64,000 nucleotides of DNA from the NCBI GenBank assembly GCA_048940445.1, contig JBHLON010000004.1, positions 11,466 through 75,465 on the forward strand. Direction: 5' to 3'. Source of the stretch: Promethearchaeota archaeon. GTDB taxonomy: Archaea; Asgardarchaeota; Lokiarchaeia; Sigyniarchaeales; SOKP01. Positions within the stretch are counted from its first letter, which is position 1, and every line of letters begins with the position of its first letter. Below are positions 1 through 64,000 of the stretch, piece after piece. Under the pieces are notes generated by a model. The model was given only the letters and a program-made list of their open reading frames with translations. It was not told where the DNA came from and searched no databases. The translations under genes and the position numbers were made by a program.

Positions 1-19
1 TGTTTTATTACTAGTTTCA

Positions 20-484
20 GTGATTCTTCCGTGGATTTTAGCTTGTACTGTAGCTAGTGCACTTTCTGCTAAAACTCCTAAAAAAGCAATTCACACCAGT
101 TTAGCTATTGGGATAGGGTTTATTATTGTAACTTTTGTAATTTACTTTCTAATACCTTTAATTCTCGGGCGTATTGCTGGAATAGGGTCATTAGTTGTAA
201 GTGTAATAGATGGATTGTCAGAAGGATTAACGGATTTGCCTTTTCTCCTAGCTTCTTTTACAGCAATTCTAGAAGGATGTTTAGTTGGGACTGTTTTTGG
301 AGCATTTATAGGTAGTTTAAGATACAAACCCGCAGGAGGGAAAAAGAAAGTAAAGAAGAAGGAGAAGAAAGTTGAAGTTTCAAATGAGCCTACATTGGAT
401 AGCGCAGCTATTTGTAGCAATTGCGGAGCAAAAATACCACCCGGAGTTGATTTTTGCACAAATTGTGGAGCTAAAGTAAATTGA
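20..484 (+). CDS. Membrane protein with C-terminal double zinc ribbon (may be 5'-truncated by the window edge)
   Basis: Hydrophobic helices, a Lys-rich linker (GGKKKVKKKEKKVE), then CSNCG...CTNCG (two CxxC pairs). The frame has no stop back to position 2, so the gene may start upstream of the window. Confidence 0.5.
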   Translation: MILPWILACTVASALSAKTPKKAIHTSLAIGIGFIIVTFVIYFLIPLILGRIAGIGSLVVSVIDGLSEGLTDLPFLLASFTAILEGCLVGTVFGAFIGSLRYKPAGGKKKVKKKEKKVEVSNEPTLDSAAICSNCGAKIPPGVDFCTNCGAKVN

Positions 485-625
485 TAAATTATTTAATTAA
501 AAATTTTTTTCCCCATTATTTGTTATTAGGAAAATATGAAAATTCAAATTGCTTACTCTAAAAAAGACATTTTAAATTAGTAGATCATTATATATATCAT
601 AATAAATTCATAGTAAGGTTAAGAG

Positions 626-1636
626 ATGTCAAAACAAGTTAAAGGGGTTATAGTTTCCCGTTTAATTGTACTCTTGGCAATTATTCTAGTTCCTTTGAGT
701 ATCTTTTTTATTTATGCTTTAGTAGATTTTAGTTTATGGTATACTGGAGACCCGATTTTTACCTTCTGGATGGTAAAGTTAGTATGTCCATTAGTTTTTA
801 GTATTTCTTGGTTATTTTTCTTGATATTATTTGCTAATCGATTTGCTAATACTATGGATTCATTTGATGACATCATTAGTGTTGTCCCATCAAGATTAAA
901 ATTTTTCTACGGAATTAATGCGATTTACATTTTATTTATCTTTGCGTTTCCCTTGATTACCCCTGTAATTTCAATTTTGAGTTTTGCTTCTTTTGCTTGG
1001 CGTTTGACTACATTCAGAAAAGAAAGTTGGGAGGAAAATACTAAAATATCTTTTTTTACAAAATTCATGATAGTTTTTGCAGCATTAATTCCACTTTTCT
1101 GCACTATCAGCATAGTTCCCCAATATCTAGATTTACCATTATTCTTATGGAATAAGATTTGGTGGCCAAATATTGATTATATTTTTATGATTTCTTATTC
1201 ATTATTCACTGCTTTAGCTATTGGATCTTTAATAATCTTATTTTCAAATAAAGGTGTAAGTGAATATGAGCAAATTTTTGTCGATACAACAGAAAAGAAG
1301 AAATATTGGAATGTAAGAATTTTAGAAGTTATCCTCTTTGTATTCTTTTTTTGGTTAGATTATAGTAATTTTTCAATCATCCAAATGTTTTATATTGCCG
1401 GTTTTGTTATAATCATATTCATATCTATTGTGAATTATATTCGTGGAAAATCTAAATATAAAGGCTTTAAGAGCCATATGTTTGGATATTTCGTAGCTGC
1501 AGTCTTTATTGCCTCAAATTTTGTCTTTACAGCTGATGCTGAATTTTCGTTGTTTATAAGAACTGCAAGTCTACTTGTGTCCGCAATATTGTATATAAGC
1601 GTCTTGTTATATACTTTTTACCGTATTGAAGATTAA
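626..1636 (+). CDS. Polytopic integral membrane protein, unknown function
   Basis: 336 aa, many long hydrophobic segments, no recognisable catalytic motif. Confidence 0.45.
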   Translation: MSKQVKGVIVSRLIVLLAIILVPLSIFFIYALVDFSLWYTGDPIFTFWMVKLVCPLVFSISWLFFLILFANRFANTMDSFDDIISVVPSRLKFFYGINAIYILFIFAFPLITPVISILSFASFAWRLTTFRKESWEENTKISFFTKFMIVFAALIPLFCTISIVPQYLDLPLFLWNKIWWPNIDYIFMISYSLFTALAIGSLIILFSNKGVSEYEQIFVDTTEKKKYWNVRILEVILFVFFFWLDYSNFSIIQMFYIAGFVIIIFISIVNYIRGKSKYKGFKSHMFGYFVAAVFIASNFVFTADAEFSLFIRTASLLVSAILYISVLLYTFYRIED

Positions 1637-1923
1637 GTACCAAACAAAAATAGAGCAAAAATAATTTATACTCTTAAATTGGTTTGACTTATTTGGTTAA
1701 GTAAGCTTCTTTACTACTATCATTGTTTCAAAACTGCTGTCTTCGATATCTTTCTAATTCCATGTTAAATAGGCTAACTTTTTATAAAAAAAATAGTAAA
1801 TTTGCCAAGAAATAATCAAAAAGGTTTCAAATTTTTAATTTTCTATTCAATTAGAATATAAATTATTAAAAATCAAAAATTTAATTATTATTTTAAGAAT
1901 CAATTTATCTATTAAAATTACTA

Positions 1924-4050
1924 ATGTGTGAGAAGATGAAAAAAATAAATGGAAAAGCCTTAATGGTTATTACATTGTTTCTCGCATCAGTAGTCGCAAC
2001 ACCTGTCATGGTTACTGGATCCACTAATACTTTTGATGATGGGATTAATTATAAGCAAGATGGAGAAAGTTTAATTCGAGAATTTCAAAAAGGTTTTGGT
2101 TCATTATTTGGGGGTATGGGTTACGGGGGACAGTTAATAGGTACTGTTTTTCAATTAATGTTATTACAAGTCTTTACTGATTTTGAAAGTACTGAGATAC
2201 TTCCCGGTGTTTATGCTATAAGTGCATCATTAGAGGACTCTATAAATGGGACAAGACCTGCAGCTGGAACAGAATATTATATGGTACCCTTCTCCTATTA
2301 TTTAAGTGCTTCTGATATTGCAAATAATGCTTCTAAATTTGGTTATGCTTATTGTGAAGTCACGAAAACGGGATTATATGATTTAAATTACACCGTAGGA
2401 GTTGGAATAACATTAATAATTTGGGATCATGATGGCTCATTTATTAATGCCCTTACAAAAGTACTAAATTTTTTCCGTACTCTCTCTACATATGAAGGAA
2501 GCTCTGCAGCAATACCTGAGGATTTAATTAAAGAAGGTGTGGAATTAATAACATGGTTTTTAATCCATATTAATGACATATTTACTGGAGATGAACTATT
2601 TATTCTTAACCCAATTACATGGCAAAAATTAGAAATAACTCCGCACTCAGGTTTTAGTATTACAAAAACTATGAAAATCACAGGTTCGGATTGGAGTATT
2701 GATCCTTTAGATCAGGAGATAGATAATCTTACTTTGGGTAGTGATGGGGTTAATGGATCTGCTGTGTTAGATGATTGGAATGCTATCGCTAAAGCAAGAA
2801 AAGATAGTTATATGGAATGGTTATTAACTGAAACTGATAATATCGAGCTTGTTAAGACCGTTTACACTTCTTTTACATTTGATGTTATTCAATTATGGAT
2901 TAAAAATTTTGAAATTCATATTAATGTTGCTGAAGCCTTAAACTTACTAAGCAATAATGATTCTGGTCCAATTAATCCTGCAAGTATCTTTCAAGGATTG
3001 GATATTGAATTTTATTTATTCACTCATCATTTAGCTGGGGCTTTCTTATACGACGATATCATTCCTGATGGAAAAGTTACAGTAGGTGATTATGTCAGAG
3101 TGAACAAAACTAACGGCGATCCAGTTTTGGTGGATGGTGAAGAAGTTTTTGTACCTCATACGAATGAAATTACACATCGGATAATGCTCGGTTCAGTCGG
3201 TAGCTTTACTTTTGAAAAACCACATATTACAGGTACAAATAAATTCTCTTGGGGATTAACTTTGAATCAGGCGCAAATTCGACCAGTTCCAATTGGAGTT
3301 GATTTAGCTTCATATTTAGGAGCTCAACCAGAAAACCTTGCTTATATACACTTTGGATTTACATTTGAACCTAAAGAGATTGAATTACCCACATCTGGTG
3401 GAGGTAAGGTTCCTGTTTTATATGGGGCTCTAAAAGTGGATCAATTATTTGCTCCTTGGAATAATAACAGTTCACCATATGCAAATAATATTATAGATAA
3501 TCTAGATCTTGCAATTTTATATGTATCGAGTGTTTTACATTTCCACTTGACAGTTGACACTCTTAGTGGTGAAGGAAATGAAATTTTAGATCCTTCACAG
3601 GATTATCAAGATGTACAACATAAGTTAACCATTGGAAATTATCTTGGAGAAGATATTGTTGGGAAGCTTGATTTTGTAGATATTGCAGGACCTTATTATG
3701 AATATGGTTCAGAAAGTTCAAGACTTCAAGCCAATTCAACCACAGCAATTTTACCCTTAGCTCTTTTTAAAGCTGAAGTAAATGCGCATGAAACTTATGT
3801 GGGTAATCCTGGAGAAATAGAAACGTTTGCTGCTGATATTCGTCTAAATATTTCCTATAATGTTATGCTTTATGCTGTTTGTTTCCCTGAATTTGAGGAT
3901 GGTACTGGAATATGGAATGATCCTACATTCTCCGTATATATGATTTTTGAGGCACAAGGATTTTGGGCAATAATTCTGTTAGTTGCAGGTGTTGGATTAG
4001 TTGGTGTAGCTACGATTTTAATCAAAAGGCGTAAAGACGCCCGTTTTTAA
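1924..4050 (+). CDS. Large secreted, surface-anchored protein (signal peptide, C-terminal TM anchor with basic tail), probably N-glycosylated
   Basis: N-terminal MKKINGKALMVITLFLASVVATPVMV (the real start is probably ATG 1936). C-terminal hydrophobic helix followed by KRRKDARF. Many N-x-S/T sequons (NGT, NAS, NYT, NLT, NGS, NKT, NST, NIS). Confidence 0.55.
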   Translation: MCEKMKKINGKALMVITLFLASVVATPVMVTGSTNTFDDGINYKQDGESLIREFQKGFGSLFGGMGYGGQLIGTVFQLMLLQVFTDFESTEILPGVYAISASLEDSINGTRPAAGTEYYMVPFSYYLSASDIANNASKFGYAYCEVTKTGLYDLNYTVGVGITLIIWDHDGSFINALTKVLNFFRTLSTYEGSSAAIPEDLIKEGVELITWFLIHINDIFTGDELFILNPITWQKLEITPHSGFSITKTMKITGSDWSIDPLDQEIDNLTLGSDGVNGSAVLDDWNAIAKARKDSYMEWLLTETDNIELVKTVYTSFTFDVIQLWIKNFEIHINVAEALNLLSNNDSGPINPASIFQGLDIEFYLFTHHLAGAFLYDDIIPDGKVTVGDYVRVNKTNGDPVLVDGEEVFVPHTNEITHRIMLGSVGSFTFEKPHITGTNKFSWGLTLNQAQIRPVPIGVDLASYLGAQPENLAYIHFGFTFEPKEIELPTSGGGKVPVLYGALKVDQLFAPWNNNSSPYANNIIDNLDLAILYVSSVLHFHLTVDTLSGEGNEILDPSQDYQDVQHKLTIGNYLGEDIVGKLDFVDIAGPYYEYGSESSRLQANSTTAILPLALFKAEVNAHETYVGNPGEIETFAADIRLNISYNVMLYAVCFPEFEDGTGIWNDPTFSVYMIFEAQGFWAIILLVAGVGLVGVATILIKRRKDARF

Positions 4051-4064
4051 ATTAACTTCAATTC

Positions 4065-4072
4065 TTTTTTTT
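4065..4072 (+). terminator. Oligo-T tract after the surface protein gene
   Basis: T8 run 15 nt after stop codon 4048-4050. Archaeal terminators are oligo-T tracts. Confidence 0.4.
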
Positions 4073-4245
4073 ATTATTTTTATTTTTGATTAGTTTTTTA
4101 CCTATACCTAATGCAAAATCATTAATTCGCCAAAAAAGATTGAGGAAAAATTCCTTAATTAGATTTATGATCAAATCAAATTGAGGAGATACCGAAAGTA
4201 ATAATAGGATGATGCATTAACACAATTACATTTTAACAAAAATGA

Positions 4246-6087
4246 GTGAGGAAAATGCCAATTAAAAAGGATGATAAATATCAAGTTGATGAAAGTAAAT
4301 TATGGTTTAAAAAATGGTGGCCAATCAATGTTCCCAAAAATGTTACCTTTGAAGAACAGACACTTAGCCAGTTTTTAGAGGAGCAAGTTAAAAAATATGG
4401 AGATAATAATTTTATTTGGTTTTTAGAAACATGGGTGACGTATAAAGAGTTTCATAATTATGTGGAAAGATTTGCTACCGCATTACATAATCTCGGAGTA
4501 AAGAAAGGTGATGTTGTTGCCATACTTATGGGAAATTGCATTCAATATGCTGTTACATATTTCGCAACTGTGAGAATTGGAGCTATAGCGACAGGAGTAA
4601 ATCCAACTTATAAGCCATTAGAAATTTTACACCAATTAATATTAACCAATGCGAAAGTATTAATTACATATGATGCCTTTTTTGATGAAACAAGTAAGTC
4701 TCGCATAAAGAACAATTTACCTTATATTGGTGATATCTTAGATAAGTCAAATTTAGAAATATTCATATATACGAATCTTGCTGACTTAGCACATGGTCTT
4801 GGTTTTAAAAGGGGATTAGGTAAAATGTTAGGAATGATTCCTAAAGGAAAAGTAAAAGTAACTGGAGCGCACAAGTTTATGGATTTGCTTAAGACCGAAC
4901 CTAATGTCCCACAAGTTGATATTGACGTAAAACTACATCCAGCAACCTATATTATGACTGGAGGAACAACAGGATTACCTAAAGCTGCTGTATTGACTCA
5001 TTTTAATTGTGTTTCTAATGCAAAACAATGTATGTACTGGTTAGGTGGTGAAAAACCAGGAATTGGAAATGTAGGAGTTCTTCCATTTTTTCACAGTTTT
5101 GGTCATACAGTTATCATGAATACAACAATAGCATTTGGAGGATGGATTATGTTGTTCCCAACTCCGCCTCCCACTGAAGAATTATTAGAACATATAGAAA
5201 AACTCCCTGCACCAGAAGGTTTAATATATGCTGGGGCTGAGATCTTATTCAAAAGAATTGCTGATTTTCCACATTTAGAGAAATTTCCTAATCTCATGGG
5301 AAAATTAAAGTTAAGTATATCTGGAGCTGGTCCTTTACATGCTCCGGTGAGAGATTCTTTTGAAAAGAGTACTGGTGGTAGAATTGTCGAAGGATATGGA
5401 CTTTCAGAAGCCAGTCCTGTTGTAAGTGCTGGAAATTTATTTGGAAAAAGTCCTATTGGCACAATTGGTATGCCATTTAGTGGTACGGAATGGGGTATTT
5501 GGCCAACAGAAGATTTCAATGAAGGTCCCATTTGTTTAGGAAATCCAAATGAAACAACATTTGGAGAGGAACATACTGGTGAGATTTGTGTTCATGGTCC
5601 TCAAGTTATGTTAGAATATTTTAATCAGCCCGAAGAAACTGCTGATACAGTTAAAGAATATAATGGCAAATTATGGTTATTAACTGGCGATATTGGTTTT
5701 ATGAATCCAGATGGGACTATCGAAATTCGAGATCGTAAAAAGCAACTAATTAAAGTAGCAGGTCATTCAGTATTTCCAAAGGAAGTTGAATCTATTTTGA
5801 TGAAAAATGAAGCTGTTTCTGAAGCTGCTGTTTCAGGATTGCCTGATCCTGCTGGTAAAGTTGGAGAAATTGCAAAAGCTTGGGTAGAAATTAAACCAGA
5901 ATATATCGGAAAAATAACTGAAGAAGAATTAAAAGCATGGGCTGAAGAGAATATGACCCATTGGAAAGTTCCAGCAATTATTGAGTTTATAAAGGAGGTA
6001 CCTAAGGACGTACTTGGCAAAGTTCAACGCAGGATTTTACAGATCAACGATCCCATATATAAAGATAAGTTTGGAGAACCTAAATAA
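4246..6087 (+). CDS. AMP-dependent acyl-CoA synthetase/ligase (FadD-like)
   Basis: AMP-binding motif TGGTTGLPKAAVLTH, plus GYGLSEASP and TGDIGFMNPDGTIEIRDRKKQLIKVAGHSVFPKEVE. Likely start is ATG 4255. Confidence 0.85.
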   Translation: MRKMPIKKDDKYQVDESKLWFKKWWPINVPKNVTFEEQTLSQFLEEQVKKYGDNNFIWFLETWVTYKEFHNYVERFATALHNLGVKKGDVVAILMGNCIQYAVTYFATVRIGAIATGVNPTYKPLEILHQLILTNAKVLITYDAFFDETSKSRIKNNLPYIGDILDKSNLEIFIYTNLADLAHGLGFKRGLGKMLGMIPKGKVKVTGAHKFMDLLKTEPNVPQVDIDVKLHPATYIMTGGTTGLPKAAVLTHFNCVSNAKQCMYWLGGEKPGIGNVGVLPFFHSFGHTVIMNTTIAFGGWIMLFPTPPPTEELLEHIEKLPAPEGLIYAGAEILFKRIADFPHLEKFPNLMGKLKLSISGAGPLHAPVRDSFEKSTGGRIVEGYGLSEASPVVSAGNLFGKSPIGTIGMPFSGTEWGIWPTEDFNEGPICLGNPNETTFGEEHTGEICVHGPQVMLEYFNQPEETADTVKEYNGKLWLLTGDIGFMNPDGTIEIRDRKKQLIKVAGHSVFPKEVESILMKNEAVSEAAVSGLPDPAGKVGEIAKAWVEIKPEYIGKITEEELKAWAEENMTHWKVPAIIEFIKEVPKDVLGKVQRRILQINDPIYKDKFGEPK

Positions 6088-6481
6088 AATTTTAATATCT
6101 CTATTTTTTCTATTTTCATTTATTTATTAGTTGTATAAAATTTTTGCTTTTTAGTCTAAAATTTTTGTAAGAGACATCAATTAGATTAAAGAAGTTAAAA
6201 GTTCTATTTTATTAGAATATTAATTATTAAATGTTTACATTTTTTCTATAATGGTATACAAAAAATCTATTTTAATTTAAACTATACGAGGATCTTCAAA
6301 TATTACTGAACTAAATATTTTTATCTTAGATAAAGTAATTCAAGAGTTTGCTCCTGAGCTTGCTGAGCTCTACAATATCAGAGAAGATGAATCAGAAGAA
6401 CAGCAAGTAAAAACAGGGCGTCTTCATGAAAATAGAATTTTAGGAATTCTATTAAAATTTTATCTTGATGGAAAGAAAAAA

Positions 6482-7192
6482 GTGACCACACGAGAAGTAG
6501 AACTAGAATACCAAAAATATTTTAAAGAAATCGCCAGATCGACTATCTCTACCTATCTTAATATGTTAAAGAAAGAATCTACTTTATGTAAAGAGAGGGA
6601 TGGGAGATTAGTATATTATAAATTCTATGAAGAGCCTCCAGTCAATATCAACCCTTTTTGGTTTACTAGACTCTTTTGCGTAGATCCGGTTTACTTTTTT
6701 AGAGCAATCTACTTTTCGAGTATTTATTCAATAGCAGAAAAAATAGTCCAAGAATATATAAGTAATGGAAACTTTAAGGAAGTTTTAATTAATTTCAAGT
6801 ACATACTCGGTCTAATAGTACTTTGCATCCTTAAGAATAAGGTTAATAAATGTGTTTTATGTCAATTTGGAAAACATGAAAAGTATGATGAATTAAATGA
6901 AACCTTAGCTATTGCATTAAAAGATAGAACTGATGTATTACCTGATGAATTAATTATAAATCTGAGAGAAAACTATTCAGAGATTCCTCTTTTTGGCGGA
7001 ATCAATTTCAGCATCACTGAGAAAGAAATTGATATGATAAAACAGTTAGTTAATTACGCGAATATATATAAGAAGGATCTAGATTTTCAATTTATGGTAT
7101 TAAACAGGAGAATCGAAACAAGAACTCTAGAAAGTACTCATATTGAAAGCACTGAATTAGATTCAAAAGAAGAAAAACAATTAATCAATTAA
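6482..7192 (+). CDS. Winged-helix-like domain protein; coding signal continues upstream to 6281 without a canonical start
   Basis: wHTH-like segment ...TTREVELEYQKYFKEIARSTISTYLNMLKKESTLCKERDGRLVYYKF. The same frame is stop-free for 67 more codons upstream (see finding). Confidence 0.45.
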   Translation: MTTREVELEYQKYFKEIARSTISTYLNMLKKESTLCKERDGRLVYYKFYEEPPVNINPFWFTRLFCVDPVYFFRAIYFSSIYSIAEKIVQEYISNGNFKEVLINFKYILGLIVLCILKNKVNKCVLCQFGKHEKYDELNETLAIALKDRTDVLPDELIINLRENYSEIPLFGGINFSITEKEIDMIKQLVNYANIYKKDLDFQFMVLNRRIETRTLESTHIESTELDSKEEKQLIN

Positions 7193-7198
7193 AAACTC

Positions 7199-7726
7199 TT
7201 ATATATGAGAATTATCTAACATACTTTTTGTCAATGCCTCAAATGTTTCTTCAACATTTTCTCCGGTTTTACTTGAACATTCGATAAATCCATCAACACC
7301 TCTTGATCTAGCAATTTTAATACCTTCTTCTGAAGAAACTTCACGATTTGAACTGAGATCTGCTTTGCCTCCGACAACAATAATGGGGAATTCATCCTCT
7401 GCTTTAATTTCTTTTCTTATGACTGTTAACCAATCATCTATATGTGCTATTGATGAGTAATTTGTGATATCATACATGAATAAGCCCCCTTTAGCACCTC
7501 TTACGTATGTAGGAAGTAAAAATCTAAATCGTTCTTCTCCACCAAAATCCCAGATTTGTAACTTAACTTTTTTAGTATCAATTTCGAGGCTTTTTACCTC
7601 AAAATCGACCCCGATTGTCATCTTAGAATCAGAAACAAACAGATTTGTTAGAAATCTTTGAGTTAGGGTGGTTTTCCCGCAACCAGCATCGCCAAAAATT
7701 ACAATCTTAAAAGTAGCATCGTACAT
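7199..7726 (-). CDS. Ras/Rab-like small GTPase (divergent G3 and G4 motifs)
   Basis: P-loop GDAGCGKTT, switch I TIGVDF, G3 WDFGGEERF (Glu where Ras/Rab have Gln), G4 VGGKADL (Gly where NKxD has Asn), G5 SSKTG. No C-terminal Cys. Confidence 0.85.
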   Translation of the reverse strand: MYDATFKIVIFGDAGCGKTTLTQRFLTNLFVSDSKMTIGVDFEVKSLEIDTKKVKLQIWDFGGEERFRFLLPTYVRGAKGGLFMYDITNYSSIAHIDDWLTVIRKEIKAEDEFPIIVVGGKADLSSNREVSSEEGIKIARSRGVDGFIECSSKTGENVEETFEALTKSMLDNSHI

Positions 7727-7936
7727 TTTTTCTTTTTACCTTTACAAGTTGTATTACTAGCTCTTTTTTATACTCTTTTTGAAATTTGAATATATTTTAT
7801 GAGATTTTTAATTCGATTTCTATTATAAATAATTTTATTCACATATATAAATCTTTAAATAGTCAATTAAAAAAATATGCTATACTCTTAAAAATTTATT
7901 AAAAGTTTCCATTAAAAAAATTATCGGATTTGAAAA

Positions 7937-8521
7937 TTATTTAATGGGTGAAAAATTATTTTTTATCTCGTCATATCTAAAACAATCAATAATGTGATCA
8001 TTCACCAAGCCAACAGCTTGCATGAAAGCATATATTATGGTTGAACCTATAAACTTGAATCCTCTTTTTTTTAAATCTTTACTTATTTTGTCTGATAATT
8101 CTGTGCGGGAAGGAAGCTCATCTAATGATTGCCATGTGTTAAGTATAGGAATATTATTAGCAAAACCCCATAAATAATTATCAAAGGATCCAAATTCCTC
8201 CTGTATCTTTATAAAGGCTTTAGAATTAGTAATAACTGCTTGAATTTTTAACCGATTTCTAATAATACCTTTATTTTGAAGAAGTTTCTCTAATTTACCT
8301 TCATTATATTCGGAAATCTTATTATAATTAAAATTATCAAAAGCGTTTCTAAAATTTTCTCGTTTTTTAAGAATAGTACTCCAACTTAATCCTGCCTGCA
8401 TTCCTTCTAAGGTCAAGAACTCAAACAGTACGATGTCATCATGCTGAGGGACTCCCCATTCATTATCATGATATTTTGTCATTAAGACATCATTATAAAC
8501 CCATTTACATCTTCTTACCAT
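7937..8521 (-). CDS. tag: DNA-3-methyladenine glycosylase I
   Basis: YHDNEWGVPQHDD...LFEFLTLEGMQAGLSWSTILKKRENFRNAF matches the Tag family signature region; 194 aa. Confidence 0.85.
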   Translation of the reverse strand: MVRRCKWVYNDVLMTKYHDNEWGVPQHDDIVLFEFLTLEGMQAGLSWSTILKKRENFRNAFDNFNYNKISEYNEGKLEKLLQNKGIIRNRLKIQAVITNSKAFIKIQEEFGSFDNYLWGFANNIPILNTWQSLDELPSRTELSDKISKDLKKRGFKFIGSTIIYAFMQAVGLVNDHIIDCFRYDEIKNNFSPIK

Positions 8522-8573
8522 AAGTATCTCGAAAATTCCTTTCTTTAAATTATTAATATATTTTAATTAATAG

Positions 8574-8590
8574 AAAATAAATATATATTT
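8574..8590 (+). promoter_or_regulatory. TATA-like box about 26 nt upstream of ATG 8610 (suggests a leaderless or short-leader transcript)
   Basis: AAAATAAATATATATTT. An equivalent AAATATAAAT-like box sits at the same spacing before all three paralogs. Confidence 0.4.
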
Positions 8591-8609
8591 ACCTTGAATA
8601 TCGATCATT

Positions 8610-9065
8610 ATGAATTATTGTCTAGATTTTGGGTCAAAAGTAAAGTCTTTTTGGAAAGTTTGTGCGAAATGTGGTCATTACTTACCTAGAGAAGGAAGAT
8701 TTATAACTACACATAAGAAACCCGAAATTCAAATTAAAAAGGTAGAAACTGCGATCTCAACAGATAACTATCCTAATTTTAAGCCAAAAAAGACTTATGG
8801 TCCTTTTGCTTTAATATTTGGAATGATAGGACTTTTCTTATCACTTGTAATCATAATTATTAGAATTAAGCAAATAATTTTAATTTCTACTGGATTACTC
8901 ATTAATAATTTTTTTATAATTTTCATAGGATTATTAGCGGTTATTTTTGGTATTGTTGGAATTTTCAAAGATGATTCACAAGATATGGCGATAGTAGGAT
9001 TGGTTTTTGGAACATTTATCTTTGTATTATTCTTTTTTAGGGTTGGATTGTATATTAGATCCTAA
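8610..9065 (+). CDS. Zinc-ribbon/TM protein, tandem paralog 1 (first CxxC pair degenerate)
   Basis: MNYCLDFGSKVKSFWKVCAKCGH, versus MNYCPNCGTKVESFWNVCANCGY in paralogs 2 and 3. C-terminal hydrophobic helices with the shared GIFKDDS motif. Confidence 0.6.
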   Translation: MNYCLDFGSKVKSFWKVCAKCGHYLPREGRFITTHKKPEIQIKKVETAISTDNYPNFKPKKTYGPFALIFGMIGLFLSLVIIIIRIKQIILISTGLLINNFFIIFIGLLAVIFGIVGIFKDDSQDMAIVGLVFGTFIFVLFFFRVGLYIRS

Positions 9066-9293
9066 ATCTTCATTTATCCACCACTTCCACCCTGCGATTT
9101 TTCTTTATTAAAAAAATTTATAAGATTTTTTGATATATTTATCAATTTTTGAATAATATTTTAATTCAGAAGTACAATTGATTTTATGATTAATTGCTTT
9201 TATTATACACTAACTTAGAATTGTTTTGAATATTAGAGGGCAAGTACTTGGAGAGTGTTTTTCTTTTTTTTATATAGTTTAATCTTTAGGATA

Positions 9294-9308
9294 AAAAATA
9301 TAAATTAA
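9294..9308 (+). promoter_or_regulatory. TATA-like box about 26 nt upstream of ATG 9327
   Basis: AAAAAATATAAATTA; conserved position relative to the paralog starts. Confidence 0.4.
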
Positions 9309-9323
9309 TGTTGAATATTGTGA

Positions 9324-9794
9324 TTGATGAATTATTGTCCAAATTGTGGAACTAAAGTAGAGTCTTTTTGGAATGTATGTGCTAATTGTGGGTATCGTTT
9401 ATCAAAAGAAGTGAGTTCAACTATTATTGAGAAAAAGCCTCAAAAAGAAGAGATACAAATTGCTACTACTAAAGAAAGTTATAATTATTTTAAACCCCAA
9501 AAAAAACAGGGGCCTTATGCATTAACCTTCGGAATCATTGGTTTTGGTTTATCAATTGTAACTCTAATTCTTAGAATTAATCCTATATTGACTTTTATTG
9601 CTATTTCCTTAGTGATCAATAATTTATTTATATTTGTGATGGGGATTACAGCTGTTATTTTCGGTTTCATTGGAATTTTCAAAGATGATTCAAAAGGAAT
9701 GGCAATAGCAGGATTGAATTTAGGTGCTGGAATTTTTATATTATTTTATATTAGATTTGTAATCTATCTCAGATACTCTATTATTCCCATCTAA
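9324..9794 (+). CDS. Zinc-ribbon/TM protein, tandem paralog 2
   Basis: N-terminal CPNCG...CANCG zinc ribbon, C-terminal TM helices, GIFKDDSKGMAIAG motif. Likely start is ATG 9327. Confidence 0.6.
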   Translation: MMNYCPNCGTKVESFWNVCANCGYRLSKEVSSTIIEKKPQKEEIQIATTKESYNYFKPQKKQGPYALTFGIIGFGLSIVTLILRINPILTFIAISLVINNLFIFVMGITAVIFGFIGIFKDDSKGMAIAGLNLGAGIFILFYIRFVIYLRYSIIPI

Positions 9795-9887
9795 CCGCCG
9801 TATATATAATATAATAGCTTGTAAGGCCGTTTTAACTTATAATCTCAATTTTACTGCTTTTTATGAAAATTAAATAATTTTTAGAAA

Positions 9888-9901
9888 AGAAATATAAATG
9901 T
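9888..9901 (+). promoter_or_regulatory. TATA-like box about 26 nt upstream of ATG 9921
   Basis: GAAATATAAATGTA; conserved position relative to the paralog starts. Confidence 0.4.
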
Positions 9902-9911
9902 ACTTTTTCTA

Positions 9912-10418
9912 GTGATACATATGAATTACTGCCCGAATTGTGGCACTAAAGTAGAGTCCTTTTGGAATGTTTGTGCTAACTGTGGTTATCATATATCAGA
10001 AAGAAGCATCCCTACCCTCATTCAAAAGGAACAAGAAAAGCAGTTTACACAAGTAAGGACAGCAACTCCTAAACCAGTTAAAACTTTAGCTTCAAAACCA
10101 CCTGAAGGCTATTTTGAACCCGAAAGAACATACGGAACTGTTGCTTTAGTCGCAGGAATTGTTGGTTTGGGCCTAACCTTTTTAATTATATTCCTACGAA
10201 TCATTGGGACTTTTACATTACCATTACTCACATTTAATAATGTGATGATAATAATTTTAGCTATTTTGGCAATTATTACAGGCATAATTGGAATTATTAA
10301 AGATAATCCAAAGGTAATGGGCATTATTGGTCTAATCCTGGGAGTTACTGGACTAATAGTATTATTTATAAGAGCAGTGTTTTTTATAGTAAACTTATTT
10401 ATCCCATTACCACTGTAA
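9912..10418 (+). CDS. Zinc-ribbon/TM protein, tandem paralog 3
   Basis: Same N-terminal 23 aa as paralog 2, encoded with many synonymous differences. C-terminal TM helices. Likely start is ATG 9921. Confidence 0.6.
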   Translation: MIHMNYCPNCGTKVESFWNVCANCGYHISERSIPTLIQKEQEKQFTQVRTATPKPVKTLASKPPEGYFEPERTYGTVALVAGIVGLGLTFLIIFLRIIGTFTLPLLTFNNVMIIILAILAIITGIIGIIKDNPKVMGIIGLILGVTGLIVLFIRAVFFIVNLFIPLPL

Positions 10419-10561
10419 GCTTTAAATTAATACTGAATTTTATCAATAATCTTTTTCAATAATTAATTTGTTATACTTATTTTTATATTATTTAAATTGA
10501 TTTTAAATTATATTTAGGATTCAATTTTTATTTTATAAGCAAAATAAATTATTGATTTAAG

Positions 10562-11677
10562 ATGAAAAAAAAAACAGAAATCCCGTATGAGATAGATGAG
10601 AAAGTTTATAACCGTTTCGAAGAAAAGTATCACATGATTTATCGACGTCTATGGGATAAAACTTTGACAACATATCGTAAAATGTTTGAAGAAAACATAG
10701 AAAAACACATAAATTCAAAGAGAGAAGGATACTCTAGAATTGATTTTGCTACGGTAGCTGCTGGATGGACCGTATATGAAAGATTTCCCTTTGCTTTTAC
10801 ATGGCAAAAAAATAATGATTACGATATAGGTTATGGTCTAAATTGGATTAGAAAAAGATATGAAATTACAAATCCTCAAGATTTTTCTTTAATTCTAAAA
10901 AAAGTAGCAAAATTTTACGGAGCTTCTTTGGTTGGTATTACAGAAGTTAACGAGAAATGGATATACAAATCTGGGTTTTTAAGGTCTGGTATGACTAGTG
11001 AAGCTGATTCAAAGAAAGAACTTAGAGAAGGAAAATTATGCGATAATATATTAGACAATCTTATCAGCTTACCCAAAGGAATAAGTAGAGTTATCGTTAT
11101 GGCTATTGAAATGGATCATGATGCAATATCAACAGCACCAGCTCAACCTGCTGCTGCAGCATCAGCTATAGCCTATTCGAAAATGGCTTTTGTAATTTCT
11201 TGTCTTGGTGAATTCATTAGAAATTTAGGGTATCGAGCAATTCAATGCGGCAATGATACTGCTATAAGTATTCCAATAGCGATCGATGCAGGACTTGGAG
11301 CTATTGGAAGGAATGGATTATTAATTACTCCTGAGTATGGATCTCGTGTAAGAATTTGTAAAGTATTTACAGATATCCCTCTTGCTATTGATAAACCTAA
11401 TTTAGAATTCATAAAGAAAGTAAATGATTTTTGTACTAAATGCTATAAGTGTGCCGATATATGTGAAACTAAAGCTATTTCAAGAGAGAAAGAACCATCT
11501 TTTAAACCACCTACTATATCTAATAATCCAGGAGTTAAGAAATATTATGTAGATGTTGAAAAGTGTTTCGAATTTTGGATTGAAAATTCAAGTGATTGTG
11601 GAAATTGCATTGCTATTTGTCCATTTTCTAAATTGAAAACCCTTCTTTCCGCTACTGATTTTTGGAGAAGCTTCTAG
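10562..11677 (+). CDS. Reductive dehalogenase / QueG-like corrinoid Fe-S protein family, no signal peptide
   Basis: C-terminal CTKCYKCADIC (CxxCxxCxxxC) plus CGNCIAICP (CxxCxxxCP). Also GASLVGITEVNEKWIY and GLGAIGRNGLLITPEYGSRVRICKVFTDIPL, typical of RdhA/QueG. No twin-arginine or hydrophobic leader. Confidence 0.55.
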   Translation: MKKKTEIPYEIDEKVYNRFEEKYHMIYRRLWDKTLTTYRKMFEENIEKHINSKREGYSRIDFATVAAGWTVYERFPFAFTWQKNNDYDIGYGLNWIRKRYEITNPQDFSLILKKVAKFYGASLVGITEVNEKWIYKSGFLRSGMTSEADSKKELREGKLCDNILDNLISLPKGISRVIVMAIEMDHDAISTAPAQPAAAASAIAYSKMAFVISCLGEFIRNLGYRAIQCGNDTAISIPIAIDAGLGAIGRNGLLITPEYGSRVRICKVFTDIPLAIDKPNLEFIKKVNDFCTKCYKCADICETKAISREKEPSFKPPTISNNPGVKKYYVDVEKCFEFWIENSSDCGNCIAICPFSKLKTLLSATDFWRSF

Positions 11678-11791
11678 TTTAGCAGATTTAGATTTCATAA
11701 TAATTAAAATGTGAATTACATAAATTTTTGAATTGCTTTAAATATAATTACTAAAGCAGATAAAATTTTCATGTAAACAATATTTCTGAAA

Positions 11792-13507
11792 ATGAAAGCT
11801 ATTGATAAAGCAACAATTGCGGAATTTCTACATGACTATATAACACGACTTACAATTGACGAAATTACATCTCTTATTGAAATACCACCTCCCGAAATCG
11901 AGTATACCTATGCCTTTCCTTGTTTCAAACTAACTAAATGGGAAAAAGCAAAGAATCCCAATATAATTGCTACTGAATTGAAAAAAAAAATTAAACTTCC
12001 GAAATTTTTGGAACAGATTGAAGCAAAAGGACCATACTTAAATATGCAAGTTAGTAGAAGTTACATTCTCAATGAGATTTTTAGTTTAAAAGAAGATTTT
12101 GGGAGAATAAGATTAAAATTGGGACACGAAAAGAAAAAAATCCTAAAAATTGTAATTGAATATCCCTCTCCAAATACTAATAAGCCATTGCACTTTGGAC
12201 ATGTAAGAAATATGTTATTGGGGCAGTCTATTTCTAATTTACTTAAGTACAAAGGACATCAAGTATTCCAAGTTAATTTATATAACAATCGGGGCATTCA
12301 TATTTGTAAAAGTATGTTAGCATATAAGAAATGGGGGAGAGGCAAAAAGCCTGATAAAAAAAGCGATCATTTTGTAGGAGATTTTTATGTACTATATAAT
12401 GAAAAAGAAAAAGACCAAAATGAATTAGAAAAAGAAGCTTATGAATTATTGAAGCTATGGGAAGCTGGTGATAAATCAACGGTTATGTTGTGGAATAAGA
12501 TGAATCAGTGGGCTTTAGATGGTTTTAATGTAACATATAAAAAGTTAGGAATCTCGTTTGATAAAGTTTATTTTGAATCTGATCTGTATTTGAAAGGTAA
12601 AGAAATCATCAATGACGGACTAAGAAAAGGTATTTTTGAAAAACTCGACGATGGAGCCATTATTGCTAGATTAGGGGATTATAATCTTGAAGACAAAGTG
12701 TTAATACGTCGCAATGGCACAGCAATTTACATAACTCAAGATATATATTTGGCTTATAAAAAGAAGGAAGATTTCAATTATGATAAATCTATATATGTGG
12801 TTGCGGATGAACAAATACAACATTTTAAATGGTTGTTTGCAATTCTAGATAAACTAGGATTTAAGGGAGATAATTTTCATTTGTCTTATGGAATGGTAGA
12901 TCTACCCAGTGGAAAAATGAAAAGTAGGGAAGGAACGATTGTTGATGCTGATGATGTCATTAAGGAAGTGGAAGAACTTGCTTTTAAAGAAGTAGAAAAA
13001 AGATATCATGATATTTCATTATTTGAAAAAAAGCAGAGAGCTGAAATTATTGGTTTAGCAGCTTTAAAATTTTATATCTTAAAGTATAATCCAACAAAAG
13101 GATTTGTCTTTAATCCCGAAGAGAGTATTTCTTTTGAAGGTGAGACCGGACCATATATTCAATATTGTTATGCACGAATCTCTTCGATAATTAATAAATC
13201 TAATCTTAAGATTGGATCAGATATCAATTGGGATTTATTAAACCATAAAAATGAGTTAGCTTTAATCAAATGGTTAACTTATCTTCCCGAGAATATTAAC
13301 GATTCAGAAGCAACATATGATATTCATTTGATTGCACAATATTTACTCACACTATGCCAATATTTTAATTCATTTTATACCTCATGCCAAGTAATTTCTG
13401 ATGATAAGGAATTGGAATATGCTAGATTATTTTTAATACATTGTGTACAAATAGTAATAAAGATTGGATTAAACATTTTAGGAATTGAAACTTTAGAACA
13501 AATGTAA
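11792..13507 (+). CDS. argS: Arginine--tRNA ligase
   Basis: Class I HIGH region PSPNTNKPLHFGHVRN, KMSKS-like GKMKSREG, and a C-terminal anticodon-binding region (GPYIQYCYARISSI). Confidence 0.9.
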   Translation: MKAIDKATIAEFLHDYITRLTIDEITSLIEIPPPEIEYTYAFPCFKLTKWEKAKNPNIIATELKKKIKLPKFLEQIEAKGPYLNMQVSRSYILNEIFSLKEDFGRIRLKLGHEKKKILKIVIEYPSPNTNKPLHFGHVRNMLLGQSISNLLKYKGHQVFQVNLYNNRGIHICKSMLAYKKWGRGKKPDKKSDHFVGDFYVLYNEKEKDQNELEKEAYELLKLWEAGDKSTVMLWNKMNQWALDGFNVTYKKLGISFDKVYFESDLYLKGKEIINDGLRKGIFEKLDDGAIIARLGDYNLEDKVLIRRNGTAIYITQDIYLAYKKKEDFNYDKSIYVVADEQIQHFKWLFAILDKLGFKGDNFHLSYGMVDLPSGKMKSREGTIVDADDVIKEVEELAFKEVEKRYHDISLFEKKQRAEIIGLAALKFYILKYNPTKGFVFNPEESISFEGETGPYIQYCYARISSIINKSNLKIGSDINWDLLNHKNELALIKWLTYLPENINDSEATYDIHLIAQYLLTLCQYFNSFYTSCQVISDDKELEYARLFLIHCVQIVIKIGLNILGIETLEQM

Positions 13508-13538
13508 TTGTAAATAAAGAAGAGGGTAATCAAATTTA

Positions 13539-14447
13539 ATGACGTTCTTCGATTTTGGGCAAGTTATTGATTTTGAAAGTAAGTTTGTGATATTTGGTAT
13601 TCCATGGGATTATTTAACCTCAATAAAGGCACCTAACTCTGCTATCGCACCTCGAAAAATACGTGAAGTTACTAAGAATTTAGCTTTAACTACAGAGATG
13701 GGTTATGAAATCCCAGAGTTAGATGCTGTCGATTTAGGGAATGTCAAAATAGATACTCCTAAAGTTGATAAAAATCTTAAAGAAATCCAGAAATTTGTTA
13801 AACAAATTTTCTCCCAAAAAAATGAGATTATTCCTGTAATGATTGGAGGAGATCATTTCTGTTCATTTCCTGTAATAAAAGCAATTGGAGAACATTTTAA
13901 GAAAAAGGAGGAATTAGGTTATTTGATATTTGATGCTCATCTTGATTTCTATGAACAATGGGATAAAGGAGTATATTCACATGCTACCACTTCTCACAGA
14001 ATTTATGATTTAGATTTCGTAAACAAAAATAATATCTTAATTGCTGGGACTAGAGATATTGACATTCCTGAAAAACAGAATGCTGATCAGGAAAATATAA
14101 CATTTCTAAATGCATTTAAATTACAGGATTATGGGTTAAATTCATATATCGAAGAAATTATTGATTTCTTTAAAAGGTCAAAAATCAAATACCTTTATAT
14201 ATCAATTGATATTGACGTTTTAGATCCTTCAATTGCTCCTGCTACAGGCTATGCAATTCCTGGAGGATTATCATATCGAGAATTGTGGAAAACTCTCAGA
14301 GAAATAACAAGAGAATTTAAAGTAATCGGCTTTGATTTAGTGGAAGTAGCTCCAAATTTAGATCTTCCAAATAATTTAACTAGTAATTTAGCTGCTAAAT
14401 TAATTATAGAACTTATTTCATTTATTTCGAATAATATATACTTTTAA
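13539..14447 (+). CDS. speB: Agmatinase / ureohydrolase family
   Basis: Mn-binding motifs GGDH, DAHLD and SIDIDVLDP; 302 aa. Confidence 0.8.
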   Translation: MTFFDFGQVIDFESKFVIFGIPWDYLTSIKAPNSAIAPRKIREVTKNLALTTEMGYEIPELDAVDLGNVKIDTPKVDKNLKEIQKFVKQIFSQKNEIIPVMIGGDHFCSFPVIKAIGEHFKKKEELGYLIFDAHLDFYEQWDKGVYSHATTSHRIYDLDFVNKNNILIAGTRDIDIPEKQNADQENITFLNAFKLQDYGLNSYIEEIIDFFKRSKIKYLYISIDIDVLDPSIAPATGYAIPGGLSYRELWKTLREITREFKVIGFDLVEVAPNLDLPNNLTSNLAAKLIIELISFISNNIYF

Positions 14448-14451
14448 TTAT

Positions 14452-15402
14452 ATGTCGTTTGAAAATTTTAAAGATTTTTTGAAGAAGGTAAATCAATTTA
14501 ATATAAGAGAAACAGATGATATATTAAAACTTATAGAAGCATTCGCAGAAACAGGTTTTAATGCTAAAAGATTAGCTAGAGCGTGCCATATTTATAAAGA
14601 GATGGTTGATGATAGGGATTGCACAAAATTCTTTGGATTAGCAGGAGCTTTAGTCCCTGTTGGTATGCAGGGAGTAGTTCATGATTTTTTAGAAGATGGA
14701 TTTATCGATATTCTTGTTACTACTGGAGCTAATCTGACTCATGATCTTGCAGAATCTCTAGGATTCCATCATCTACAAAGCGAAATGAATTTAAAAAATT
14801 TCGATGATGCTAAGCTTTATGAAAATAAATTAAATCGAATTTATGATGTCTTTTTGCCGAATAATGTTTATGAAGGAATTGAGGAATTCATATCTAGTTT
14901 GGAGATTCCTGATAATAGTATGCCTGTGAGTGATTTCTTGCAGTTTTTAGGAGAACAGTTACCTGACAATCCAAATTCAATATTAAAGTTGTGTGCAGAA
15001 AAGCGGATTCCCATTTTTTGTCCAGCTTTCACTGATTCGGGATTAGCATTGCAATTGGGATTTCATAACCGCAATTTAAATCTAAATCATTTCAAAGATA
15101 TGTTAAAAATGGTAGATTTAGCATGGGATTCCAAACATGCAGGGGTTTGTATTGTTGGAGGAGGTGTTCCAAAAAATTTTATTTTCCAATCACTTCAGTT
15201 TTGTCCCACATCAGCAATTTATGCGATACAAATTACAATGGACCGCCCAGAGACTGGTGGATTAAGCGGAGCAACATTGGAAGAGGCTATATCATGGGGT
15301 AAAGTTAATGAAAAAGCAAAATATTCTACAATTGTATCAGATGCAACTATTGTATTACCTTTAATATTGCTTTATCTGAAAAAAGCTTTAAATTTAAAAT
15401 AA
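14452..15402 (+). CDS. dys: Deoxyhypusine synthase
   Basis: GGGVPKNF and EEAISWGK (catalytic Lys region); 316 aa. Starts 4 nt after the agmatinase stop. Confidence 0.85.
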   Translation: MSFENFKDFLKKVNQFNIRETDDILKLIEAFAETGFNAKRLARACHIYKEMVDDRDCTKFFGLAGALVPVGMQGVVHDFLEDGFIDILVTTGANLTHDLAESLGFHHLQSEMNLKNFDDAKLYENKLNRIYDVFLPNNVYEGIEEFISSLEIPDNSMPVSDFLQFLGEQLPDNPNSILKLCAEKRIPIFCPAFTDSGLALQLGFHNRNLNLNHFKDMLKMVDLAWDSKHAGVCIVGGGVPKNFIFQSLQFCPTSAIYAIQITMDRPETGGLSGATLEEAISWGKVNEKAKYSTIVSDATIVLPLILLYLKKALNLK

Positions 15403-15418
15403 TTTGAGAAATAGTTTT

Positions 15419-15883
15419 TTAATAAAAAAGTCCTTTTAACTTTTGATCGATATTTTTAGTATCTGAACCAAAAGTATAATCAAGGACATCCTTAAAATAT
15501 TTAAATTGAGTAACTTCAGACAGATTTTTTCCTTCATTAGATTTTTTAAATTCATTAGCAACGCTAAATAATAGAGGTTGAATTACCTTGTGGATATATT
15601 TTTCAATCTTTTTTTCTTTATCTATGATTGCATAAGAGATTAATGGCTCAGGTTCGCTGCTATCTTCTGAGCGAATCACACTATTTGTAAATGCAATTAC
15701 AAATTTCTTTCCTTCAAAGTATTCTATTGAATTATATGTAAAAGCCGTATCTGCGAAATTTAAAAGTGCTGTTAATAAACCACTTCTTAAATCCGTATCA
15801 ATTCTTCCAAAAGTTGATTTATGATAACTTTTTTTAACTAACGTAAATCCTCTGAATAATAAACCAACTTCACGAATTACCAT
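15419..15883 (-). CDS. Small alpha/beta protein, longin/roadblock-like fold candidate (paralog of 36023..36517)
   Basis: Two N-terminal beta-like segments, then DLRSGLLTALLNFADTAF, three more beta-like segments and a long helix. Aligns along its length with 36023..36517 (DLISGFLNALNLFIKEI). The fold assignment is a guess from the sequence pattern. Confidence 0.4.
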   Translation of the reverse strand: MVIREVGLLFRGFTLVKKSYHKSTFGRIDTDLRSGLLTALLNFADTAFTYNSIEYFEGKKFVIAFTNSVIRSEDSSEPEPLISYAIIDKEKKIEKYIHKVIQPLLFSVANEFKKSNEGKNLSEVTQFKYFKDVLDYTFGSDTKNIDQKLKGLFY

Positions 15884-16085
15884 TTTTAGATATTGGTTCT
15901 GTATTAAATATTATGTAACTTAAAAGTTTAAAAAGTAATTTCATTCTAGTTTATTTAAAAAAACCTAATCTAATAAACTCTTTGATTAACCATTATCTTA
16001 TGATAAAATTTTCTTTGTTTAGAGCTAATTATTTCCCTTGAAATAAAAAAAAAGAATTAATATATAGACAACATTTTACAGAATT

Positions 16086-17273
16086 ATGATTACAAAAAAT
16101 CAAATCAAACTATGTGCTGAAAATATCGCTAGAAGCATTAATATAAAGAAAGAGGGCGAATGCGTATTTATAAGGGGTGGACTTTATTCTCATGAATTAT
16201 TAGAAGAAATTGGCTTATCTGTTTTAAGGCAAGGAGCAACTCCTTTCATTTCATATACGAGTGATTACTATTCAGAACAACTCTATCAAGATGATTTAAT
16301 TAAAACAGAAACTTTAGAGAAAAAAGGTTTACATTACATCAAAATGATTGAAAATATTGATGCATATATAGTAATTGAACCATTAGCAGATCTTTCTATA
16401 AAAAATAGGGCTCCACGGGAAAAGGTAGATGCCGTACAAAAAGCCAATTTACCTATTAGAAATATTTTATATGGTTTCAAAAAGGAATATGCTCCAGGTA
16501 AAAAATGGTGTTATGCTGCCTGGCCATCTAAGGAAGCTGCTAAGTTTTTTAATATTGATTATGATCTATATGAAAAATTTATTGTTGGAGGAATAAGCAT
16601 TCCTTTAAATGAAATGACTAAAATGACTCAAAATTTAGGACACTTTTTTGAAAATGCGAGAAAAGCCTACGTTTCTGATGATTATGGAACTGATTTTTGG
16701 GTCTCAATTGAAGATAGAGTTAGGATTCTTGATGATGGGATTCTTTCTGATGAACAGATTGCGTTGGGTGATTTAGGGGGAAATTTACCAGCAGGAGAGG
16801 TGTTTTTTCCTCCTCATGAAACACAAGGGGAAGGTACAATTTTTTGTCCTCTAACTAAAGACAGAATTAGCGATAAAATATTAAAAAATGTTAAACTTTC
16901 ATTCAAAAAAGGAAGATTATTGATTGATAAAGTCACTGCTGATACTAACCTGGAAGATTTAATTAACTCATTTAAAAAATGTGAAGAATTAGATAAGCAA
17001 AATGAAGTTCCAGAACTAAGAACTTATAATGTGGCTGAACTCGGAATAGGGTGTAACCCAGAAATTACAAAAGCTATAGGATATATTCTTACTGATGAAA
17101 AGATAATTGGGAGTGTTCATCTGGCTTTTGGATTTAATATCTCTTTTGGAGGAACTTCCGCATCGCAGATGCATTGGGATTTTGTAACTTACCCAAAAGC
17201 AAATATTACAGTTGAATATAAAGATGGAAAGAAAAAACAAATAATGGTAGAAGGAAAACTAATTGAAGAATAG
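16086..17273 (+). CDS. M29-family aminopeptidase (AmpS/PepS-like)
   Basis: GGNLPAGEVFFPP, ELGIGCNP, VHLAFG, HWDF; about 395 aa, typical of the family. Confidence 0.8.
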   Translation: MITKNQIKLCAENIARSINIKKEGECVFIRGGLYSHELLEEIGLSVLRQGATPFISYTSDYYSEQLYQDDLIKTETLEKKGLHYIKMIENIDAYIVIEPLADLSIKNRAPREKVDAVQKANLPIRNILYGFKKEYAPGKKWCYAAWPSKEAAKFFNIDYDLYEKFIVGGISIPLNEMTKMTQNLGHFFENARKAYVSDDYGTDFWVSIEDRVRILDDGILSDEQIALGDLGGNLPAGEVFFPPHETQGEGTIFCPLTKDRISDKILKNVKLSFKKGRLLIDKVTADTNLEDLINSFKKCEELDKQNEVPELRTYNVAELGIGCNPEITKAIGYILTDEKIIGSVHLAFGFNISFGGTSASQMHWDFVTYPKANITVEYKDGKKKQIMVEGKLIEE

Positions 17274-17300
17274 CATTACTTAAACTTTTATTAAATTTTC

Positions 17301-17777
17301 TTACAATGAAATGTTTTCTAAATATTCCAAAACCTTTTCTAGAACTAATTCTTTGAAATGAATTCTGTCTGTATGAAAATTATACTTCTCTATTTTTATT
17401 TCTTCTCTTGTAGAATACCCTATATAGACCAACCCAACAGGTTTATCTTGAGTTCCTCCTGTTGGTCCAGCAATTCCAGTAATTCCTATTCCAATATCAA
17501 CATTTGATAAAACTCTAACATTATGAGCTAATTGTTGTGCCACCGTCTCAGAAACTGCCCCAAATTCTTCAATGCTTTTAGGATTCACTTTTAATAACTC
17601 TATTTTTGATTTATTACTATAGCAAACAATCCCTCTCTCAAAAACGTTTGAAGCTCCAGAAACATTAGTAAGCATATGGGAAATATATCCTCCCGTACAT
17701 GATTCTGCTATAGCAATTAAAATTGTTTTCTTAGTAAACTTTTTGATGAGAGTTATTATTCTTTTTAAGGTACTCAT
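17301..17777 (-). CDS. pncC: CinA C-terminal domain / NMN amidohydrolase (PncC-like)
   Basis: AESCTGGYISHMLTNVSGASNVFERGIVCYSNKSKIELL and GIAGPTGG. Confidence 0.85.
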   Translation of the reverse strand: MSTLKRIITLIKKFTKKTILIAIAESCTGGYISHMLTNVSGASNVFERGIVCYSNKSKIELLKVNPKSIEEFGAVSETVAQQLAHNVRVLSNVDIGIGITGIAGPTGGTQDKPVGLVYIGYSTREEIKIEKYNFHTDRIHFKELVLEKVLEYLENISL

Positions 17778-17941
17778 TTTTCTACAAATAAAGTAGATTA
17801 TTTTAATATACTTTAAAGATTAAAAGAACTTAATGTTAATATAAACTCAATATAAATATAATTATTAATATTAATAATTAAGGTTGTAAAGAATAATTTT
17901 TAAAAAAAATAGAATACGCGGAATAACTATGGAGTGATTAA

Positions 17942-18487
17942 ATGAACGACAGAGAAGAAAGGAAAGATTTTGTATTTAAGATCACGGTAATTGGAGATGG
18001 AGCTGTTGGTAAGACATCTTTGATCAAGAAATACACTCAAGGATCATTTCAAAAACAATATATTAAAACTTTAGGGGCTCAATTTTCGAAATACGATGAA
18101 AAAGTAGAGGGTAATACGGTAAAGCTCTTTTTCTGGGATATTGCAGGTCAAGCAGAATTCAGCTTTATGAGACCTACATTCTATAAAGGAAGTAAAGCAG
18201 CAATAATCGTATTTTCACACGCTCCAGGGGAAGAAGAGAGTTTTAATAATATAATTGAATGGCATGAAGATATTAAGAAATATTGTGGAAATATCCCAAT
18301 AATATTATTTGGGAATAAAATTGATCTCATTAATTTAGAAGAATTAGATGAGAATAAAGCAGAAAAACTTGTTGAAGATCGTAAATTTATGGGATATTTT
18401 AGAACAAGTGCTAAAACAGGAACAGGTGTATATGAAGCTTTTCAAGCCATCATAAGGAAGTTATATCTTAAATTTAAAGACAAATAA
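17942..18487 (+). CDS. Ras/Rab-like small GTPase
   Basis: GDGAVGKTS, WDIAGQAEF, GNKIDL, SAKTG. No C-terminal Cys. Confidence 0.85.
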   Translation: MNDREERKDFVFKITVIGDGAVGKTSLIKKYTQGSFQKQYIKTLGAQFSKYDEKVEGNTVKLFFWDIAGQAEFSFMRPTFYKGSKAAIIVFSHAPGEEESFNNIIEWHEDIKKYCGNIPIILFGNKIDLINLEELDENKAEKLVEDRKFMGYFRTSAKTGTGVYEAFQAIIRKLYLKFKDK

Positions 18488-18520
18488 TTATTTCCGGTCA
18501 TAATACCGCATTGATTATTT

Positions 18521-18814
18521 ATGATTGATGCATTTAAAGAAGGTTATCCAAAAATCTTGCTATTCTCATCAGCTCATTGTGCGCCTTGTAAACCAATAGA
18601 AGAAATGCTAAAGAGGATAAATATTTCAATGTTTGGAAAGAAATTATATATAAATAAAATAGATGTCGAAAAAAATTACAAATTGACAAAAGACTACAAA
18701 ATCACCTCCTTACCTACGATTATCATTGCAGATCGCCGGCTTTCAGTAAATATTCAAGAAGAAGATATAATTGATGCCATTTTATATGGATTTATTTCTT
18801 CAGTTAAAATATAA
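18521..18814 (+). CDS. Thioredoxin-fold protein with CxxC
   Basis: FSSAHCAPCKPIEEML (CAPC) and a downstream SLPT (cis-Pro position); 97 aa. Confidence 0.65.
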   Translation: MIDAFKEGYPKILLFSSAHCAPCKPIEEMLKRINISMFGKKLYINKIDVEKNYKLTKDYKITSLPTIIIADRRLSVNIQEEDIIDAILYGFISSVKI

Positions 18815-18863
18815 AAATTCTTAAAAAATATAAATATAAAAGATAAAAAAAGGAGAATATAAT

Positions 18864-19343
18864 ATGGATCGCCAATTACTCTCAAAAATTTTAACCCAGA
18901 TGAGAGATCATTTAAAAAGAGGGAAAGAAATTGGTGATATGAAAGTAGGAGCTCTACTTGCTCTCGGTCACCAATTAGAAGCTATTTTTTATTATTTAGG
19001 TCATGAATTAGGGACCACTCTAAAAGTAAATCAAGTTGAAGATGTTTCAAAAATACCTATTCTTTTAAAAGAGACGATTGTAGAATATAATATAGGTAAA
19101 GTTGAAATCTCAGAAAGCTCAGATGAGATAGTACAGCTTAAGTTAAAGGATCACTCATCTATTAAGGATTTAGTTGGTAAAAATATTAGAACAGAGGGAA
19201 GTTTTTGTTCTTTTGAAGCAGGAATGTTAGCGGGTATAGTTGAAAGAATGAGTAATGTTCATTGTTTTGCTCAAGAAATTAATTGCAGTTTACAAACAGG
19301 TAAAGATTATTGTGAATTTATGATTGTCTTTCAAAAAGATTAA
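18864..19343 (+). CDS. V4R-domain protein
   Basis: GSFCSFEAGMLAGIVERM (C-x4-G-x3-G) and C-terminal CSLQTGKDYCEFMIVF, typical of V4R (4-vinyl reductase) domains. Confidence 0.7.
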   Translation: MDRQLLSKILTQMRDHLKRGKEIGDMKVGALLALGHQLEAIFYYLGHELGTTLKVNQVEDVSKIPILLKETIVEYNIGKVEISESSDEIVQLKLKDHSSIKDLVGKNIRTEGSFCSFEAGMLAGIVERMSNVHCFAQEINCSLQTGKDYCEFMIVFQKD

Positions 19344-19383
19344 ATTAAAAGAGTCTTCGAAAAAAAATAGAAGTATATTAGAT

Positions 19384-20058
19384 TTATATAAAGGTTATAT
19401 CTTGATAATCTGTATCCGTTAATTCCTTTTTAGCTACTCCTAATTCTCGAACTTGCTGATTGAGTTTCATAACTGCGTCTCGAACTATCTCTTTCTTTTT
19501 TGCTCCCGTGCAGACAATTCTTCCGGTAGAAAAAATTAAAAATACTGTTTTTGGATCCTGCATTCGATAAATTAAACCTGGGAAAACTTCTGGTTCATAC
19601 ATAGCATATTCCATAACAATAGCTGCCATGTTTAAATCTATATTTGTATGTAAATCACCACTAGCAACAATATTTTGAATTGTTATTTCAGGATTGGCTA
19701 ATTTAATTCCTGCTTTTCGAATATTTTTTACTACTTTATCTACAACACGCTCTGCCTCTGAAGCCTTACGCAGTCCAGTTACAACCATTTTTCCTGTTGA
19801 AAATATTAGAATCGTTGCTCGTGGTTTTTCTATTCTCATCACTAATCCTGGAAATCGTTCCGGATTATATTCTACCTCAGCATGTTTCCGAGCAATTTGG
19901 TTAAGATCTATTTTTTCTGTTATCTCTACTGTAACTGTAGCAACAACATTTTCTATTTTATAATCTAGATCGCTTTCATAATCAAATTCTTCTTCGTCTT
20001 CATAATCTTCTTCTTCCTCATCTTCTAGATTGTCATAATCGTTTTCTTCTTCTGGCAT
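19384..20058 (-). CDS. tbp: TATA-box binding protein with N-terminal acidic extension
   Basis: Two TBP repeats (IENVVATV...FPGLVMRI...ILIFSTGKMVVTG and IQNIVASG...FPGLIYRM...FLIFSTGRIVCTG), preceded by about 33 aa that are almost entirely D/E/Y. Confidence 0.9.
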   Translation of the reverse strand: MPEEENDYDNLEDEEEEDYEDEEEFDYESDLDYKIENVVATVTVEITEKIDLNQIARKHAEVEYNPERFPGLVMRIEKPRATILIFSTGKMVVTGLRKASEAERVVDKVVKNIRKAGIKLANPEITIQNIVASGDLHTNIDLNMAAIVMEYAMYEPEVFPGLIYRMQDPKTVFLIFSTGRIVCTGAKKKEIVRDAVMKLNQQVRELGVAKKELTDTDYQDITFI

Positions 20059-20244
20059 ACTACATCATAAAGATAAATGTGATTTATTAAAAAGTGAACA
20101 AATTAAATTAGGTAAAAATCGAACTTTTTATATAATTTTATTTAAATAAATTATCATTTATAAAGGCATTTATAAATAACTCATTTAACCTAAAATATTT
20201 TATTATATAAAATAGATAAAATAAGATTCTTCTTCGGAAATTGC

Positions 20245-20775
20245 TTATCTGCCGAGACTTTTATTTAATATTCGCTTTGTGATTTCATTAAAAGCTTCTT
20301 CTACATTTGAGCCTGTTTTAGCTGATGTTGAAATAAAAATCATATTATTTTTTTTAGCAAATTCATTACCAACAGAATCTGTTACCTTAATTTTATCCTC
20401 TAAATCGTTCTTGTTTCCTATTAAAATAAGGGGTTCATTTCCTCTAGCTTGCTTGAAATCTTGTATCCAATCGCTAAGTTTTTCGAATGTTTTCTTCTTT
20501 GTACAATCATATATCACTAAGGCTCCGTTTGCTCCTTCTAAATACAGCTTTCGTAGACTTTTAAAGCTTTCTTGTCCTCCAAGATCCCAGATTTGAGCTG
20601 AGACCTCACCAAATTCTTCAAGTTTCATATCTTTTTTCAATAAGTTAACACCTAAAGTACTTTTATAGTTCTCTCTGAATTTATTTTCTATAAATCTGTA
20701 TACCAAAGACGTTTTTCCAACATTTGCTTCGCCAAGTAAAACTATTTTAATGATATAATGACCTTGTGAATTCAC
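20245..20775 (-). CDS. Ras/Rab-like small GTPase
   Basis: GEANVGKTS, WDLGGQESF, GNKNDL, SAKTG. No C-terminal Cys. Confidence 0.85.
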   Translation of the reverse strand: MNSQGHYIIKIVLLGEANVGKTSLVYRFIENKFRENYKSTLGVNLLKKDMKLEEFGEVSAQIWDLGGQESFKSLRKLYLEGANGALVIYDCTKKKTFEKLSDWIQDFKQARGNEPLILIGNKNDLEDKIKVTDSVGNEFAKKNNMIFISTSAKTGSNVEEAFNEITKRILNKSLGR

Positions 20776-20916
20776 CTCTATTTTACCTCCTAAAACTTAT
20801 TCTTAGTTCATTTTGATCTAACATTAATTCTAGATACTTTCATAGTAACGTTTATCCTTATTAATAATTTTCTTCTTAGTTAATTACTAAATTAATCTGA
20901 AGAAATTGTTTTAAAA

Positions 20917-21264
20917 TCAGATATTTTTTGTATCAACTTTATTGCAGATTGCATTAATTGAAGTAATATATTCGTTGTATAGGCCTTTTAACATATTACA
21001 AGATCTAGCTTTATGAAACGCAAACAGAAACAATTGATTCAAACTGTAATGGTGATTTGAATCATAAATATCTTTCTTTAAACCAAATAATTCACTATTT
21101 TGGTCTAAAAAATTACAGAGGATATACCTATTTTCATTTGTTAAGTTTAAATCATTTAAAAGACCAAAGATTTTTAGGATGAGAGGTCCTTGAAATTTAA
21201 TATTTTTCGTATTTAACATATGAAAAAGCTCAAAAAATTTGTTTTTCTTAAGTACGAACGACAT
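20917..21264 (-). CDS. Hypothetical protein
   Basis: 115-aa ORF in an otherwise empty interval; no motif recognised. Confidence 0.3.
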   Translation of the reverse strand: MSFVLKKNKFFELFHMLNTKNIKFQGPLILKIFGLLNDLNLTNENRYILCNFLDQNSELFGLKKDIYDSNHHYSLNQLFLFAFHKARSCNMLKGLYNEYITSINAICNKVDTKNI

Positions 21265-21320
21265 AAATAATTAAATTAAGAAAATGCTTATGTTCCATAA
21301 TAATATCCAGATATTATGAT

Positions 21321-21593
21321 TTAGTAAGAATATTCAAAACCTTTATATTTATTTTCAGGTTCTCCAAATTCAAATTCTACTTGTTTCACATAAGCGTATT
21401 TTGGCCCTACTTTTGAGAATTCTAATAAATCGTATAACTTTGCTTCAGGGCCCTCAGCTTCTATATAAACGCTTCCATCAGGCATGTTTTTAACAAAACC
21501 AGTTAACCCTAATTTTCTTGCTAACTTTCGTGTAGTATAACGAAAAAAAACTCCTTGAACTTGCCCGTAGACTTTTATATTAATTTTTTTCAT
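21321..21593 (-). CDS. acyP: Acylphosphatase
   Basis: VYGQVQGVFFRYTTRKLARKLGLTGFVKNMPDGSVYIEAEG; 90 aa. Confidence 0.85.
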   Translation of the reverse strand: MKKINIKVYGQVQGVFFRYTTRKLARKLGLTGFVKNMPDGSVYIEAEGPEAKLYDLLEFSKVGPKYAYVKQVEFEFGEPENKYKGFEYSY

Positions 21594-21617
21594 ATAAAAA
21601 TAAAATCTAAAAAATAT

Positions 21618-22751
21618 TTAATTTTTAACTAGACGTTTCATAATCATAATATAATCATCAAGATCTTCTTTAGTAATCTTTGGATGAATATCTAAAGCAA
21701 ATATTTCTTTAGTTATTCTTTCCACATTTGGTAAATTAATTTTAGTATAATCAATTACTTTTCCATAAAATGGACAAGACCAAGGACAACCTTTTGGGTA
21801 AGCAATTTTATTTTGAAAAAGTTTGGTTTCATAGAGCGGTTTTGGATAAAGGACTTTACTTTTTGGAAATTTTTCAATAAATTGTTTTTTGTTTAATCCG
21901 ATAATTTCAGGATTTATACGCCCAATCCAATAATTGAAAGCAGGTTTACAATAGTCGGGAACATAAGGAGGGCTTATTCCTTTTAAATCACGTATACCTT
22001 CCGATAGGTATTGGGCATTTATATTGCGTATATCAATGAATTTGTTTATTTTTTTTAACTGAACCTTACCAATAGCACCTTGAATTTCAGTCATCCTATA
22101 ATTATAACCAAGTCGGTTGTATACATACCATGATGGTTCACCATGATGCCTTAATAGTCGACATTGTTCTGCAATATTATCATCATTAGTTGTAATCATC
22201 CCCCCTTCGCCAGTAGTAATGTTTTTAGATGGATAAAAGCTAAAGCATCCAATATCACCAATTGAACCAACTTTTGCATTATAACATTTTGTACCAATAG
22301 ATTGAGCTGCATCCTCAATAATGAATAAATTATTTTGCTCTGCAATTTCCTTTAAAGCATGCATATCAGCACTTATTCCGGCTAAATGAACTGGAATTAT
22401 TGCTTTTGTATTAGGTGTAATCTTTTCTTTTACAGATTCGGGATCTAAGGTATAACTCTTATCATCTATATCTGCAAAAATGGGGATTGCATTGTTGTGT
22501 AAGATTGAGCTCGCCGTAGATATAAAAGTGAATGGAGGTACAATTATTTCATCTCCAGGTCCAATATTTAGAGCTGCTATTGCAATGTGCAAAGCTGCTG
22601 TACCAGAATTAACCCCAATTGCATGCTTAACACCAATATAATTTGCAAACTCCTTTTCAAAATTTTTAACGGCTTCACCGTGAAGTAAGGTCAGCATCTG
22701 GGACTTCATGACTTTAATTACTTCTTTTTGTTCTTCTTCCGTAAGATTCAT
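21618..22751 (-). CDS. DegT/DnrJ/EryC1/StrS-family PLP-dependent sugar aminotransferase
   Basis: GTAALHIA and FSFYPSKNITTGEGGMITT (PLP Lys region). Confidence 0.85.
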   Translation of the reverse strand: MNLTEEEQKEVIKVMKSQMLTLLHGEAVKNFEKEFANYIGVKHAIGVNSGTAALHIAIAALNIGPGDEIIVPPFTFISTASSILHNNAIPIFADIDDKSYTLDPESVKEKITPNTKAIIPVHLAGISADMHALKEIAEQNNLFIIEDAAQSIGTKCYNAKVGSIGDIGCFSFYPSKNITTGEGGMITTNDDNIAEQCRLLRHHGEPSWYVYNRLGYNYRMTEIQGAIGKVQLKKINKFIDIRNINAQYLSEGIRDLKGISPPYVPDYCKPAFNYWIGRINPEIIGLNKKQFIEKFPKSKVLYPKPLYETKLFQNKIAYPKGCPWSCPFYGKVIDYTKINLPNVERITKEIFALDIHPKITKEDLDDYIMIMKRLVKN

Positions 22752-22837
22752 AGCAATATAAAACTTAATTTAAATTGAAATTGTTGAAGATAAAAATAGT
22801 TTGTTTCTTAAGAATCTGATTATTCTATACGAATACT

Positions 22838-23458
22838 TTAAAATATTAAATAATAAGTTTCATTGGACGTATTATATCCAATTATATTATTTTTAATTAA
22901 AGTCTCAATTACAGTAGTTAACCATCTTTTACTGGTTTTTATAGAAGTTAATAGCTGTTTAAAGCTTAATTCATCATTAATAGTCAGTAAAAATTGAATC
23001 TTACTTTTTACTTGTAAATGATTTGAATTAGCAATTTTTTCAAATTTCTTTCTCAGATCATATTCTTTTGTTTTTAGATTTGCAACTTCATTACTAAGCT
23101 TTCCAATAACCTCATCTCGAGTCCTGAAAACATTTAATACTTTTTCTAAAAACATACGTTCTAGATGTTCTTTTAATTCTTCTTCTGTTATTTCTAATTC
23201 CAAAGTTTTCTTGAAATCATCTAAAATTACAATATAATCTTGACTCTCATCATACTTATCCAATACCAATACCAAGATGATATCTTTTTGTTCATTGTAA
23301 TAAGAAATAGAATTCCAATTTTTTTCTTCAATAGTTATATGAGATTCTACAAAATTGTGAGAGATCTGAATTTGTTGCACTACATTATCTGGGATTAACA
23401 TATCGTCTGGATATTTCATATAAATAACACCTCCAGCAATTTCATCCCATTTTATCAA
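22838..23458 (-). CDS. Hypothetical protein: N-terminal alpha/beta (roadblock-like?) module, coiled coil, C-terminal wHTH-like segment
   Basis: Heptad-like charged middle (EELKEHLERMFLEK...LKTKEYDLRKKFEK). C-terminus ELSFKQLLTSIKTSKRWLTTVIETLIKNNIIGYNTSNETYYLIF resembles a winged helix. Pattern-level inference only. Confidence 0.35.
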   Translation of the reverse strand: MIKWDEIAGGVIYMKYPDDMLIPDNVVQQIQISHNFVESHITIEEKNWNSISYYNEQKDIILVLVLDKYDESQDYIVILDDFKKTLELEITEEELKEHLERMFLEKVLNVFRTRDEVIGKLSNEVANLKTKEYDLRKKFEKIANSNHLQVKSKIQFLLTINDELSFKQLLTSIKTSKRWLTTVIETLIKNNIIGYNTSNETYYLIF

Positions 23459-23648
23459 AAATATCCCTAAAGGAATAGAACCTCACCAAACCAAACTTAA
23501 TTCTTACTTTAAAATTATAAAAATAGATCTTAATAAATTTAATTTGAAAATCTTAATTTATCCTACGGAGATGATATAAAATTTATTGAAAAATCTTGAC
23601 TTAAAAAATAAATAGCAAGAAAGTTACTTTATAAATAGTGAATTTGAA

Positions 23649-23924
23649 TTGGCTATTTTTTACGTTTACATATTAGAAACAATTTCTAAAAAGAATCGGA
23701 GAAGATTTTATACGGGATACACCAATAATTTAAAAAGAAGATTAAATGAGCATAATAAAGGCACAGGAGCTAAATTTTGTCGTGGAAAAAAGGTAATTAG
23801 ACTTAAATATTTTGAATCATTCACAGAAAGAAAGGAAGCTATGAGAAGGGAATTGGAAATTAAATCTCTTCCAAGAAAGGAAAAAATAGAACTGATAAAA
23901 AACTTCAATCATATTGAAAATTAA
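23649..23924 (+). CDS. GIY-YIG domain protein (UPF0213-like)
   Basis: FYVYILE...FYTGYTNNLKRRLNEHN...E..IK pattern; 91 aa; TTG start. Confidence 0.75.
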   Translation: MAIFYVYILETISKKNRRRFYTGYTNNLKRRLNEHNKGTGAKFCRGKKVIRLKYFESFTERKEAMRRELEIKSLPRKEKIELIKNFNHIEN

Positions 23925-24723
23925 TTTGATCAATCGAAATTTTTTAATAATATTAGTAGGTTTACCAGCATCTGGTAAAAGTACAATTGCTACAATATTA
24001 AAGCATATAATAGAAAAAAGGTATGAGAATGTTAATGTAGAAATAATAGACACAGATCAGATTAGATATTCGATAAATCCTAATAAATTTAACTATAAAA
24101 AAGAACAACTAGTTAGAAAAAAAAGTTTAAATAAGGTTAAAAATGAGTTAAAGAGAGGTTCAATTGTAATTAGTGATGATTTAAACTACTATACTAGTAT
24201 GCGTCATGATCTGAAACAAATTGCTGAAAACTATAAAAAAAAGTATTTTATTATTCATATCGCAACTCCCTTGGAAAAATGCATTGAATGGAATAAAAAT
24301 CGAGGATTTTTTATTCCACAAGAAGTCATTTTTAATATTAGTAAAAAATTTGATCACTTTGATAATTACAATTGGGATAGCCCCCTTATTTCAATAGATC
24401 CATCTAAATCAATGAATTTGAAAGGGGAGTTAGATAAATTAGTCATTCTTATAGAAGAGAAATTAGCAATCGAAACTACTAGAAAAGATCCGAAAAGAAA
24501 CCGAATCTTAAAACAAAGAAACCATGAGAAATTAGATAAAATTACACGAGATTTAGTTAGAAAAATTAGTCAAAATGATGAGTACCATCCTTTAATGAAA
24601 AAAGTCTCTAAATTAAGAAAAGAGTTTATCAGAAAAAATATTGATAATTTAATTGATAAGACTCAAATTAAAGAGGAATTTTTAAAATTCTTAAATAAAA
24701 GCCTAAATTTTGAATGTTCTTAA
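23914..24723 (+). CDS. KTI12/PSTK-family P-loop kinase (candidate O-phosphoseryl-tRNA(Sec) kinase)
   Basis: P-loop GLPASGKST, SDDLNYYTSMRHDL (family-typical DD-NYY-SMR), basic helical C-terminal domain. Overlaps the GIY-YIG ORF by 11 nt. Confidence 0.55.
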   Translation: MKINLINRNFLIILVGLPASGKSTIATILKHIIEKRYENVNVEIIDTDQIRYSINPNKFNYKKEQLVRKKSLNKVKNELKRGSIVISDDLNYYTSMRHDLKQIAENYKKKYFIIHIATPLEKCIEWNKNRGFFIPQEVIFNISKKFDHFDNYNWDSPLISIDPSKSMNLKGELDKLVILIEEKLAIETTRKDPKRNRILKQRNHEKLDKITRDLVRKISQNDEYHPLMKKVSKLRKEFIRKNIDNLIDKTQIKEEFLKFLNKSLNFECS

Positions 24724-24757
24724 TTATTATTATAAATAATAATAAAAAAGAAAATAA

Positions 24758-27079
<2,322 letters not shown>

Positions 27080-27200
27080 AACTTATTTATTTTTTTCTTA
27101 TGTCTTAATATTATTTAATTAAAATTTTAAATTAAATAAGATCAAATAAGAAAATTAAATTTGAAGTGGATTATCTATAACTAATTTTACGCGATAAAAA

Positions 27201-28334
27201 ATGAAATCTACCCATAACAAAGAACTTACTAATATATTAAGAAACTTAGTCCAAATTCCAACAGAAAATCCACCGGGGATCACAAAAGAGATTGTGGATT
27301 ATCTAATTTCTGAGGTATTTCGAGAAGAAGATGGCTTTAGGAATGAAATTATTACTCATAAAAAAAATAATTTTACTCTCCATAATTTAATAACTAAAGT
27401 CGGATTTGGAAACAAAAAAATCATATTATCAGGGCATTTTGATGTAGTTCCTGCAGGAGATTCATCTAATTGGAAGTATGATCCTTTTTCAGCAGAAATA
27501 AAAAACAATAAACTATATGGAAGAGGATCATCAGATATGAAAGGTGGATTAACAATGTTGATTGGGGTTATGAAAAACTTAAAAGAAAACATTACACTTT
27601 TACAGAAGTACAGTATTATTTTTGCAGGTACTGCAGACGAAGAGGACGGAATGACTGGAGCGGCAACATTATACAAACATAGATTGCTGGATAATGCTGA
27701 GCTATTAATTATCGCTGAACCAACCGATATGAACATCGGGATTGCAGAAAAAGGGTTATTATGGATTAGATTAAAAATATATGGAAAAGCAGCTCATGGA
27801 GCAATGCCTGAAAAGGGTATTAATTCTATTCTAGCAGTATCAAACCTTATTCCAAAACTATATACTTTACTAGATAAAGAAAGTAATGAAATCTTGGGCT
27901 CATCTACCTTAAATGTTGGGAAAATAATTGGAGGGACGCTTATTAATGTAGTACCAGAAAAAACAGAATTAGAACTTGATTTTAGATTAATTCCCGAACA
28001 AGATCCCGATAAACTGATTAAAAGGATAAAAAATCTTAATATTGAACTTTGTAATTTTAGTTTTGATATACTTAAAAAATTACCAGCTCTTCAATGTAAG
28101 ACAAATCATCCATTCATACAAACTCTTTGCAAAATAAGTGGTAGAAACCCAGTGGGTTTGCCTTATGCTACTGATGCTGCTCAGTTACTCACTCAGAATA
28201 ATAAAATTCCTTTTGTTATTTTTGGCCCTGGGAATCCACAGGTTGTGCATTCTATAGATGAATATATAGAACTAGATTCAGTATTTAAATCAACAGAATT
28301 ACTTACAGAATCAATTTTACAAACCTATTCTTAA
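27201..28334 (+). CDS. M20-family metallopeptidase/deacylase (ArgE/DapE-like)
   Basis: GHFDVVPAG, GRGSSDMKGG, AEPT. Confidence 0.75.
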   Translation: MKSTHNKELTNILRNLVQIPTENPPGITKEIVDYLISEVFREEDGFRNEIITHKKNNFTLHNLITKVGFGNKKIILSGHFDVVPAGDSSNWKYDPFSAEIKNNKLYGRGSSDMKGGLTMLIGVMKNLKENITLLQKYSIIFAGTADEEDGMTGAATLYKHRLLDNAELLIIAEPTDMNIGIAEKGLLWIRLKIYGKAAHGAMPEKGINSILAVSNLIPKLYTLLDKESNEILGSSTLNVGKIIGGTLINVVPEKTELELDFRLIPEQDPDKLIKRIKNLNIELCNFSFDILKKLPALQCKTNHPFIQTLCKISGRNPVGLPYATDAAQLLTQNNKIPFVIFGPGNPQVVHSIDEYIELDSVFKSTELLTESILQTYS

Positions 28335-28339
28335 ATTTT

Positions 28340-29491
28340 TCATAATGTATTTATAAAATTTTCAATCCTATTCATTGCTTCTTTAAGTTTATTTATCTCT
28401 GTTGCATATGATATTCTGATTCTATAATCAGAATATGATCCAAAAGTATTTCCTGGTACTACCGCAACTCCTTGTTTTTGCATCAGTTCTTGAGAAAAGT
28501 TAGATCCTGTCATACTGAAGTTTTCCACTGAAGGCATAAGATAAAAAGCTCCTTTTGGTTTTATTACATTAAATCCAAGCTCTCGTAGTCTACTAAATAC
28601 TAGTAATCGTCTTTGATCAAAACTTTTTAAAATGTCAACAAAAAAGTTATTATTCATTTTTAATGCTTCAATAAAACCATATTGGGCAGCATGATTTGCT
28701 CCAGCAGCAGTATATTGATGAACCTTTTCCATCATATCAATGATTTTTTTACTCGCCACAGCATAACCCAATCTAAAACCTGTAGCTGAAAATAATTTTG
28801 ACATAGCATTAGTTGTTATCGTTCGTTCAAACATTCCATCCAAAGAAGCAAAACTAATATGTTTCGCTCCATCATATAAATAATTTTCATATACTTCATC
28901 AGTAATTAAGTATAAATTATTTTCTTTTACAATAGTAGCAATTTGGCTAACTTCTCGAGGTGTTAACACATATCCAGTTGGATTATTTGGAGAATTAATC
29001 AAGATAGCTTTTGTATTCTTTGTAATTGATTTTGTTATTTTTTCTAAATTAGGGCTAAAATCATTATTCCTTTCAACTTCTATAGTCTTTATACCAGAAA
29101 AGACTCCCAAGTAGAAATAAGAGATAAAATTTGGGGATGAGATAATAAGTTCATCACCTGGATTAAAAATAGATGTAAATGCTAGATTCAGAGCTTGCGA
29201 TCCACCATTCGTAACAATAATGTTTTCATCCCAATTACATTTAATATTATTAAATTTTCTAACTTTATTTTGTATTAATTGTAACAATTCAGGTACACCC
29301 TTAGTTGGCGCATAATATGTAATTTTTTTTTTAAGAGCTTTAATAGTACCTTCAATTGCAGGATCTGGAGTGCTAAAGTCAGGTTGTCCTATACCTAAGC
29401 TAATAATATTGGGGTGTCCTGCAGCTAAATCCATTAATTCTCGTATTTGAGATTTAGGGGTTTTAGCAACATTATAGGATAATTCTTTCAT
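28340..29491 (-). CDS. Class I/II PLP aminotransferase (aspartate aminotransferase-like)
   Basis: NSPNNPTG and SKLFSATGFRLGY (PLP Lys). Confidence 0.85.
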   Translation of the reverse strand: MKELSYNVAKTPKSQIRELMDLAAGHPNIISLGIGQPDFSTPDPAIEGTIKALKKKITYYAPTKGVPELLQLIQNKVRKFNNIKCNWDENIIVTNGGSQALNLAFTSIFNPGDELIISSPNFISYFYLGVFSGIKTIEVERNNDFSPNLEKITKSITKNTKAILINSPNNPTGYVLTPREVSQIATIVKENNLYLITDEVYENYLYDGAKHISFASLDGMFERTITTNAMSKLFSATGFRLGYAVASKKIIDMMEKVHQYTAAGANHAAQYGFIEALKMNNNFFVDILKSFDQRRLLVFSRLRELGFNVIKPKGAFYLMPSVENFSMTGSNFSQELMQKQGVAVVPGNTFGSYSDYRIRISYATEINKLKEAMNRIENFINTL

Positions 29492-29579
29492 AATTTACTA
29501 ACTCTTCATTTATATTTAAAACATTTGATTTTAAAATCAATCAATTATAAATGAAAAAAATGTCAAAAATAAGAAAAAA

Positions 29580-30128
29580 CTAAACTTTCTCACCATAATT
29601 TCTTAAAATTTGAAAGACCAAGTTTTTAAATGCTTTCTCAACATTCTCCCCATATTTAGCACTTGTTTCAATAAAATCACTTGCTTGTATTTGTTCAGCT
29701 AATTCTTTTCCCTTTTCTTTAGTTACAGCTCTTTGTGCTTCTAAATCAATCTTATTGCCTATTAATACATATGCACCTTCTTTTTTAACATACTTCTTGA
29801 AATCTTTTAGCCATTTTGTTTCTACATTTTCAAAGGTTTGATATCGCGTGATATCATAGACAACTAAAGCCCCAACACATCCCTGAAAATACATTGAGCG
29901 AATTACATTATACTTTTCCTGGCCAGCTAGATCCCACATGATTAAGCGAATTTGAGCATTAATTTCACTCAAATCTACATCTTTACGGACAATATTTGCT
30001 CCTAAAGTTGGCTTATAATCTTCTTGAAAAGATCCTTCAACGAACTGGTTTATTAAAGATGTCTTACCTACTGCTGCATCTCCTAATATTGTGATCTTAA
30101 ATACGTATTCTCGTTCTTCGTTGGTCAT
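29580..30128 (-). CDS. Ras/Rab-like small GTPase
   Basis: GDAAVGKTS, WDLAGQEKY, GNKIDL, SAKYG. No C-terminal Cys. Confidence 0.85.
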   Translation of the reverse strand: MTNEEREYVFKITILGDAAVGKTSLINQFVEGSFQEDYKPTLGANIVRKDVDLSEINAQIRLIMWDLAGQEKYNVIRSMYFQGCVGALVVYDITRYQTFENVETKWLKDFKKYVKKEGAYVLIGNKIDLEAQRAVTKEKGKELAEQIQASDFIETSAKYGENVEKAFKNLVFQILRNYGEKV

Positions 30129-30206
30129 TGATGATTAAAAATATTGGATAGTAGGATGTAACAATATTTTGATTTTTGATCTATTTAATTGTTTTCCTTT
30201 TTTATC

Positions 30207-30788
30207 TTAAAGCTTTCTTTTTATCTTCAATTTTAAAATGAATGAATTATGTCGAGGGTCATTCACATTCTCTTCTTCTCCATAATAAACTACATCATGA
30301 TTCGATGATAATGTCTTTTCAACTGAATGTACAATGAAACCTTTAAATAAATCGCAACTCACTCCAATTTCAGAACAGAATATACATTTGTCTACCCGAA
30401 CAACGATTTGATCGTCAGAAATTTCAACTATTTCAACGTTCCAATCAGTTTGGATATATTCATTAATTTCTTTAATGATATCCTCAAAACTCTTCCCATA
30501 GGGAAAAAGATAAAAGCAAAATTTACGCCCAATTTCAAACAAAAGCTTTGTAGAATCAAATAATAAACAATTCTGAGCTGTAATTATTTTTTTGAAAGAA
30601 AAAAAGTCAATAGTTCCATCGGGGTCTACATCTCTCATATCTTTTAATTCTAACATTCCTGCCTCTCTCAAAATAGATTTCATACCATCATAATCGAGAT
30701 TATCAAGATATGATTGTAAAAGAGCTGTAACTACTCTATTTCTAACTTTGCCCCTATATTCCCCAATTAACTCGGAATTGTTTGACAT
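30207..30788 (-). CDS. V4R-domain protein (divergent C-terminus)
   Basis: Helical N-terminal half, then DKCIFCSEIGVSCDLFKGFIVHSVEK (Cys-Gly pattern of V4R). Lacks the last Cys pair seen in 18864..19343. Sits 78 nt upstream of the GTPase on the same strand. Confidence 0.6.
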   Translation of the reverse strand: MSNNSELIGEYRGKVRNRVVTALLQSYLDNLDYDGMKSILREAGMLELKDMRDVDPDGTIDFFSFKKIITAQNCLLFDSTKLLFEIGRKFCFYLFPYGKSFEDIIKEINEYIQTDWNVEIVEISDDQIVVRVDKCIFCSEIGVSCDLFKGFIVHSVEKTLSSNHDVVYYGEEENVNDPRHNSFILKLKIKRKL

Positions 30789-31081
30789 AAATCGGTGTAT
30801 ATTGACTTTGTTTAGATGAATTAATAGTAATCATCTGATTACTATACTACTTCACAGTTTAATTTCCAATCCTAAAATAAATACGCTTATAATTTTAGAA
30901 AATTCAATGCTTATAAGTTTTGTTTTTGTGAAATATTTCCTAACTTAAAAGATAATTCATTTGAATTCTTTTTAAAAATTGGACTAATAATGTTTTTAAT
31001 ATTGCCCTACCTCTCATAAATTAATATAATAAATAATTCTCGAAGAAAATTATAACAAGTCATGATTATAGGTGTAAAAAA

Positions 31082-31639
31082 TTGTCTCATGATAGGTACT
31101 ATACGAAGGAAAAGTATGAAAGTACTTATGGATCATTTTTCTGTGGTGCTGCGTTTTTAATTGTTGCTATTGTGTCTTTGGTTTTATTGACTCTTAAAAA
31201 TGATTTCATAGGATTATCTGGGTGGGGGTACTGGATGTTTATTCCTGCATTCTTTATCTTATTTTTTGGTGGATTTCAACAACTCTATACAAATATGAAA
31301 TTTAAGAGAGCTGTGAAAAATGCACTCTTAGATCGAGGCCAAGATACAGTTAAGCTTGAAGATCTTGCTCTTGAAGTAGGCATTAAACCCAATGATGTAT
31401 TAAGAGTTCTAGTAGATCTAAGATCAAGTGGACACATAAATTATAAGTTCAATTCACAGACTGGAGAAATCATTTTGGGAGAAAAAGTTCAATATGCTCC
31501 GGCTGAAAGTTATGTAGCCCCACCAAAAAATCTTCATGAGCCATTATCAACAGAAGACAGAAATTTTTGTGTCTATTGTGGACATAAACTTAGAGAAGGA
31601 GCTAACTTCTGCGAAAATTGTGGCTCTAGCATTAAATAA
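31082..31639 (+). CDS. Membrane protein with wHTH-like cytoplasmic segment and C-terminal zinc ribbon
   Basis: Two TM helices, then VKLEDLALEVGIKPNDVLRVLVDLRSSGHINY (wHTH-like) and CVYCG...CENCG. TTG start. Confidence 0.5.
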   Translation: MSHDRYYTKEKYESTYGSFFCGAAFLIVAIVSLVLLTLKNDFIGLSGWGYWMFIPAFFILFFGGFQQLYTNMKFKRAVKNALLDRGQDTVKLEDLALEVGIKPNDVLRVLVDLRSSGHINYKFNSQTGEIILGEKVQYAPAESYVAPPKNLHEPLSTEDRNFCVYCGHKLREGANFCENCGSSIK

Positions 31640-31658
31640 TCTAAGTAAATATTATTTC

Positions 31659-31673
31659 TTTTTTATTTTTTTT
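31659..31673 (+). terminator. Oligo-T tracts after 31082..31639
   Basis: T6 and T8 runs about 20 nt after the stop codon. Confidence 0.4.
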
Positions 31674-31757
31674 AGCACCTTAGAAATACATTAAGAAAAT
31701 CAATAGGTTAAAAATTTATTATCTTAATAGAAAAAAGGAAAAAACAATTAAAATAGA

Positions 31758-33467
31758 TTAATCTTTCACGGTTTCTAAAAGTTCCTCTATTTCAGACTGG
31801 ATAACTTCTGGCTTTTTAGCTTCTTCCCCTTGAATTGCTAATGCACGCTCTAAACGTTCCCGATGCAATGTATTCATTGCACAAAAGGGAACCTCTAATA
31901 CCTTACTATTATCCTCTGGATCAATTACTCCATAGTGAACAAGACATCTACACACTCTATCTAAATCGAAATTATATGAATCTTGAAAATGCATCGAGGA
32001 GATTAGTAGGTTCTTCTCGTGGAAGAACATCCCAGCCGATTGTAGGTTAGGGAATGCAATTAAGCGAGAAAATGCTATTAATGTTTTGCTATCCATAATC
32101 TTTGTAGGATTACGCACGTATCTCATTGCCCCAGCAAAATAGTAAGCTTTCATTAATTGTCGATAACCTAGATTAGTCATATCGTCAACAAATTTACCTA
32201 TTGTAGTTGCAACGCTGCCAAATTGTTCTAGATTGATCCCCTTAAGAAGTCCAGTAGGTTTTGGAATTTCTTGTTTCATAGCCATGTCATATACTTTATT
32301 TGACCAGCTGATAAGTCCTTCTGCATCGAAGTAATTTTCAATGGGTTCATATTCACCGTTTTTGTTTACCACGACGATGGTGGCAAATCCACAATCGGCA
32401 TGGCTAGTTGGGCTCCATTCAGGCACGTCATCAAACCATGCCAATAATCTGGTCATTTTGGCAGTGGTAGCTAATGGATAGAAATTATGTATAGCGTTAT
32501 TGGTATGTTCATTTAGCGCTATTTTCAAATCCGAGGTTGTATAGCGTATATCCATTAAATCCTCAAAACTTATACGTCCACATAGAGATACTGGCTGATA
32601 GATTACTCCTGAAATGACATCATTGTTATCTCTAGCAAAATCCATAATTTTACCAACTTCTTTATCATTTACACCTTTAGCTATAACTGGAACAAGCATT
32701 ACACCATAAAAACCGAGTTTACGGGCATTCTCAATAACTCTTTGTTTTAAAGGCCAGAGATTTACACCTCTTATTTTTTTCCATACTTCAGGGTTATCGG
32801 TTGCATCAAATTGTAAATATACAGCATCCATTCCAGCATCTTTACATTTTTTCATAAATTCAATTGATTTAGCAAATCTAACTCCATTAGTAGTCACCAT
32901 AACTTCGATAAACCCTAACTCTTTACCTTTTCGAATGATTTCGGGTAAATCATCTCTAACAGTTGGTTCACCACCGGAGATTTGTAATAATACTGCTGGT
33001 GTGGGTTTCATAGATCGAAAATGTTCCATAATTCGAACAATTTCATCGTAAGTTGGTTGGACAACATATCCCTTTGCGCTGGCATTAGCAAAACAAATTG
33101 GACATGCCAAATTACATCTATTTGTTATATCAATTAGACATATATTGGGAGCACTTTTATGATTTTCACAAAGTCCACAATCATAAGGGCAACCTTGAGT
33201 ACATTCTTTTATTCCTGAAGATACATATTCAGGTTTTGTTGTATGATTCACTGTTGAGCCAATATCATCAGTAAACGTTTGTTGCCATTTATAATCTTCT
33301 GGATCTATGCTAAGCTTATCTTTAAATTCACCGTGTTCTTTACATTTTTTTCTCATCATTACCCAGTTTTTGCTGTCATCAACGTAAATTTCTGCAGGAA
33401 TCGGCTGTAGGCATTCTGGACAGATACTTGTAGTGCGTCTTATAATTTCTTCTGTCATATTAATCAA
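31758..33467 (-). CDS. Radical SAM enzyme, candidate tetraether lipid synthase (Tes / GDGT-MAS family)
   Basis: Radical SAM CNLACPIC (CxxxCxxC), extra cluster motif CTQGCPYDCGLC, and N-terminal CPEC...CKEH rubredoxin-like motif. Size and multi-cluster layout match what I recall of the MJ0619-type family. The family assignment is from memory. Confidence 0.55.
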   Translation of the reverse strand: MINMTEEIIRRTTSICPECLQPIPAEIYVDDSKNWVMMRKKCKEHGEFKDKLSIDPEDYKWQQTFTDDIGSTVNHTTKPEYVSSGIKECTQGCPYDCGLCENHKSAPNICLIDITNRCNLACPICFANASAKGYVVQPTYDEIVRIMEHFRSMKPTPAVLLQISGGEPTVRDDLPEIIRKGKELGFIEVMVTTNGVRFAKSIEFMKKCKDAGMDAVYLQFDATDNPEVWKKIRGVNLWPLKQRVIENARKLGFYGVMLVPVIAKGVNDKEVGKIMDFARDNNDVISGVIYQPVSLCGRISFEDLMDIRYTTSDLKIALNEHTNNAIHNFYPLATTAKMTRLLAWFDDVPEWSPTSHADCGFATIVVVNKNGEYEPIENYFDAEGLISWSNKVYDMAMKQEIPKPTGLLKGINLEQFGSVATTIGKFVDDMTNLGYRQLMKAYYFAGAMRYVRNPTKIMDSKTLIAFSRLIAFPNLQSAGMFFHEKNLLISSMHFQDSYNFDLDRVCRCLVHYGVIDPEDNSKVLEVPFCAMNTLHRERLERALAIQGEEAKKPEVIQSEIEELLETVKD

Positions 33468-33662
33468 ATCTTAAATTACATCGTTAAAGAAAATTACGAT
33501 TTTTTTATATAAAAAATTATTTAATTAAAAGGTTAGTTAACTTTTCTATAAAAATTTTTTATGCTAGATAATACTTGGAATAGTATTATTATTGTAGAAT
33601 CTCAAATATTTTAATTTATTTAAAAATAAATTTATTTTAATAAAATCAGCTATTAGTAATTT

Positions 33663-34418
33663 ATGATTTATCTAGTATTTCTCGAATTAGACTCTTTAAG
33701 CCAACTTTCTGGAGTTTTCGGAATAATCAGTCTATTTGTAACATTTTTCTACGGAATCTTAGTCTTGATTAAAGCATATCAATTAAAATACAAAATACTT
33801 TATTATTTTTTCTTTGCAATAATTTTTACGATGTCTCCTTGGTATCCTAGCGGATTTGGTTACATTTATTGGCTGATAACTCATGAAGTTATTCCTTATC
33901 CAGTTTATGTATTATTAGGGACATTAGGAGTACCGATTGCTTTATTTGCTTGGTTTCAGATTTATATTCCTGCATTACATCCTAAGCTTAAATATCCCTT
34001 ACTAATAGGCACAGCAATATTATCACTATTATATTACGCGTATGTTTTCTTCTTTTTATTTCTTGCTCCAGGTGCTCCGGTTGATCCATTCATAGGAATA
34101 AAGCAGAGTGCCATAGACATTGAATACAGGGGATTCGCTTTAATCTTCTTAGCTTTTTCACTATTAGTAAGTACTATTACTGGTAATGATTTTTCCATCC
34201 AGTCATTAAGAAGTGAAGAGAAGGAAATTAAATGGAAAGGACGTTTTCTGATAGTTTCATTTAATTTTTTTGCAATTGGTGCTATTGGAGATGGATTCCT
34301 AGAACTTAATCCCTTTACTTTGATATTTTTTAGAGTTTTTATGCTATTATCAAGCACTTTTTATTATATAGGGTTTATTCTACCAAAATGGATGAAAAAA
34401 TTATTGAAATTAGTTTAA
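33663..34418 (+). CDS. Polytopic membrane protein, unknown function
   Basis: 251 aa, about 7 hydrophobic helices. Confidence 0.45.
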   Translation: MIYLVFLELDSLSQLSGVFGIISLFVTFFYGILVLIKAYQLKYKILYYFFFAIIFTMSPWYPSGFGYIYWLITHEVIPYPVYVLLGTLGVPIALFAWFQIYIPALHPKLKYPLLIGTAILSLLYYAYVFFFLFLAPGAPVDPFIGIKQSAIDIEYRGFALIFLAFSLLVSTITGNDFSIQSLRSEEKEIKWKGRFLIVSFNFFAIGAIGDGFLELNPFTLIFFRVFMLLSSTFYYIGFILPKWMKKLLKLV

Positions 34419-34425
34419 ATTAAAA

Positions 34426-34439
34426 TTTTTTTTTTTTTT
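34426..34439 (+). terminator. Long oligo-T tract after 33663..34418
   Basis: T14 run starting 8 nt after the stop codon. Confidence 0.5.
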
Positions 34440-34468
34440 GGTAATCAATACAAACTCAGTTTATAAAA

Positions 34469-34602
34469 GGGAGACTCCTGCCACCAAGACCTAAAAGCAA
34501 GGTCAAAAACAAAATAGGGGGAGGAGGGCGAAATCAGAGTGTGTTTTCACACACTACCAAAAGACAAAAATCCAGGGTGGTAGCAGGAGTCATAACTTAT
34601 AC
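34469..34602. ncRNA. GC-rich structured RNA candidate, unknown class (strand unresolved)
   Basis: Closing helix GACTCCTGCCACC (34473-34485) pairs with GGTGGTAGCAGGAGTC (34576-34591), 13 bp with a 3-nt bulge. Inner hairpins: GACCT/AGGTC (34488-34504) and AGTGTGT-TTTC-ACACACT (34539-34556). Purine tract GGGGGAGGAGGG. About 47% GC by hand count in an AT-rich gap. T8 at 34603-34610 on the + strand. Confidence 0.45.
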
Positions 34603-34910
34603 TTTTTTTTATTCCCTATTTTGATTTTGGTTTGTATTTACTATGCTTTTTAAATTTTTATCTTCTTTATGAATTAATATTGGATACAATTGTATTTTTA
34701 ATTTTTATCTTATGCATTATATAATTGCGGATATATTTAAAATAATTGTTGATACGTCATAAATTTTATACATAAAAGAGAATTTTTGTTAGTTTCTTAA
34801 GTCTTGCATCTCTTATTTTATACGATTTCAAAGAATTTGCAAAAATGATGAACTTAAAATCAAAATTACATTCATAAAGAATAATAAAATGAAATTAATA
34901 TAAACTTATT

Positions 34911-35294
34911 ATGACTTTAAATCACTCATCTGAAAAAAAACAATCACATTTTAAATTATATCTATTTTCAGTTATATTTTCCATAATAGGTTTCATAGTT
35001 TCATGGTTTAATATGCTATTAATATTAGAAAGCTCCAAATACATTGAGGTTCTTGCCTACTTATCAATAATACTTACAACCATGATTCCAGGAGTAATAA
35101 TTGCTTTAAAAAAAAGATATTGGGGATATTCTTATCTTTCGGGATTTTCTATTGCTGGAATTCCTTTTATGATATTGATAGATTTATTTATCGGGGCGTA
35201 TACGTGTATTACTACTATTTTTATATTTGCTATTTTATGGTTAATATTTTGGAAAGCTTGGCGTTCTCTTGATTCAATAAAGATAGAAGAATAA
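34911..35294 (+). CDS. Small membrane protein (about 4 TM)
   Basis: 127 aa, four hydrophobic helices, no motif recognised. Lacks CrcB-like motifs. Confidence 0.4.
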   Translation: MTLNHSSEKKQSHFKLYLFSVIFSIIGFIVSWFNMLLILESSKYIEVLAYLSIILTTMIPGVIIALKKRYWGYSYLSGFSIAGIPFMILIDLFIGAYTCITTIFIFAILWLIFWKAWRSLDSIKIEE

Positions 35295-35309
35295 AGAAAA
35301 ATAAATCAT

Positions 35310-35795
35310 TTATTTGGAATGTATTGGTATATCTTCTATAGTAACATCGTTGACTCTTTTTATCTCAAAAAACTTGTTCTTAATTGTTTCTATGTTAATA
35401 TTCCCCGATTCGAGAGAATCTCCTATCAAATATGTTTCATAAAAGCATTTTTCTAACTCATAGCAGATTCCAGTCGTATGTAATATATCTTTACTTAAAT
35501 TTAGTTTATTTAAAACTTCCGAAATCCCCTTCACTATTTCTGGGGAGAATTCTTCTAATTTAATTAGTATTTTTTTTATTACATTTGTATTTATAGGGAA
35601 GCAACTTACTTTTATAACATCTTCTCTTGAAATAAATATTAATAAATAGTATGGTGATTCCGTAATTTCATCTTTTACTTCATCGGGGAAAATGGTGGAA
35701 TTTAAATCTTCTTTTGTTATTATCAAGCCTATAGAAATTTTATTTTTATTTTTACTCTCAGCATTATAAGAAACCATAAGTATCAAAAACTCCAA
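35310..35795 (-). CDS. Hypothetical protein
   Basis: 161-aa ORF, no motif recognised. Confidence 0.3.
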   Translation of the reverse strand: MEFLILMVSYNAESKNKNKISIGLIITKEDLNSTIFPDEVKDEITESPYYLLIFISREDVIKVSCFPINTNVIKKILIKLEEFSPEIVKGISEVLNKLNLSKDILHTTGICYELEKCFYETYLIGDSLESGNINIETIKNKFFEIKRVNDVTIEDIPIHSK

Positions 35796-36022
35796 AGAAA
35801 ATTCAAATATATGTCTATTAATAAAACTTGTTTGTTTTTAATATTTATTTTTTTTTTATTTTTTTTTTATGATAAGTATTGAGAAAATTAAAGTTAGGTT
35901 AGTTTTTGTATAAGGAAAAAAATGTGTTTAAAGATGTTACAATGATAACATATGTATTTTAAATTATTAGTTAAAGTTTCTTAATTATGTCATTTTGATT
36001 ATTAAAAAGATACTTCTAAATT

Positions 36023-36517
36023 ATGTCCTTTAATTCTAATGATAATTCTGAGAAAGATAATTTTGGTTTTAAGATCAGAAAAATAAACCAAAGTGATTGC
36101 TATTTTCATGCAATTTACTTTTTAGATAATATAACAGGATCTTTACTTATAAGCAAGCAATATTCGGAGAATACAAAAACCTCATCTAACGGAGATTTAA
36201 TTAGTGGTTTCTTAAATGCTCTAAATTTGTTTATAAAAGAAATAAGGCCAGGCGAAACAGATGAGGAAATTCAAGAAATTAATTTTAGAGAAACAAGAAT
36301 TTTATATGAGCGATTAGGGCGTCTTTCTGTAATCGCAATAACCAAAAAGTTAAATTTGAAATTTGAAAGACATTTGTTGCATTATATTATAAATGACTTT
36401 TATAGTCGATATGAAAGTTCAATTAATCATTTTAATGGTATAATTGAACCTTCCATTTTAAATTATGAAAAGAAACTAGAAATGCTTAATTATTACAATT
36501 CTCACTTTGAACTATAA
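36023..36517 (+). CDS. Small alpha/beta protein, longin/roadblock-like fold candidate (paralog of 15419..15883)
   Basis: AIYFLDNITGSLLISKQY...GDLISGFLNALNLFIKEI...EINFRETRILYERLGRLSVIAITKK...; collinear with 15419..15883. Confidence 0.4.
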   Translation: MSFNSNDNSEKDNFGFKIRKINQSDCYFHAIYFLDNITGSLLISKQYSENTKTSSNGDLISGFLNALNLFIKEIRPGETDEEIQEINFRETRILYERLGRLSVIAITKKLNLKFERHLLHYIINDFYSRYESSINHFNGIIEPSILNYEKKLEMLNYYNSHFEL

Positions 36518-36533
36518 TTCAAACAATAAGATT

Positions 36534-37793
36534 TTAGATTTCATCTTTCTTCTTTTTCTCCTCGATTTCTTTTACCTTATCTTCTATCTTTTCACTTATA
36601 CCTTGGATATCAGGTTTAATTTGCATTCTTTTGGTATCTTCTTCTCGCTGTTTTTCCCGTATAAATGCTTTTTCGCTAATAGATTTCTCAATAGCCTGCC
36701 CTGCCTGCTCTAAATCTGGTTTAATCCTTTTTAATTCTTCTCTGGTTTCTCGTTGTTTATCTAATCTAAATGCTTTCTCATCAACAGATTGACTTATAGC
36801 CTCTCCTGTTTTCTCTATATCTGGTTTAAGTGTTTTCATTTTTTGCGTTGCTTCGCGCTGTAGATCAATCCGAAAGGCTTTTTCACCAACACTTTTCTCA
36901 ATAGCTTCTCCGACTTTTCTAAAATTAGGCTTTAATTCCAATCGTTTAGTATCTTCCTCTCGCTGTTTTTCCCGTATAAATGCTTTTTCGCTAATAGATT
37001 TCTCAATAGCCTGCCCTGCCTGCTCTAAATCTGGTTTAATCCTTTTTAATTCTTCTCTGGTTTCTCGTTGTTTATCTAATCTAAATGCTTTCTCATCAAC
37101 AGATTGACTTATAGCCTCTCCTGTTTTCTCTATATCTGGTTTAAGTGTTTTCATTTTTTGCGTTGCTTCGCGCTGTAGATCAATCCGAAAGGCTTTTTCA
37201 CCAACACTTTTCTCAATAGCTTCTCCTACTTTTCTAAAATTAGGTCTTAATTCCATTCGTTTAGTATCTTCCTCTCGCTGTTTTTCCCGTATAAATGCTT
37301 TTTCGCTTATAGATTTCTCAATAGCTTGTTCTATTTGTTCTTTATTAGGTTTTACTCCAAGCCTATGTGCATCAATTTCTTTTTTTTTTTCGATTAAGAA
37401 AGCCTTTTGATCAACTGATTTACTTATTGCTTCAGTGGTCTTTTCTAAATCTGGCTTAATCTTTAATCTTAGAGCATCACTTTCTTTTTTCTTTTCGATC
37501 ATGAATACTTTTTGATTAACAGATTTACTTATTGCTTCTCCAGTACTTTTAATATCCGGTCTAAGTTCTAATCTCTTCTTATCCTGTTCCCGTCGTTTTT
37601 CTCTTATAAAGCTTTTTTCTGAAATTAAATTTGAAATCAATTTTTGACTTTCTTCAAAGGCTTTTTTTCTCTGTTCTTCAAATTTTCTGAGATATTCTTC
37701 TCTCTCTTCTTTTTCTTTCTTATAAAGTTCATCGACGATCTTCTTTTGCTTTTCGATCTCTTCAGGTGTTAAAGGTTTTTCATTTTCTTCCAA
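36534..37793 (-). CDS. Charged helical repeat protein (ten 35-aa Pro-punctuated repeats)
   Basis: Repeats of the form [LIV][KR]P[DN]xxxxGEAIxKSVxEKAFxIxKQRExxxxxxx, flanked by Glu/Lys-rich coiled-coil-like termini. No family recognised. Confidence 0.6.
   Translation of the reverse strand: MEENEKPLTPEEIEKQKKIVDELYKKEKEEREEYLRKFEEQRKKAFEESQKLISNLISEKSFIREKRREQDKKRLELRPDIKSTGEAISKSVNQKVFMIEKKKESDALRLKIKPDLEKTTEAISKSVDQKAFLIEKKKEIDAHRLGVKPNKEQIEQAIEKSISEKAFIREKQREEDTKRMELRPNFRKVGEAIEKSVGEKAFRIDLQREATQKMKTLKPDIEKTGEAISQSVDEKAFRLDKQRETREELKRIKPDLEQAGQAIEKSISEKAFIREKQREEDTKRLELKPNFRKVGEAIEKSVGEKAFRIDLQREATQKMKTLKPDIEKTGEAISQSVDEKAFRLDKQRETREELKRIKPDLEQAGQAIEKSISEKAFIREKQREEDTKRMQIKPDIQGISEKIEDKVKEIEEKKKKDEI
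36636..37325. repeat. Tandem 315-bp direct repeat (about 2.2 copies, near identical) inside the repeat-protein gene
   Basis: CGCTGTTTTTCCCGTATAAATGC recurs at 36646, 36961 and 37276 (period 315 = 3 x 35 codons). Units 36646-36960 and 36961-37275 differ at about 4 positions by eye. Confidence 0.9.
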
Positions 37794-37960
37794 TTATCTC
37801 ACTCCATAAAAAATAAAATACCTCTTGATGAATATAAAATCAAACTTTGTATTTATTAATTTATTTATCGAAGAAATAATAGTTTGGATTTTTAGGTAAA
37901 TGTTTCGCTTAAATAATAAAAATTGAAACAAAATTAAAGGTTTTTCGTCATAATATTCTT

Positions 37961-38704
37961 CTACCTTATTGGTATCGACTCAAATGATTCATCAGACACA
38001 GAATCCGTTAAACTAATCATTGTGAGCTTCATTGTAAGCATTTCCATGACATCCATCAATAATTTTCGATAATATTTAGATTGTTTATCAATACTATTTT
38101 GAGAAATGATCTCATCAAATTTTCTTTTTAATACAAGTCTCAGAGTTTCTTGATTATCTAAATCTAAAACCTGAGTTTGAAACCAGTGATCTATTTCACT
38201 TTTTATTTGAAGAGCAAGTTTGTCATCTTGGTTATAGGCAACTTCAACTGCTTCTAGATACTGCATATTTTCAAGATATTCTTTATCTTGATACATTGGT
38301 TTTAATAGGAGCCCTAAGTTAATTATTAAAGGCTGTATCTGAAGTTTATCTAAAGAATCTGATAAAAGTTTTAATACTTGTCGTTTTTGAGTAAGTTTTG
38401 CATAATGGATATATTCTTGAATGAAGTTTAATATGGTGTTCTTTATTAATAATTCTTGAAAATCATCTACTGATTCAAATTTCATTTCAATTGTTTTTTC
38501 GATACAACTATATACAGAACTCATAAAAGGTGTTAGATTTTTAAACATAGAAAAATAATAAATAAACTGAGTAATTCTCGCCAAAATCTCTTCCTTAAAG
38601 CTATCAGACTCAATAAGTGAATCTATTTTTTTTTTAAGTAAAAATGAATCATCAGGAATAGACAAGAAAGTTTTAATGAAAGAATATTTAGATTGAAACT
38701 TCAT
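37961..38704 (-). CDS. Hypothetical all-helical protein
   Basis: 247 aa, no motif recognised. Directly upstream of the repeat protein on the same strand. Confidence 0.35.
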   Translation of the reverse strand: MKFQSKYSFIKTFLSIPDDSFLLKKKIDSLIESDSFKEEILARITQFIYYFSMFKNLTPFMSSVYSCIEKTIEMKFESVDDFQELLIKNTILNFIQEYIHYAKLTQKRQVLKLLSDSLDKLQIQPLIINLGLLLKPMYQDKEYLENMQYLEAVEVAYNQDDKLALQIKSEIDHWFQTQVLDLDNQETLRLVLKRKFDEIISQNSIDKQSKYYRKLLMDVMEMLTMKLTMISLTDSVSDESFESIPIR

Positions 38705-38790
38705 TAATTAATGTTATTACACCATAATATTAATAAAGGTTTATTTTATTAGACAAAAAAGTCAAAGAAAAAATTAAACATACTATCATT

Positions 38791-40122
38791 TTATAACGGA
38801 ATTAGAGCAGTACTTCCATTTTTTTGAGCTTTATTAATTAGAGTCATAAGTTCCTCACTTGAAATAGGAACAAGGTCAAATACGTTCATCCCAGATAGTT
38901 TAAGTTCCGCTCTGAGAGTCTCTGCAAGATTATTACAATCTCCAGAAAAGAAAACTTTTCTCTTTCCAAATGCCTCTCTTAATTTATTACCTACTTCATC
39001 AATAGCACAATATCCTGCTACAAGTCCTTTAGTATAACCTTCAGCTTTTAAGTTATCTATCAAATTCGTATCATGACCTTTACCCATTACTATAAACCAG
39101 CCTCCTCTAAATTTATTGGGGTAATCGTAAGCTAAAAATTGTAATGTAATTAATGGGTTGTTCTGACACCCCTCTATGCATAATAATTCCTTTCCTTTAA
39201 CGATCTTAATATTGTTAGGAAATTGTTGTAATAAGTTCCATTGATATTTCTCTTGGTATTTATTCAAACTTTGTCCAATAATTTCGATTTTATTCAGATC
39301 ACCTTCCCCTAAATTTCGCTCATAAGCAATTTTTAAATGAGGGACTTCATCGATCGTTAAACCGAAAATTTTTGCTCCCACCACATCTACTGATAAAGTA
39401 TCTCTCCCTCCAATTAAGATATTAAAAGGGATGACTTGTTTATCCACCCAAGCAGTGATAGGATAATGGCCATAAATAATCCCTTCTGTACCATCAATGA
39501 TCGTGATATCTGGTCTAATTAATTCATATATATCTATGAGTTTAGAATGTAAATTGTAATTATGGTCCTTTCCCCGATCAGCATGTTGAGGAAAACCCCA
39601 TTGATTTTTAATTCCCAAAGTGACCCTTGTCATAGAATGAGTTTTTAATTTAGGAAGGTTAATATAAGTAACTTTTTCTCTATTTTTTATGATATAAACT
39701 ACTGTCATTGGTAATCTGAACTTTTTTAGATTATAGCCTTTAACATCTACTTTTGTAGAAGGTTTTCCTTTAAACTCAAAATACGTGGATTCTTCCTCAT
39801 CTAAATATTTGATTTCTACTCCGTTGTCTTCACAAACTTGTTTATAACCATTAATTGCAAAAACAACCCTAGTCATGTTTGCTTGCGTTGAGTTTTCCAT
39901 AACATAAATTTCAGCATCTTTTTGTTTAAGATATTTTATAACTGCCTTAAGAACTAGCGGAGATGTATATGAGTGCTTTTTAAAATCAATTCCATTCACT
40001 TTTATATAGACTTTTTTCGAACTTTTTAATATCGATCCCGATTTTTCAAGTTCAGTGAACATTTGATTTACAGTTGTCTCTATGCCACTTCTTGTTGAAT
40101 AAATAAATACCTTAGACATCAT
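38791..40122 (-). CDS. DUF362-family protein
   Basis: KVYIKVNGIDF...SPLVLKAVIKYLK...IYVMENS and LPKLKTHSMTRVTLGIKNQWGF resemble the DUF362 signature. Confidence 0.55.
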   Translation of the reverse strand: MMSKVFIYSTRSGIETTVNQMFTELEKSGSILKSSKKVYIKVNGIDFKKHSYTSPLVLKAVIKYLKQKDAEIYVMENSTQANMTRVVFAINGYKQVCEDNGVEIKYLDEEESTYFEFKGKPSTKVDVKGYNLKKFRLPMTVVYIIKNREKVTYINLPKLKTHSMTRVTLGIKNQWGFPQHADRGKDHNYNLHSKLIDIYELIRPDITIIDGTEGIIYGHYPITAWVDKQVIPFNILIGGRDTLSVDVVGAKIFGLTIDEVPHLKIAYERNLGEGDLNKIEIIGQSLNKYQEKYQWNLLQQFPNNIKIVKGKELLCIEGCQNNPLITLQFLAYDYPNKFRGGWFIVMGKGHDTNLIDNLKAEGYTKGLVAGYCAIDEVGNKLREAFGKRKVFFSGDCNNLAETLRAELKLSGMNVFDLVPISSEELMTLINKAQKNGSTALIPL

Positions 40123-40297
40123 TTTTCAATAAAATAAATAAGTTTGCGATTATTTTTTATTTTCATTACAACTATTTTTAGTTTTTTTAGATAAAAACAT
40201 TATTTTTTATAATAAAAAAACTTATATCGATTGTTGATATATATCAATAAGTGAGATATGCTAATATTAGAAAATATCCTTAATAGGGCAAATTGAT

Positions 40298-40852
40298 ATG
40301 GCAGAAAAAATTGCTGAAGAATTAGAGAATGCAATGAAAAAAGGATTTATTAGCGCTCTTATTTTATTAGTCCTTGAAAAAAGTCCTTCTTATGGTTATA
40401 AAATTGGAAAAGAGATTGAAACACGTACGTTAGGTATCTGGGAACCACCCTCATCTACAATGTATACTGTTCTTAAAAATATGTTAGAAAAAGGCTTAAT
40501 TCAATTTACTGAAGAACAGAAAGAAGGGCGAATCCGAAAAGTATATCAAATCACAAAAAAAGGAAAAAATGTATTAAAAATGATACTTAATAAGCAGAGA
40601 GTCATAGAAGATTCTTTAAAAACTCTAAAAACTGCGATGTTGGATGAAGAAAAAAGCTTAGTTTCTGAAAAATTCCATAAATTTAATCCTATAAATCTAA
40701 TATTAGCAAAATTGGATGAAAAATCTAATGATGAAAAATTAGAGTTCCTTGAACTTCAAAAACTCAGGATCTCACATGATATAAAGAGATTAAATAAACA
40801 GAAAGAGAGAATTGAAGAATTAATTTTACAATTAAATAGTAGAAATAAATAA
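40298..40852 (+). CDS. PadR-family transcriptional regulator with C-terminal coiled coil
   Basis: ALILLVLEKSPSYGYKIGKEIE...STMYTVLKNMLEKGLI...RKVYQITKKGK. Confidence 0.8.
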   Translation: MAEKIAEELENAMKKGFISALILLVLEKSPSYGYKIGKEIETRTLGIWEPPSSTMYTVLKNMLEKGLIQFTEEQKEGRIRKVYQITKKGKNVLKMILNKQRVIEDSLKTLKTAMLDEEKSLVSEKFHKFNPINLILAKLDEKSNDEKLEFLELQKLRISHDIKRLNKQKERIEELILQLNSRNK

Positions 40853-40873
40853 TAATGTGAAAAGAGATTTTAA

Positions 40874-42196
40874 ATGAATGAAAATATTGTTGAAGTAAAG
40901 AATCTTACCAAAATATATGATCAAGGAAACATTTTAGCTGTTGATGGTATAACATTCAATATCCAGAAGGGAGAAATTTTTGCTCTCTTAGGACCAAATG
41001 GAGCAGGAAAAACTACCACAATTTCAATTTTATCGACATTATTAAATCCCACAGAAGGAGAAGCTTTAATAAACTCATATGATGTTAAAAAACATCCTGA
41101 GAAAGTAAGGAAGAGTATAGGAGTTGTATTTCAAGAACCTTCTTTAGATAATGAAATGAAAGGAAAAGAGAATTTAGAACTCCATGCCATCTTATATGGG
41201 ATGCCAAAATCAGAAAGAAAAGAAAAAATTAACGAAGTCCTCAAATTAGTTGATTTACAAGATAAATCAAATACATTTGTGAAAAACTATTCCGGCGGAA
41301 TGAAAAGGAGGCTAGAAATAGCTCGGGGATTGCTACATAGACCTAAAATGTTATTTCTAGACGAGCCGACTTTAGGATTAGACCCTCAAACCAGAAGGAA
41401 AATATGGGGTAAAATAAGAGAATTGAATGAGGATTTAGGAATAACTATTTTAATAACAACCCATTATATGGAAGAAGCTGATGAATTAGCAGATCGGATT
41501 TGTATCATGGATCATGGAAAAATTATTGCTTTAGATACGTCAGAGAATCTTAAGAAACAAATTTCTGGAGATATAATTGAAATAAAATTTGAAAATGTTG
41601 ATGATAGAATGAAAATTGTGGATTTGATTTCTCAAGTTAGAAAACTACCAAGCATTAAAAACGTCTCATTTGGACGTTCGGCAGGTGATAGTGAATTTCC
41701 GATGGATTTGAATCTTCCAAAAAATATGCCCAACATTAATCCTGAAATGATTAAAGCTCAAATGAGAGAGATGATGTCCGACCCAAAAAAGATCATTACA
41801 GCCATAAAGCGATTCCCTATGGCATCACAAATGATCCTAAATGCTCCTTTCAACGTAAAAAAGAGGATTGCTGACCTTTTTACCGACGAACTTCTCGAAC
41901 AAATTCCAGATGAGATTAGACAAGTGTTAGTTAAAATCAAAAAAGGAGAAGTCTTAGAGCAAAAAAGTGATTCTGAACCAGAAATATCAATCTCATGCGA
42001 ACATGGAGGTGCTTGTCTTTCAGAAGTCATTAGAAAGGTTGATGATAGTAGTCTCATCATAAAAACGGTAAATGTTCATGAGCCAAAATTAGAAGATGTG
42101 TTTTTACATTTTGTTGGAGCAGAGATAAGAGAAGAATCCTCCAATCTTACCAAGACTATAAAAAGTCGTATACAAATGAGGCAATTAACGAGGTGA
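40874..42196 (+). CDS. ABC-2-type transporter ATPase with a Met-rich insertion of about 100 aa in the C-terminal domain
   Basis: Walker A GPNGAGKTT, signature YSGGMKRRLEIARG, Walker B MLFLDEPTLGLD. 440 aa versus about 300 typical. GTGA overlap with the permease gene. Confidence 0.85.
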   Translation: MNENIVEVKNLTKIYDQGNILAVDGITFNIQKGEIFALLGPNGAGKTTTISILSTLLNPTEGEALINSYDVKKHPEKVRKSIGVVFQEPSLDNEMKGKENLELHAILYGMPKSERKEKINEVLKLVDLQDKSNTFVKNYSGGMKRRLEIARGLLHRPKMLFLDEPTLGLDPQTRRKIWGKIRELNEDLGITILITTHYMEEADELADRICIMDHGKIIALDTSENLKKQISGDIIEIKFENVDDRMKIVDLISQVRKLPSIKNVSFGRSAGDSEFPMDLNLPKNMPNINPEMIKAQMREMMSDPKKIITAIKRFPMASQMILNAPFNVKKRIADLFTDELLEQIPDEIRQVLVKIKKGEVLEQKSDSEPEISISCEHGGACLSEVIRKVDDSSLIIKTVNVHEPKLEDVFLHFVGAEIREESSNLTKTIKSRIQMRQLTR

Positions 42197-42999
42197 TTAA
42201 AGTATCTGATTTAAATATTATTGAAAGTAAATTGAATCTTGAAGCTGTATGGATATTAGCCAGAAGAGAAGTTTATGAATTTTGGAGAAATAAAACTAGA
42301 TTGATTTCCTCATTAGTGCAAGGGGTACTTTTTTTATTTGTTTTTAGTGCTGCGCTAACAACAACAAGTTCAACTATTGTAATAAATGGGATAAATGTTG
42401 ATCCAAGAGCTTATGCTGCTTCAGGAATCTCTGCTATAGTTATCCTATTTACTGGAATTTTTGGTGGCATGGGGGTTATGAGAGATAAAATGTTTGGTTT
42501 TATGAAGGAGTTAATTGTTGCCCCGGTAAGCAGAAGAACATTAATGCTAGGAAAAACTTTAGGAGTTGCTTTACAAACACTAACCCAAGTATTTATCATT
42601 GTTATATTAGGTTTAATTTTTGGTTATTATGGTTATGACTTTAGTATAATCTGGAAAATTCTGTTGATTCTTCCTGTTGCTTTATTAGCAAGTGTTGGTA
42701 TTGTGGGTATGGGACTAACAATCAGTACACGAATGAGAGACTTCCAATCTTTTGGATTAATTCAAACATTTATTGTCATGCCTATGTTTTTAATATCAGG
42801 AGCTTTTTACACTTTAAGTGGACCCATTGGATTAGTTTCCATGTTTAATCCATTTACTTACAGCGTGGATCTTTTCAGGGTAGTATTAGTAGGGGCTTCA
42901 TTCTTCCCCATCTGGCTTGATCTTTTGGTTGTAATAGCATTTGGAACTGTACTCATTTTATTAGGAGCACGATCTTTTAGCACGATGGAAGTAAGTTAA
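42193..42999 (+). CDS. ABC-2-type transporter permease
   Basis: 268 aa, about 6 TM helices, translationally coupled to the ATPase. Confidence 0.75.
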   Translation: MIKVSDLNIIESKLNLEAVWILARREVYEFWRNKTRLISSLVQGVLFLFVFSAALTTTSSTIVINGINVDPRAYAASGISAIVILFTGIFGGMGVMRDKMFGFMKELIVAPVSRRTLMLGKTLGVALQTLTQVFIIVILGLIFGYYGYDFSIIWKILLILPVALLASVGIVGMGLTISTRMRDFQSFGLIQTFIVMPMFLISGAFYTLSGPIGLVSMFNPFTYSVDLFRVVLVGASFFPIWLDLLVVIAFGTVLILLGARSFSTMEVS

Positions 43000-43109
43000 A
43001 AAGAAAGAGATGATTATATAATTTTTTATCTAACTATTATAACAAGTACGTTTATAAGGGTAATTAAGGTTTTAAAACAACAATAATAAAGCAAAGACCT
43101 TGGGGTGAC

Positions 43110-44903
43110 TTGAAAAAAATGAATTCACTGCAAATGATCGTGAAGTATTGGCTAAAAAGTAAAGGGATTTTTGCTAAAGCTATTATCCTGCAAATTATAT
43201 CTACGATACTTCAACTTATGATACCGATCTTTATTGGACAACTTGTAGGTCGCTTAGATCCTGACGCACCAAACCCTATGAGTGTGAGTGAATTATTTTT
43301 TAACTATTTTATGATAATTATCCTTGGTTTAGCAGTATTTCTCATCTTTCGCTATTCACGTATTTTAGGAGCACGAGTTTCAACGAATGCCTTATATTAT
43401 GTAAGGAAAGATATACACAATGCGATAAACCGCCAATCATTTGCTTATTTTGACCAAATGGAAGCAGGAAATCTAGTAGCGCGGGCTACATCAGATGTAG
43501 AACAGACAAATATGATCTTTGGCTTTGGATTGGCGGTAGGAGTCCAAGGGATTATCCAACTATTCGGAGTACTGATTGCTGTATCAGTTCTTAAAACCCA
43601 AATGATGTGGATTTTCGCAATCCTTATCCCCTCATCACTCTTAATCTCGTTAATTATTACGCATAAACTCCGTCCAATTTATTATGAAAGTCGGGAAGCT
43701 TTTGGAGAACTCACCAATACAATTCGAGAAAACATTGTAGGATCACAAGTTGTTCGGATGTTTAGTATGCAAGATAAAGAGTTTCAGAAGTTCAATATAA
43801 ATAACAAAAGATTTTATAAGGCTAGCGTACGCTCGGTGAAAATTAATTCACTTTATATGCCAATCAACTTTGTACTGATGGGATTGATGATCGTTCTTAC
43901 TTTATTTGTTGGGGGAAACTTAGTGGTACAAGGCATTATGTCTCTCTCAACACTCATCACGTTTCAATCCTATATTGGTCTAACTACGTTTCCTCTTGTC
44001 ATTCTAGGGCAAATAATGATCATGTATGTCCAAGCGGATGCTGCCTTACGTCGAGTGCGAGAAGTGATTGAATCCGCTCCAGAAATCATAGAAAAGGCGA
44101 ATCCTATTAGTGGGAAATATATCAAAGGAAATATTGAATTTAATCACGTTTCATTTGGATATACTCCAAGTAACCGGGTACTCAAAAATTTAACATTTAA
44201 AGTACCCGCAGGACGAAAAATTGCTATTTTAGGGACTACTGGTTCAGGAAAGTCAACTATTATTAATCTTATTCCCAGATTTTATGATGTGAGTAATGGT
44301 TCCATCAAGATTGATAATGTAGATGTTAGAGACTACAATATCGCTGAGTTACGTTCAAATATAGCCATTGTGTCACAGGACACATTTCTATTCAACAAAA
44401 CTATTAAAGAAAATGTAACTTATGGTAAAGAAGAAGCAACAATGGACGAAGTGATCGCTGCTGCACGTAGTGCAAATATTCATGATTTCATAACTGGATT
44501 ACCAGACGGATATCAAACTTTTGTGGGAGAACGTGGTACGCGGCTTTCTGGAGGTCAGAAGCAACGTCTAAGTATTGCTCGTGCTATCATTATTAAACCA
44601 AAAATCTTAATCTTTGATGATTCTACTAGTTCTGTCGATGTTGAAACTGAGTATAAAATCCAACAAGCACTCGAACAAATTATGAAGAATACAACAACGT
44701 TCATTATAACACAAAGGATCTCTACTATTCGGAATGCAGATGAAATTCTTGTATTGGATAAAGGTCGTATTGTAGGATATGGTACTCATGATACCTTGAT
44801 CCAAGATAATGTCCTCTACCGGCAGATATTTGAGACTCTCTATCGCAAGCAAAAAGAACTTATCGAAAAATCAGTAATAACCAAAGAGGAGGTTCATGGA
44901 TGA
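43110..44903 (+). CDS. ABC exporter half-transporter (TMD-NBD), degenerate-site subunit
   Basis: Six-TM domain plus NBD: GTTGSGKST, LSGGQKQRLSIARA, Walker B ILIFDDSTS (Asp in place of the catalytic Glu), as in heterodimeric exporters with one degenerate ATP site. Confidence 0.85.
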   Translation: MKKMNSLQMIVKYWLKSKGIFAKAIILQIISTILQLMIPIFIGQLVGRLDPDAPNPMSVSELFFNYFMIIILGLAVFLIFRYSRILGARVSTNALYYVRKDIHNAINRQSFAYFDQMEAGNLVARATSDVEQTNMIFGFGLAVGVQGIIQLFGVLIAVSVLKTQMMWIFAILIPSSLLISLIITHKLRPIYYESREAFGELTNTIRENIVGSQVVRMFSMQDKEFQKFNINNKRFYKASVRSVKINSLYMPINFVLMGLMIVLTLFVGGNLVVQGIMSLSTLITFQSYIGLTTFPLVILGQIMIMYVQADAALRRVREVIESAPEIIEKANPISGKYIKGNIEFNHVSFGYTPSNRVLKNLTFKVPAGRKIAILGTTGSGKSTIINLIPRFYDVSNGSIKIDNVDVRDYNIAELRSNIAIVSQDTFLFNKTIKENVTYGKEEATMDEVIAAARSANIHDFITGLPDGYQTFVGERGTRLSGGQKQRLSIARAIIIKPKILIFDDSTSSVDVETEYKIQQALEQIMKNTTTFIITQRISTIRNADEILVLDKGRIVGYGTHDTLIQDNVLYRQIFETLYRKQKELIEKSVITKEEVHG

Positions 44904-47335
44904 AAAAGAAAGGCATTCAAGAGAAATTAGAACAATCTGAACAGGAGATCAACCCAGAAGAAGCAAGAAAATTAGAAGAAATAGACAAAGAAAGACAGCT
45001 GCGACCAATAGGTCCTACAGTTGGTCGTCATCGTGGTCCTATGATGTTTATGGATGATAAAGCTAAACTTGAACATAAACGACGTGTTTTATGGAGATGG
45101 ATTTTCTCTTATCTTTTTCGACATAAAAAGTCGTTTATTTTCTATGCTATTTTAATTGCAGTGGGAACTATAATAAATATAGTCACACCACTGTTGACAA
45201 GGAGTCTAATTGACGCTGGAATAATTCCGAGAAATTCTCAGGTGATATTAAACATTACTCTCCTTTACATATCTCTTTTGATAATCATGGCTTCAGGAAA
45301 TTATATTGGTTCTTATGGTTTGGGAAAAATTGGTCAAACAGTAGTTTTTTCGATGCGTAATGATGTTTTCGAACAACTCCAGAGGATGTCTATGTCCTAT
45401 TTTGATAAACATCCTTCAGGTGATTTGATCTCACGTGCTACTAACGATATTGATCAGATAAATCTACTAGTAGGAGGACAATTGGTTCAGATTATAACGA
45501 GTATAATCAGTCTTGGATTAAGTGTCACATTTATGTTTATACTAAATCCTTTCCTTGCACTATTTGGATTAATTGCTTTCCCTGTCTTTTTTATAATGTC
45601 TAGATGGTTCCGGAATCGTGTTATTGGTGCTTTCAAAGAAACTAGAAAAAAAATTAGTAAGGTTACTTCTTCAATTGAAGAAAATATCACAGGAGCAAAA
45701 ACTGTAAAAGCATTCGGACAGGAAAAGAAAGCAAGGAGTGAATTTGATCAAGCGAATATGGAGAATGCCGAAGCTTCATTTCGAGCACGGCGAATATTTG
45801 CAACTTTCTTCCCATTCATAACTTTTTTATCTTCAATCATAACAGCAAGTGTCCTCACAATCGGAGGATATGTCAGTTTAATAAATTTTGCACCTTTTGG
45901 AATAGCCATTACTGTTGGGGTACTAGCTGCATTTATACAATATATGTCAAACTTCTTCCAACCTTTTATGACACTTACCCAAATTCAGCAGGTTATTGAA
46001 AGCGCAATGGCCGCTGCGGATCGAATCTATGCTGTCTTAGATGAAGAGGTTGATCTTCCTGATCCAAAATATCCTGTAACAATTGAAATTCCTAAAGGAA
46101 TGATCGAATTTGAGGATGTGAGTTTTGGCTATAAATTCAATGAAACACAAAAAGTAAAAGCTGTCTCTACTAAAAAAGCGTTTAAAATTCCAAACCCTAA
46201 AGGACTATCGGTTAAGTCTAAAAATGAAGCTCCACAAAAAATAGATACCACATCTATTTCGGATAGGGGTAAAAAGTCTGAATTAGACAACGTACCTCCG
46301 TTCTTACAAAGGATGTTAAAAAATCCCGAGGCAATTAATAGAATGCTTCGGGAGTTGGAAAAAGCACTTAAAGGTCAAGTGAATATATCAAGCAGTAGTG
46401 GTAGCGGAAGTGGAATGGGTGGTGAAACTGGTGGGATGATGGGTGGCAGAGGAGGAATGGGAGGTAGAATGAATCCAAGGCAACTTCTTCGAATGTTAGC
46501 CATATTACCTCTTCCTGAAGTAACTACTAAAAACTTTCCCGAAATAATAAAGAAAGCAATTGAAGAAGAACGAACCCTTATGGAACACGAGGCAATGATA
46601 GGTTTTGTTTTAAAAAATGTAAAGCTCAAAATCGATGAGGGTAAAACTATAGCTATAGTTGGCAGGACTGGTGCTGGTAAAACGACATTTATCAAATTAA
46701 CGTGTCGGTTTTATGATGTTACTGATGGAAAGGTGTTGATCGATGGTGTGGATGTAAAAAGATTGGGTAAAAAAGATCTTCGCAATTTAATTGGTCTTGT
46801 TCCCCAAGATTCATTTCTATTTACTGGTACTATCAGAGACAACCTATTGTATGGATATGATAATCTTACTCCTGAAATGAAAGAAAAATTAGAAGCTAAA
46901 ATGATTGAAATCTCAAAATTCTTAGGTCTCCACAATTTCATTGAAGCACTACCAAAAAAGTATGATACCAAATTAAAAGAAAATGCATCTAATATCTCCA
47001 TTGGGCAGCGTCAACTCATCGCCTTTGCTCGTGCTTTGATCCAAAATCCCAAGATACTAATTCTTGACGAGGCAACTTCTTCTGTAGATCCCTATACTGA
47101 GTCATTAATTCAAGACGCCCTGGATCGAGCTAGAGAGGGAAGAACAACTATAATAATTGCTCACCGTTTATCTACAATCAAAAATGCGGACTGGATTGTT
47201 GTGCTTGATCAGGATAAGAAAGGTATTGTAGAGCAAGGTACCCATGAACAACTGATAGTAAAGGAGAATGGGGTATATAAACACCTTCTAGACATGCAAT
47301 ATAAAGATATAGAAGTAGAAAATATTGAATCTTAA
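44900..47335 (+). CDS. ABC exporter half-transporter (TMD-NBD), consensus-site subunit with an insertion of about 155 aa inside the NBD
   Basis: GRTGAGKTT, Walker B ILILDEATS, atypical signature ISIGQRQ. ATGA overlap with the upstream partner. Insertion lies between IEFEDVSFGY and VLKNVKLKIDEG. Confidence 0.85.
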   Translation: MKKKGIQEKLEQSEQEINPEEARKLEEIDKERQLRPIGPTVGRHRGPMMFMDDKAKLEHKRRVLWRWIFSYLFRHKKSFIFYAILIAVGTIINIVTPLLTRSLIDAGIIPRNSQVILNITLLYISLLIIMASGNYIGSYGLGKIGQTVVFSMRNDVFEQLQRMSMSYFDKHPSGDLISRATNDIDQINLLVGGQLVQIITSIISLGLSVTFMFILNPFLALFGLIAFPVFFIMSRWFRNRVIGAFKETRKKISKVTSSIEENITGAKTVKAFGQEKKARSEFDQANMENAEASFRARRIFATFFPFITFLSSIITASVLTIGGYVSLINFAPFGIAITVGVLAAFIQYMSNFFQPFMTLTQIQQVIESAMAAADRIYAVLDEEVDLPDPKYPVTIEIPKGMIEFEDVSFGYKFNETQKVKAVSTKKAFKIPNPKGLSVKSKNEAPQKIDTTSISDRGKKSELDNVPPFLQRMLKNPEAINRMLRELEKALKGQVNISSSSGSGSGMGGETGGMMGGRGGMGGRMNPRQLLRMLAILPLPEVTTKNFPEIIKKAIEEERTLMEHEAMIGFVLKNVKLKIDEGKTIAIVGRTGAGKTTFIKLTCRFYDVTDGKVLIDGVDVKRLGKKDLRNLIGLVPQDSFLFTGTIRDNLLYGYDNLTPEMKEKLEAKMIEISKFLGLHNFIEALPKKYDTKLKENASNISIGQRQLIAFARALIQNPKILILDEATSSVDPYTESLIQDALDRAREGRTTIIIAHRLSTIKNADWIVVLDQDKKGIVEQGTHEQLIVKENGVYKHLLDMQYKDIEVENIES

Positions 47336-47689
47336 TTTTAAGTTATTGAATTCCGAATTTAAATATTGATAGAGTTAATTTTAAAATTAGATAAAATTAT
47401 TTTGTCTCCTTTTATTTAACATATTTAAGTATAATTTTGGGGATACAATATTCCTTATTACGATTATTTAACAAAAAAGATATATTATAAAGTAAATGGC
47501 CCAGAAACCTATAAAGCAGTAGTATTCATCCATGGCTCTGGTGGAAACTCGGATATTTGGAAAGAACAACTCAATATCGATATTAACTACAAATTAATTG
47601 CATTAGATTTACCATCACACTGCAAATCTGATGAATTTGAAGAACTTAATTTAGGTTTATATAGTGCGATTGTTGAACAATTAATCGAA

Positions 47690-48211
47690 GTGTTAAAGCT
47701 ACGAGAAATAATTTTAGTTGGGCATTCATTAGGGGGAGCTATCGCTCAAAATTTATTCTTTAGGAGTCCTGAAAAGCTTTTGGGTTTGATTTTAATTGGT
47801 ACAGGAGCGCGATTAAGAGTAAGTTCTAATATTCTTGATACATTAAAATATAATTACAATAAGTACTTAGAAACATTATTTGTCGGAGCTTTTTCTCAAT
47901 TGACCAATCATGAGTTAATTAAGAAAGCAATGAAAGAAGCATCCAAAGTTAGTAATAAAGTTACCTATGATGATTTTTCTATCTGTGATAAGTTCGATTT
48001 ATTAGATAAGATACATTTGATTACAATTCCTTGCTTAATCATTGTTGGAAATGAAGATAAATTGACACCTGTTAAATATTCTGAATATTTTAATAAAAAA
48101 ATAAAAAAGTCAGAACTGCACATTATTAAAAATGCGGGGCATATGGTGATGATTGAACAACCAAAAGAAGTAAATACAGCAATAGAAAATTTTATTAAAA
48201 AATATTTTTAA
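47690..48211 (+). CDS. Alpha/beta hydrolase; the conserved N-terminal part is encoded upstream (from about 47435-47516) without a canonical start
   Basis: GHSLGG nucleophile elbow and C-terminal NAGHMVMIEQP. The upstream in-frame sequence encodes AVVFIHGSGGNSDIW (oxyanion-hole HG motif). Confidence 0.75.
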   Translation: MLKLREIILVGHSLGGAIAQNLFFRSPEKLLGLILIGTGARLRVSSNILDTLKYNYNKYLETLFVGAFSQLTNHELIKKAMKEASKVSNKVTYDDFSICDKFDLLDKIHLITIPCLIIVGNEDKLTPVKYSEYFNKKIKKSELHIIKNAGHMVMIEQPKEVNTAIENFIKKYF

Positions 48212-48318
48212 TTATATTTTTCTAATCAAACTTAATAGCATATTATAAATATATTAACATCTCTATACTCAATAGAACTTCTTAATAAAATAAAGAAAAA
48301 AATTTACTTAATTTTGTT

Positions 48319-49104
48319 ATGCGTGAATATACTTATGGACCATTCCCTTCCAGACGATTGGGATTATCACTTGGGATTGACGTATTACCTAAGCAAAAAA
48401 TTTGCACTTTTAATTGTGTTTATTGTGAAATTGGTCCAACAATTGAGTTAGTCGCACCTGAATTTAGATTCAGATCACCTCCTAATCATAGATTTAGAAA
48501 AGAGTTAAAAGATATTTGTAAACATTTTCCGCATTTAGATTCAATAACTTTTGGATATAATGGCGAACCCACATTGAATGACAATTTATTAGACTTTTAT
48601 AAGATCACTACAGAAGTTAGAGCAGAGATGAAATGGGATATAAATCAACCAAATCTAACTATTTTTACAAACTCAAGCACTATATACTCACAAGAGATTC
48701 GTGATAGATTATTGAAATTTGATTTTATTGTAGCTAAATTAGATGCAGCATTACAATCTGATTTTAAGAGAACCAACCAGCCCCATCAGGATTTGAGAAT
48801 TGATAATATTATAAATTCTCTTATTCAATTAAAAAGAAGTATGAAAAAATCTAAATTAGCTATTCAATGTTTAATTTACAATTCTTATAGGAAAGATTTT
48901 AAATCAAATGATCATAATGCAAATATAAAAAAATTAGCCTTAGCTATAAAAAAAATAAATCCTGATATTGTTCAAATCTATTCTATTGCGCGAATTCCAG
49001 CACAATATTTTGTATATTCAATTGATGACGAGAGAAAAAAGGAAATTGTAGGAAGTTTTAAAGAAATTGTAAATAATGAACAAATAAAAATAGAATATTA
49101 TTAA
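48319..49104 (+). CDS. Radical SAM protein, function unknown
   Basis: CTFNCVYC (CxxxCxxC) near the N-terminus, preceded by YGPFPSRRLGLSLGID; 261 aa. Confidence 0.75.
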   Translation: MREYTYGPFPSRRLGLSLGIDVLPKQKICTFNCVYCEIGPTIELVAPEFRFRSPPNHRFRKELKDICKHFPHLDSITFGYNGEPTLNDNLLDFYKITTEVRAEMKWDINQPNLTIFTNSSTIYSQEIRDRLLKFDFIVAKLDAALQSDFKRTNQPHQDLRIDNIINSLIQLKRSMKKSKLAIQCLIYNSYRKDFKSNDHNANIKKLALAIKKINPDIVQIYSIARIPAQYFVYSIDDERKKEIVGSFKEIVNNEQIKIEYY

Positions 49105-49137
49105 ATTTATTAAAAAATTATATTTTGTTAACTTATT

Positions 49138-50151
49138 TTGGTGATTAATGTGGTTAAATATATTATAGGAGTTGATATTGGAGGCACATTAATTAGAATA
49201 GCAATATGTTCCACGGAGCTAGATGAAAAAAGTATTAAAATGAAAACTGTAAAAACTCCAAAGGAACATGAGTACTCAATTGTTAACTCAATTATTATTT
49301 TGATTACAGAACTCTTAGTTGAAAATGATATTACTAATGAAGATGTTATTGGTATTGGTCTTGCTTCAGCAGGACCTTTAGATATGAAAAAAGGGGAAGT
49401 TTTCAATAATGCGAATTTAGGATTTAAAGTTATTCCATTAAAGCAACCACTAGAAGATCGTTTTCCAGGAATTCCAATTTATTTGATGAATGACTGTAAT
49501 TCTGCGGTTCTTGGTGTTCACTTTTTTGAAGCTGAAGAATTTGAGAAAGAGGACCTAGCTTATATTACCATGTCTACTGGAATCGGAGGTGGAATGATAT
49601 GTAATGGCCATTTATTAATTGGTAAAGATGGAAATGCTGCAGAAATAGGTCATGCGATAGTTGAACCACATAGTGATCATCAATGTAATTGTGGAGCTTA
49701 TGGGTGCTGGGAAACTTTTAGCTCAGGCACAGGTATAAAAAATCGAGCTTTAGAAGCATTAGAAACCACTAGTTTAAACTCAAAAATATTAATGTTTATG
49801 GTAGATAATGACTCATCTCGCATAACAACAAAGGAAATTTTTCAAGCTGCTAAAGGAGCTGATAAATTTTCTAAAAGTATTATTGAAATGAGCACATATT
49901 ATAATAAGATTGGAATTGGCTTAGTTAATAATTTTTATGATTGTTCTTCAATTTATTTTGGAGGTTCTCTGTTGAAAGATCAAGAGTTAATTATTCCACC
50001 ACTAGTTGAGCAATTTAAGAGAGATCCAATCCAATTTACGATAAATCATCCTCCTAATATTAAAGTAACAAAATATTTAGATGATATTGGTGTGAGGGGA
50101 GCTCTGGTTTTAGTAAAGTACAAGATAGAAGGAAATCCAGTAATTGCTTAA
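49138..50151 (+). CDS. ROK-family sugar kinase (glucokinase-like)
   Basis: IGVDIGGT, NDCNSAVLG, GHAIVEPHSDHQCNCGAYGCWETFSSG (ROK Zn motif). Confidence 0.85.
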   Translation: MVINVVKYIIGVDIGGTLIRIAICSTELDEKSIKMKTVKTPKEHEYSIVNSIIILITELLVENDITNEDVIGIGLASAGPLDMKKGEVFNNANLGFKVIPLKQPLEDRFPGIPIYLMNDCNSAVLGVHFFEAEEFEKEDLAYITMSTGIGGGMICNGHLLIGKDGNAAEIGHAIVEPHSDHQCNCGAYGCWETFSSGTGIKNRALEALETTSLNSKILMFMVDNDSSRITTKEIFQAAKGADKFSKSIIEMSTYYNKIGIGLVNNFYDCSSIYFGGSLLKDQELIIPPLVEQFKRDPIQFTINHPPNIKVTKYLDDIGVRGALVLVKYKIEGNPVIA

Positions 50152-50173
50152 AGATTGATAGTTCTGAAAAAAA

Positions 50174-51604
50174 ATGGAAAAACATAATCTTATTTTTACT
50201 TTTAGCGGAATTCGGGGAATCGTTAAAAAGGATTTTAGTTACAAACTGGCTAAAAAAATAGGTGTAGCATTTGGATTATTCCTTCACGCAACTGATAAAA
50301 GAGTAATTATAGGTAGAGATTCTCGACCAAGCGGAGAAGAAATTGAGAAAGGTATTATTGAGGGATTAATATCAGTAGGATATAATATCATTAAGGTGGG
50401 TATTTGTCCCTCACCCGTAATTATCCATGCTAAGAAAAATCTAAGAGTTCCTGCGGGTATAATAATAACAGGATCTCATAATCCACAAGAATGGAATGGC
50501 CTAAAACTGCTATCGGGTCATTCTTTTTTAAGTAATATAGAATTAGAACAAATAAGTAAAAATATAAATCAAAATGATTTAGTTGATCCAAAAATCAATT
50601 TTGAAAACCTACAAAATAATATCGTCGAATTAAATCCTATTCCTGATTATATTACACAGTTGTATGAAAATATAGATTATAATAAAGTTAAGGATAATAA
50701 TAATTTACGAGTAGTGGTTGATACTGGAGCAGGTGCAGGTAAATATGTCACTCCTCAGATTCTTGAAGGGCTAGGGTGTAAAGTGAAAATTATAAATAAC
50801 GAGTTTCTGATTAACCAAGTTTTTCCAAGAGAGATTGAACCTATAGCACAAAATCTCCGTGATTTAATAATGGAAGTATGGCAAGGAAAATATGACATTG
50901 GTTTTGCACACGACTCTGATGCCGATAGATTAGCATTAATAGGAGACACTGGTATTTGTTATCCCGAAGATGTAGGATTAGCTATAATAGCAGATTATTA
51001 TCTAAAAAATTTCAGTCTTCAATATGAGAAAGCGATATTTGTTACTAACTTAGCATCCTCACTTATGTTTGAAGTTTTAGCCAAGAAGTATAATGTTCAA
51101 ATAATAAGGACTCCAATAGGAGAAAAATTTCTAATGGAAGAGATTAATAAAATAAGACAAAACAACGAAAATTGTTTAATTTTAGGAGGAGAGGGTTCTT
51201 GTGGAGGTATAATGTTGCCAAGTTTCAATAATACCCGAGACGGAATTTTTGCAGCAGCTAAAATTGTTGAGATTTTAGTTTTAACTCAGCAAAGAATATC
51301 AACATTAGTTTCTCAGCTTCCAAAATATTTTTCATATAGGAGAAGTATCGCAATTAAAAATGGTGATGTATCCAAAATAATTAATGGTATTAAAAACGAA
51401 TTAAGTGATGAGGGCGAAAAAGTTATCAAGGTCAATAATGATTTAAGATTTGGTGAAGGAATTGAGTGGTTTGTATTAATTCATCCCTCTAATACTGAAC
51501 CTATAATTAGGGTTATTAGTGAAGCAAAGACTGATTCTGCAGCCAGAATGTATTGTGAAGTTACAGCAGAATTAGTAAAATTAGTAATAGCAAGTTTAAT
51601 CTAA
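50174..51604 (+). CDS. Phosphohexomutase (phosphoglucomutase/phosphomannomutase/GlmM family)
   Basis: Active-site ITGSHNP, Mg site HDSDADRL, sugar-binding GGEGSCG. Confidence 0.85.
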   Translation: MEKHNLIFTFSGIRGIVKKDFSYKLAKKIGVAFGLFLHATDKRVIIGRDSRPSGEEIEKGIIEGLISVGYNIIKVGICPSPVIIHAKKNLRVPAGIIITGSHNPQEWNGLKLLSGHSFLSNIELEQISKNINQNDLVDPKINFENLQNNIVELNPIPDYITQLYENIDYNKVKDNNNLRVVVDTGAGAGKYVTPQILEGLGCKVKIINNEFLINQVFPREIEPIAQNLRDLIMEVWQGKYDIGFAHDSDADRLALIGDTGICYPEDVGLAIIADYYLKNFSLQYEKAIFVTNLASSLMFEVLAKKYNVQIIRTPIGEKFLMEEINKIRQNNENCLILGGEGSCGGIMLPSFNNTRDGIFAAAKIVEILVLTQQRISTLVSQLPKYFSYRRSIAIKNGDVSKIINGIKNELSDEGEKVIKVNNDLRFGEGIEWFVLIHPSNTEPIIRVISEAKTDSAARMYCEVTAELVKLVIASLI

Positions 51605-52049
51605 ATTTTTTATTAGAGATTTTCCTTCCCATTTATTTCCCATTCTTTTTTAACACTGGAGTCAATATAACAGTAAATTTATAAATTATTATATAATAAT
51701 TAAATATATTAAAATTTTAGTTGATTTTTCCATGGTAATAAAAGTAAGAATAAGGATGTGGATTAAAGAGATACAAAATATAGTCCATAGTCCGCGTGTT
51801 TATTCGATTACAGCCATGATCACCAATTTATTAGGGTTTATAATCTCCATTCCTATTAAATTACGCTTTTAATATAATCAACAATCTTAGACTCTTACTC
51901 TTTTGATTTTTATCTTTCTCACTAACAAGTTTTCTTAGAATTCTCTACTAATTCTTTTTTTCGCAAATTCTCCTAGATTATGCCATTAAAATTTCAAAAT
52001 CAATGAAATTTTTGATATTTTAAAGTCCAAATTATAGTTATAAATAGTA

Positions 52050-53315
52050 TTGGTGGAAAAAATGTCAGTATTAAAAAGGCTGTTAAAAAAACAGCTCCAG
52101 TGGCCTCAAAAAGAGGAATTCAGGTTAAATCAATCTAATTTAGGTCAATGGAAGTTGAATATATGGAAGTCTTATTCATTTCATTTTTTTATGGGGTTTC
52201 ACTTCATTTCAGGAGTACTATTGCCTTTTTTCATGACTTGGGGAAAATTAACTTTCATAGAAGTTATGTTCCTTGAAAGTTATTTTACAATGATGATTTT
52301 GGTTTTTGAGATACCCTGTGGTGCTATAGCAGATTATTTGAGTAGAAAACTTTCTTTGACAATGGGAGCAATTTTTTCAGCCTTGGCAGCATTAATTTAT
52401 GGATGTTATCCACACATAGTTATTTTTGGCGTTGGTGAAACTTTATGGGCTTTAGGAGCTGCTTTAATGTCAGGTTCTGATCAAGCTTTTATCTATGATA
52501 CTCTAAAAAAATTAGGGCAGGAAAATAAAATATCAAATGTAATGGCTAGAAATAAAAGTTCTATGCTATTAGGTATTACAATTTCAGCACCTATAGGTTC
52601 AATTATAGCTTCTTCATTATCAATTAATTTAGTGATGACATTTATGGCTATACCATTCTTTATGGCAACATTAATATCAATGACTATGAAAGAACCGTTT
52701 TACGAAAATATTAAGAAGAAATCTAAGAGTTATTTGAGTATAGTAAAAGATGGATTACTAGAACTTAAGAATAACAAAATTCTAAGATTATTAGCTCTAG
52801 AAATGGTTATAACCGAATCTATGGTATTCTTCTTAATATGGACCTATCAAATATATCTTAAAGCTTTAGACGTTCAAATTCTATACTATGGGTTTATAAG
52901 CGCTTCTATGACAATAATACAAGTAATTTTCACTAATCTAATTCCTACTCTTGAAAATAAAATCAATAATAAACGGAGACTTTTGCGATTATTCACAATT
53001 ATACCCGGAATTGGGTTTATAAGTATAGCATTAATTTCCTTTGCTCCAGTTAGCATCTTATTAATTCTTTTGATAGTAGGATTTGGGTTTTCACGTAGTA
53101 TTATTTTTATAAAAGGTATAAATAAACAAATTGAAACAGAAAACAGAGCAACAGTTATAAGTGCTATTAGTATGATTGCAAGCCTTCTAAGAACTATTTT
53201 ATATCCTCTTATAGGATATATTATAACTTGGAATTTAAGTTTTGGCTTGATTCTTCTTGGAAGCGTAATAATATTAGCTGCTATACTTTCACGAATTAAG
53301 AGTGAAGATTTATAG
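52050..53315 (+). CDS. MFS-type transporter
   Basis: 421 aa, about 12 hydrophobic helices in two halves. Likely start is ATG 52062. Confidence 0.6.
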   Translation: MVEKMSVLKRLLKKQLQWPQKEEFRLNQSNLGQWKLNIWKSYSFHFFMGFHFISGVLLPFFMTWGKLTFIEVMFLESYFTMMILVFEIPCGAIADYLSRKLSLTMGAIFSALAALIYGCYPHIVIFGVGETLWALGAALMSGSDQAFIYDTLKKLGQENKISNVMARNKSSMLLGITISAPIGSIIASSLSINLVMTFMAIPFFMATLISMTMKEPFYENIKKKSKSYLSIVKDGLLELKNNKILRLLALEMVITESMVFFLIWTYQIYLKALDVQILYYGFISASMTIIQVIFTNLIPTLENKINNKRRLLRLFTIIPGIGFISIALISFAPVSILLILLIVGFGFSRSIIFIKGINKQIETENRATVISAISMIASLLRTILYPLIGYIITWNLSFGLILLGSVIILAAILSRIKSEDL

Positions 53316-53331
53316 TATAAAAAATTTTTTT

Positions 53332-55176
53332 TTACTTATTTAATTCATCTAATATTACTTTAGCTAACTTCTTTCCCACAATCTTTGATAGTTCTTCAAA
53401 GGTTGCTTTTCTGATATCTTCAACTGATCCAAAAAATTTTAATAATTTATTTCTAGTTGAAGGTCCAACCCCTTTAATATCGTCTAAAATTGATCTCTTT
53501 ATACTCTTTTTTCTTTGCTTTTTATGTAATCTTATAGCAAAACGATGAGCCTCATCTCGTACTTGTTGAAATAGTTTTAAAGCTAATGACTCGCTAGGAA
53601 GAAGAATTGGGTTCCTTTTATTAGGAATGTAAACTTCTTCTAGCCTTTTTGCTAATCCTAAGATTGGAATTTCTTCAATTCCTAATTCTTTTAAAACTAT
53701 TTGGCCTGCGTTTAATTGCCCCTTTCCACCATCAACAAGAATTAAATCCGGTAATTCTAAATTTCGCTCTAATAGCATATTATACCTTCGTTTCATAACT
53801 TCCTTCATCATTGCTACATCATCAGGTGTGGATTTACTCTTAATATTGTAATGACGGTAAAACCTTTTATAAGGTCTTCCATTCAAAAAGTAAACCATGG
53901 ATCCTGTTGCATTAGTTCCTTGTATATTTGAAATATCAAACCCTTCGATAATTCTAGGGGCTTCAGATAAACCCAAAACTTCTTTGACTTCACTAAGAGC
54001 TGAATCTATTAAATTTTGATCTTTATTTTTTATCTCTTCCATTTGAATTTCTTGTTGAACTAACACTTTAGCATTTTTTTCTGCTATTCTCATTAACCCA
54101 TATTCTTGTTCAAAAGGGAGTCTAATCTGAATGTTTTTCTTGTAATCTCTAAGTAGTGCTATGAATATTTCAATAGCTTTGTATTGTTCTGGTATCACAA
54201 TAATGTCTGGTAAATTTTTTATGGTATCTTGGTAAAACTGCTCCATTATTAAAGGGAATATATCTTCCTTTTCAAAAATCTTATCTTTTAAGTTAAAATT
54301 GAAAGAACTTTTATTTGTTATCTTTCCATCACGTATGTGAATTATAATCATAGCAAAATAATTTTGATTTTCATCATTATGATACCCAATAATATCTTTA
54401 TTTTCCTTATTATTAAGGAGAACGCTCTGATCAGTTGTGGAGTTTTCTATTGCTTGTAATTTATCTCTCCAAAAAGCTGCATTTTCAAAGTTTAACTTTT
54501 GAGAAGCTTTATTCATTTTACTTTTAATTTGCCTTTGGAGATCATCAGTTTCTCCTTTAAGGAATAATTCAATATTTTTTATATTCTCTAAATATAGTTC
54601 CTTGGTAATAGCGTTTATACATGGGCCTGGACATAATTTAATTTGGTAGTATAAACACGGTCGTTCTCTTATTTTTACTTTTTTTTTGCAAGAACAATAA
54701 GGAAATAATTTTCTTAAATCGCGTAAAATCCTAATTATTTCTTTTTTGTCAGTATAAGGCCCTAAAAATAGATTTTTTTGGGAATATTTTTCGGGACCTC
54801 TTATTACTCTAATTCTAGGGTATTCCTCAGAATAAAAAATCGCTACCCAGGGATAAGATTTTGAATCCCGCATGATGACATTATATCTGGGTTGAAATTT
54901 CTTGATCTGAATATTTTCAAGAATATATGCCTCCTTTTCATTCTCAGTTACAATATATTCAATTGAATTTACTTTTTGGATTAAATCTTTGATCTTTTCT
55001 TGGTAATAGGGGTCATTGTAAGTTGATTTTGAAAAATATTGATTAACTCTTTTTCGAAGATTAGCAGCTTTACCAATATAGAGAGGTGTTTTATCTTTAT
55101 TAGTGAATATGTAAATTCCCGGTTCATTAGGTAAACTTTTTCTTTGAAGTTCTAAATCTTTCATGAAATTAGTCAT
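53332..55176 (-). CDS. uvrC: Excinuclease ABC subunit C
   Basis: N-terminal GIY-YIG (GIYIFTNKDKTPLYIGKAANLRKRVNQYF), central UvrC region, C-terminal (HhH)2 (IKGVGPSTRNKLLKFFGSVEDI). Confidence 0.9.
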   Translation of the reverse strand: MTNFMKDLELQRKSLPNEPGIYIFTNKDKTPLYIGKAANLRKRVNQYFSKSTYNDPYYQEKIKDLIQKVNSIEYIVTENEKEAYILENIQIKKFQPRYNVIMRDSKSYPWVAIFYSEEYPRIRVIRGPEKYSQKNLFLGPYTDKKEIIRILRDLRKLFPYCSCKKKVKIRERPCLYYQIKLCPGPCINAITKELYLENIKNIELFLKGETDDLQRQIKSKMNKASQKLNFENAAFWRDKLQAIENSTTDQSVLLNNKENKDIIGYHNDENQNYFAMIIIHIRDGKITNKSSFNFNLKDKIFEKEDIFPLIMEQFYQDTIKNLPDIIVIPEQYKAIEIFIALLRDYKKNIQIRLPFEQEYGLMRIAEKNAKVLVQQEIQMEEIKNKDQNLIDSALSEVKEVLGLSEAPRIIEGFDISNIQGTNATGSMVYFLNGRPYKRFYRHYNIKSKSTPDDVAMMKEVMKRRYNMLLERNLELPDLILVDGGKGQLNAGQIVLKELGIEEIPILGLAKRLEEVYIPNKRNPILLPSESLALKLFQQVRDEAHRFAIRLHKKQRKKSIKRSILDDIKGVGPSTRNKLLKFFGSVEDIRKATFEELSKIVGKKLAKVILDELNK

Positions 55177-55348
55177 ATATTTTTCTGTTACTTTCTGAAT
55201 TCACGATAATTCACTTAACCTAAAAAGTTACTGATTCAGTATAAATAGTTATAGGGACTAAAAGTTATTTACTATTATGAATTATAGCTAACTATAAATT
55301 ATACCAATTAAAATATTTTTATCAGATGAAAAAGACAAGTTTATAAAA

Positions 55349-55534
55349 ATGGTAAAAATTAGATTATGCCCAAAATGTAAAAAACCGAAACTTAAGAATG
55401 CTACTAACGTTTCAGGTTGGTTAGCACCTGATATGTACGAATGTACTAATTGTAAATATATTGGATATTTCTATTTGGAAGTTGATTCGGATGATTATGA
55501 ATCTGAAGATGAAGAAGAAAAAAAATCAATCTAA
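55349..55534 (+). CDS. Small zinc-ribbon protein with acidic tail
   Basis: CPKC...CTNC, then DSDDYESEDEEE; 61 aa. Confidence 0.45.
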   Translation: MVKIRLCPKCKKPKLKNATNVSGWLAPDMYECTNCKYIGYFYLEVDSDDYESEDEEEKKSI

Positions 55535-55599
55535 TTTTTTATCTTATATTATTATAAAACGTTTGTTTTATCTTCATTTGAAAAATCAAGGTCATAGAA

Positions 55600-56541
55600 A
55601 TGAAAGAATTATTAAAAGATGCCGCAAAAATTAAATCCTTAGAAATACAAGGGGCATTGAATGTTGCAGTGAGTGCTATTAGCTTCCTGCATAATTATGC
55701 TTATAGAATTGGGAGAGATCTTAGCATAGATGAGCTAGTTGATAAGCTTCAAGAGGCTAAAGATATTTTATTAGAAACCAGAGCTACAGAACCAGCTATG
55801 AGCAATGGTCTTAATTATCTTATGAATAAAATAGAAAAGGAGAAAAAATCACTTTCAATGAATAAATTATTAGAATTAATCTCTCATTGCAAAGATGAAT
55901 ATAAAATGATGCTCCAAACAGCAAAAATGAAAATAGCAGAAATTGGCGCAAGAAGATTTCCAGATATAGAAACTGATGAAAACTTTATTGTTATGACACA
56001 TTGTCATTCGTCTGTTGTAACCGCCATTCTTATAGAAGCAAAGAGACAAGGAAAGGAATTTAAAGTTATAAATACTGAAACTCAACCAAGGTTGCAAGGA
56101 AGAAAAACAGCTAAAGAACTTTTGGATGCTGGAATTGATGTTATTCACGTTGTGGATAGTGCAATGCGATGGGCAGTCAATCATTTTGAGGTTGATCTAA
56201 TTTTAATTGGAGCAGATAGTATTACTAGTGAAGGTACAGTATTAAACAAAATTGGTTCACGATTATTAGCTCTTGTAGCCCACGAAGAACATGTCCCTTT
56301 TTATGTCGCATCACCCCTATTAAAGTATAACCCACAAACATCGTTTGGCATATTGGAGAAAATAGAGATGCGTGATCCAGAGGAAATTTGGGAAAATGCT
56401 CCTAAAGGCCTTACTATAATAAATCCAGCATTTGAAACTGTAAGTAGGAGATACATTGACGGTTTACTAACAGAGGCTGGTTTATTTGCTTCAAGTCATG
56501 TTCATTATTATTTTACTCAATTATATCCAGAATTAATATGA
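55600..56541 (+). CDS. eIF2B-alpha/beta/delta-like family; candidate ribose-1,5-bisphosphate isomerase
   Basis: Family-typical TRATEPAM, THCHSS, LIGADSITSEGTVLNKIGS. Lies 10 nt upstream of RuBisCO on the same strand. Confidence 0.65.
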   Translation: MKELLKDAAKIKSLEIQGALNVAVSAISFLHNYAYRIGRDLSIDELVDKLQEAKDILLETRATEPAMSNGLNYLMNKIEKEKKSLSMNKLLELISHCKDEYKMMLQTAKMKIAEIGARRFPDIETDENFIVMTHCHSSVVTAILIEAKRQGKEFKVINTETQPRLQGRKTAKELLDAGIDVIHVVDSAMRWAVNHFEVDLILIGADSITSEGTVLNKIGSRLLALVAHEEHVPFYVASPLLKYNPQTSFGILEKIEMRDPEEIWENAPKGLTIINPAFETVSRRYIDGLLTEAGLFASSHVHYYFTQLYPELI

Positions 56542-56551
56542 AGTGAATTAA

Positions 56552-57826
56552 ATGAAATATGAGGATTTTTTGGATCTAGAATATATTCCTAATGATGATG
56601 ATCTTATATGTCTATTTAAAATTAAGCCCGCAATAGGATTCAAACTAGAAAAAGCGGCTATTAGGGTCGCTGCAGAAAGTAGTAACGGAACATGGACCAC
56701 TCTAAAGATTCCAGATCATATCACTCAATTAAGCGCTAAAGTTTATCATATAAACGGAGATTATGTTAAAATTGCGTATCCAAATGATTTATTTGAAGAG
56801 GGAAATATGCCTCAAATCTTAAGTTCTATAGCAGGGAATGTATTTGGGATGAAGGCATTAGAAGGACTAAGACTTGTTGATGTAAAATGGCCACTAAACA
56901 TCTTAAAATCCTTTAAAGGGCCTCAATTTGGTATTAATGGAATAAGAAAAATTTTAGATATTGATAAACGTCCTATAACGGCAACGGTTCCAAAACCTAA
57001 AGTTGGCTATTATGCTGAAGAACACGCTCAACAGGGGTATGACATTTGGCTAGGTGGCGTAGATCTTCTTAAGGATGATGAAAATTTATCTAATCAGAAG
57101 TTTAATAAATTTAAAGAAAGACTTGAATTATGCATGAAAATGAGAGATAAGGCTGAAAATGAAACCGGAGAACGTAAAAGTTATTTAATAAATATAACTG
57201 CTGAAGTAGAAGAAATGAAGAAACGTGCTCAATTAACAAAGGATTATGGGAATGAATATGTAATGGTGGATATTTTTACTACGGGATGGGCATCTATACA
57301 AACAATTAGGAATGTTTGCGATGAGTTAGAATTAGCAATACATGCTCATCGAGCCTTTCATGCCGCATTTGATCGTAATCCGGATCATGGTATCTCTATG
57401 AAAGTTCTTGCTGAAATTGCTAGAATGCAAGGTGTTGATCAACTCCATATTGGAGGACTGGGAAAGTTGGCAGGAGGAAGAACAGAGGTCAAAGATAACT
57501 ATATAAAATGCTATTCCGAATTTAATAAAGATGGATTTGAAATGCTTGAACAAAATTGGTATGGGATAAAACCCGTGTTTGGAGTTTGCTCTGGAGGTTT
57601 ACATCCTGGGATAATGCATAGATTGATGGAACTTTTGTCAACTGATATCGTTGTACAAGCAGGAGGAGGTGTCTTAGGTCATCCAGGAGGTACTGAAAAT
57701 GGTGCAAAGGCATTAAGACAATCTATTGATGCATATATGAAAGGATTCACCCTAGATGATTATGCTAAAAGTCATCCAGAGTTAGCAGAAGCACTAAAAC
57801 TTTGGAGTAATAAAACCCCTATTTAA
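56552..57826 (+). CDS. rbcL: RuBisCO large subunit, form III-like
   Basis: PKPKVG, GGVDLLKDDENL (carbamylated Lys context), HAHRAFHAAF, SGGLHPG, GGGVLGHPGG; 424 aa. Confidence 0.88.
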   Translation: MKYEDFLDLEYIPNDDDLICLFKIKPAIGFKLEKAAIRVAAESSNGTWTTLKIPDHITQLSAKVYHINGDYVKIAYPNDLFEEGNMPQILSSIAGNVFGMKALEGLRLVDVKWPLNILKSFKGPQFGINGIRKILDIDKRPITATVPKPKVGYYAEEHAQQGYDIWLGGVDLLKDDENLSNQKFNKFKERLELCMKMRDKAENETGERKSYLINITAEVEEMKKRAQLTKDYGNEYVMVDIFTTGWASIQTIRNVCDELELAIHAHRAFHAAFDRNPDHGISMKVLAEIARMQGVDQLHIGGLGKLAGGRTEVKDNYIKCYSEFNKDGFEMLEQNWYGIKPVFGVCSGGLHPGIMHRLMELLSTDIVVQAGGGVLGHPGGTENGAKALRQSIDAYMKGFTLDDYAKSHPELAEALKLWSNKTPI

Positions 57827-57929
57827 TTAGAATTATAACCCTTTATCCATGAGTGAATTTTTAATCCTAGTTTATTAAAAAGAAAAAAATTTTATATTTT
57901 CATATATTCTTCTATTAAGTGATTAAACC

Positions 57930-58253
57930 ATGAGTAAAACTGAAACTAAACAAATAATTATAGATGTAAAAGAGTTAATTTTAGCTCCAAAAGTTGGTAA
58001 AGAACAAAATGCAGAAGATTTACTACGATTTATGGTCGAACAATTACCCCAAATTGAAATTAATCGTAATGGAAATAATCTTGAAGTTAAAATGCCTAAA
58101 CAGATGTCCAAAAGGGTTGTAAGATTAAGAATCAAGAAATTCCTACATCAAAAAAATCTTTTTAATGAATTTAGACCTATTTTATATAAGAGCCATGAAT
58201 TAGAAGGATATATCATAAAAAAGAGAAAAATGTTGGAATTATCCTATTATTAA
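57930..58253 (+). CDS. rpl22e: Ribosomal protein eL22-like
   Basis: MSKRVVRLRIKKFLHQKNLFNEFRPIL aligns by eye with the eukaryotic eL22 core [27 protein letters not shown]; 107 aa. Confidence 0.5.
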   Translation: MSKTETKQIIIDVKELILAPKVGKEQNAEDLLRFMVEQLPQIEINRNGNNLEVKMPKQMSKRVVRLRIKKFLHQKNLFNEFRPILYKSHELEGYIIKKRKMLELSYY

Positions 58254-58294
58254 TTGAAGATAATTTTTATTAAATTGAAATTTCTATTTTAAAT

Positions 58295-59257
58295 GTGAAT
58301 TTAGAAGAAATTAAAATTAGATCTATTAATGATATAACTACTTGTATAAATTTAGCAAGTTCCTTAGAAATAGGAGGATGGCCAAAACCTGGAAATGTTC
58401 ATAGGACAAAAAATTTCAATAAGACTCGATATGAACATTTTCTTTCTGGAATTGCCGCTATACAACCAATTTTTCGACGATTCTGTATTAGAATAGTTAA
58501 TAAAACTAATGACAACGTTCAAAATTATTCTTTTGTGGAATTAGGCAAATTTTTTAAAGTTGCAGTTAAAGCAATGATGAAATGGCAATCTGGTGGCAAT
58601 ATCTTACTTGGTCATATTCTCATTTTAGCACCTCTCAGTGCAGCAGTTTGTATTTGTAAAAAACTTAATAAATTTTCATTAAAAGATTTTAAAACTATCC
58701 TTCAAAACATTATAAGAGATTCAACAGTTAAAGATACTGTAAATCTTTATCAAGCTATAAAATTATGTCGCCCTGGAGGATTAGGTAAAATTGCAAAATA
58801 TGATCTTACTGAAAATAATTCTATTAGCGAAATTCAAAAAGATAATATAACTTTAAAAGAAATTTTTCAATTATCAAGAGATTATGACTTAATCAGTTCT
58901 GAGTATACAACAGGATTTCAAATAATTTTAAATGAGGGGCTCCCGTATTTCATGGAGCATTTTAATAAACATAATGATATAAATGTTGCTATAGTAAACA
59001 CTTATTTAAATTTTCTTAGTAATCATCCGGACACGTTAATAATTAGAAAATCTGGCAGAGGTGCGGCATACTTTGTCTCTCAGGCAGCCTCTAAAGTAGT
59101 TCATCAGGGGGGAATTTCCACAAAGAAAGGATTGCGCTTAGCTATAAAACTTGATAATAAACTTCATAAAGCTAAAGGAAAATTGAATCCTGGTACAACT
59201 GCAGATCTTATTGCGGGTGTGATATTCTCTGCTTTGATATTTGGTTTAAAGTTTTAG
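58295..59257 (+). CDS. CitG/MdcB-family triphosphoribosyl-dephospho-CoA synthase-like protein
   Basis: PKPGNVHR, GGNILLGHILILAPL, DTLIIRKSG, NPGTTADLIA parallel the CitG motifs. Confidence 0.65.
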   Translation: MNLEEIKIRSINDITTCINLASSLEIGGWPKPGNVHRTKNFNKTRYEHFLSGIAAIQPIFRRFCIRIVNKTNDNVQNYSFVELGKFFKVAVKAMMKWQSGGNILLGHILILAPLSAAVCICKKLNKFSLKDFKTILQNIIRDSTVKDTVNLYQAIKLCRPGGLGKIAKYDLTENNSISEIQKDNITLKEIFQLSRDYDLISSEYTTGFQIILNEGLPYFMEHFNKHNDINVAIVNTYLNFLSNHPDTLIIRKSGRGAAYFVSQAASKVVHQGGISTKKGLRLAIKLDNKLHKAKGKLNPGTTADLIAGVIFSALIFGLKF

Positions 59258-59341
59258 AAAAAGGAAAAATTTTTGATTAAAGGATAATAAATTAAAACTG
59301 AGACAATAATTATTTTAACAATTATTTAGCTGGTAGCTTTT

Positions 59342-59692
59342 ATGGAATTTTGTGATGAGTGCGGTAGCATAATGCTACCTTCGGTAGTTGATGGAATAAA
59401 AGTTTTTAAATGTAAGTGTGGCGCAATAAAACCATTTTCAGAGGAAAAATCTGAATCCTATAAGGTTAACACTAAAATCACACATCCTATTCGAGAAGAA
59501 GTTACAAACCTAGCAGAAGTAATGGATTGGAAGGAAAAAAATCTTAGAAGTTCTATAAAGAATTTCAAATGCTCACGTTGTGGTTATACAAAAGCACATC
59601 TAGAAACAAGGCAAACACGGAGAGCAGATGAGGGTATGACTCATTTTATCACTTGTCTTAAGTGTGGCAAAATGAAAAAAATTGGTAGTTAA
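59342..59692 (+). CDS. tfs: Transcription factor S / RNAP subunit M-type zinc-ribbon protein
   Basis: N-terminal CDECG...CKCG. C-terminal TFIIS-type ribbon CSRCG...QTRRADEGMTHFITCLKCG with the acidic DE hairpin. Confidence 0.85.
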   Translation: MEFCDECGSIMLPSVVDGIKVFKCKCGAIKPFSEEKSESYKVNTKITHPIREEVTNLAEVMDWKEKNLRSSIKNFKCSRCGYTKAHLETRQTRRADEGMTHFITCLKCGKMKKIGS

Positions 59693-59695
59693 GCT

Positions 59696-59998
59696 TTAAT
59701 TTAATAATTTGTCCAAAATCTCTTTTTCTTCTACTTCTTTATTAAAGTTAACTTGAATCACTTTATTGATACTCCTTAGACCAGACTTGAATTGAATTTG
59801 TTCAGCATTTATTTTAAGGTGCCTTTTTAGTAATTGAATTAACTCTTTATTTGCTTTATTTTGAATAGGTTTGGATTTTAAACTAATTCTAATAAAGTCA
59901 AAATCGTTATCTATTTTAATTTCTTGAGCCTTTGAATTAGGTTTTACCTTAATTCTTAGGATAAAAATGTTATTTAATTTTTTCTCAATTATTTTCAT
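59696..59998 (-). CDS. DUF167/YggU-family protein
   Basis: RIKVKPNSK...IRISLKSKPIQNKANKELIQLL pattern; 100 aa. Confidence 0.65.
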   Translation of the reverse strand: MKIIEKKLNNIFILRIKVKPNSKAQEIKIDNDFDFIRISLKSKPIQNKANKELIQLLKRHLKINAEQIQFKSGLRSINKVIQVNFNKEVEEKEILDKLLN

Positions 59999-60013
59999 AT
60001 CGAAAAGTCTATT

Positions 60014-61405
60014 TTATTCAAGAAAATGGTCAATATCATGTTTTAATCTGTTAAATGAAGGTATGGATAGACGAATACCCCCTGCTAGTTTATGACCCCC
60101 TCCATTCCCCCCTAATTCATCTTTTATTTTTTTTATCACTTTATTTACACCAGATTGTTGATTAAGTTCTAGAAAATTTCTTGAACATCTTATACTGAGT
60201 TTAATCATTTGAGTCTTTTTTTCCAAACCTCCTAAAAATAGTATTTTTTTAGGGTTAATTAATTCATTAACCATAGTAAAGCTAGCAGTATCTGACCAAT
60301 TACTAGGGGGGATAAGCCCATTACCTGCATTAATAAATACAGCTCTTTCTGTTTCATATCTACTAATTTCATTAGAAACCAATTTTAAATCTCTAGTTAT
60401 ATTATGGATATAATCATTATAGAGTGTTTTGGCATAGCGAGTAATAGAATTTTGTTGGATTATTGATAAAGCAGCACTTATGTTCTTAAAGGATAAAATA
60501 TTTAATAATAGAGCATGTTCAAATACAAACTGTAACAAACCCTCTTTTTGAGGTAATATTGCATAACTTCCTTGGTACAAGTTAGTAGCTTGCTGGATTC
60601 TTTCCATTTCTGATAAATTTATTTCATTAACTTTCTTATTTGGATTTATTTGCAATTTGCTTAAGAAAGAATTAATAGTTGAGTCACTCTCACCCCCTAG
60701 ATTTTTTACAAAAGGTAGAATGCTATTTTTTAATCCATTTTTGATAGAATTATGCATTCCTCCAAAAAGGATAAGTCCTTTTTTATCTTCTATTAATTCT
60801 TCATCAACTAATTCTTGATATATTTCTTTATTAAACGATTTTAATCTATCCATTGATTTCAAGGAATCTCCTGCTATTCCAATAACCGTTAACCAAGCTT
60901 GCCTTGTAATAGCAGGGATTATTAGCTTCGAAAACATATAAGTTAAAGTTGCACCCGCAATATGGTCAAGACCGTCATATCCATAAAGAGTTGGATTTAC
61001 AAAAATTAAATTTTCAGGAAAATCATTAAAGTTTGTATCATTTTCAACTTCATGGTGATCTAATATAAAAAAATGCTCTTTTCGTTTTACTATAATAGGA
61101 ATTAATTCCGTCAAAGTGGAGCCAATGTCAGTAAAAATTAAAGCAGTCTTCTCATTTTGTCTTTTAGGCAAAATTCCTTCCAAATAAGTTGCCCATGAAG
61201 AAGATCGATTATATATGAAATAATCATAATTTAAACCTAATCTGTGAAGCAGATTTTGGATAATTAGTAGACAACTAATTCCATCAGCATCGTTATGAGA
61301 AATGGCAATTATATTGTTATAAAGATTCTTAGAATTATCATTGAATACGTTAGCAGCATTCTCAAGAGTATCTAAAAATTTTATTCGATCCAGTTTCTGT
61401 TTCAT
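60014..61405 (-). CDS. DHH/DHHA1 phosphoesterase, RecJ/GAN-like
   Basis: SHNDADGIS, ILDHHEV (DHH), GGNGGGHKLAGG (DHHA1 GGGH). Confidence 0.8.
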   Translation of the reverse strand: MKQKLDRIKFLDTLENAANVFNDNSKNLYNNIIAISHNDADGISCLLIIQNLLHRLGLNYDYFIYNRSSSWATYLEGILPKRQNEKTALIFTDIGSTLTELIPIIVKRKEHFFILDHHEVENDTNFNDFPENLIFVNPTLYGYDGLDHIAGATLTYMFSKLIIPAITRQAWLTVIGIAGDSLKSMDRLKSFNKEIYQELVDEELIEDKKGLILFGGMHNSIKNGLKNSILPFVKNLGGESDSTINSFLSKLQINPNKKVNEINLSEMERIQQATNLYQGSYAILPQKEGLLQFVFEHALLLNILSFKNISAALSIIQQNSITRYAKTLYNDYIHNITRDLKLVSNEISRYETERAVFINAGNGLIPPSNWSDTASFTMVNELINPKKILFLGGLEKKTQMIKLSIRCSRNFLELNQQSGVNKVIKKIKDELGGNGGGHKLAGGIRLSIPSFNRLKHDIDHFLE

Positions 61406-61670
61406 TTATATCATATTTCAATTGTAGAGTAATTTAATTAACCAAAATTCTATACAAAATCACAAATAAAAATATCTTTCTAATATCATTTAATAGATAT
61501 TTAATATTTTCTTTTAAAGAGATTTTAAATAAAATTAAAATAAATTCAATAAATATAAATATTCCTATAATATCAGAACAGAAGAAGCAATTGAACTAAA
61601 ATTTAAAAGTTAAGGAAAAATTATTTAATTTTAAATAATTTTCACTCTAAAATAATCCTTATATTTAAGA

Positions 61671-63368
61671 ATGCTGAAAAAAAAAGCTCAAATTGTTACA
61701 GTTGTATTGTTTATTTTGAGCATTTGTGTAATATCAATTTATCAGACTTATCCTAATCCACAAGTTGGTTTTCTAGATAAAAATACTGATGTAAAATCTC
61801 AAATATTCTCTAAAGAAGATTATTCACCTATTATTAAAGAAGAGAAACAAGCATTAGGAAATATAAGTGTAATAAGCCTCAATTTTAATCAAAAAGGTTT
61901 TTTTAATAACTCCAAAAAGTACCCCAATCTTGATGATGATTTAACTTCTGGAGCTCTCAATATGTCCTTTCTTGGGATTAATTTTATTGAAACGAAGAAT
62001 CCAGCTCAAGTTGACAATCTGGATAAAGAGATTCAAGATTCAAATCGTATTACGGTTATATTAAACGAATCCATTAATGTGGTTTATGATATCTCTATTC
62101 CCAATGCAGAAGGATACTTAGTCTATGGCTCTAGATTGTTTCCCTGCAAATTGAAACAATTATGGTTAACAAATGAATCCATGAGTACTCAAGAGGTTCC
62201 TAATAAAGATTATTCCACGGATTCATTTAATTTCTTGGTTTTTGATTATCTTCAATATTTTGGCACCACTCGTAATAATTTCACAATGCACCTTATATGG
62301 GAATACAATTTAACGGTTAGAGATTGGGTATTATATCAAGACTCAGAAGATATGATCTTAGTTAAATATCAACAACAAGAAATCAAATCCTTATTCTATT
62401 ACAATTTCAGCATTCTTGGTCAAAAACTTACGAACCTCACAGTTAAGAAAAGTTCTGATAACCTTGATGTTAAATTGAAGTTAAACCTCCCAGACAAAGA
62501 TGATCTCTATGGACACACTCTAAAAGTCGGTCCTGATAATATTAACAATTTTTTAAATACAGATAATTCAATCAATATATCAACCGTAGCAGATCGAAAG
62601 CTAGTAAGTCTAACATTTAATGCTAACTATACTATTGAATTTATTAACTCCGTTGAAAATACATGGGCAATAGACCGATTAGTAAAAGATACTAATATAC
62701 GGGAACGAATATATTTCCCTTCCTTAATTGGTGGACCAAAACATATCCTGTTAAAATATCTCATGATTCATGAAGATACAATTACCGTGGATCAAGTAGT
62801 CTCAAATTCCTCTTTATTTTCAAGAGAAGTTCAATATTTTGATCTTAATGTATCAAATGTAATGGAAGATTTTCAAAAAAGTTTAATATTTACACAAGAT
62901 GCTGTAAAGAAACTTGGATTAAAGATAATACTTCCTTATCTCATTTTAGGAGAAACTGATCCTGTAATAATAAGATATGATGCTTCCAACGATCTAATTA
63001 TTAGAATTACAGATAATATTAATATGCCTTTAGTGGGAGTTAACATTGAATTATATTATTACCAAAAAAGTTATGGTACATATATATCTAATGATTTAAA
63101 TCAGAAGATTTCACCCCAATTTACAGATGAAAATGGAGAGATAATAATTAGAAATGTTCCTAATGGTAATTATATTGTTAGAATATATGACTCTTCGAGA
63201 CTTATAAAAGAGGCTACTGTAAGTGCTAATAATGAAATTAATGTGGTTAGAACTGATGAAATCCATTTTCCATTAATTATTTTAATATTTCTTTTAATCA
63301 GTGGTATATTTGTATTATTAGGTTTGATTTCTTATATTCAACAAAAAAAACGTCGAAATCTTAAATGA
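61671..63368 (+). CDS. Secreted, surface-anchored protein with a C-terminal carboxypeptidase-regulatory-like beta domain and TM anchor
   Basis: N-terminal hydrophobic leader; at least 12 N-x-S/T sequons; TDENGEIIIRNVPNGNYIVRIYD; C-terminal TM helix followed by QQKKRRNLK. Confidence 0.5.
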   Translation: MLKKKAQIVTVVLFILSICVISIYQTYPNPQVGFLDKNTDVKSQIFSKEDYSPIIKEEKQALGNISVISLNFNQKGFFNNSKKYPNLDDDLTSGALNMSFLGINFIETKNPAQVDNLDKEIQDSNRITVILNESINVVYDISIPNAEGYLVYGSRLFPCKLKQLWLTNESMSTQEVPNKDYSTDSFNFLVFDYLQYFGTTRNNFTMHLIWEYNLTVRDWVLYQDSEDMILVKYQQQEIKSLFYYNFSILGQKLTNLTVKKSSDNLDVKLKLNLPDKDDLYGHTLKVGPDNINNFLNTDNSINISTVADRKLVSLTFNANYTIEFINSVENTWAIDRLVKDTNIRERIYFPSLIGGPKHILLKYLMIHEDTITVDQVVSNSSLFSREVQYFDLNVSNVMEDFQKSLIFTQDAVKKLGLKIILPYLILGETDPVIIRYDASNDLIIRITDNINMPLVGVNIELYYYQKSYGTYISNDLNQKISPQFTDENGEIIIRNVPNGNYIVRIYDSSRLIKEATVSANNEINVVRTDEIHFPLIILIFLLISGIFVLLGLISYIQQKKRRNLK

Positions 63369-63694
63369 TTGTTATTTTTATTGATAATCTAGAGAATTTC
63401 ATTGAATTTTTAAAAAATAGGATAATGGATGAGATTTTCTTTGAATTTAAACAGAATAATAGTCAATCAGATTTAAGTAGTGAAGTGAAAATTGATATAA
63501 TCCTTCATTTTTTGGCTAAAATTGATGGTAGTTTAATGTTATATGAGACAAAATTAATATTAAATAAACCAATTAGTTCCAATATTGATGAAGAGGTTTT
63601 GAATTCATTAAGGTCTATTTTTAATCAAGTAGATCCTTCGATAACGCTTGTTAAAGGGAAAATTAGAGAAATTTTTCTATCCTATTCTTCTTAA
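63365..63694 (+). CDS. Hypothetical protein (ATGA-coupled to the surface protein gene)
   Basis: 109 aa, no motif recognised. Confidence 0.3.
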   Translation: MIVIFIDNLENFIEFLKNRIMDEIFFEFKQNNSQSDLSSEVKIDIILHFLAKIDGSLMLYETKLILNKPISSNIDEEVLNSLRSIFNQVDPSITLVKGKIREIFLSYSS

Positions 63695-63700
63695 AAAGGT

Positions 63701-64000
63701 TCATGAATTAGTATTTACTAATTCTCCATAACCTATCAATCTATATCTTCGATTTATTATCCTTGAAATTGCAAAGACAAAATCTTTAGGAACACAAATT
63801 GGAGGATTCAATTGTAAGATATAAGAATTTTTTAGAATTTTAGTTATTGTTCCACCTGTTTTCTCAGTACCGACGACAAGTAGGAGCTTTTCGTTATGTT
63901 TAAGCTCGGTAACTTTGATTTGCATTTCTGAACCTATAACTCTCTCAAGTAAATGGACTTTAAGCTCGACTTCTGAAATTACATCCGGCAATGTACCAGG
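63701..64000 (-). CDS. eif2g: Translation initiation factor 2 gamma subunit, C-terminal part (gene continues beyond the window)
   Basis: PGTLPDV...HLLERVIG...LLLVVGTEKTGG...PPICVPKDFVFAISRIINRRYRLIGYG matches aIF2-gamma domain III. The frame is open to position 64000. Confidence 0.75.
   Translation of the reverse strand, partial: PGTLPDVISEVELKVHLLERVIGSEMQIKVTELKHNEKLLLVVGTEKTGGTITKILKNSYILQLNPPICVPKDFVFAISRIINRRYRLIGYGELVNTNS

Follow-up and report, generated by a model that had tools for sequence, protein, structure and literature searches.

The region of interest is an intergenic gap of 492 nt, given as 490 nt in an earlier sequence-only reading of the same DNA, which extends from an ORF ending at 34418 to one starting at 34911 within the window, by which we mean the entire 64-kb stretch that was analysed. 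The upstream neighbour encodes a membrane protein of 251 amino acids, whose homologues come exclusively from Asgard MAGs with labels such as Promethearchaeota and Lokiarchaeota, and the downstream neighbour encodes a protein of 127 amino acids. Between them, an element with a GC content of 0.43-0.44 stands out from flanking spacer at 0.17-0.21 (120-nt windows), congruent with the GC-rich island noted previously, for which a hand count of 47% was slightly high.

As read from the plus strand, a 13-bp closing helix, P1, pairs 34473-34485 with 34576-34591 around a 3-nt GTA bulge and encloses two hairpins, GACCT/AGGTC with a 7-nt loop (34488-34504) and AGTGTGT/ACACACT with a TTTC loop (34538-34555), just as the sequence-only reading had drawn them. 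The run of eight thymines it recorded is likewise found, at 34603-34610, beginning 11 nt past the closing helix. A G tract, GGGGGAGGAGGG, occupies 34517-34528 and occurs only once in the window. This tract is present as described earlier but is not fully exposed, because its 5' end and the preceding A-rich linker pair with the downstream CCCTATTTTG at 34614-34623. Therefore, the functional unit exceeds the boundaries drawn earlier and reaches over approximately 34465-34629.

A three-way-junction RNA family in Asgard archaea

The fold is considerably more stable than expected for the composition, with z = -3.5 for the plus strand and z = -5.2 for the minus strand, values that none of 200 dinucleotide shuffles equalled on either strand. 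Covariation in relatives, which the sequence-only reading had proposed as a check, was strongly positive. In an alignment of 92 members, each of the 20 modelled base pairs varies at both of its positions, and 93.4% of the cells form standard pairs, versus 31-42% when the partners are slid by 1-3 columns; the observed pairing values were reached by none of 500 column shuffles. All nine modelled pairs of P1 change on both sides, with GACTCC/GGAGTC of the window replaced by GGTCCC/GGGACC, GCCTCC/GGAGGC or GTTTCC/GGAAAC. The five pairs of the first hairpin are all compensatory (GACCT/AGGTC in the window; GACGC/GCGTC, GATGC/GCATC and GGAGC/GCTCC elsewhere), as are the six modelled pairs of the second (AGTGTGT/ACACACT; variants AGTGTAA/TTACACT and GTGCGC/GCGCAC). 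The hairpin loops are free to vary and the joining strands are close to invariant. The covariation shows that the element forms a three-way junction, consisting of the closing helix P1 and two hairpins.

Homologues were collected from genomes and metagenomes, and the two scans combined recovered at least ~130 distinct members. The genome scan, for which the 17-mer GGGGGAGGAGGGCGAAA served as query, took in a single genome for each species and yielded at least ~50 archaeal matches, mostly Asgard, that extend over the whole element and correspond to 47 distinct full-length copies. Bacterial homologues were considered and rejected: the ~70 non-archaeal 17-mer matches among those listed are mostly due to chance, with no similarity beyond the 17-mer itself. 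For the metagenome scan a different block, AAAAGACAAAAATCCAGG, served as query, and a covariance model (R1) built on the genome-scan set identified 92 further members in the first 100 metagenome loci. The copies confirmed in named genomes all reside in archaeal records, mostly Asgard-labelled among the matches listed, while the metagenome contigs carry no taxon label. Between syntenic relatives the element is 88-94% identical at the DNA level versus 74-82% for the 251-aa protein, and the similarity falls off within a few bases of the edges of the element. Some genomes harbor two or three copies, and at two loci a pair of copies lies within 2-5 kb. The 251-aa gene has four relatives (L012-L020) that are more distant than the others; there synteny is lost and no element was found nearby.

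The suggestion that the element is a novel structured RNA outside the known classes is supported by the strong covariation and by the lack of any Rfam 15 or ARAGORN match. Scanning with the Rfam covariance models, as had been advised, returned no gathering-level match in the 64-kb window, and a permissive Rfam 15 scan of 34350-34950 gave only noise at 14-19 bits, compared with gathering scores of 39-64. Likewise, 15 further members have no Rfam 15 match over the element at E<=5, ARAGORN detected no tRNA or tmRNA genes in the window, and a description of this RNA was not found in the literature searched.

Several established classes nevertheless resemble it in part. 5S rRNA has a similar length (~120 nt) and a three-way junction whose two ends pair to close it; however, the present RNA carries simple hairpins of 5-7 bp, without the loop E/loop B architecture or an rRNA operon context, and RF00001 does not match it. 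For box C/D RNAs, RUGAUGA is missing from both strands; the minus strand offers just an AUGA ahead of P1 and, past the hairpin, an internal CUGA, and these are not positioned opposite one another. For box H/ACA RNAs, there is no ACA at either of the predicted 3' ends and no H/ACA match in Rfam. Y RNAs share a length of ~100-160 nt, a long bulged stem in which the parts close to the two ends pair, an extensive internal region rich in pyrimidines, a short U tail at the 3' end and the presence of several paralogues per genome. The conserved Ro-binding stem sequence is however absent here, RF00019 and the bacterial Y-like models do not match the element, and no Ro60/TROVE gene lies beside any copy among the clustered flanking ORFs. 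As in the C-rich bacterial sRNAs of the RsaE/RoxS type, a compact structure displays a C-rich CCCUCCUCCCCC together with CCCUGG and CCCUUU, in a stand-alone gene with its own, here predicted, promoter and a U-tract end. Here, in contrast, the host is archaeal, homology is absent, few ORFs are preceded by SD motifs, and other parts are better conserved than the C tract, the invariant element being U-rich. As the family could not be placed in any of the classes tested, we file it as a new RNA class. Aggregated, the data establish a new, widely conserved and covariation-supported RNA family in Asgard (Lokiarchaeia-like) archaea.

The genomic surroundings of the family are highly diverse. About 45 loci share the arrangement of the window, in which an opposite-strand Tes-like radical SAM gene, sometimes followed by the 251-aa gene, precedes the RNA, 220-310 nt of spacer, a gene for a membrane protein of ~130 amino acids and three more conserved genes. 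In this main context the next start codon is 220-340 nt away, and the interval between the element and the ~130-aa gene includes a conserved TATA-containing block belonging to the gene itself. A second recurrent context comprises seven loci, with genes for a helix-hairpin-helix protein of ~600 amino acids, an 86-aa zinc-ribbon protein and a Ski2-like helicase. No two of the other ~95 loci are alike, and their neighbouring genes, mostly unannotated, have no common family or function. Annotation of the neighbours by Pfam and NCBIfam gave Tes-like radical SAM and helix-hairpin-helix proteins and many unannotated ones, with no RNA-related theme. These very heterogeneous contexts speak for a family of stand-alone small RNA genes rather than for a riboswitch or a mobile element.

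Strand, promoter and ends of the predicted transcript

The RNA is likely encoded on the minus strand, a preference that rests on five independent observations, namely wobble asymmetry, GNRA loops, folding energy, orientation of the neighbours and a promoter-like motif. Over all helices, 61 cells read as A.C or C.A on the plus strand, equivalent to G.U on the minus strand, versus 31 G.U cells. In the two short hairpins, which are too short to tolerate a mismatch, the ratio is 21 to 3, with the three G.U cells confined to terminal pairs, and many of the A.C cells in the hairpins stem from T-to-C changes, opposite to the AT mutational pressure. The GNRA type accounts for 16 of 67 tetraloops of the second hairpin on the minus strand and for 2 of 67 on the plus strand, and the loop of the window reads GAAA on the minus strand. 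The minimum free energy is lower on the minus strand in 83 of 104 members, and outside the two syntenic contexts the flanking ORFs are biased to the minus strand (108 versus 65).

The opposite assignment, which we regard as unlikely, would have a plus-strand RNA start near a conserved U/AAAGGG and end in a T-rich tract, with the A-rich junctions and an exposed GGGGGAGGAGGG binding a protein or a pyrimidine-rich RNA, for example the 3' end of 16S rRNA. AAAGG is indeed conserved directly 5' of P1, and TATA-like sequences can be seen by eye ~22-28 nt upstream of it in many members, although a positional TATA peak is lacking. Counter to the minus strand, the unpaired regions are A-rich if read on the plus strand, which is typical of structured RNAs, and the downstream plus-strand flank is T-rich across the family; 52% of it is T, and 68% of the members have T4 within 15 nt and 57% have T5 within 30 nt. 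The T-rich flank is however also explained as the partner of the A-rich junction, through the long-range helix P4 described below and weaker A-U versions of it. P1 itself is without wobble asymmetry, with ~22 G.U versus ~27 A.C cells, a parity that fits a plus-strand RNA as well but is expected if a long helix tolerates one mismatch. Also counter to the minus strand, the internal U5 and U4 tracts of a minus-strand RNA could terminate the archaeal polymerase. Against the plus strand stand the hairpin wobbles, the loops, the folding energies and the neighbour bias given above.

Upstream of the predicted minus-strand RNA, a perfect copy of a promoter-like motif, AAGATAAAAATTTAAA, runs from 34664 to 34649, with a purine-rich BRE-like part followed by a TATA-like part. 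Such motifs are over-represented in the window (8 matches versus 2.7 expected), where similar ones are located 31-45 nt upstream of ORF starts; their orientation preference is modest (15 versus 9). Past 34649 on the minus strand the motif is followed by the RNA and not by an ORF. It is spaced 19-25 nt from the 5' strand of P4, and in about a dozen close P4-bearing relatives, the clade of the window, it is found ~30-40 nt upstream of the P4 5'-strand core AAAAUAGG. Such a well-spaced motif is specific to this clade, as a position-weight scan detected no fixed-distance TATA box across the family on either strand. A second copy, AAGATAAAAATTAAAA, at 34696-34711 on the minus strand, lies within the direct repeat D10 and aligns with a block of ~55 nt conserved in all main-context loci; it may represent a tandem promoter or belong to the regulatory region of the divergently oriented 127-aa gene.

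The predicted start site, 22-25 nt past the TATA box, falls within 34614-34629, which on the minus strand reads CAAAAUCAAAAUAGGG; this segment represents the 5' strand of P4 and is probably where the RNA begins. Following the minus strand from here, an A-rich spacer (AAUAAAAAAAAGUAUAAGUUAU, 34592-34613) leads from P4 to P1. It includes the T8 run as A8. The sequence-only reading had left the strand open; a role of T8 as a plus-strand terminator is disfavored, the evidence pointing instead to the minus strand and to a spacer within the 5' part of the RNA. An AUG directly before P1 is conserved in ~75% of the members. The 5' strand of P1, GACUCCUGC-UAC-CACC (34576-34591), is joined by a U-rich junction (CCCUGGAUUUUUGUCUUUUGGU, 34556-34577) to the second hairpin, AGUGUGU-GAAA-ACACACU (34538-34555), assigned by compensatory pairs, by its GNRA loops and by C.A cells on the plus strand that become G.U on the minus strand. 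Then follow a pyrimidine-rich junction, CUGAUUUCGCCCUCCUCCCCCUAUUUUGUUUUU (34505-34537), which contains the C tract (34517-34528) and the P4 3' strand, the first hairpin, GACCU-UGCUUUU-AGGUC (34488-34504), supported by compensatory pairs and by the wobble asymmetry that favors this strand, and the 3' strand of P1, GGUGGCAGGAGUC (34473-34485), placed on the same basis as its 5' strand.

The element closes with a conserved tail at 34465-34472, UCCCUUUU, with the family consensus WCCYUUU, where transcription probably terminates and the RNA has its 3' end. Among 109 members the CC is 83-89% and the UUU 81-86% conserved, and conservation ends abruptly beyond the tail. From these features we infer an RNA of ~163 nt on the minus strand, spanning ~34627 to 34465, with a fold z of -4.3 for this segment. 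An own promoter and a U-tract end are well supported for the minus-strand RNA, albeit inferred from the sequence.

The helix P4 connects the 5' part of the predicted RNA with the pyrimidine-rich junction, where its 3' strand is located (34504-34520, minus strand). Complementarity joins 34504-34519, comprising the A-rich linker and the first guanines of the tract as seen on the plus strand, to CCCTATTTTG-A-TTTTG at 34614-34629 with -19 kcal/mol, and the core pairing is between 34510-34519 and 34614-34623. P4 is pseudoknotted with P1, and in the lineage of the window it is formed by a 5' leader and the junction. While CCTATTTT is not enriched in the window (8 found versus 7.8 expected), it is seen again, 10-60 nt past the element in plus-strand terms, in 26 of the 92 members, including paralogues at unrelated loci. 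Moreover, P4 covaries from C-G to U-A, as illustrated by AAACAAAATAGG with CCTATTTTG and AAATAAAATAGG with CCTATTTTAT, and the only exceptions to pairing are C.A, a further point in favor of the minus strand. In many lineages P4 is missing or reduced to weak A-U pairing, and we therefore treat it as accessory.

The conserved junction strands and a putative protein partner

The most conserved part of the family is not a helix, it is the minus-strand sequence CCCUGGAUUUUUGUCUUUUGG located directly 3' of the 5' strand of P1. Among the matches listed, all 47 members from the genome scan, a set that was selected with a different pattern, carry the 18-mer AAAAGACAAAAATCCAGG without variation. CCCUGGAUUUUUGUCUUUUGG is also the sole part retained in minimal variants, namely two bare hairpins (L228 and L257) and two copies with different scaffolds (L240 and L248). 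The persistence of this U-rich strand of 19-21 nt even in bare hairpins points to a specific protein partner. The second junction displays a C-rich stretch, CGCCCUCCUCCCCC, that is mostly conserved, with a variable center in some paralogues. As seen on the plus strand the tract is largely kept as GGGG(G/A)AGGAGGG, unrelated contexts included; it is conserved among the main-context orthologues, but variable at its center across the wider family.

Within the family core, the U-rich strand contains a stretch reminiscent of the binding sites of Sm proteins. The Sm-site consensus is RAU4-6GR, single-stranded between helices, with GAUUUUUGG in U2, AAUUUUUGA in U4 and AAUUUGUCUAG in U7. The tract GAUUUUUG conforms to RAU4-6G, as R-A-U5-G, and is positioned between helices; in the segment from P1 to the hairpin, GGAUUUUUGUC on the minus strand, the base following the G is however a U and not a purine. 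The comparison presupposes the minus-strand assignment. Further similarities to the Sm-class snRNAs (U2, U4, U5, U7) are a length of ~120-160 nt, a U-rich 3' end and the invariance of the single-stranded R-A-U5-G. On the other hand, the RNA has none of the functional boxes of snRNAs, its host is not known to have a spliceosome, and no snRNA covariance model (U1, U2, U4, U5 or U7) matches the element on either strand, even at E<=10. The lineage of the host does encode archaeal ancestors of the Sm/Lsm proteins (PMC9887622). Sm/Lsm rings descend from the archaeal SmAPs, the RNA partners of which are poorly defined (PMC9887622).

The most conserved strand and the dispersed contexts suggest a model in which the element is a stand-alone minus-strand small RNA gene of ~125-165 nt, producing a trans-acting ribonucleoprotein RNA with the U-rich strand as putative protein platform, a reading that we consider evenly balanced between right and wrong. 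The BRE/TATA-like promoter at 34664 to 34649 would drive transcription of the minus strand, which would stop at the conserved CCYUUU tract just past the closing helix. The RNA would then fold into P1 and the two hairpins, with P4 added in the lineage of the window, and the junction would present two pyrimidine-rich single strands, CCCUGGAUUUUUGUCUUUUGG and the C-rich CGCCCUCCUCCCCC. The former, with its RAU5G, would act as the platform for a protein, most plausibly a ring of an Sm-like archaeal protein, and the less conserved C-rich strand would be free to pair with purine-rich partners. With several paralogues per genome in unrelated neighbourhoods, the family would act in trans and not in cis. 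Binding of an Sm-like ring to the U-rich strand, and action in trans as a ribonucleoprotein, are put forward as a hypothesis only. Yet more speculative, and in our view improbable, is the extension that such Asgard Sm-site small RNAs assemble with SmAP rings as a prokaryotic counterpart, possibly a forerunner, of the eukaryotic small ribonucleoproteins of the Sm/Lsm type.

A cis-acting leader, that is a riboswitch or attenuator of the ~130-aa membrane gene on the plus strand, or of the Tes-like or next gene on the minus strand, would account for part of the same observations. Just as in three-way-junction riboswitches of the purine and TPP types, P1 surrounds two hairpins, the joining strands are conserved and long-range, pseudoknotted pairing is present, and, as in many riboswitches, P1 is followed by a U tract; furthermore, P4 and an alternative pairing of a 5' AGGGA with a 3' UCCCU could constitute a switch. 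The joining strands are here however unusually long (22 and ~32 nt) and U/C-rich, and no Rfam riboswitch matches. The stable synteny of ~45 loci with the ~130-aa gene, which survives insertion of a gene upstream of the element in L007, would suit a leader on the plus strand, but this gene owns the TATA-containing block mentioned above, and at several loci the gene on the plus side points the opposite way. On the minus strand, the neighbour is co-oriented in 61 versus 32 cases in the other contexts, sometimes with its start 30-70 nt away; on the other hand, the clade of the window has an opposite-strand gene between the element and the Tes-like gene. Across ~100 contexts the downstream genes share neither function nor family, without the steady gene class and distance of riboswitches, and the next start codon is anywhere from ~20 to >600 nt away. 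We consequently hold a leader to be quite improbable.

Action of the element as DNA is the least credible of the readings, and we give it hardly any weight. It would represent a MITE with P1 as terminal repeats, or an origin box or recombination site, as could be imagined from the 13-bp terminal inverted repeats, the dispersal over many genomic contexts and TCCAGGGTGG, which we take to be loosely reminiscent of archaeal origin recognition boxes. A MITE does not suit the covarying inverted repeats, nor the age and synteny of the copies: orthologues are diverged and keep their position in distantly related species, unlike recent insertions, which would be near-identical. Inverted repeats and hairpins that covary while the loops vary are moreover what a folded single strand leaves behind, the wobbles differ between the strands, and the window holds a single copy by pattern search, repeat finder and covariance model.

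Other roles for parts of the element were also considered. The sequence-only reading had described the G/C tract as SD-like or anti-SD-like depending on the strand. This interpretation is weak, since SD motifs precede only 5 of the 54 ORFs of the window and the tract itself differs between paralogues and across the broader family; an anti-SD seed or a block of ribosome-binding sites is thus not favored. A G-quadruplex on the plus strand is incompatible with variants such as AGGATAAGTAGGGCAA, which cannot hold four G runs, and with the strand evidence. A guide RNA with a variable tract was dismissed as well, the tract being largely conserved and leaving no freely variable guide. Finally, a small minus-strand ORF of 14-19 codons, starting from the AUG before P1, was rejected, as the frame shifts with the length of P1 between lineages, and the invariant block, if read as codons, lacks synonymous changes.

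Implications for Asgard RNA biology

Eukaryotes have no closer known relatives than the Asgard archaea, whose non-coding RNAs are to our knowledge almost unexplored apart from rRNA, tRNA and a small set of universal RNAs. The family described here is backed by at least ~130 members, compensatory changes at every modelled pair, an additional covarying long-range helix and the absence of an Rfam 15 match, and so ranks with the best-supported types of computational RNA discovery. Whatever its function, it yields a covariance model for the annotation of Asgard genomes and a well-delimited target for RNA-seq, pull-down and structural studies. If the protein partner is an Sm-like ring, the poorly characterised SmAPs would gain a defined and conserved RNA partner, and the origin of the Sm/Lsm ribonucleoproteins would become directly testable in cultured Lokiarchaeia.

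Alternative folds and a short reading frame in the RNA

The minimum-free-energy fold of the RNA, taken on its inferred minus strand, pairs the 5' AGGGA (window 34613-34617) with the conserved 3' UCCCU (within 34465-34477), not with the internal CCCUAU of the long-range helix P4. The AGGGA/UCCCU and AGGGA/CCCUAU pairings are mutually exclusive and could constitute a conformational switch.

An AUG immediately 5' of the closing helix P1 (window 34576-34594, minus strand) opens a frame of 19 codons that crosses the invariant U-rich block, the corresponding frame in other clades being 14 codons long. Synonymous variation is absent from this frame and the frame shifts among lineages, and it is therefore probably non-coding.

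Variant, paired and inconsistently labelled family members

The invariant 18-mer is also found in other structural settings. In the minimal variants L228 (1235-1322) and L257 (approximately 3960-4030), two loci from other genomes or metagenomes, it occupies the loop of one 12-bp hairpin, while in L240 (approximately 2760-2890) and L248 (approximately 1040-1170) it lies within a different scaffold of nested helices that starts with TTGGCCAAG. These minimal and re-scaffolded forms may represent separate subfamilies. Two further contigs each carry a pair of family members in like orientation, 2-5 kb apart: L040, at 3149-3285 and 7881-8000, and L246, at approximately 510-640 and 2480-2620.

Titles of NCBI records assign phyla inconsistently for L055 versus L120, as well as for other JBHL... 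records: L055 is titled Odinarchaeota and L120 Promethearchaeota, yet their RNA copies are near-identical. Thus, the family's apparent spread across Hod-, Hermod-, Thor- and Odinarchaeota should not be read literally.

The conserved spacer block and other repeats of the window

Between the RNA and the gene of the membrane protein of about 130 aa, all loci sharing the arrangement of the window retain a block of approximately 55 nt, AAATTTTTATCTTA...TATAT(C/G)ATTA...YTTATAAAT, which is probably a divergent promoter or a regulator-binding region. In the clade of the window, the first part of this block recurs 47 nt nearer the RNA; block and repeat together span window 34648-34760, with the copies of direct repeat D10 at 34648-34694 and 34695-34741.

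Repeats were also observed elsewhere. A minus-strand ORF of 419 aa (window 36534-37793) contains six tandem copies of a 105-nt unit, equivalent to 35 aa (36609-37538), and its orthologues in relatives range from about 420 to 490 aa. Three diverged direct repeats (D2, D3), spaced by approximately 600-715 nt at 8568-10001, have the appearance of paralogous genes in tandem, each encoding about 150-165 aa, with a common CPNCG-type zinc-ribbon motif. Separately, two segments 11.9 kb apart, at 17965-18078 and 29998-30111, form the arms of an inverted repeat that is 114 nt long and 75% complementary.

Protein genes around the RNA

Among the genes of the conserved cluster that surrounds the RNA (window 36023-36517 and syntenic loci L003-L011) are those for an Arf/Ras/Roc-type small GTPase and for a 164-aa protein that by eye appears roadblock- or longin-like, a likeness supported by no Pfam or NCBIfam match. 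The locus is also adjoined by a minus-strand gene (window 31758-33467) for a 569-aa radical SAM protein, scoring 429 bits against the NCBIfam model of the tetraether lipid synthase Tes and hence only slightly below its cut-off of 450. This Tes-like enzyme, conserved in Asgard genomes, is relevant to the question of Asgard membrane lipids.
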